NCBI GenBank assembly: GCA_000708835.1
Contig: DF237109.1
Coordinates: forward strand, 129,990 to 166,667
Source of the DNA: Klebsormidium nitens
Lineage: Eukaryota; Plantae; Klebsormidiophyceae
Direction of reading: 5' to 3'
Length of the DNA stretch: 36,678 nt
Both the position numbers and the translations under genes were made by a program. Position 1 is the first letter of the stretch; each line of letters begins with the position of its first letter. Positions 1 through 36,678 of this stretch are shown here, in pieces. The notes below the pieces were generated by a model that searched no databases, was not told where the DNA came from, and saw only the letters and a list, made by a program, of their open reading frames with translations.

Positions 1-1401
1 TGAGCCTCAGCGCCGAAGAAATTGCTTCCCGGTCGGCTCAACCGAGGGGCGTCGGCCGAAAAGCTGACAGAATCAAGGGGCCTATACCGTATGTCACGAC
101 TCATGCACACTGCACAGCACCTATTTGGGGTGGTGAGACGAGCCGGCCGGATCAACACTGGAACGGTCGGCCCAGGCGCCGACAATCTCGAAAGTCCGCG
201 TCGAAGTTCAGACACTGCTTCCAAGTCACTCGGGGCCAAGTTTGAGTCACGAGTGGCGCGGCGGTACGGCCGGTGCTATCCTAGCTAGCAGGTTCGTTCA
301 ATTGTCGACTTTGTACATGCCCCGAGCACTTACATGGGTGGGATCCCCGGTGGGATACAGTTAACCGGTGACTCGTCACCGAGAGCTGCCGTAATTTTGT
401 GGGCGAAGTGTACCGGCCAAAGTTATCAGTGGTAGGCGCCGAGGACCTTCGACCGGGGACTTCGTGAAAGCTGCCGGCAGCGCACCACCTGACGAGAAGA
501 AGTCCGTACAGCTCCAGAAATCCGATGTGTGCTTGCCACCTGGAGCCTACAGTCCCATCGGATCGACCAACATCGACGCAAACTTCGGCGGTGAAACCTC
601 CCCGCGAGCGCGGCCGCGCCTGAGGCTCGGGCCAAAATGCGCGGCCGCCGCGCTCGACTGTGGCCGAACTTCGTTCTTGAAATACCGTCGGTCACCGCGC
701 CATGCACTTGGCCGACGTCCGTCGGACTCATGCGCGCCCGGGCCAGGTAATTCAGGAGTCAGAATCGTCAGGAGGCTGGGGCGGCCAAACTTAGGGCTGC
801 ATCGGGCGCCGCGCACCTAGCCGCCTGCCAACTTCAATCAGTTATAGGTTTTTAAGCTCACTATAATTTGAAAGCACCAAGCGTGGCCGGGCCAGGCCGC
901 GGCCGGGCTGCCCAAAATGCCAGCATGTAGCGTCTTTGCATATGGCTCGTGATGTAGGTCACCGAGATTACTAAAACGTAAGATAGTTTGCGGTCCTGAT
1001 TGCACGAGCTGCATTCATAACATGTTATAAATTGGAAATTACCATACATGGACGTCAACTCACTGCTAAACACCGCAAAGCTTGAAAGAACTACAACACC
1101 CGTGACTTGTTGAGCTTAGTGCTCAAGTGGCACAGCGTCCTCAAAGACCTGATTATGCTGCCGACCCTCCAATCATCGCATTTAGTACCGCTTGTCCCTA
1201 TACCCGCAATCATTGATTGTTTGTCCTGTCCGTCCGCGAAACTTGCTCTGCGTCTTATATGCTATGTGCGGCGCTACTGCCCGACTCTCTAATGTACATC
1301 TATAATACTGTCGAATACAAGTTCCGAGCTCTGCCATTTGTACACAAAGCAAGCTGTTTTTGACAAACACGGCGTCCCATCGCTTGTGCCGGCCCGCGCC
1401 A

Positions 1402-4400
1402 TCACCTGAGCAGGAACTGGTTGCCTGTTTCAAAAATGGCGGTGACGAGGGACCGCTTCAGGTCCTCAAACGTGTCGTAGTCGGGAAGCAGCAGCTCGTT
1501 GTAGCAGGTGTGTGCCTGCGCGAAGAAGCCAAAATCGAAATCTTATCCGTGCATAACCAACAAGGCTGCTGAAACAGCAGCTGGAACGATGCTGAACACA
1601 ATAGTCAGGCCGCTGAACACCCAGGACTATGTGCTGTCCAAGAAGCCCCGTTCTACGAGCGTCGTCTTCAAGTGACGTTATTGGACTGTCCAACGCTTAC
1701 TATGAAAAAGCATGTCCTGCACTAATTACTTGTGAGTAACCGCTGGCAACATTTTACGCCAGTGGCATTTTACATGCGTGGCAAGCCTCAGGACTCAAGA
1801 CTGAGACCCCATCGCCCCCCAAACTACTGGCCCCAAAGAGAGTCGCAGACTTCCTAGAGAGATCAGGAGCAAACTTCGCACCATGCTTGACATCCAGGCG
1901 AAACGAAGCGCTAGCATCTGCGTGCCCGACGCGGAGCTTGGGGCGGTACCTGCGGGAGGCGCGTAATGTCGGAGACGCGCACGATGTGGAAGGCCCGCAG
2001 GCCGTCACTGCCGCGTAGCCCCGCAAAGCCCTCCGGATACGGCACCTTGCTCGTGCCCGTCACGAACTGCAGCAGCCGAGCGCGCATTGCCTCGTCCCAC
2101 GACTCCACCAGCTGCGCAGCAGTACAGTCACCATTAGCAGCTGGAGGAATGAGCCAAGCATTGCCGACTCAGATTGTCTTGTGTTGGACCGTTGGAGAGT
2201 GGCAGGGGTGTAGATACAAAGTGGGAACCAAAGCCGAAATCAGTGCAGCCTTGGCAAAAGGGAGGAAGCATACGAAAGAAGCACCAACAATGCTCAAGCT
2301 CATTGCGCCAGCCAGATCAGGCCAGTATGAATTTCGGCCACGAGGATAAAGGGTATAACGGCCTTGTGAACTTGTGACAATCGAGGCACACGGCGTTCTT
2401 AAATCAAGGAAGCCGGGATCGTGGTATGCATCGCTCCTGTGTGGCATTTCAGGTGATGAAAATCTGTAGGTCGGATGTGAGCGCTGGGGCGATCGCACAT
2501 AATGGATCTTGTTTGGGGCGTCGGGCCTTGCCTGCCAGAACCAGATGATGATGGCGACCTGGTCGGTGTAGCCGGCCTTGTACACGGTGTGCGCGCGCCA
2601 GTCGCCGAGGTCCAGGTGCGGCAGGCCGCCCACCAGCCACTCCAGCTCGCACTCGTCGAACGGGTGCAGCAGCTCCAGCGCCACCACGCGCGACAGCCCG
2701 CCGCGCAACGCCGCCATCTGGGGCTCCACCGAGTCTGGACAGGACGGGCGAAGAAGATAGTTTCGATTATGGGCCAGTAAGCAAGGGCCGCAGGGCCGAT
2801 GATACCGCAATTCAGTGATTGGTGAGCACACTGAACAGTAGGTTTTCAAATCGTCAAACTCTTCTGCGCACGCGCCTGTGGGCACCACAACCAGCTAAGT
2901 AACCCCTCCCGTCCCAGTTACTGTTCACTGTGCTTGCTGATCTATTGGTGAGATAGAAGGCAGGGCCGGGCGCTTCTAGTGAGGAAAGAGCGCTTGACGT
3001 TGCACTAACTGCCCTCTCTTGGACCGGTAATTTTGCGCAGCCAGCAGCGTAGCAGCGGCGATCTACTGGCATAACAGAATTCAACAACTTCTGCAACACT
3101 CCTGCGTGGAGGTGATGCGGAATCGCCCCTTCTCAGCGAAGCTACGGGATCGCACATTTCTTAAGGATACATTTTCCCAATAAGTACAACCGTCGGGCTG
3201 CCACTCACATCCCAAGCTTCGAGCAACAAGTGTCCCGTCTAGCTGTCCGCGAGAGTGACCGAACGAGCCGCTCCCAGGTGGCTGCGGGCGGTGCTGCGCG
3301 CGCGTACCTTTGAGGCGCCACTCTGCGAGGAGGTCGACGTACTCGCGCTTGTTGTCCTGCGTGACGGGCATGTCCTGGCCCCCCGGCTTCAGCTCCACCT
3401 CCTCGTACGCGCCAAACGCCTCGCGCTCCACGCTGAACGTCAACCCCAGGTCCTGCTCCGACAGGTCGTTCTCAATCACCTGCGCAATGGCAGGGCCACA
3501 AGCGTCAAGACAAGAGGCGCCCGGTAGGAACAACTGAGCTGTAGTAGTGGAAGGGAGCAAAAGCTTGTCCTATCTACGATCGAGTCTGGCGTACTTTGGA
3601 GGTGCCTGGCGCTTAGCCAAAGCGAGTGGCCTTCGCATTCGGAGCACAGCGCAAATCGGCGCGATTGTGACTGGCACCCTCTTAACGCTTCGCTCCAGCA
3701 TGTCCCCTTACATCGTGCCTCCATGCCCAGGGTGTTCAGCCCCTATAGCATAGAGGGTGCTTTTTTAATCAGATATTCGTCTAAAGAAGAGGTCAAGGCT
3801 TCACGTTCTCGGGGGCAACTCCTCGAAATATGTTTTTGTGCTGGACAATTGGGAGGGACAATGACGGCCGACTTCGGGTCTAATATGCAGCAAAAGTTTG
3901 TATACTCCCAAGAGCATCAGACTGACATACCGGTGGACGATGAGCAAGCTTCAAGGCGCCTCACCCAGCAGAGCGACTTGTAGAACTGGACGTCGTGGCT
4001 GGCCATGTCGTGGTAGGTGACGGGCCGGCCCAGCACCCGCTTGTAGAACAGCCGCGTGAAGTGCACCCCTAGCAAGCACCCGTCCGCAACGGCCTTCCCG
4101 GCAATCGTGCCCACGAACCTGAGCGCCACACAGCGACGTCAGAGGGGTAAGGGCACTTGGCACGGGGGTGACTATCCCAGGAAACAACGAATCCACAATT
4201 TTCGGCTTGTCATTTCAAGTTAATCTGAGATGGTGATAGCTAGCGAAAGCTATTCCTTAAGTCTTTGTGCCTTGCCATAATACGAACGTCTTGAAAGCAC
4301 CCGCTTCCTCACAGGTACGGCAACAATAAGCATATCATCAACAGCGTGCGTCGTCTGGTGTCAAAACCTACCTACACGGCCCGAATGGTGCCTCGCACCC

Positions 4401-6279
4401 TGTCATGACCAACTTGCATCCACAATTGTGCACCCCCTTGAGCAACGCACGCACCTGAAGAAGTCAAGGTGGTCGGGGTTGACCCCCGAGTTGGGGTTGA
4501 CCTGGAAGGTGCCGTCGTCGGAGGCGGAGGCGGTGAAGAGGCCGTAATCCTCGTTAAACATTTGGCGGCTCAGCACGCTGTACCAGTCGCGCGTCACGCC
4601 GCCCTCGTCGCGCCCAGCCTCGTTCTGGAAGTGCACGCTTACGGGCAGCTTGAGGTCCGCATCCGTCACCCACGCAAACTGCGGCACAGCAAACGGGGCT
4701 GATATTGTAACCTTTGTTCGTAAAAAGCCATCATGCATTGCAAGGATACCCAATGGGAGGTTTAGTGTGTCCTGGAGGTCCGTGCCGTAACACTGAAGGA
4801 AAAAGGAAAGCAAACAACACATGATTGTTTATTGCCACCGTGGCTCATGGTATAATGAACCATGAAGCATTGGGAGTTAATGGGGTCCAACGCATCCCGG
4901 ATGCTTACCTGCGCGTATGAGTCTTGGAAGACTCGCTCCCTGCTGACTGTAATTGGCAGCACTTTCTTGCCGTTCTTGCCAATTATGGCTCGCCGCTCAG
5001 GCCCAACGTCCTGCTTAGCGGCGCGCGCAGTGATCTCCCTGCATCCAAGCGGCAACACCTCGGTAAGGAACATTACTGCGGTGAAACGGTGGGTCTTTGA
5101 CGAGATAGGCAATGCTGGGAATCAGACCCTCACAAAGCCGCAAAACTTTCCCAACTGGCGGAAAAACGCTGGGGCAAAAGAGAGCACCAACCTCAACATC
5201 AGAACCACGTTGCACTCTTCCGTTGCTTGCTAGAACAAACCTGATTACTGCCGGGACTCAGAAGACAGGTGACTACAGGTTTTTCTCAGCAGCTCTGCAT
5301 TCGAGCAGCAGCCAAGCTTGAGCGACAATGAGATGAAGCAACGGCTCAGAGCTACCAGATTGAGCGTCTTCCCTGACAATCAGCGGCCCCTTAAGTTCTC
5401 CGCCGACAAATTCAGAATGTGTCCAGAGAAGTAGGCGTGGCCGCACCTGAGAAGCCAGTCCCTTTTGAGCTGGAAGAGGCGCTCCTCAGAGAGCTCCTTC
5501 TCGCGCGCCAAGACTTCCTCAATCGACAGCAGCGTCTCGGGGCTGCCCGCGGCAGGGGCATCCACATCAATGACCACCTCGGACCCCTCCGATGGGCCTG
5601 TCAAGAGAGCGGCAGGCGCCACAGCAGGGAGGAGCGCGGGGGGGTGGTGAGCCACAGCCTGGCGCGCACCTGGGAGGGAGCAGGAGCGTCAGTTGTTGCG
5701 CAAAGTTTTGTGAGCTTCATAAGCAGGTCATGTCTTCACTCACTTAGTGAGAGGTGAACGAGCCATGTGTGTGGCGGGTCAAGGCAGAGCGTTCAGAGCG
5801 TGACTGCGCTCAACACAATGGCAGCGGCATCGTTAGAGTGACGACCCGGTTCCACGTAGGCACCCATGTTGATGAGAAAAGTCAGAGTCTGGCAATATCG
5901 GACCTGCTGAGAGAAGCAATGAGCTGCCACTATCATGTCAGGCCACGGGCGACAATCTAAAGCCCAGAGGGCACAAGGACTGAAAAAAAAGTGTATACAC
6001 CGGAACCAGCCCAGCCTCAGTGCTTGTCGACTTGTTCAAAATTCATAAACCTGGCCAGACATGTGTGATAACTTGAATGCCAACAGAGGCATGTGCGGGT
6101 GTGGAAGTAGAGAACTGATTTGCTGGTTTGTCCTCACCCCTCCTTCTGCGCCTCCGGAAGAACACGCACCCGAGGCCCACCATGGCTAGCACGAGAACGC
6201 CCACCCAAATACCGGCCCAGCCCGCCAGGGAAACACTGCTTGAGGACGCCCCGTCAGACGGGGGGCTGCCGCGGGGCAT
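1402..6279 (-). CDS. HECT-domain E3 ubiquitin ligase with predicted N-terminal transmembrane anchor (9 exons, 507 aa)
   Basis: Exons in transcript order: 6279-6138, 5669-5447, 5038-4909, 4678-4455, 4118-3965, 3479-3308, 2734-2532, 2111-1950, 1515-1402. Total 1524 nt, all junction phases compatible. HECT motifs: ITVSRERVFQDS, EAGRDEGGVTRDWY, VNPNSGVNPDHLDFFRFVG, ELKPGGQDMPVTQDNKREYV, RLLQFVTGTSKVP, catalytic AHTCYN, and Phe at -4 (QFLLR*). The HECT part is secure; exon 1 and the start codon are less so. Confidence 0.9.
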
Positions 6280-7480
6280 TGGCTCACCGCAACCCTCGTT
6301 CCGGCCACTACGCGTCTCTGCTAAATCCACCGAGCGTAGCCATCATCCTGGTTTCCTATTGTCTACTTGCTACTTCAGATGCGCGCGTGATCAAGCGGCC
6401 ACATTGTTCGGAGGTTTGCTCTCATAGGTTTCAAGATGCATTGGTCAGCTTGGAGGAAGTGGGGAGGCAGCAAACTGGGGCGCCGGGCTGCACAGTTAGA
6501 ACAACCAGTCAGACTGAGGTAAAAGGCATAGAGGAAGAGGCCCAATGCAAACCCTGAACAAGAAAGTTGCAGACTTTGTGCTCGGAATATCCTCGTAGCG
6601 GCTCAAAGCAAGGGTGAAGTGAGGAGGCGACGATGCTTGGGTTCCATTTGAGGGTTTCATGTGAGGGTTTGGTCATTGCTGCGATGATGACGCTGCTTGT
6701 CAACAATGAAGGGGGCTCCGTGCATTTCATGTCCACAGCAGACATGCAAAAAGTCGAATGAAACCTGATCAGGCAGTAAAGACCGGCCCGGAGTGTTTTT
6801 GTTCAGGTTACGGGTCATATTGACATTGGTTGCCTGCCCACTGCTTGGGATTCGGCACAGCGATGAAGAATAAGAGCAACAAGATTGCATTCGTTTTGTA
6901 AACTAAAGATCCCACGACATCAGTCGTGAGAGTCATCTTTTCTTGAAACCTTCCAGCAAGAGCAACGGAGGGCAACCCTAGATTCTTGCCAACCCTTAAA
7001 CCGGAGTGCGGAGCACCTCAAACTTTCAGGAAAAAGTGACAGCCGTTGAAAGCTCCCAAGAACAGGAATCAGAGCTCAGGGACGACACAGTACTGACTTA
7101 CAAATACATGCCAAATGGACCAGCGGACATTGGCATGCAAGGACCCAACCTTTCCAGGCTTCTGCACCTTGAGACTGCCCTTCACAGTGCCCACTGCCGT
7201 TGAGCAATCACAAAGGAAGACTCCCTCACCCTCAGTACTACTACTAGCTCCGTACTCCCTGTGCGTGGCCTTTGCTGCTGCAAACCCCGCCATGGACGGC
7301 TACTAGAGCTGCCCGGCCATGAGTCTGACGACTCTGACCGAGCCATGCACTGGACTTCTCTTTGCAGCCATGGCCCAAGCAGCTGTGACTGGACACCTGT
7401 CGGTGTCAGAGGTGCTTAGCTCCACACATGTGCCCCCAAATCCTTAATTCCACACGTGGGGCTAACTTGAACCCGGGCGG

Positions 7481-7495
7481 TAGGGTTTAACCCTA
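7481..7495. promoter_or_regulatory. Palindromic double telo-box (TAGGGTTTAACCCTA) upstream of NUP58
   Basis: Contains TAGGGTTT (reverse complement of the AAACCCTA telo-box) overlapping AACCCTA, about 360 nt before the NUP58 ATG. A G-box CACGTG lies at 7453-7458. Function is inferred from plant telo-box precedent. Confidence 0.5.
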
Positions 7496-7855
7496 GATCG
7501 GGCTAGGACTTTTGTTGACGGAAACGCTAGAGGTCACTTCCTGTGTCACTGTGCAACAGACCCTAAACTTCAAAAGGCCAAAGTCCAAGAGAGATTGGCA
7601 CTCTCCTAGCTCATCCCTTCAATCTGCTTCATGCATTTCTGCATCTTCTATGTATTTTCTAGGGACTAGGTTCTACTTCTGGGCGCTCAAACACGTACTC
7701 AGGAGCTCGCGCAAATCTCCTGCTGCCTTTTAGAGGGTGCTCAAGGTCTGGTGGAAACGCAACGGCATTGGACGGTCGCGATTCACGGGGTCCCATGATA
7801 TCTGCTTGATGATCTCTCCACGTGCTGCTCAGTCGTTTCCCTAGTGGCACCAGCA

Positions 7856-10800
7856 ATGTCTTTCTTCGGCTTTGGCACGGGCGCTGCTTCTCAGAGCGGA
7901 GCGCAGTCTGTTGGCACCAGCCTCTTCGCCCCACAGCAGAAGCAGCAGCAGCAGGCCCTCGCATTGCAACACCAAGCAGGTGACACTACTACGTGTGGAC
8001 ATTGCCATGCAATCATTTGGAGTGTGATTTGTTGTGGACGTTTCTTTCCTGCCCACTCTGAGCCCAGACTGAGTTGTGCACAGCAAATACAGTCAACTCA
8101 TGCAGGCAGTCCTTTTTCTGGTCCCCATCGTGTTGTGCTTCCTCCCCATTTCTCTCACTTGCCGAAGTAGGCGAATGCAAGTGGCCATGCTGAGCGCCAT
8201 TCTGCAAAGTCACGCGGAGCCCCTCTGTGACGCCTTATTCCGCTTGTTGCGCTATATCAAAGGCTGCCTGCCTTTGCAGGTGGACAGCTGCAATTGGTGA
8301 CCAAGGCGGGGGGGCCCGCCACGTTCAGCACCAAGTGGGATGACCTCAGCCCCGACACGCAGCGCCTCCTGCAGCAGGTCGAGTGAGGCGCACCACCCCT
8401 GCATCGAGTCTGTATGGCCTGCAATCAATCAGCACGGTCGACAATGGCTTATTTTGAAAGAGAGTAGCGGCTCATGGGCATGTGAGCGGGCAAACGCATG
8501 GCCTGCTTGCGCGGTCGCTTGAGGTGCCTGATGGATACTCACGGGTTGCTGACGGAAGGAAGCATCAGTAAAGTTTGGGTTATGGTTACTGAAGCACCAT
8601 CCTTGGCCCCCCCTCTGGTTGCTGCAGAGCGCGCATCTTGGAGTACCGGGATGAGAGCCAGCGACTGGACCAGTGCGCTCGTTTGTACGACGCAAGCGCC
8701 CTCAAGCGAAGCTTTGATGACGAGGCAGCCACTGTGCGCCAGGTAAGGTCATGAATGAGCGCCACTGCACAGAGTATTTTTTGACAGTCTCATATGTGGA
8801 GGATGCGGGGTAGAATCCGTTCAAAAAAGGAGTGCCTCAGCGAGCCCTCAAAGGTCCTGGAATTGCCCACTCATTGAATCAGCATTTCTTTGTGTGGTCA
8901 ACGGCTGTCCCTGTTAAAGCTAGATACCATTGCTTCTGTGCGTGCTTCTTTTGCACTGAACAATTGCCCCACGTCTCAGTCTGGACTCTTGGCTGAAATC
9001 ACACATCTTGTCAACCCATTAGCCCTGTCGCCAAATGTCTTAACCTTGCTTCCCGTTTTGGCCTCAGCTGTTGGGGGGCCTCTCGGTGGCCATCCGCACG
9101 GAGCAGGCCTCCCTGGCGTCCCTGTTTGCGTCCGTCAAGGAGTTGCTAGCTGCCACGGAGACGGCTGTGCGCTCATTCCTTATTTTACGCCACCGCTTTG
9201 CACGCACCGCATTGCTTCCCGGGGGTGCGGCCCAGCAGCCAGCACTGGAAACGTTCTACAGGCAAGTGTCGTAGGGAACAGCCCTGCAATCGGTTGCAGT
9301 CTGAGTTTGAACATACAAGATGTATCCCCACAACCTGGAAGGCCAACCTTGACTGACTTTAGTGCCCACCCGCCATTGCTGCCATGCATCTGGCTTCTTT
9401 TGGTTGCAATCTCGAGAAGCTGGCCTTACAAAGTGCGTGTGACTCTCTTCCTCCACAACTTGCACAATTGCAGATACCCTCCTAAGCTGAGGAGTTTCGA
9501 TGCTGTTCACTGTCACTCGCGCCCCCTTTGCAAGAAGTAACCTTCTTTTTGTTTTGTGCTCACTCATGACGTCATGCTCTCTGCCTGCAGCGGCATCCCC
9601 TCCTTGCCGTCCCCCTACCTCTCCTCGGCCGTATCCTCGTTTGAGGCGCGCCTGGCGGCATATCGTGCGCGGGTGGAGGAACTAGAGCGGCTGCAGCAGC
9701 CTGCCGCGCAGGGCCGCGACCAGCTGGAGCACGCGCTGCCTGCCGTGCTGCACAACGTGCACACCTTCTTTCTGCACGTTGCCGCGCAGGTCAGTTGGTA
9801 CTCTCGGGCGAGGCCAGACAAAATGAATGACTCTGCGGGATCTGTGGTCGGGGACACGGATTGGAGCCGAATGCCCTGTTCGAGCAGGGATGCTGCACGT
9901 TGCGATCTATCGCCGCCTTTCCTGCTGCACGTTTTCGAAGGAACGGCTTCGTACATGTATAGGGACAGCGACAGACCCCAAGGAACATCAGGAAAGCGAC
10001 GGTCAAGGTGATCAAAACAAGAACACCGACGTAATGATACGCGAGTTGCGCACGCGACTCTGGTGGAGTTGGTCTTGAGCGCTTGTCTCGTCCTGTCCCA
10101 GGTGGAGTCGTTGCACGCCCACATCAGCGCTGCCCGCGGCGCCCACCTGGCGGAGTTGCGGCGGCGCGGGGACGAGCGGGATCCGTTCCTGGAGGCGGAC
10201 CGCCGCGAAGAGGCCACGCGGCAGACCGAAGAGAACCGCAGGAAAGCAGCGCAGGCGGCACTCCTGGCCGCACAACCGCAGCAGCCGGCAGCGGCGACGG
10301 CGGGGCTGCAACAAGCACAAGCAGCAGCGCAGCAGGTAGGCACGCCCACTGCCTAGCAGATTCTCCGGTGCGGTTGGCATAGGGGCATGCGAAAGCTTCC
10401 GTCATGCAGTGACGATTGCTGGCGGCATGTAACGCACGTCATAACGTCGTGGTGCATGGAAGCATACATCCAAGTGAACAACTGCAAGAATGGGAGATAG
10501 CCAGGAAGCGCTGTCCGGAAGAGCAGGTGAAAACGAACAATATCTTCAAGGATCGTCTCTCGACTTGATCTAAAAGCCCTCATTCGAGGCTTGCACTGTT
10601 GTTGTTTGCTAGCGGGGCCAGTATTTTCCTCTCCGAAGAGCTTGGCTCACCCGTCTCCCTTTTCCACAGCCGGCTGCGGCGGCCCCATCCACTGGCCTGT
10701 CTCTCTTCTCCACCCCTGCCACGTCAGCAGCGGCTCCCTCGTTCTTCGCCCCTACCGCTGCCGCGACCTCATCTTTGTTCGGCACACCGGCCCCATCACA

Positions 10801-12103
10801 AGCGGCCTCGGGGGGGAGCTTGTTCGGTGGGCTCGCAACCGGGGGGCCCTCTGCAGCTAGCACCACGGCCCCCTCGTTTGGGACGGGGGGCTTGTTTGGT
10901 GCGCCCACCCAGACCCCCGGGCCGTCGGCTGCTGCCAGCCCTAGCATCTTCGGTGAGCCTGGCTTATGTGCCGAGATCCTAGTATGCAGAGGGCACGGGA
11001 CTCGTGGCCCTGTCAGCATGCTGCGGCGAAGCTGGATTGTCATTGCTCGTTCAGTGGATCAGGGCCGGGCCGTTGTGTTGGGTAGGGCCGGCTTTAATGG
11101 CCTCGGCTGGACTCTTCTCTGAGTGGAAGGAGGGAACGTACGTTAAAGGGCATCCGGCTTCGCAAGTTTGGACGCTTCCATGGAAACAATCTACGTGCAC
11201 TGTGCCGGCTTCCACCCCGTTTTCTGCCCCGTGCGCTTTTCGGTCAAATTGCAATAATGCGTAGAGTTAACGCCCGTGGGTCAGAATGCTGGTATTGGGC
11301 TCGCCCGTCCGCCCCAGGGTCATTTGATCCTTAAGCGCTCGCACGCACGGATTCTACCAAGGCAACGAAATGGGCCGGAGCCTCGCCCAGTTACCACCGG
11401 GTTACATCGACCAAAGCTCAAAGCTCCTGTAAGTAAGCAGACTCTGCTTTCAAAATCTTGACCGCGCCAGTGTCTCGTTCAATTTGCAGGCGCCCCTTCG
11501 TCGACTCCGGCCTTTGGCGCCCCCGCGGCCGCCGCCGCCCCCGCCACCCCGGCCTTCGGGGGAGCCTTTGGCGCCGCCACTCCGACAACTCCGGCCACAG
11601 CCCCTGCCCCGGCCTTCGGTAAGCCAACCACAGTAAACGCGGTGAACCCGGCGTGATTGGTTCCGTATTGCCAACGAATCTGCAACACGTTTGTGCTTCA
11701 TGATTGAGGGGCGTTGCCCTGCGACTCAGAGTCCTTCTCTGAACTTCAAAAAGTTCGAGCCCATTTTGAAGTTCGAACCCTTGTCAAGCGCTCCTCCCCT
11801 CGGTCCAGGCGCACCTGCTTCTGGAGCCGCTCCTGCGTGGAGTCTGCAGGCGCCCCCAACCACGGTGAGTGCATTGCCCTGGTCGGACAGCGGCTGACCA
11901 GAGCCAGATTGCAAACTGCCCAAAATGGAACTGTGCTGACTCCTTCAATTGTCGATGTTAGAGGACTTGGTGGGTTGACGAGCTTTCTTGAAATCGTTGG
12001 CGACGCAAATCTGTATCACAGCCCGCGCCCTCATCACAATACGTGTCGCTTTCTCTGGATGCAGGCAACGCGGCCAAAGCCTCGCGCGGCTAGACGAAAG
12101 TAA
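7856..12103 (+). CDS. NUP58: Central-channel FG nucleoporin Nup58 (p58/p45) (10 exons, 491 aa)
   Basis: Exons 7856-7979, 8280-8382, 8628-8742, 9068-9261, 9591-9789, 10102-10335, 10670-10952, 11490-11618, 11809-11864, 12065-12103; 1476 nt in frame. Motifs STKWDDLSPDTQRLL, ILEYRDESQRLDQCARLYD and DPFLEADRRE, C-terminal SLFG/PAFG repeats and basic tail RPKPRAARRK resemble plant Nup58. Confidence 0.88.
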
Positions 12104-12984
12104 TCAACTCCTTATGGTCCAACACGAAAGTGCAGCAGCTTGACGTCCAGATACGTCTTCTGTTACCTGGACATTCTGACTCTGCATTCGTCTCCACCTG
12201 AATGGTACTGACTTTCGTCGGCTGAAGTCCGGAGAACAAGCCGACCAAACGCAAGGACGGGCATGTGTTGCTTGAGGCGTCTGGTATTGACCCGTCACGT
12301 TCGCAAGGTTGCTCGGTCGGGCCACTGTTTGTGCAGACATGCTGACTAGCAGTATCCCGCTTCAATGTTCGAAGCAGCCTGCCGAAAGCTTATCGCAGGT
12401 GTTCAAATTGAGCGATCCCATATAGGGGACACACCGTCCGCACTGGTGCATCACTTGCCACTCGCCTGCCTTCGCCAGCCCGTGCGTGTACGTGCGACTG
12501 CAGTGCCATGTGACGTGCAGCCTGCTTGAAGCCCCAGGCACCGGGGTGACCGAACTCCGAGCATGCAGAACCCTCATTCTTGTGGCCGGCCGCCCGCATA
12601 TGTGGTCAGTTGAAAGCAGCACGTGAATACTTGGATTGTAAACAAGACACTGACAGCCTGAGCTGAGCCTAGCTGGCTGCCAGCTGCCGGCCGGGCAATA
12701 ACTGCGCGGCGCTGCCTGATAGAATCATGGCATGTGAGCTTTTATAATGCATTGAAAGTATTGAGACGGACTCCGGCCGTGATTGATTGTGCCCTGCAAT
12801 TATATGACGCGTTTGCCCCGCAATCGAAGTCGGATATCTGGCACACGAGGTGCTGGCCCATGGCGGTTTCTCTGTGCGTGGCCGGCATATATGTGCAGCT
12901 GTGGCGCGCTAGCCTCAGTGCGACACGCACTGCGCATGGTCTGCAGCCCGCCCGCCTATGTAGCCTCAGTGGCGGCAGCTAATA

Positions 12985-13326
12985 CCGTACTCCCCGGCAT
13001 GATTATTCCGAATAAATTATAAATACAATTATCTGCATTCGCGGAGAGGATCAGAAATTCGGGTTTTGCATTCGGTCGGAAAGTGCAAATTCGGAAAGGT
13101 TAAATTAAACTAAGAGTTAAGTTGAATTAAAGCCGAGAAACCGCTAAAATCAGCCTAGCTTGAAACCCTTCTCCTAGTGTAAAACATAAGGTATTCGGAT
13201 TCGATCTGTTTGGTCGGAATCACCATAGATAATTCACCAGAGCTAGCCGCCTGTGTACGTGGTCGGATTCTTGCATGGAAAATATTTCTAGGAAATTCCA
13301 TTCGGAATGATCACCGAGGAGTACGG
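12985..13326. mobile_element. Non-autonomous MITE, Tc1/mariner superfamily (Tc2/pogo-like CCGTA ends), 342 bp, TA target-site duplication
   Basis: Left end TA|CCGTACTCCCCGGCATGATTATTCCGAAT; right end reverse-complemented TA|CCGTACTCCTCGGTGATCATTCCGAAT. This is a ~29-bp TIR with 2 mismatches and a 2-nt indel. TA at 12983-12984 and 13327-13328. The interior is AT-rich with no ORF. Confidence 0.85.
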
Positions 13327-13995
13327 TATTCAAGTTTTGCCGGTGCTCAGTGCACATGGGTCTAGCAGTAGCTCAAGTTCCCGGTCCCCGGCGCGGCGCG
13401 CGCTGGGCAGCCGCGCTCGCAAATCCGACATGCATAGTCGATGTAGCTTACATATACTGCATCATAACTTTTAGGCGGCTGCTCGCCAGATCCATGCAAT
13501 CAAATCTGACTATGGACCCGCATTCCAACGCAACCATTGAAATGTACTGCGTTCAGCGCGCCCATGCCGCAGGTAAATGTCGCACCGGCCTGCTGCCCAT
13601 CCGACATCATTGTTGCATTGATGTTAGTACTGGGCAGTAGACATAATTCTGGTCAACATGGCCCAAGAGCCAATTCGTGTGACACTGAGTGTAATTCCTG
13701 AGTCATTCTCAAGAACCAGAACGGGCCGCCGCATGATGGTATGAGCAGGCACGTTCTAGAGCACCCTCCTTACACTGCGGCCTGCACTAGGTAAGTGTAC
13801 ATACTTCCGAGTTCAGGTCGATAAGCTCTGAAAGGCCGTGCTGGGGTCATGCAGTTGATGTCAACAGCCAGCCAACATTATTTGCACTTGAAAGGAGAGG
13901 AGACAAACCTCCTATCCTACTTCATCTTCAAGTGCTGTATAAGCCCCGTTCTTCCCAAACGCTTTCGATCGACCTGCGACGAGCACAGTTGCAAC

Positions 13996-16900
13996 CTATA
14001 CTGACTCACGTGGCGTGTCCGCATAGTCCGAAGCTGCATCGTAACCCACGTCGTAAGCATCATGGTTTTGGATGTCCTCTAGCTGTAGGTCTGCGTGCTG
14101 GCTGTTCGGGAAGAGCGTGATGCAGCCGGGGTCCCAGGGGATGCCGCTCTGCGCTACGACCAGCGTCCACACGTACGGAATGAAGAACTCCTCGGGGTGC
14201 AGCTCCTCCTCGTACGTAAACCGCAGCTCCGTGAACATCTGCCGAGAGGTGTGAACGCAGTATCGCTTGAGCATAACTGTATTTGACTAGTTTCAATTTG
14301 ACGGACCGCAGCATGCGCCACTGACTTCGACAGAATGCTCTGATCTTTCTTCCGCCTTGCTGGATGAGTCCTCCATCATGGTGGCTCAGTCTTTTGCGGA
14401 ACGAAAAGAGATGCTTGTGCCATCCACAAGTCTCCAACGGAATGGTGAAGGCGAGAGGAGGCATCAGAAAGGTGAGAGAGCGGCTCGACTGGATCAAGAC
14501 ACCAGCGGTCTTCCGTTGGAAGGCAATTTGCGAGGCGGGGCGGGGCGCGGGCGTACCTTCATGCCCTCCCCTCGCCATTGTCGCGCGTTGGCGACGACGA
14601 CCTGCAGCACGCGCTCCACGCTGACCTCGCCCACGCTGAGGCGCGAGTCGTCCATGCGCACGTTGAAGAAGTCGAGCACCTGCGCGCGACAGCAGCAACG
14701 GCGTTGAAACCGCCGTCAAGAGCCACAACAACCAGCACCAGCGCTCAAGCTTCATCACAAGATTCTGAATACGCAACTGCATCGAGTCCGACCAAGCACG
14801 CCTCTAAACAAGGGACCCGCCAAGAAGCGCTTGGTGCCTGTCTGAAGACGAGGTCCTGCCAAAAGTCCTTACCGTGAAAATGTTTTCTAAAAGCTCGTAA
14901 AAGCGAGGGTGGTTTCGAAAGGGTTGGAAGAGTTCTTGTCGATGGAGGAGAGCATACACAACCTGCACAGAGGTGCAGCAGCGCAGATTTAGCTGGCGTA
15001 ACGAGCACGTGCAGAGGAGCGACCCGCAAGCATAGCAGCACCTGGGCAAGTGGCTGACGCACCCGCTTCGTCCAGCAACTCCCAAAAGGGCTTCCATCGC
15101 TTGCGTCCGATCCCTCTGTATCTATTGCGGGCAGACCACGGCCGGCATCGACTTACAGTGAGGGCCTTCCTCTCGAAGTGGCTATGGAACACGCTGTCAA
15201 AAGGCACCAACTGGACACTGCCCTGACGCAGCTTTCGGAAGTTCTCCCTGGCTCCTAAAGATTGACTTCCTTCATATTTAATGTACTGGGCCGCATCTTA
15301 TTTAGCGTTCTTTTGAGTCTTCTCCGGCGTGTTGGCTCCTCACCTCGGGGTTGCGCGGCAGGGCGTACGTCAGGATAGCGTTCATGATCTCGAGCACGAT
15401 GCGCAGGAAGTCGGTGTAGATGTGCAGCTCCGTTGGGACGCCCTCCGCGCCCTCGCCGCCGCCAGCCTCCGGCGCAGCAGCCGAGGGGCCGCCAGAGGCG
15501 AGGGACGCCGGGGAGGGGCCGGCGCGGGCCGCTGCATCCGACAGCCGCGTGTACCTGGACCACAACCAGGCGGCGCAAAGTGAGGTGAAGCCTAAACGTG
15601 AATGCTCGAATCATGTTTTCGCAACAAGCCTGGCTTCTCCTCAAAGTACAAGTTCCCATTGGTCGTACTGAAGGACTGCCTACTCAAGCAGTTAGCTGCT
15701 TTCTGCACACCCCGTGGTTTGAGGCGACGGTGGTATTTCAGGCTTAATCAAGAAGCAAGCCGCAAGGTCAGGTAGAGGGCGAGGCCATATGGCGCGCATC
15801 TCGCCCTCACTTTTTGGCGAGCATGTCGAAAAGGCTGACGAGGCGCTGCGCCGCATAGGCGTTGAGGTGGTGCGCGTGGGGGGCCATGTTGGCCAGCGTG
15901 GCCAGGCAGTTGGTGTGCAAATACACGTCCTGCGCAGGAAACAAGTGGGCAGCCGCTCAACGACTTCGGTCAACGAGTGGGCTCAGCGAAACACAACGGC
16001 AAGCGACCAACACGAGAAAAATACTCCATCGTCGTAACACCATATTCGTGAAGCATCAAAAATCCTTAAGAAAATTCCTGCGGAACTGAGATGGTAGCAA
16101 GCGCCAGTAAAATGGAGGAAGCATGTAGGTTTACTCGTAAGAAGGCCAGCAGAATCAAGACAGGTCCTCGTCAACGATCAGAGGCTACCTACAAAAGGTG
16201 ACCCCGTTCGACCAGCTGAAGGTCACTCGACGGAGGAGCATTGGGTGATTTGGCACTGACCCTGAGCTTGGAGAGGTTGTACTTGACGGTGCGGATGAGG
16301 ATGACGACCATGAGGCTGCCGAGCGAGGTGCGCTGCAGGAGGCGCTCGCGGTACCAGGGCACGCCGGTCAGCGGCAGCTTGTGCACGTTGGCGTTGAAGG
16401 ACGCGTCCTGGCTCAGGATGAGCAAAATGATGAGCAGCATGTAGATCTGATTGGGCGTGCGCGCCGCCGCGCAGTAGAGCACCTCCAGCAGCGGCAGCAG
16501 CAGCGTGTCCAGGTCGGTGCGCACGAGGACGTACTCGAGGAAGGCGGGGTTGGCGTGCAGCAGGCTGTAAAGCAGCAGCGTGCTTGTGTCCGCCTTGAGG
16601 CACGCGCCCAGGCAGTCGTACAGCCGTGCGTACGACACGCGCACCACCGCCCCGAACTGACCCGCCGGGCTCATGCTCGCGTCCACCGCGTCAACTGGAC
16701 ACGAGGAAGAGGATGCAACGGGTTAAAGGGTAGGCGTCAGCTGGCTCAAACGAAGTTATCAACACAGACATCTGTGTCATTGCCGTGGCTGTGCGCCCCT
16801 GTCGAAACACTGTGGCACCTTGCCAAATGTAGTCGCCTGGAGCTCGACCCAAATTATGCTTTCACAGCTGTCTCGCCGAACCAGGTCGTAAGTTCTTTCG

Positions 16901-18947
16901 ACTCACAGTCTGCGTCTCGCGCTGTGCAGAGCGCTTTCCGGAAGGGGTTGTCGACGCCTGCGCTCCCGCCGCCCCCCTCCTCGCCCGTGTGCTCGTCCTC
17001 CGGTGCCGCGTTGGCCGCGTTGGTGTGCCCGAAGTGCACCAGGACCAGTAGCAGCAGCAGGCTGTTGTTTGCAAGCGGGGTCTGTGGCGTGCCGGGGGGG
17101 CTCACCAGGTACGAGTACGCAGTGTACGGCAACAGGAACACGCTCGCTGCAGAAGAGGGCGGGACCCCGGTCAGGACGGTCATTACAGCACCTTCCCGCA
17201 TGTTGTGGCAGTATGCGGTTCGTTGCTTGCAGCTTTCAGTTGCCCAACTGGTGGAGCGATTGCGACCAACCGTAAACATCATCCTCTTCTTAGCGCAGAT
17301 CCCCAAAAAACGATCCGTTCGTGACTCCTCTGGCTAAGCAGGTAAAGCGCATCCGCTGGGGCTGCTGTATCTTACCCACGGAGGAGCCCACCCTGCGCAG
17401 GACTCCCGCGTTCGGGGCTGTACCGTCCTCCGGGGTGCGCGTGTACAAGGGGAGGCGGGCGGGGGCGGGTTGCTGCGCCATGTACAGCAGCAACAGGCGC
17501 CGCACAAACGGACCCGCCAGGTCGTGCTGAGGAACACGAGGAACAATCACGGGCTTCAGGACTCTTGCGAAGGAGGCATACCTTGACAGTTGAGATCCCC
17601 TGAGCCGGCAAGTCACAAAAAGCAACCACACTCTTGGGGCTGTGCAAGGGAATCGTGAAGAATTTGAGGGGTTGCATGACTACTTGGTGTTCGGAGTAGG
17701 TTCCCCTTACCTGCTGCATGGCGGCATCTAGGAAGAGGTGGGAGGCGGCCAGGCTGGCGGCGTGGAGCTGGGTGGCAAACATGACGAGGAGCAGGTTGAC
17801 GCACTCCAGCTGGAGCAGGTACAGCGCAGCGCTGCATCAAGGCACGGGGCTAGCAAAGTCAAGCATACCACACTTGTCAGAGTAGGGCCAGATGATTCAG
17901 AGAGACCGTCATTTTAGTCAAGGAGCCATATGCGTTTGACAGCAAAAGTTCCCAATCAGGAAACGGCACGGGAACCTACCTGACCTCCGTATTGGCGACG
18001 AAAGCGAGGAGTGCCCTGACGGTTGGAAGAAGCAAGTCTGCATAGACAGGTGAATGGGCCACGATCAGACAGACATCTCATTATCATAAAGTCCAGAAGT
18101 GAGTACAGGAAGGAATCAGAGTTGCTAGGGGCACTACAAAAGTAGGCCAAACTTTCCTGAGTGTATGGATGGTATAACTTGACCCAACTATGTGCCCCAG
18201 AAAGATTTTCAATTCATGCTCGACGAAGTGCCAGGTTGAATCGTAGGGCGCCACGCCATGCCATCTGCCTCTGTGCCCTGTATGCCGTGCATTTCTTTCC
18301 CGCCTCACCTGCGGGAGCGCCCTGTTCCCCCCTCATCACCAGGTGGCGGCCGATCTCCTCGCTGCTGTACAGCTCCACCAGGTGCTTCACAAAGAGGCGC
18401 GTGAAGTACACCGTGTTCACCGCCTTCACCGGCAGCTCCTTGGCGGACCCCGCGCCCTCCAGCTCGCGGATGAGGTGGATCAGCAGCTTGGGGAAGTGAC
18501 CCGTCCACGCATTGTGGTGGACTGCACGAGGGGCGTGCGTATCAGCAACAGCGACAGGAAAATGACGCCTCAGAATAGGGGAGAGAGAATCACGGAATTA
18601 TGGCTTGCTTAAAAACAACCTGAATATGAACGACTGCTTTTGTGATGAACGCCTCAGATATAACTGCCACCATCATAGCCTCCACCCGGGCAGCCAACAT
18701 GAGGAGTGTTGCTTGTAAGGAATGAGACGAGATATCGGGGCTTGCCCCAATTGCCCTCACCTAGTTGAGCACATGCTTGGCGGGTTGCGGCATCCACTTC
18801 CTGAGGATTCAGCTTGGAGAGGGGAAACGGGAATGCGAGAAGCTCGTTCCAAAATGCATCATCCAGTGGAATGGCATCTTTTCCCGTGAAGCGGTTTATC
18901 AGGCGCTGATGATCTTCCAGCACTGAGGTTGATTCTGCAGCGCCCAT
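13996..18947 (-). CDS. DYM: Dymeclin (Golgi-associated, N-myristoylated) (12 exons, 729 aa)
   Basis: Exons 18947-18761, 18521-18309, 18037-17980, 17831-17711, 17526-17376, 17146-16907, 16694-16261, 15929-15811, 15554-15344, 14962-14873, 14679-14557, 14238-13996; 2190 nt in frame. Family motifs: MGAAES start, [76 protein letters not shown]. Confidence 0.93.
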
Positions 18948-19720
18948 GATTGTCACGACGCGGCTGGACTTTCCAGATGCTGTGGTTGGAGTCCAACACA
19001 ATGGGGCGTATCCGGAGGGGTTCCAGACAAACCACAAATCAGAACACTGAACACTGCTTGAAACACCAATTCAAATGCCTAGCAGTCCCAGTTCATGAAA
19101 TGGTTCGAAGATCTTAAATCAGGGTTGATCGGTGCATGATGTTGTGAGCAAAAATGCAAGAAAATCCCTAAAAATGGCACCACATTCAATTGGAGGGTGG
19201 CTATTGCTCTGCGGCTATAAGCCTGTTTTCAGCCGACAGCGCGTCGTCTCTCACATGTTCTATGTGGCAGGCGTTCATGTGCTAGCTTTCAATGTTTGAA
19301 ATTTGCTTCCCACATTGAAGTTGGGGCACCCAATGTCCCGCTCATCACCACGCTTCCCTGCATCTCTTCTTGGAGGACCGAGGACCTTGGGCCTCTGCAT
19401 AACCGTTTCTTTTCAATGAATGAGCGCCCTCCCAACGTTCACGAGCGCCATCATCATGCGATTGTCTACCATGTCCCCACTACTACTGCCCGGCCATGCT
19501 TGAAGTTGAGGGCATTTTTCCTGGTGAAGCTGGTGACACTGAGTCTGAAGACACTTCTACTTGAACTAAAAGTTCTACGGTACTACTAGCTTGAGCTCAT
19601 TGCAGCTTGCGAGCGTGTTCACCTGGTGGGTCGAACACCTAGAGAGTAAGGAATGTGTACCCAGCTATAGATCTTTACGCGGAATTGTCTAGGGGTTCTA
19701 CCGCAAAGCACTCCCCGGAT

Positions 19721-20190
19721 GTCCTAGCTCTCGAACACATCACAGCTGAACTGCCAGTGCCGCAAAACGTACAAAGTTTGCGAACAGAATTCGGGAGAAT
19801 CGTGTTCGGACGGTACCGGACCAAATATGGCAGCGCACGGTATGCACCGTCGCTTCTCGTGCGGTACCTAGCCGCAGAAGCAACCGGGCACTCGTGGTGC
19901 TTTAGGGTTAAGTAAAAAAGCAGTGACGGTATGTTAGGGTTACGCCACTTCCCTGTGACGGTTTGTTAGAGTTACGGCCCTACCCTGTCACTGCTCTACG
20001 ATTAGGGTTCCTACTAACGGCTAAGCCACTGACCTTCGGGTTCTGGTGTGTCCTTCCTGCTACCCGACCACTTTCAAGTGTCCGAACAGGTTGTCCGTGT
20101 CCGATTCTCCCAAATTCTATTCGCAAACTTTGTGCCTCTTGCGCCAGTGCCAGTGCAAGCTCTCGTCCATTGTTGAGCACGAATTGCCAG
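19721..20190. repeat. Degenerate inverted-repeat (foldback/MITE-like) element with internal direct repeats
   Basis: 19771-19802 and 20102-20133 are reverse complements at 30/32 nt, with weaker extension on both sides. The centre has a 22-bp direct repeat GTGACGGTWTGTTAGRGTTACG at 19923 and 19955, plus TTAGGGTT motifs. Confidence 0.7.
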
Positions 20191-20728
20191 GACGCCACAC
20201 CCTTGCAAGTTGCATGATCCTGCCTTGGCTGCATCAGTGAATGGCGTTTCGCTAGCAACTCAGTACGCTGACATCTAAACGGCACGAGCTTGCCAGGCAG
20301 ACCGTCAACCCAATTGGCACAGGAAGGGCAGCAGTACGAGAGCAGCGGTGGGGAGAATTCTGCCTAGCTGCATCCGGTGGTGGGCTTAGGCAAGCACCCT
20401 TCCCCAGTTGAGAACAGGTATGGTTAGTCATGACAATTGTGCCTCTCCCAATGTTGCCTTTATGTAGTGTCCTGATCATACATATGCAAATGTGCATCTG
20501 ATTGGCCTTCCTGCAGGACTTGACTCTTTGCTGGCTTTCATGTTGAAGCATGTTCAGAAGTCGAGTCGGTGACTGCCTTACCAACCAACAAGCTGTCGTT
20601 CACAATTTGGCGCAAGCACCATGTCGAAACTCTATGCATTAAGTCACACTTCTGGCAGCCTTTGCAAGCATCTTTACATACCACCACGTGATCTTCTCCT
20701 TTCCTGTAGTGGCTGTGGCGCTGCTTAC

Positions 20729-23700
20729 ATGGCAGACTTCAGCACATCTTCCCAAAAGAAGCGATGGATTTTCAGTGCAGAGGAAATAGTGAGTTGACAC
20801 ATCCACTGCCACACTAGCACTGCAATGCCACCACCTTCATACTTCAGATTCTTGATTGATCTGGACTGTTGATGATCAGTCTTGGTGCCCATCATCTTGG
20901 CGGTCTTTGCGACGCCACTCTTTCGAGGCTCCTCTTTGAAAGAATTCCCTGTCCGGAGGGGAGGTCCAAGTGCACCACTTGTCATGTGAGCTCCCTTGCA
21001 ACAATCTGGAACATTATAAGCCATCAGGGATGATAGATACATGTTTGCACCAGACCCTGACCGTTTCAGTTGTGCATGTTTTCAGCATAGCAAGAGGGCC
21101 AGCTGCAACAAGAAGAGCGCAGAAGCTCTCATCAAGGTATGTAATGCTGAAAGAACCGCTGGGCCTAAGGTGTGCTTGTGGTTCTGCGCGCATATAGGCC
21201 ATGCTGATTTTGGGCTTTGATGAACATCAGCAAGTGGCAGCCAAGCTCTGTCTGCCTCAAAGTCTTGGCTGCTCTTTGCAGTTTGGCAGCACGGACCTTG
21301 ACGCTCAGGCTGGGCTTCCGGACACGGGCAGAGCGGAAGGGGGGCTTCCTGGAGCTGGGCCATCCCAAGGTGAACTCCCAACGGTCCCTGCACAGGAATT
21401 CACGATCTTGCAAATAGCCCATGTCAGCATGTTAAGCAGCTGTCTGGCCATCCCACTGCCATGCTGAGTGATTGTGTCTTGCGCTCCAGGCGGAGCTGCC
21501 CCTGCGCTGCCTGCGGTGTTGAGCGTGGCAGATGAGGCGGTACTGCGCCGGCACTATGAGGGCAAGCTGCAGCCCGTGTGCAAGGCCTTCTCCTTCCCGC
21601 ACAAAATACAGGTGACGCACTGGATATGGGAACTGCTCCGCTCGGAGCAAAGGTCCATAGCGATTCGTTCGCTCGTTGCCCTGTCGTCCTTTGGTCTTTG
21701 GCCATTCCGCAGACCTTTGTGTGTCAACGGTCCCATTCAGCAGCCCCCTCCTCCTCTTGCCATTCCCCCCCACCATTGGTCTGCCCTGTTGCAGGCGACC
21801 GCCCTTCTGTACTTCAAGCGCTTCTACCTGCACCACTCCGTCATGGACGTGGACCCCAAGGACATCATGTAAGCCACATAAGCAGCCCCCTCATTTGTTC
21901 TTTTCCTCTCCTTCTCCTTGACGCGGTAGCCCCTCGTCCTAGTCGTCAATCAACGGTAAGCAGACTGCAGCTGTATGGCGAACCTTATCCACTGTCAGGC
22001 TGCGCGCCGTCGCTGTCCTGGTGGGCAGGCTTTGACTGCGGCGCGTGTGGTGTTGGTGCTTGCCAGGTTGACGTGCGTGTACCTGGCGTGCAAGGTGGAG
22101 GAGAGCCACGTGTCGGCTGACGAGTTTGGCAAGGGCATCAAGCAGGACCCCGCCGCCGTGCTCAAGAACGAGCTGCCCGTGCTGCAGGTCAGCGCGCCTG
22201 CTGGCAGCTTTCACACATACCCTGGCAGACCACCGTCCGCAGCCTTCATTGGCGTCTGTTACTGGAACTACACATGTCTGCGTCAGTAAGATTCGGCGTT
22301 GTGGACAGCAAGTTGCGAGGGCCCTCGGCTGTCCAGGTACATGCAGATACTGGGTTTCAACGGTACTAGATGTAGGCGAATCTTGTACTGTTGGTCGATA
22401 CCGCTTACGATCATCGATGCTGGGCTCACCCTTCTGGTTGAGGTACAACCTGATTCGTGTCCTCCTGTTCAGCGCAGGCCCTAGACTTCGATTTGATCGT
22501 CTTCCCTCCGTACCGGGCGCTCGAGGGTTTCTGTCACGACATGGAGGTGAGGATCGTCCTGCAAAATGATTGCAAGCTTTACGTTCAGAGAACCTGAGCG
22601 AGGATTGCAGCATGGGTTCCACATATCAGTTGCCCCCTCCTTTTGATGGCCAAGTTCGTGTGTTGTTTGGCAGGGCACCGCATGATCGGGAACTGTTGTA
22701 CTGCCAGCTTGACCCTGCTCGGTATGAGACTACTCTGTGCCGAAATTATGATCCTGGTTTCGTGGTGCTCTTTATCATAGTCGACGGTTTGATGTTTCTG
22801 CGCGTGCACTCTTTTTGTTCTGGTCGATCAGGGTGCGGCATTCGGTCAGCCTGCATTCTCTTGGCAGGAGCGCAGCCTGGTGTCGTCTGAGGAGAGGGCC
22901 GCCGCGTCGACCAGCGGGCGCGACTGGCTCGACGAGGCCATGCGCACGGACGCCAGCCTCATGTTCCTGCCGGGCCAGGTGAGGCCACGCAAAGCGCAAG
23001 CAGGGACCAGGCACAGAATAAGAAGCGAATCTGTGCTCGAAGAGAACTTCTATCGATCGACTCCCATTTCCGGCCAGACTGGGGACACCATGTAGGGAGG
23101 TTCTTACTAATCAGGTTCGTCGATTAGGCGAGTGTGCGATCAATCGTGACTGGGCAGTTTAGTACTTGCTACGACCTGTACGCCTGCCATGTGGAGCATG
23201 TCGGAGACGGTCCAATCTTCTGCGCATGAGTGGATTGCTAGAGGAAAGAGTTGGATGTCCGCAACCTTTCATCAGCTGAAGGGCTCACTTCGATGACAGC
23301 AGGTCCGCAACAGTGGCGCAGATTTTTGCCCCTCCCTGCAGATTGCTCTTGCGGCCCTGCGTGTGTATGCCCAACGGGAGAGGAAAGAGAGAATCACAGG
23401 GTGAGCGCGACCCACGGAGTTGCCGAGACAAACTGCACCTGGTGTCGAAGTGTTGCCATCAGTGTGTGTGCACTAGTAGCGGGGCTTGCCCGTTTGGTCA
23501 CAGCCTGCTGCAATCGACGAGGGTATGTATCTCGCCAGCCGTTCTAGCCGCTGTCGTGCTGTGACCTGGCTCACCTGACTGCGGCTGCATTGGCTGGCAG
23601 GTATGTGAAGGAGACTTTGGAGCGGCTGCAGGGGGCGGAGTCACTGGACCGGCTCAGCGCCACGCTGGATGACATCACTGCCATGGTGAGGCCAGCAGGC

Positions 23701-24490
23701 CCCGGGGGAGCCGAAATGGCGACCCGTCGAATTGTGGAAAATAGCCCGACGTAGTCTTGTTGGGTGCACTGACTGCCATCCTTGCACACTCAAACGGACG
23801 CCTGCTTGCTTCGTATCACGCTTGTCCAGGAGGCGACACGTGTTCGAGCTCTTGCCAAAGCCGCCTTGCCGGCAAACTGCACTTCCTCAAATTCCCCGAC
23901 TCTCGCCGCATCCTCGATCGTGCAACTTTCAAGTGTTTGAAGGTCGTCGCATAACCCGCAGCGACATGTTCTTACTGCCCTTCATCCGGCAAGTACACCA
24001 GTACACTTTTAAAACAAGCGGGTGTGCCCCTCCCCGCCGATCCTGCCCCGCTCTCGCTAAGCGTGCCTGGCGCGTGCAGGTATCAAGTGCGGGCCCGCTG
24101 CCGGAGGTGGCGGCCGTGCAGAAGCTGGACCGGCAGGGCAAGTTTTGCCGCAAGCCAGAGCTGTGGCGGGAGCTCGAGTGAGGCACACCTCTCTAGACCG
24201 TTCAACACACAGGCTTTCGGCCAAGCGTGGGCCAGCACAGAAGCGCATGCCCACCACGTACACCCTGCGACACCGCTGATGTGCAAGACGAGGCCGCCGT
24301 GTTTGCTTGCCCTTTGGGGTGGTTTTGCCATCATGGTGTGAGCCGACGCGGTGAGCGTGCAACGCCGAGCGTGGGTTGTGCTTGGGTGTGCAGGAGTCGG
24401 AAGCGCGAGGAGAAGAAGGCGCGGAAGCAGCAGCAAAAGCAGAAGCGGGCGAGCCACGACGTGCAGTCGAGGGAGGCGCCACCCGAGTGA
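20729..24490 (+). CDS. CYCH: Cyclin H (CAK/TFIIH subunit) (12 exons, 344 aa)
   Basis: Exons 20729-20788, 21086-21136, 21282-21369, 21490-21611, 21795-21868, 22067-22187, 22478-22546, 22868-22978, 23342-23400, 23601-23685, 24080-24177, 24394-24490; 1035 nt in frame. Motifs [58 protein letters not shown] and [17 protein letters not shown] are typical of cyclin H. Confidence 0.93.
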
Positions 24491-26252
24491 GCCACCGTCA
24501 AATACTCTGTCGGACTCTGGAACTTTGAGATGGAAGCCGATCTACATACGCGCGCTAGAAGGCGTGCTGTGACAAGTAGGACTTTGCGGAGACTCTCGCC
24601 TGAGATGGAGTTGTGTGACTGGTGCTTGAACTGCATAAGTCAAGCTTTGCAGCCAGCCTGTTCGGATGAAACGGCTTTTTGCCTTGCTGTTGCAGGGAGG
24701 ACCCCGCTGCTAGTCAAGATATGAAGCGAAGAAAAAGCGAACCGGCCGGTAGCGCCGCACCTCCGGGTACCTGATAAGACCACCGATCAAGACCGGACAC
24801 CCAAGGTGGCCTCAGCCATTGCACCTTCAAAACCTACGATCTCGACGTTTCCTGGTGCAGCGCTGCGCTTAGCAAAGCATCACCTCTCGAATTCGCAGCT
24901 GTCATTCCTGAGCTGAACAACTCAGTAATCACAAAAGATGGTTGTGGCAAGGCCGTTGTGACCTACTAAGAAAAATCATTGGTTCTACATTGCTATGTAA
25001 TGTTCAGCACTTCGACTGTCAACAGCGATGGAATCCGGATTGTATATTCGGATTTATAAATGATTAGCGTACGCGCGATCATGTTTTCGACGCATGCATG
25101 CATTATATATGGAGCTTTTCCCACCGGCCATGCTGGCGCGGCCGACGCCGGTATACAGACGTATGCAGTACAGGGTAGACGTACAGTGGACGCATCACAT
25201 GTCACTGCGCTAGACCCGGCCGCTGGCCCACAATTGTACGTTGCAGCGCGCGCCCGCTGTATACTAATGGTCTGCATGCAATCTGAAACGTTGTACTGAT
25301 ATATCGCGATCTCGATCATGAACTCAGTAAGTTGGATTTATAGGTGCCTTATATAATGCCGTCTATTGACAGTGTATTATTAGCGCCGGGATTAGCAGTA
25401 TTGTCATCACGATCTCTAAGAATTGATTACTCGATCGCGGGTATACCGGTATATGAATGAAAAAATAAACGATCGAACAAACAATATGCGCTCAAAATAA
25501 GTAGGCAAGGCAAACACATGCGGCACCATTCGTGCGCAAACCGTATGTTGAACATACTCGTAAATGGCACTCGCACATTGCATGTACAATAAAGCCGCAA
25601 GAGCCGACCAGTGCCAAATCAAATCATGAATGACTGATCATGCTCGAGTACGTCTCGCCTGCTCAATCTCATGCACGTAGTATTGAACGTATCCGCGTGT
25701 AATTCTGGTTAACTTGATCAAACGCGTCTGGGGACCCTTTTCATAAGCGCGTCCAACCCGGTTATAGAGTCTTTGGGAGGTTCGCTATTAGTTTACCATA
25801 TTGGGGCTTGCTTGGACGCTTGTTTCGAGATTTCTTGCTTTCAGGGGCTCCATTAGCCGGCCTGCAGAGACGTCCCTTGAAATTAGAGTAAGCCTTACGG
25901 ATCGGTTTATTTCACTTGAGCAAAGACGTTTTGAGGAGCAGCCAACAGGCAGGCTGCCAATAAGGTCGCTGAAAAGCAGTCCATATAGACAACGTGAGAG
26001 GAACGCTCCATTGTGAAAATGCACGGCAATCGCCAGAACAACGACCTATACTTAGACCCCATTTCTCGTAGGTCTTTCAGAGAGAATAGGTTGAGCATTT
26101 TAAGCTCATTCCTTACGGGTCTACGCTGCAACTCGACCACACTTGCAGCCTAAAGGTGATTGAATCCTGGTGCGTTTGCAGTGGATGGATAAGGAAGTCG
26201 GCAGACGGACTGGGATAAGCTGACCGTATTGATAGCAAAGGATGCCTGCTCC

Positions 26253-29200
26253 TCACCTGCTTTGCGATCCCTCTCTTTGCCGACTCTCGCCTTCCGGCTT
26301 CCCGCCTCTCGCCTGCCCGCTCCGCGGCCCCCTCCCCGGCCTGCCGCTCCCCGCCTTCTTCGCCGGCGCGGCTTGCTCCTCCTCGTCGTCGTCGTCGAAC
26401 ATGCCCGGGTTGGCCAGCAGCGCGCTCACCAGCTCCAGCACCTCGGGGGACGGCTCCGGCACGGCCTTGCCCGCCGCCTTCAGCCTTGCGATGCCCGCCG
26501 CCAGCTCGCGCTTCTCCGCGGCCAGCAGCTCGCGGTAGTCCAGCTTGCCCACCGGAACCTTCACGCTCGCACTCGGCCCCGCGCCGCCCTCCCTGTCCCC
26601 GCCACTTGACCGCGCGCTTCTCGCCCCTTCCGCTTCTTCCTCCCCTTCGTCATCGCTCTCGTCGAGGACCCATTCCTCCTCCTCAAATTCGTCGTCCAAC
26701 TCGAACGCCCCCTCTTCCTCGTCCGACATGTCTGATCGGCTCGTGTCTCGCTCGGCCTGCGCCCCGGCCCCCCCCCTCCCTTGCACCAGCTCCTGCACGT
26801 TCTGCGGCTCCCGCTGCAGCTTCTTCAGCCGCTTGTGCTTTGCCTTGTCGAAGCCGCCCCCGCGCACCATCGTCCGGTTGGCACTGTCCCACGTGACGGT
26901 GACGTCGTCCTGGCTGGGCCGCTCCGCGCCCTGGAAGCCGGGCAGCTGGCCGAAGTGCCACGCGACCAGCTTCTCCTCAAACGCGCGCTTCTGCGCGAGC
27001 GCCGACTCTGTCACCAGCTCCACCTCTACCGCTGCTCCTCCCGTCACCTCTGCGATGCGGGCAGCCACCTCCTCCTGCGCACAAGGTGCGGCCACGGGGT
27101 CAACTGCACTGTCTGCGAGCTAACATGTATGACGCTCTCCGTCGTGCTGCTGACAATCTTCCCAACAGGAAAGGGAACTGGTACTCTGGTAGGATCCCTG
27201 AGGTGGCCATGCGCTGGCAGCGTCCGCCTCACTACCGTAGAGTGCTCAAATCCAAACCAATAACATCTTCATTTGGGCCGATTTCCGATCAATGCGTGCC
27301 AAGCAGGGATCCAGTGCCATGTCATACCGGCACGGGCAGCTGTCCGTCTTTCGCGGCCCGCGGGTCGACCCGGCCCACCTCCTGGCCGCGCACGATGAGC
27401 GTGCCGTCGTCCAGCAGCTTGGTCACGCGCGCTGACCGCGGCGCTGCACACGAACAGCCACACACGCGCATCACATTGGAGGCCGCAGGCGCAAGCCCAG
27501 GCGCACACCCGTCCTGGTGCTCTGTTACCAGAGGGCTAATCTAATCCAGAAAGGCAGGTCTTCGATGCGTACTGAAAAATCATCGACTCCCGAGACAACA
27601 ACTGACTTCAGGCCGTCGAACAGACCAGGCAAGGGGGCTCCATGGCTTCCAGAGAGCACACCCACCGAGTTCCTCCCCCGGGGCGCAGTCCGATATTTCC
27701 ACCTCCGCTGCCCCGTCTTCCTCGTCCTCCTCCCAGTCCCCGTCCTCGTCCTCCTCGCCCCACTCGGCCCCCGCCTCCTCGTCCCACTCACCTGCAAGGC
27801 ACGACGGCAGGCAGCCCGGTGAGCAAGCACGGAGCCGCAGCAAGACCTTGCTCTCGAAGCAGGACAAGCGACCTTTCCATGCCTCTCCTTGCGCTTCGGC
27901 CCAGAATGAAGGTCCGCCGCTGACCGAACGACCTCGCCTCCACACAGTCAGAGTTGGCAGGTCTTGGCGGCATCCGGCTGGCACGGCCGCTGGCAGACTT
28001 GGAAGCGCCTCAAGAGCAGAATTCCAAGGGCAGGGATCGTTGCGATGCGCTCACCTTCCTCTTCATCACCATCATCGTCCAGTGCCGCGTCGGCGAGGTC
28101 CTCGTCGTCGAACAGGTCATCGATGTTCTCGCCCTCGCCCTTCTCCGCGTCCTTGTCCGCCGCCGCGGCCAGCTGCACCGCGCGCGCCAGCGTCGGCCCC
28201 GCCCTCGCCCCGCCCGCCTCTGCCACATTCCCACTCAAGGCCGCCGAGCGCCCGTCCTCGCCGTCCTTGCTGGCCGGGAGCGCCTTCCCTGCTGCCTGCG
28301 TCCCCAGCAGCGCACGTGTGCCGCCCGTCTCCTCTCGACCGCCGCTGCTTCCGTAGCTGCGCCGCCCCCGCCTCCTGCCCGTCCCGCACCAGCTGGTCAA
28401 CGCGTCTGCTTTCCGAGTTTGTCGCGGGAGAGCGGTCTGGTGCCGCCTGGGCGGGGGGGGCCTCCTTTGGGGATTTCACCGTGGCTGCCTGCAGCTCGGC
28501 CTCGTCATGCGGGGGGCTGCCCTCGAGCAGCGCGTGCCGGCCGGCCTCCTCCTCCAGAGTGCGCTGCTGCTGCAGCTGCTCCGCACCTGCGGACGACACC
28601 AAGGACGACCATCACTACCGCACCCAACTTGGAGGCCTTGAACAAGAGACACGGGCTCGAGCACGGTCTTTGCGCATGTCGAGGCTGACCCGGAGCAAGT
28701 CCAGCATGCATGGCTTTGACAAGAGCGACAGAAGCGGAGCTCTTTTGTCTGTAACACCAGTAGTTAAAGCACCCGGCTTTCTGTTGCAACAACACAAACA
28801 AACTGCTGGCATAGATGAAACAAGCGGAATGGTGACTGAAATGCCAGAGTGCCCGAGAGTCTTTGCAGTGCCGGTTCGAAGCACACGCAGGACAAACAAA
28901 CTTTCACAACCGCTTCTCCGGAGCAGTTTGACAAGACAGGCGGAACTTGAGCAAACCCTTTTTTCACACGACATAACAAGAAAGTGATATCCTGAAGACT
29001 GAATGGGACTAGCACGGAGCATTCGTAAATCACAAACCACCTTGACGCAAATGCAATTGGACTGCTTACTTAGATTGGAGGTTTATCCTGGCACTTGACT
29101 TTCAGTGTCCTGTTGCTGTCTAAGTAACGGCAGGAGAGATTAAGCCCACAAGCCCCCACTTGACTGTCTACTTCGAACAGCAGGAATAACAACTCGACTA

Positions 29201-31170
29201 CGTTCCTGCCTCTTCCTCCTAATAGCTGCCATGTCAAGGGCAGAGTGTCTCTCACCTTTCTTGCGGCCCTCCTCAATCAGCTCGTCCACATCGTCTTCCT
29301 CGTCCTCGTCGCTGTCCTCGTCATTCACAGCGGAGGCCTCCACCAGGAGCAGCTGCTGCCGCTTGTCGGCCAGCTTGGCGGTGATGCGCCGCTCGATCTT
29401 GCCAAACTGGATCGCACGTCCCTGGAACGACGTGCAGAAGCTGCACCCAAGGTTGCAAAGAGTATCTCGATGTGGCCCACACAATATTGACAAGCACAGT
29501 TAGCCTGACACTTGGACGCCCATCAGACCCGGTGAGAACAGTGCTTTACTTCATCTGAAAAAGCCAAAGCTTCAGCCACCTCCATCACCTACACGAGAGC
29601 CGGCTGCGTTTGCCCCACTCACCCCGCTGCGTACTGCTGGTCTTCAAAGATGAGGGTGGCGGAGCCTTTGCAGGTGCAATCGCGCGTGTCACGGTCCCCC
29701 TCCTCTGCGGGTCGGATGACGAGCAGCCCCGGGACGGCCGCCAGGGCCTTGCGCAGGTCGCGCCCCACCTTCTTCTTGCGCGGCAGGTTGCCCACCGCCA
29801 CCTTCACCCCCGCCGGCGTGTTGGGGGGGTACTTGTCCTCCGGCGTGCCACGCAGCAGCCACGGGAAGGGCCCCGAGTGCGCCGCAGGGGGGGCTGTACA
29901 GCCACACACACGGGCAGTCAATGTACCCCGCGCAGCATGGCAGCCCAGCGCATCAGACCCGCCCTGAGGGTGCGACCACCTCAGTGGCCACACTCGCCTT
30001 TGCTGCGCAAGGCTATACCACCACGCCAGTGTGCAGACTCTTTGATGCGCGCGATGGTGGAGGTGGTACAAGATGCAAAAGTGCGTCCGCCAGCCGGGCA
30101 GTAAAGACATTGCATGTGCGTGGGCTGTTTCTGATGTTTTCATATTAGGGAGGGGGAAGAGCAACTGTTGATAACTTGCAATGCCGGTCTTTCACAGCAG
30201 AATTGTAGCAGGATAAGTTCACAGCTGGACAGCAACACAGGTGTGTACTTGCTGCACAACTAAACACCTCAACAAGATGACAAGCCGGAGTAGTAGTTGT
30301 GAACCATTCAAGCGAATTCCTTCACCCAAGCTGGTAATGGTGGATCATCGGAGAACAGCACACAAGCCAGATTACGCGGGAGTGCTCCATGAGAACAAGC
30401 GGCAGTCGCCTGGGGCACTCACGGAGTGGTGGCCTCTTCTTCCTTCCGCTGCCTGGCTCACTCCGCGCCACTGCTGGCGCGTCACCCGCCTGCCGTGGTT
30501 TCTTCAGGCCTGCTCTGCCGGCCTCCAAATCCCGCATCAGCGCATCCTCCACGCTGGTGTCATACACCGTGCCCTGCCCAAACCCGCGGGGTGCGGGCCT
30601 GCGCTCCAGGTCTTGCGCCAGCAAGAAGCTGCCGTCCTCCAGCATGTCATCGTCGGGGACATCCCCGCCCAGGTTAAGGTCCGCAAAGCGCTCTTTCAAT
30701 GCCCTGAGCTGGGGACCACCAGGTGACCGCACCAGCCGCAGCCCATGCTCAGAAATGGAAAGAAACGGCGCTCGAGAGAGTGGTGCACTGGAGACAAGCC
30801 TCGTGCCACATGGCTGCCCAAAAAACTTGTCAATTGCATAAGTCGCCGGTAGGGACGTCAAGGGAAGAGCAGGGTGGGGCACGGATGTGCGACCTGCATT
30901 GGATGGACAGGGAGTCAGACATGTACGATAGTTCCAGTTGAAGTGCCAATGTGAGCTGGACTTACCAACACGTAAGCAACCAAGAATGCTGTGTCATTGC
31001 GAAGGTCCTCAAGGGTCTTGCCTTGCATATCCAAAACAAAGGGCCGGGGCCGACCAGGCACAAATCATTCAGTTGTGTCTCTCTGACAAGGTCGAGCGCT
31101 CACCACCACCATTGAAGCACCCTCCTCCACAGCTCGTCACAGATGCAGCTGGGGCGAAGGCAACCGCCAT
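26253..31170 (-). CDS. RBD1: Probable plastid-targeted RRM RNA-binding protein resembling Arabidopsis RBD1, with long acidic low-complexity C-terminal half
   Basis: First exons 31170-31104, 30893-30423, 29893-29623, 29440-29202, then 28586 onward; last exon ends at 26253. N-terminus MAVAFAPAASVTSC is transit-peptide-like. The atypical RRM VAVGNLPRKKKVGRDLRKALAAVPGLLVIRPAEEGDRDTRDCTCKGSATLIF...FQGRAIQFGKIERRI matches my recollection of the RBD1 (At1g70200) family. Central exon structure near 28290-28390 is ambiguous; orthology is unverified. Confidence 0.62.
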
Positions 31171-31294
31171 CTCCTTGCACGCCGTCAGGCCAGAGAAACT
31201 CGGAAGAAGCAAAGACCTAAGTGACAGAAACAGCAGAAACCTGAGAAAGTCGGAGCTTTTCAGCAACAATTTAACCTGAAGGAGAGAGTCGAAC

Positions 31295-31300
31295 AAAAAA
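31295..31300 (-). terminator. RNA polymerase III terminator (T6) of tRNA-Glu
   Basis: A6 on the plus strand (T6 on minus) directly abuts the tRNA discriminator base. Confidence 0.8.
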
Positions 31301-31373
31301 TTCCGTTGCCGGGATTTGAACCCGGGTCGCGCGGGTGAGAGCCGCGTATCCTAACCGACTAGACTACAACGGA
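31301..31373 (-). tRNA. tRNA-Glu (anticodon CTC), intronless
   Basis: Minus strand reads TCCGTTG TA GTCTAGTCGGTTAGGAT A CGCGG CT CTC AC CCGCG CGAC CCGGG TTCAAAT CCCGG CAACGGA A. It has a perfect 7-bp acceptor stem, 5-bp anticodon and T stems, a GTTCAAAT T-loop and a CTC anticodon at 31337-31339. Confidence 0.97.
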
Positions 31374-31912
31374 TGAGATGGTTAGCTACGTTCAGTTCTT
31401 ATAGTATATAAACAATTTTTAATCCTTGTGCCTCCACCATTACCGCGGGTGAGTCCGGCCGGGCCAGACTCGAAGATCGCTGGCTCCGCAAGGCCTTCTC
31501 CGTTTAACGGTTACCGTATCATCCGACCGATCGGCCTTGACATCAGCTTTCATTGAAAGTTACAAGTTTGAAATCCAATGCATTGCAATTTGCAGGCGGT
31601 TGCAGAGCATGGTGTCTTCCTTTTCTCCAGACGATCCTTCCGTAGCTGTGCTGATCAAAAGTAGGTATTATAGTTAATGATGAGAAATGTCTTTAAGAAA
31701 CGGTGTTATATTTTGAAAGATGTTGGAGAAGTCGGGCTTGACCTGCTGGTGGATGGCCCGCTATTCGTTGATAGTTTGATGGGAGTGGTGACAATGAGCA
31801 TTGAGCTGTTGTAAAGATCCTGGGATCGGAGGGAGCACACCTTCGAGTGTGCGGGCGTCCACGCGGATTCCCTTTGAGTCAATTGACATCTCTACTACTT
31901 AGTGCGACTGCA

Positions 31913-34900
31913 ATGACTTCGCTCTTTGGGAACCTTTTTGGAGGGCCAGAACACAGCAAGGGGCTTTTCAGCTCGTCCAATGCATTTCGCAGGAGGGCGG
32001 ACGAGCATGGGAGTGCGCAAAGCGGAGATAGCGATGGAGTGCTTCCGCGAATGGCCCCGACTGAGGGTGGTGCTGGTGGGAAGGGGGAGGAGGAGCACCC
32101 AAAGAAAATGAAGAGGCAAGATGCAATGCAAAATAAGATGCAAAAAGTTCAACGCACAGAGTTTGATACAAGTAAGTCAGCTGCAGAGACTAAGTCAATG
32201 GAGCAGGTCGATGAGCAAGCGGACAGAAAGAAGAAGCGAGGTGCTGGCCGAGCTTCTGAGGCAGAGAAGGATGTAGTAGCTGCCACCCATGCTGGTCATC
32301 AAGCAGCTAAGAAGGCAAAGAGGGGCACCGAAAATGCATCTTTTCCAGGGGAACAAGGACCGCACCTGCACCAGGAGAAACAGCCTGATGCAGGGGTGGT
32401 GAGCCGAGCGGACAAGGGACAAGCGGAAGGAGAGCATCGGGCAAAGCAGGGGAAGGCGGAACGCCGTGCAGGGAAGCGACAGGGGCCCCTTCAAAGTGGC
32501 GCCACGTTGCTTGCAAGCCAGAGAGGGGGAGTGCTGAAGAGCGAACCGAAAGAGGCACAGCAAGTGGTGGCAGCAAACGGCAGCGAGCTGGGGCATGAGG
32601 AGGCGCTGGAGCGGTTGGCACTGCGACAGAGGGCGGAGCAGGTGCGGCGCAAGCGGGGCCGGGGGGACGAGGGGGAGGAGGCGCCCGCCAGGCACGCAGG
32701 GGAGCAGGAGGACGCACCGGACGCACCGGTGAGACACAGCAGAGCTTGCCCAGACTGCAACTTGTCTGCCCAATCCAGATCCAGTTGACAGATGCTGCTG
32801 AAGGTCTTGTGGAGAGTGCTTACATTAGACAGTGATAACTGAAGGCTGAGGCCAATGTTTCCATCACAGATGAACCGATGAATCCGCGTCTCACTTGGTC
32901 TGTTTTTTCTGCAGGTGACCAAGAAGAAGAAGGCCAGGCCGTCCGGCGACAGCGATGACGATGTGCGGGGCGAGGCAGCGGTGGAGAAGCGGCAGGCGGC
33001 CAAGCGGCGCAAGCGCAGCGAGAAGGACAAGCTGCCGCGCACGGTCTTTGTGGGCAACCTGCCGGCGTCGGTCAAGAAGAAGGAGCTCAAGAAGGAGTTT
33101 GCGCAGTATGGGCCGGTTGAGTCGGTGCGCCTGCGCTCGTTGGCGCTTCAGGAGGTGAGGCAGACAGGAAACAAAAACGCAGGGCCGCTGGGCTTTCTTC
33201 CAGGCCGGCGCCGATGCTCCTGCTCCATGTAATCCGAGAATTACATTGAAAGCCTGGATTGCATCAATGCTTAGTTGGAAAGAGGTGGCTTGAGTCACAT
33301 GACCAGGTGCCCCTTCAACTCGGCAACTCTATTCTCTGGCAATTGTCCAAGTGTGAGGAGATCAACTTGCTTGCCCACCTCTTGCACGTAATCGCATCCA
33401 GGAGTTGGGGACTGCATCGGGCAGTCTGTTGCAGACTATCCAACTCGAGGTCAGCTTGCTCCTTGGGCCACCAGTGCTGACACGCTGTGTGGTGTGCAGA
33501 GCAAGCTGCCCCGCAAGGCGGCCGTGCTGACGGGCCAGGTCAGCGACGTGAAGGACAGGTGAGAAGCGCGTCACGGGGAGGGGGCCGCTGGCCGTACGCC
33601 GCCAGCAAGAGGCCAGGAGCTTGGGCCTCTGGCCCACATAGCCTTTGTCGAAGGTCTGTGTAAGGCGTCTGTACTGACTTCAACGCCCAGCTTTGCAGTG
33701 TGAACGCCTACGTCGTCTTTGAGGATGAGGAGACCTCTCGGAAGGCACTGGCGCACAACATGAAGGAGGTGAGGCGTGGCGCACGGGTGCACTGGCGCAG
33801 GACGTGCAGGACGAGGTGGCTATCCTCATGCTTGCTATGGCTACTTCCCCGAGCTTGCCATTGAGCTGGTGGAACAGACCTTGAGTCGTTTGAAAAGACT
33901 CACAGCTGCTTCTCGTTGCGTAGCCTAGGCGAAGCCGTGCGCAGCTCCTGTGCTGCCCGCTCCACCTTGCTGTCTTATCTTGCTGCCCTCGTCCTGCAGT
34001 ACCTGGGCCGCCACCTGCGCGTGGACGTTGCTGCTCCAGTGCGCCGGGCGGAGGGCGCTGCCCCATCTGTGGAGTACGACCGCCTGCTGTCCGTGTTTGT
34101 GGGCAACCTGCCCTTTGATGTCAAGGTGACACACCCAGCTGCCCCGCCCGCATTGCTGTGGCCGCCGGCCAAACTCAGGCCATGGCGCACGCGTCTTTTG
34201 CCACAACTTGACACTGGCATATTTGTCTCGCCTGCCATCTGGGTGCCCTTTGACCATGACCGTGCCAGGCTGAAGGCCTGCATCTCCTTGATAGTGGGGA
34301 CTTCGATGGGTTTCTTCACTTTTAGAGCACATGCCCGCATACGACCACTGTACCGACCCCTTACTCGTGTGCTGCCCACCATGCGCCAGGACGAGGAGGT
34401 GATTGCGGCCTTCTCCGGGGCGGGCGCGCCGAGCGAGCTACAGGGCGCGCTGGAGGCGGTGCGCGTGGTGCGGGACAAGGCCACTGGGCTGGGCAAGGGG
34501 ATTGCCTACGTCATGTTCAAGTCCAGGGTCAGTTACCCGACTGCCAGCGCGCCTTCCTAGCGAGAGTGAAAACATATACTTGGTGAACAGGAGACGCGAT
34601 CTCGGGATGGACACACCAGTTGGTTTCTCGCGGAAAGTCATGAGAGCTACTAGGCAAAACACCCCGTGTTCAAAAAGGACGCGAGGAGTTGTGATGTTCA
34701 AAAAGAGATAAGTATTGTTCGTCAACGACGCCTTGGATTGCAGACTGCTTTGTTCTCCTTGCATTTAGGAGTATCAGCCGCAGGTGCTCAATCCCTGCGG
34801 CTCCTCTCCTGCAGGCTGCCTCGAAGGTGGCCATCGCCAGCAGCATCACAGTGCGCGACCGGCCGCTGCGGCTGACGCGACCGGGGGCCAAGCTCAAGGC

Positions 34901-35375
34901 GCGCACCAAGCTGACGACCAGCTCGGGGAAAGCACGATCGGCGAGCGCCAGGCCGCAGCCGCAGCGAGCGGCAGCACCGCAAGGAGGCACGCACCCCAAG
35001 GGGCGTGCGTCGTGGGAGGGGGCGTACGCGAAGAAGGCAGACGGGAAACCAGGGAAAGGGGGAGGCAGGGCGGAGGTGGCAGGGCCTCGAGGAAAAGGGA
35101 GTAAGCAAGCCGGGGCGACAAAAGGGAAGAAGACGCCGTCTGGTGCGGAGGGGCAGCCGGAGAACCGTAAACGGGCAGGAAAACGACCAGCTGTCGCAGC
35201 TAGGAAAGCGAAGGTATGGACGCCGACAAGTGCAGCATCTCCGAAGGGAGGCTCCGTCAAAGTAAGGGAAAAGCGGAGGCTCCCACAAGGAAAAGATGGC
35301 CCATCAAAGAAAGCGGATAGGAAAAAGGCGTCCAAGGGAACAGCTTCTTTCCAAGTTAAAGGCCGGAAGCAATAG
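31913..35375 (+). CDS. NOP12: Nucleolar two-RRM protein NOP12/RBM34 (7 exons, 669 aa)
   Basis: Exons 31913-32728, 32915-33154, 33500-33558, 33699-33768, 34000-34125, 34390-34527, 34815-35375; 2010 nt in frame. MTSLFGNLFG start; RRM1 KLPRTVFVGNLP...YGPVESVRLRS, KLPRKAAVL, NAYVVF, HLRVD; RRM2 SVFVGNLPFDV, VRVVRDKATGLGKGIAYVMF; Lys/Arg-rich tail. Confidence 0.9.
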
Positions 35376-36135
35376 CATCGCTGCACCCTCATCCACAGTT
35401 CCGATCGTGGATGCGCAACAACCCCACATCATCCACATGGGTATAATGGGCAAAGGGGAATCTTTAAGCGAATTTCAGATGAGTATCGCTCCTAAAGCCC
35501 ATGCATTCGAGTAATGTGGACCCGTTGGCATGGTAGGTCTGTTATTATGGCAGTCACGTACGTGGAAGTGTACGTCCAACATGTCCCACTGGCAATTCTT
35601 CCAAAGTACTTGCATGCACAGTAGATGGGCCAATTGGAGTCGTCAACTGCTCTCCGACTGATACTCATTACATTTGCAGAAGGTTCGAGTTGGAATCATT
35701 GATCGATAGCTACAAAATGTATTCAGAGTCATCGATGTTGCCGCGCAATAATATATATTTAATGAATGATCGATGCCAATCGACTGTATGATCCACCTGC
35801 GCAATTACGTACCATGCATCAAATGCATAGTGCATGCATATATATATGGCGGCCGACTCACTATATAGCTATCGATTAGGAGTACAAAATACACATGTAT
35901 CCTAATTGTATGTTATATATCGCAATAGGTATATCGCTCGCGAACATAGTACGTGACTGCAATGATATATGCTGTACGTGCTTGCAGCAAATTTACTTGA
36001 TTGCGCGCCGCTTATAATACGTAAACATAGCTTGCAAGCGCGCGCGCTAGCCTGCTAGGCTGAGCATGTACTGTCACAAGCTACTTAGTATATCCGACCA
36101 AAACATGCACATGCATTATATGTATACCGTATATA

Positions 36136-36155
36136 GATTTAGATTTAGATTTAGT
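36136..36155. repeat. Short (GATTTA)n microsatellite
   Basis: Sequence reads gatttagatttagatttag, three tandem hexamers. Confidence 0.55.
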
Positions 36156-36678
36156 TGATTTAACGTCGGTTCGGAGCCGTGGTCGGCTAAGTCGACGAAT
36201 GTAGCTCGGAAGAGCACATGCACTAAGCCTTATAGCTCCTATAGTTGAATCAACTAGGTACTACGTAGTACGGTACCGTCAATATATTTACATGCAAGTG
36301 CATGCATCATTTCAATTAATGCCTACACACAAGCGCAGCCCGCTAAATTGTTGATTCGCGAATTTCCAATATCATGTATGTACGTGGAAGTTCCACATGT
36401 ACAAACAAAAATATCAAATCGTAGATTTCCAATTCCCGAGCCGCAATTAAATTTTGGTCGGGTCTATAGACATCACTTGCTGTGAAATATCTTAATTCGA
36501 CATATCTCCATAATTGGGATCACACCCCGATCACACTCTTTATTGGCTTTCAAAATCTGCAAAAATCGCGAAATCTAGACGTTAGGGTTTTGGGGTTTCC
36601 GAAATTTCCGGATATGACGTCATCATTTGCGTTTTACAGTGATCGACAATGAGAGGGTTTTGAGGCTTTGAAGCAATC

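What the first reader, a model, noticed from the sequence alone, without database searches (positions are those of the whole stretch)
1402..6279. Compact membrane-anchored HECT E3 ligase: a transmembrane + poly-Arg exon splices in frame onto the HECT gene
Seen in sequence: the minus-strand exon 6279-6138 encodes MPRGSPPSDGASSSSVSLAGWAGIWVGVLVLAMVGLGCVFFRRRRRR. It ends at a good donor (G|GTGAGG, phase 1) that joins the next acceptor (CTCCCAG|GT, 5669) to make Gly, so all nine exons read through to an intact HECT domain (AHTCYN catalytic Cys, -4 Phe). The predicted protein is a short N-terminal segment, one ~23-aa hydrophobic helix, an R6 stop-transfer cluster, a Pro/Ala linker, a short charged helix and HECT, 507 aa in total. 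Established: land-plant UPL HECTs are soluble proteins with ARM/UBA/IQ/UBL N-termini, and membrane-tethered E3s in plants are mainly RING-type. Inference: an N-out/C-in signal-anchored HECT acting at ER, Golgi or plasma membrane, an architecture not part of the standard green-lineage repertoire. Hydrophobic N-termini do occur in some non-plant HECTs (e.g. AREL1), so horizontal origin or convergence should be tested.
Basis: partly seen in the sequence, partly recalled or inferred. Interest (0 to 1): 0.78.

Follow-up and report, generated by a model that had tools for sequence, protein, structure and literature searches.

The report
Membrane-anchored HECT ubiquitin ligase gene
This gene of the alga Klebsormidium nitens is expressed and encodes a ubiquitin ligase of the HECT type with a predicted single membrane anchor at its front end; the same design is conserved in streptophyte algae, mosses, liverworts and cryptophytes, and I found no paper that describes it.

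Summary
Spliced transcript contigs from four runs in four studies carry all eight junctions, including 6138|5669. The nine coding exons give a 507-aa protein identical to the public Klebsormidium nitens protein "Putative ubiquitin protein ligase". One addition: the ATG exon is 6487-6138 and follows a non-coding exon with three alternative donors.

The protein has:
- a short N-tail;
- a hydrophobic helix (about residues 21-41);
- an R6 cluster;
- a disordered linker of about 40 residues;
- a complete NEDD4/HUWE1-type HECT domain with catalytic Cys474 and Phe at -4.

It is neither an oddity nor a horizontal transfer. About 22 sequence clusters share the same design, including an invariant juxtamembrane Cys and a basic cluster. 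They come from Chlorokybus, Mesostigma, Coleochaete, Zygnematophyceae, mosses (Physcomitrium), liverworts (Marchantia) and cryptophytes. The family is one clade (100/99), and its streptophyte branch broadly follows the species tree. I saw no chlorophyte or vascular-plant member. AREL1 is not close.

Marín (2013) already placed this Klebsormidium sequence in a Subfamily V clade but never mentions membranes. Which membrane it sits in is untested.

The parts
7102..7293 (-). 3' part of a non-coding first exon, with three alternative donors (exon ends 7230, 7150, 7102). It carries an upstream ATG at 7293. The 5' limit is not determined.
   Evidence: The loose ends of contigs at 6487-6489 match window 7102.., 7152.. 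and 7231.. exactly. A GT follows each exon end.
6280..6487 (-). 5'UTR part of the ATG exon. The acceptor AG is at 6489-6488. It holds several short uORFs and an in-frame TAG at 6345-6343.
   Evidence: Contigs run 6135-6487 and then jump; sequence read.
6138..6279 (-). Coding exon 1: N-tail, TM helix and R6 (residues 1-47, plus 1 nt).
   Evidence: junction 6138|5669 seen in 4 runs.
6157..6219 (-). Codons for the predicted transmembrane helix, residues 21-41 (WAGIWVGVLVLAMVGLGCVFF). This includes the family-invariant Cys38.
   Evidence: Hydropathy; AF2 helix 18-54; conservation.
6139..6156 (-). Codons for the R6 basic cluster (residues 42-47).
   Evidence: 5-7 basic residues at this position in 19 of the 20 members tabulated; one environmental sequence has 3.
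5447..5669 (-). Coding exon 2: disordered Pro/Ala linker, then the start of the pre-HECT helices.
   Evidence: for the junctions; pLDDT is below 50 for residues 48-89, with helices from residue 91.
4909..5038 (-). Coding exon 3: end of helix α1 and the first HECT N-lobe strand.
   Evidence: HUWE1 6xz1_A aligns from model residue 110.
4455..4678 (-). Coding exon 4: HECT N-lobe.
3965..4118 (-). Coding exon 5: HECT.
   Evidence: PF00632 positions 42-93.
3308..3479 (-). Coding exon 6: HECT.
   Evidence: positions 101-151.
2532..2734 (-). Coding exon 7: HECT. It is followed by a GC-AG intron.
   Evidence: (ends 'CT..GC'), and (positions 154-221).
1950..2111 (-). Coding exon 8: HECT C-lobe.
   Evidence: positions 223-270.
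1402..1515 (-). Coding exon 9: catalytic Cys474 (TGC at 1506-1504), Phe at -4, and the stop TGA at 1404-1402.
   Evidence: positions 271-305. One search aligns it to the NEDD4 catalytic site.
1049..1401 (-). 3'UTR. Contigs end near 1049-1053.
   Evidence: table 8.

Best explanation
The locus is an expressed Klebsormidium nitens gene for a 507-aa single-pass HECT ubiquitin ligase anchored by its N-terminus.

Inferred topology and action:
- The hydrophobic helix (about residues 21-41) inserts into a membrane.
- The six arginines that follow keep the C-terminal side in the cytosol (N-out/C-in, type III topology).
- A disordered leash of about 40 residues then carries a complete NEDD4/HUWE1-type extended HECT domain: helix α1, the N-lobe, and a C-lobe with catalytic Cys474.
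- No substrate-binding domain is present. The most likely action is therefore that the enzyme accepts ubiquitin from an E2 on Cys474 and passes it to proteins within reach of the leash on the cytosolic face of its membrane. Specificity would come from co-localisation, helix-helix contacts or adaptors.

The most likely site is the endomembrane system or plasma membrane. The invariant Cys at the cytosolic helix end is a candidate S-acylation site.

Shown here: gene structure, splicing, domain content, conservation and vertical descent within streptophytes. Inferred: membrane insertion, topology, catalytic activity and which membrane.
For: Splicing and expression: 8 of 8 junctions in contigs from 4 runs in 4 studies.

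Start codon: an in-frame TAG at 6345-6343 lies in the same exon as ATG 6279, and exons 2-3 hold no in-frame Met.

Identity with public protein P0157.

HECT domain:
- Pfam 294.7 bits, positions 2-304 of 306.
- Exons 4-9 match the model colinearly.
- By sequence against PDB: NEDD4 339 bits, TOM1 336, HUWE1 326.
- AF2 model mean pLDDT 76.
- By structure against PDB: HUWE1 HECT Z 35.3 over model residues 110-507, NEDD4 Z 34.8.

Anchor:
- Kyte-Doolittle 2.43; helix 18-54 in the model; linker 48-89 at pLDDT below 50.
- Weak Pfam echoes of TM-juxtamembrane segments (ErbB1, Melan-A), well under their cut-offs.

Conservation:
- Every full-length member tabulated has an N-terminal hydrophobic stretch, and 19 of the 20 have 5-7 basic residues just after it. 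C38 and R42 are invariant in the 15-sequence alignment.
- The family is one clade (100/99*). The streptophyte subclade (95/93*) branches broadly as the species tree does.
Against: - No dedicated TM or signal-peptide predictor was available, and there are no localisation data.
- The leader carries several upstream ATGs, so translation efficiency from ATG 6279 is unknown. Starting at Met33 would cut the helix.
- In bryophytes and cryptophytes the hydrophobic stretch is only moderately hydrophobic (Kyte-Doolittle 1.0-1.6).
- That moderate hydrophobicity, with the strong basic flank, also fits signal anchors of organelle outer membranes.
- The small-x-Cys residues before the basic cluster could be read as a signal-peptidase site.
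- Catalytic activity is inferred only from conserved residues.
Confidence: 0.72

Rival explanations
1. Same protein and topology, but the anchor targets the outer membrane of mitochondria (or, in streptophytes, chloroplasts). It would then be a HECT counterpart of the organelle-surface RING ligases (SP1, MUL1, MARCH5 types) and would ubiquitinate outer-membrane proteins.
For: The review PMC4010795 summarises Lee et al. 2011. Signal-anchored proteins go to the organelles when TMD hydrophobicity is below 0.4 on the Wimley-White scale and three or more basic residues flank the TMD on the C-terminal side; that basic region acts as an ER-evading signal.

My calculation gives 0.29 for Klebsormidium and 0.40 or less for 19 of the 20 family members tabulated, 17 of them below 0.40. 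Nineteen of the 20 have 5-7 basic residues in the flank.

The signal is conserved in cryptophytes as well. Their plastid lies behind ER-derived membranes, so a shared target would more likely be mitochondria.
Against: - The scale values were recalled from memory, and the original paper's protocol could not be read. On the octanol scale several members lie at or above 0.4.
- N-terminal segments of up to 34 residues before the helix are long compared with the known outer-membrane signal anchors I recall.
- The Klebsormidium and Chlorokybus helices are strongly hydrophobic (Kyte-Doolittle 2.4-2.5).
- An invariant juxtamembrane Cys suggests S-acylation, which is typical of endomembrane and plasma-membrane proteins (from memory).
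Confidence: 0.28
2. The hydrophobic N-terminus is a cleaved signal peptide or organelle presequence, so the mature HECT protein is luminal, secreted or inside an organelle rather than anchored.
For: Small residues lie at -3 and -1 before the basic cluster in many members (A-G-C, S-A-C, A-A-C).
Against: - The hydrophobic core is about 20 residues, longer than the h-regions of signal peptides.
- It starts up to 34 residues from the N-terminus.
- Five to seven Arg/Lys directly after it oppose translocation of the C-terminal side (positive-inside rule, established knowledge).
- A HECT domain needs cytosolic E1, E2 and ubiquitin.
- The N-tail does not look like an amphipathic presequence.
Confidence: 0.04
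3. The TM exon is in the mRNA, but the main protein product starts further downstream and is a soluble bare HECT domain. This could come from leaky scanning past ATG 6279 in a uORF-rich leader, or from minor transcripts that start inside intron 2 at ATG ~5072.
For: Several upstream ATGs and uORFs lie in the leader. An in-frame ATG in intron 2 could open MFLTEVLPLGCREITA.... Some database models of relatives lack the N-terminus (P0005, P0284).
Against: - Word depth over intron 2 (the 5137-5333 bin) is 0 in all four runs, while the flanking exons are in the hundreds.
- Exons 2-3 hold no in-frame Met.
- The helix, Cys38 and the basic cluster are conserved across two deeply separated lineages, the streptophytes and the cryptophytes. 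That requires translation of this region.
Confidence: 0.05

Closest known systems
Plant HECT Subfamily V (UPL1/UPL2/UPL8; animal HUWE1; fungal TOM1). Specifically the early-diverging clade in Marín 2013 (PMC3712016, File S5) that holds Klebsormidium JO257519.1, Chlorokybus, Pellia and two Physcomitrella genes.
   Same: This very Klebsormidium sequence is in that paper's alignment and tree. The HECT domain is highly similar to HUWE1 and TOM1: 326-336 bits, Z 35. The motif before HECT, F-x-L-K-R-x-W-L, lines up with F-D-N-K-R-x-[YF]-F of the HUWE1 type (read by eye).
   Different: It has no ARM-like, UBA or WWE regions. It is 475-551 aa instead of more than 3000. It has an N-terminal membrane anchor, which the paper never mentions (0 hits for 'membrane'). 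In my tree it is a separate clade from fungal TOM1. No plant UPL1 sequence was available to me for that tree.
NEDD4/Rsp5 family (C2-WW-HECT)
   Same: It gives the best sequence match among solved structures (NEDD4, 339 bits). The extended HECT with helix α1 is the same. NEDD4 ligases also work at membranes, on membrane proteins (established knowledge).
   Different: NEDD4 ligases reach membranes through a C2 domain and PY-motif adaptors, not through an integral helix. There are no C2 or WW domains here. The NEDD4 clade is separate (100/99*).
Membrane-anchored RING E3 ligases of plants (ATL, RMR, SP1, Hrd1, Doa10 types)
   Same: An E3 catalytic module held on the cytosolic face of a membrane by transmembrane helices. 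Two such RING genes were noted elsewhere in this genome by the scan.
   Different: The catalytic chemistry differs: HECT forms a thioester on its own Cys, while RING acts as a scaffold for the E2. There is no sequence relationship.
AREL1 (KIAA0317)
   Different: Its HECT domain is distant (187 bits, at the level of E6AP), and it is not near this family.
Type III (N-exo) single-pass proteins with a TMD-Cys-basic juxtamembrane region (Melan-A, synaptotagmin, ErbB1 juxtamembrane)
   Same: The pattern is the same: a helix, then Cys/Trp, then an Arg/Lys run. There are weak Pfam echoes (MLANA E 0.007-0.026, TM_ErbB1 E 0.035-0.04), all below their cut-offs.
   Different: These are resemblances of a short, low-complexity pattern, not homology. 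No functional link is implied.

Membership tests
HECT E3 ubiquitin ligases (PF00632) | Full-length HECT domain match above Pfam's gathering score | tested here: met
   294.7 bits against a cut-off of 23.9, profile positions 2-304 of 306. Exons 4-9 match colinearly.
HECT E3 ubiquitin ligases (PF00632) | Catalytic Cys in the C-lobe, and a conserved Phe four residues from the C-terminus | tested here: met
   Cys474 in AHTCYN aligns with the catalytic-site motif AHTCFN of NEDD4. The Cys is invariant in the family. The tail is ...QFLLR.
HECT E3 ubiquitin ligases (PF00632) | Bilobal HECT fold | tested here: met
   AF2 model against the HUWE1 HECT 6xz1_A: Z 35.3, 380 residues aligned, rmsd 4.1. Against NEDD4 2xbf: Z 34.8.
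HECT E3 ubiquitin ligases (PF00632) | Forms a ubiquitin thioester and transfers ubiquitin | not testable with these tools
   Needs a biochemical assay.
HUWE1/TOM1/UPL1 group (Marín Subfamily V) | Large N-terminal ARM-like solenoid with UBA or WWE modules | tested here: not met
   No Pfam domain other than HECT. Only 146 residues lie before the HECT core.
HUWE1/TOM1/UPL1 group (Marín Subfamily V) | HECT domain groups with the subfamily in a phylogeny | tested here: inconclusive
   It is in Marín's Subfamily V tree, as sister to the rest. In my tree it is separate from both fungal TOM1 and NEDD4. No plant UPL1 or UPL2 sequence was in my set.
NEDD4 family | C2 and WW domains N-terminal to HECT | tested here: not met
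   No PF00168 or PF00397 match. It lies outside the NEDD4 clade.
AREL1-like HECTs | HECT domain closest to AREL1 | tested here: not met
   187 bits, against 326-339 bits for HUWE1, TOM1 and NEDD4.
Type III (N-out/C-in) signal-anchored membrane proteins | One N-proximal hydrophobic helix of at least 19 residues, with more positive charge on its C-terminal flank | tested here: met
   Kyte-Doolittle 2.43 over 19 residues. The C-flank is +7 and the N-flank 0. AF2 helix 18-54.
Type III (N-out/C-in) signal-anchored membrane proteins | Not cleaved; integral to the membrane with the C-terminus in the cytosol | not testable with these tools
   No SignalP, TMHMM or experimental data were available here.
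Signal-anchored proteins of the mitochondrial/chloroplast outer membrane (rule of Lee et al. 2011 as given in PMC4010795) | TMD hydrophobicity below 0.4 on the Wimley-White scale | tested here: inconclusive
   0.29 on the interface scale and 0.39 on the octanol scale for Klebsormidium. The scale values came from memory, and the original protocol could not be read.
Signal-anchored proteins of the mitochondrial/chloroplast outer membrane (rule of Lee et al. 2011 as given in PMC4010795) | Three or more basic residues in the short C-terminal flank of the TMD | tested here: met
   Seven in the 12 residues after the helix, and 5-7 in 19 of the 20 members tabulated.

The most novel reading that the evidence does not exclude
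This family may be an ancient integral-membrane branch of the NEDD4/HUWE1-type HECT ligases. It would have been present in the common ancestor of streptophytes, and possibly earlier, since cryptophytes share it. It would serve as the resident HECT ligase for membrane proteins in lineages that lack C2-WW NEDD4 ligases, either sorting or degrading endomembrane or plasma-membrane cargo, or policing an organelle surface. It would then have been lost in vascular plants. The conserved juxtamembrane Cys (S-acylation?) and a UIM-like motif next to the anchor in most lineages would be part of its regulation.
Probability: 0.35. Interest if true: 0.72.

Novelty: new variant of a known kind. Interest (0 to 1): 0.58.

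Why it matters
HECT ligases are usually described as soluble enzymes that reach membranes through lipid-binding domains or adaptors. In plants, the membrane-resident E3s described so far are RING-type.

Here a complete NEDD4/HUWE1-type catalytic domain is joined to an integral anchor by a short leash. The design is conserved from the earliest-branching streptophyte algae to mosses and liverworts, and in cryptophytes. No vascular-plant member was seen.

This gives a concrete, testable case of a membrane-resident HECT. Orthologues exist in two organisms where gene knock-outs are routine: Marchantia polymorpha Mp7g16120 and Physcomitrium patens XP_024386704. It also gives a gene-loss event to set against the changes in membrane-protein turnover and organelle quality control in vascular plants.

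It also corrects the published picture of this clade, which was filed with the giant UPL1/HUWE1 proteins on the HECT domain alone.

Tried and rejected
- **Horizontal transfer or convergence with AREL1:** rejected.
- **Marín's "Subfamily IV" of short HECTs:** I considered it first because of the size. I rejected it because that subfamily is E6AP/HECTD2-like, and this sequence is in the Subfamily V file.
- **Alternative start in intron 2 (ATG ~5072), or further coding exons upstream:** rejected. Intron 2 (5137-5333 bin) has zero depth, and a TAG at 6345-6343 closes the frame upstream.
- **Pfam support for a UIM:** only one member matches, at E 0.91. The motif therefore rests on a pattern count alone.
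- **Naming the large proteins that matched exon 4, to obtain plant UPL1:** all 17 that I looked up were fungal TOM1-type or unnamed, so my tree has no plant UPL1.
- **Reading Lee et al. 2011 for the exact hydrophobicity protocol:** the paper is not held.
- **Literature searches:** phrases such as "transmembrane HECT" and "membrane-anchored HECT", and the accessions of the Marchantia, Physcomitrium and Pellia orthologues, found nothing. Two general HECT surveys never mention transmembrane segments.
- **Stray contig ends:** two contigs leave the window sequence at 1071 and 2627 into letters that are not in the window. I treated them as assembly chimeras or distant joins and did not resolve them.
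- **Searching with the spliced protein:** it has no reference of its own, so I searched with exon pieces and then with the identical database protein P0157.

Full report
**1. The observation**

- ATG at 6279, and a first coding exon ending at 6138 with donor GGAGGG|gtgagg.
- Acceptor ctcccag|GTG at 5669, giving Gly48.
- Nine coding exons: 6279-6138, 5669-5447, 5038-4909, 4678-4455, 4118-3965, 3479-3308, 2734-2532, 2111-1950 and 1515-1402.
- Together 1524 nt, or 507 aa, ending ...AHTCYN...GNQFLLR, then TGA at 1404-1402.

All introns are GT-AG except intron 7, which is GC-AG.

**2. Transcript evidence**

None is on record as RNA. I laid the contigs of four runs from four studies on 1000-6900.

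All four runs have contigs spliced at all eight junctions, at exactly these positions once the stated cut shifts are applied. For example, 5666/6135 "+3" equals 5669|6138. Word depth is in the hundreds over exons and about 0-17 over introns. These are therefore RNA-derived assemblies, and the TM exon is part of the HECT mRNA.

The contigs also show that the ATG exon begins at 6487, after an AG at 6489-6488. There it is joined to three different upstream sequences. These map to window 7102.., 7152.. and 7231.., and each is followed by GT. So there is a non-coding first exon with three alternative donors.

In the ATG exon a TAG at 6345-6343 closes the main frame upstream of ATG 6279, and exons 2 and 3 contain no in-frame Met. 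ATG 6279 is therefore the first possible start of the HECT frame. The leader holds several uORFs, including ATG 7293.

**3. Identity**

Exon pieces match Pfam HECT colinearly over positions 2-305 of 306.

An exhaustive search with exon 4 found mostly fragments and fungal TOM1-type giants. It also found one 362-aa relative, P0005. A search seeded with P0005 returned P0157, "Putative ubiquitin protein ligase [Klebsormidium nitens]", 507 aa. P0157 is identical to my spliced translation.

The window is therefore Klebsormidium nitens, and the public annotation already has this model. Two earlier scan notes on other pieces of the genome name the same organism.

**4. Anatomy of the protein**

- *Hydropathy.* GIWVGVLVLAMVGLGCVFF has a Kyte-Doolittle mean of 2.43. 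It is followed by RRRRRR.
- *AlphaFold2, on a 15-sequence alignment.* Mean pLDDT is 76. There is one helix at 18-54, with pLDDT about 84-86 over residues 21-40. A disordered stretch at 48-89 has pLDDT below 50. Helices run from 91 to 130, followed by the HECT fold.
- *Structure comparison.* HUWE1 HECT 6xz1_A gives Z 35.3 over model residues 110-507. NEDD4 2xbf gives Z 34.8 over 99-500.

By sequence against PDB, NEDD4 scores 339 bits, TOM1 336 and HUWE1 326. AREL1 and E6AP score only 187. No other Pfam domain is present.

The protein is thus an anchor, a basic cluster, a leash of about 40 residues, and a bare catalytic domain.

**5. The family**

The seeded search and a profile search with alignment A1 give about 22 clusters that score 583-835 bits. 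Everything after them scores about 500 bits or less and is TOM1, HUWE1 or NEDD4.

Named members:
- Streptophyte algae: Chlorokybus, Mesostigma, Spirogloea, Coleochaete, Netrium.
- Mosses: Sphagnum, Ceratodon, Physcomitrium patens (XP_024386704).
- Liverworts: Marchantia polymorpha (Mp7g16120), Riccia, Calypogeia, Apopellia.
- Cryptophytes: Guillardia/Hanusia, Rhodomonas, Cryptomonas.

Unnamed environmental sequences are also members. No chlorophyte, lycophyte, fern or seed-plant protein appeared among the 120 best hits. This absence is limited by the word-based candidate step of the search.

Every full-length member tabulated has an N-proximal hydrophobic stretch. In most it ends in G/A-C-x-[WFHY], and in 19 of the 20 it is followed by 5-7 Arg/Lys; one environmental sequence has 3. 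In the 15-sequence alignment Cys38 and Arg42 are invariant. So are the F-x-x-K-x-x-W/L pre-HECT helix and the tail G-x-x-F-x-L-R.

Among the 268 relatives then in hand, no protein outside this family had such an N-terminus.

**6. Phylogeny**

I built a maximum-likelihood tree of 49 HECT domains.
- The family is one clade (100/99*).
- A streptophyte subclade (95/93*) has Chlorokybus plus Mesostigma at the base. Klebsormidium, Coleochaete, the Zygnematophyceae and the bryophyte clade then sit in an unresolved group. That order is consistent with the species tree, so descent looks vertical.
- A second subclade holds the cryptophytes and environmental sequences (100/100*).
- NEDD4 (100/99*) and the fungal TOM1 group are separate.
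- No plant UPL1 sequence was available to me.

Horizontal origin of the Klebsormidium gene is rejected. How the cryptophyte clade arose, by common ancestry or by transfer, stays open.

**7. What was already known**

Marín 2013 (PMC3712016) includes this very sequence, as TSA JO257519.1, in its alignment. Its Subfamily V tree shows the clade (Physcomitrella ×2, Pellia, Klebsormidium, Chlorokybus) with support 1.00. This fits the duplicate that the text describes as arising early in streptophytes and later lost in spermatophytes.

That paper, and the survey of Grau-Bové et al. (PMC3673628), never mention transmembrane segments. Phrase searches and accession searches found no paper that describes a membrane-anchored HECT of this kind.

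So the gene, the protein model and the HECT clade are known. The anchor as a conserved feature of the family appears to be undescribed in the literature I could search.

**8. Mechanism**

*Shown:* structure of the gene, expression, domain content and conservation.

*Inferred:*
- The helix inserts with the basic flank in the cytosol (positive-inside rule: +7 against 0).
- The HECT domain then hangs on a flexible leash at the cytosolic face. It ubiquitinates proteins nearby after taking ubiquitin from an E2 on Cys474.

Which membrane is open.
- *For the endomembrane system or plasma membrane:* the Klebsormidium and Chlorokybus helices are strongly hydrophobic. The N-tails of up to 34 residues are long. 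The invariant juxtamembrane Cys recalls the TMD-Cys-basic pattern of type III proteins. The weak Pfam echoes of Melan-A and ErbB1 TM segments are below their cut-offs and are not homology.
- *For an organelle outer membrane:* the review PMC4010795 gives a rule of Wimley-White hydrophobicity below 0.4 plus three or more basic residues. My approximate values are 0.29 for Klebsormidium and 0.40 or less for 19 of the 20 members. The scale was recalled from memory, and the original paper could not be read.

I put the endomembrane system or plasma membrane slightly ahead.

**9. Side observation**

Directly after the basic cluster, 11 of 20 members carry a UIM-like core, Φ-x-x-A-Φ-x-x-S-x-x-[DEQN]. 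These are the bryophytes, Coleochaete and the cryptophytes; 0.05 members would be expected from shuffled segments, although the members are related. Pfam gives almost no support. Klebsormidium lacks the motif.

**10. Verdict**

This is a membrane-anchored HECT by every sequence criterion I could apply. It is a conserved, vertically inherited family of streptophytes and cryptophytes rather than an outlier or an import, and its HECT clade was already catalogued.

The new point is the architecture of the family and its apparent loss in vascular plants: a new variant of a known kind, of moderate to good interest. It can be tested directly in Marchantia and Physcomitrium.

Noticed in passing
window 6487-7293 (- strand): The 5'UTR is split by an intron with one acceptor (exon starts at 6487) and three alternative donors (exon ends at 7102, 7150 and 7230). 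The leader carries several upstream ATGs and uORFs, including ATG 7293.
   Followed up: partly
window 2530-2531 (- strand): Intron 7 has a GC donor (TGGCAG|gcaagg), making it a GC-AG intron. The spliced contigs of all four runs confirm it.
   Followed up: yes
alignment A1, just after the basic cluster (P0151-P0155, P0177, P0185, P0273, P0405): A UIM-like core (e.g. DLAAAIQLSIND, IQQAVSISIQN) sits next to the membrane anchor in bryophytes, Coleochaete and cryptophytes. It is present in 11 of 20 members, against 0.05 expected from shuffles. It is absent in Klebsormidium, and Pfam UIM support is negligible.
   Followed up: partly
window 6166-6168 (- strand), codon of Cys38: A Cys at the cytosolic end of the predicted helix is invariant in all 15 aligned family members (G/A-C-x-W/F/H/Y, then the basic run in most). 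It is a candidate S-acylation site.
   Followed up: no
family members P0164, P0165, P0177, P0185, P0170, P0294: Cryptophytes and related environmental sequences form a well-supported sister clade with the same anchor-leash-HECT design. This suggests an origin older than streptophytes, or an old transfer.
   Followed up: partly
window 1071 and 2627: One contig of run X2 and one of run X7 leave the window sequence at these points, into letters that occur nowhere in the window. They may be assembly chimeras or distant joins.
   Followed up: partly
window 1491-1978, 2178-2514, 2730-3294, 6460-6900: Low-depth unspliced contigs (depth about 4-17) cover several introns. This is consistent with pre-mRNA or a little genomic DNA in the libraries.
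   Followed up: no
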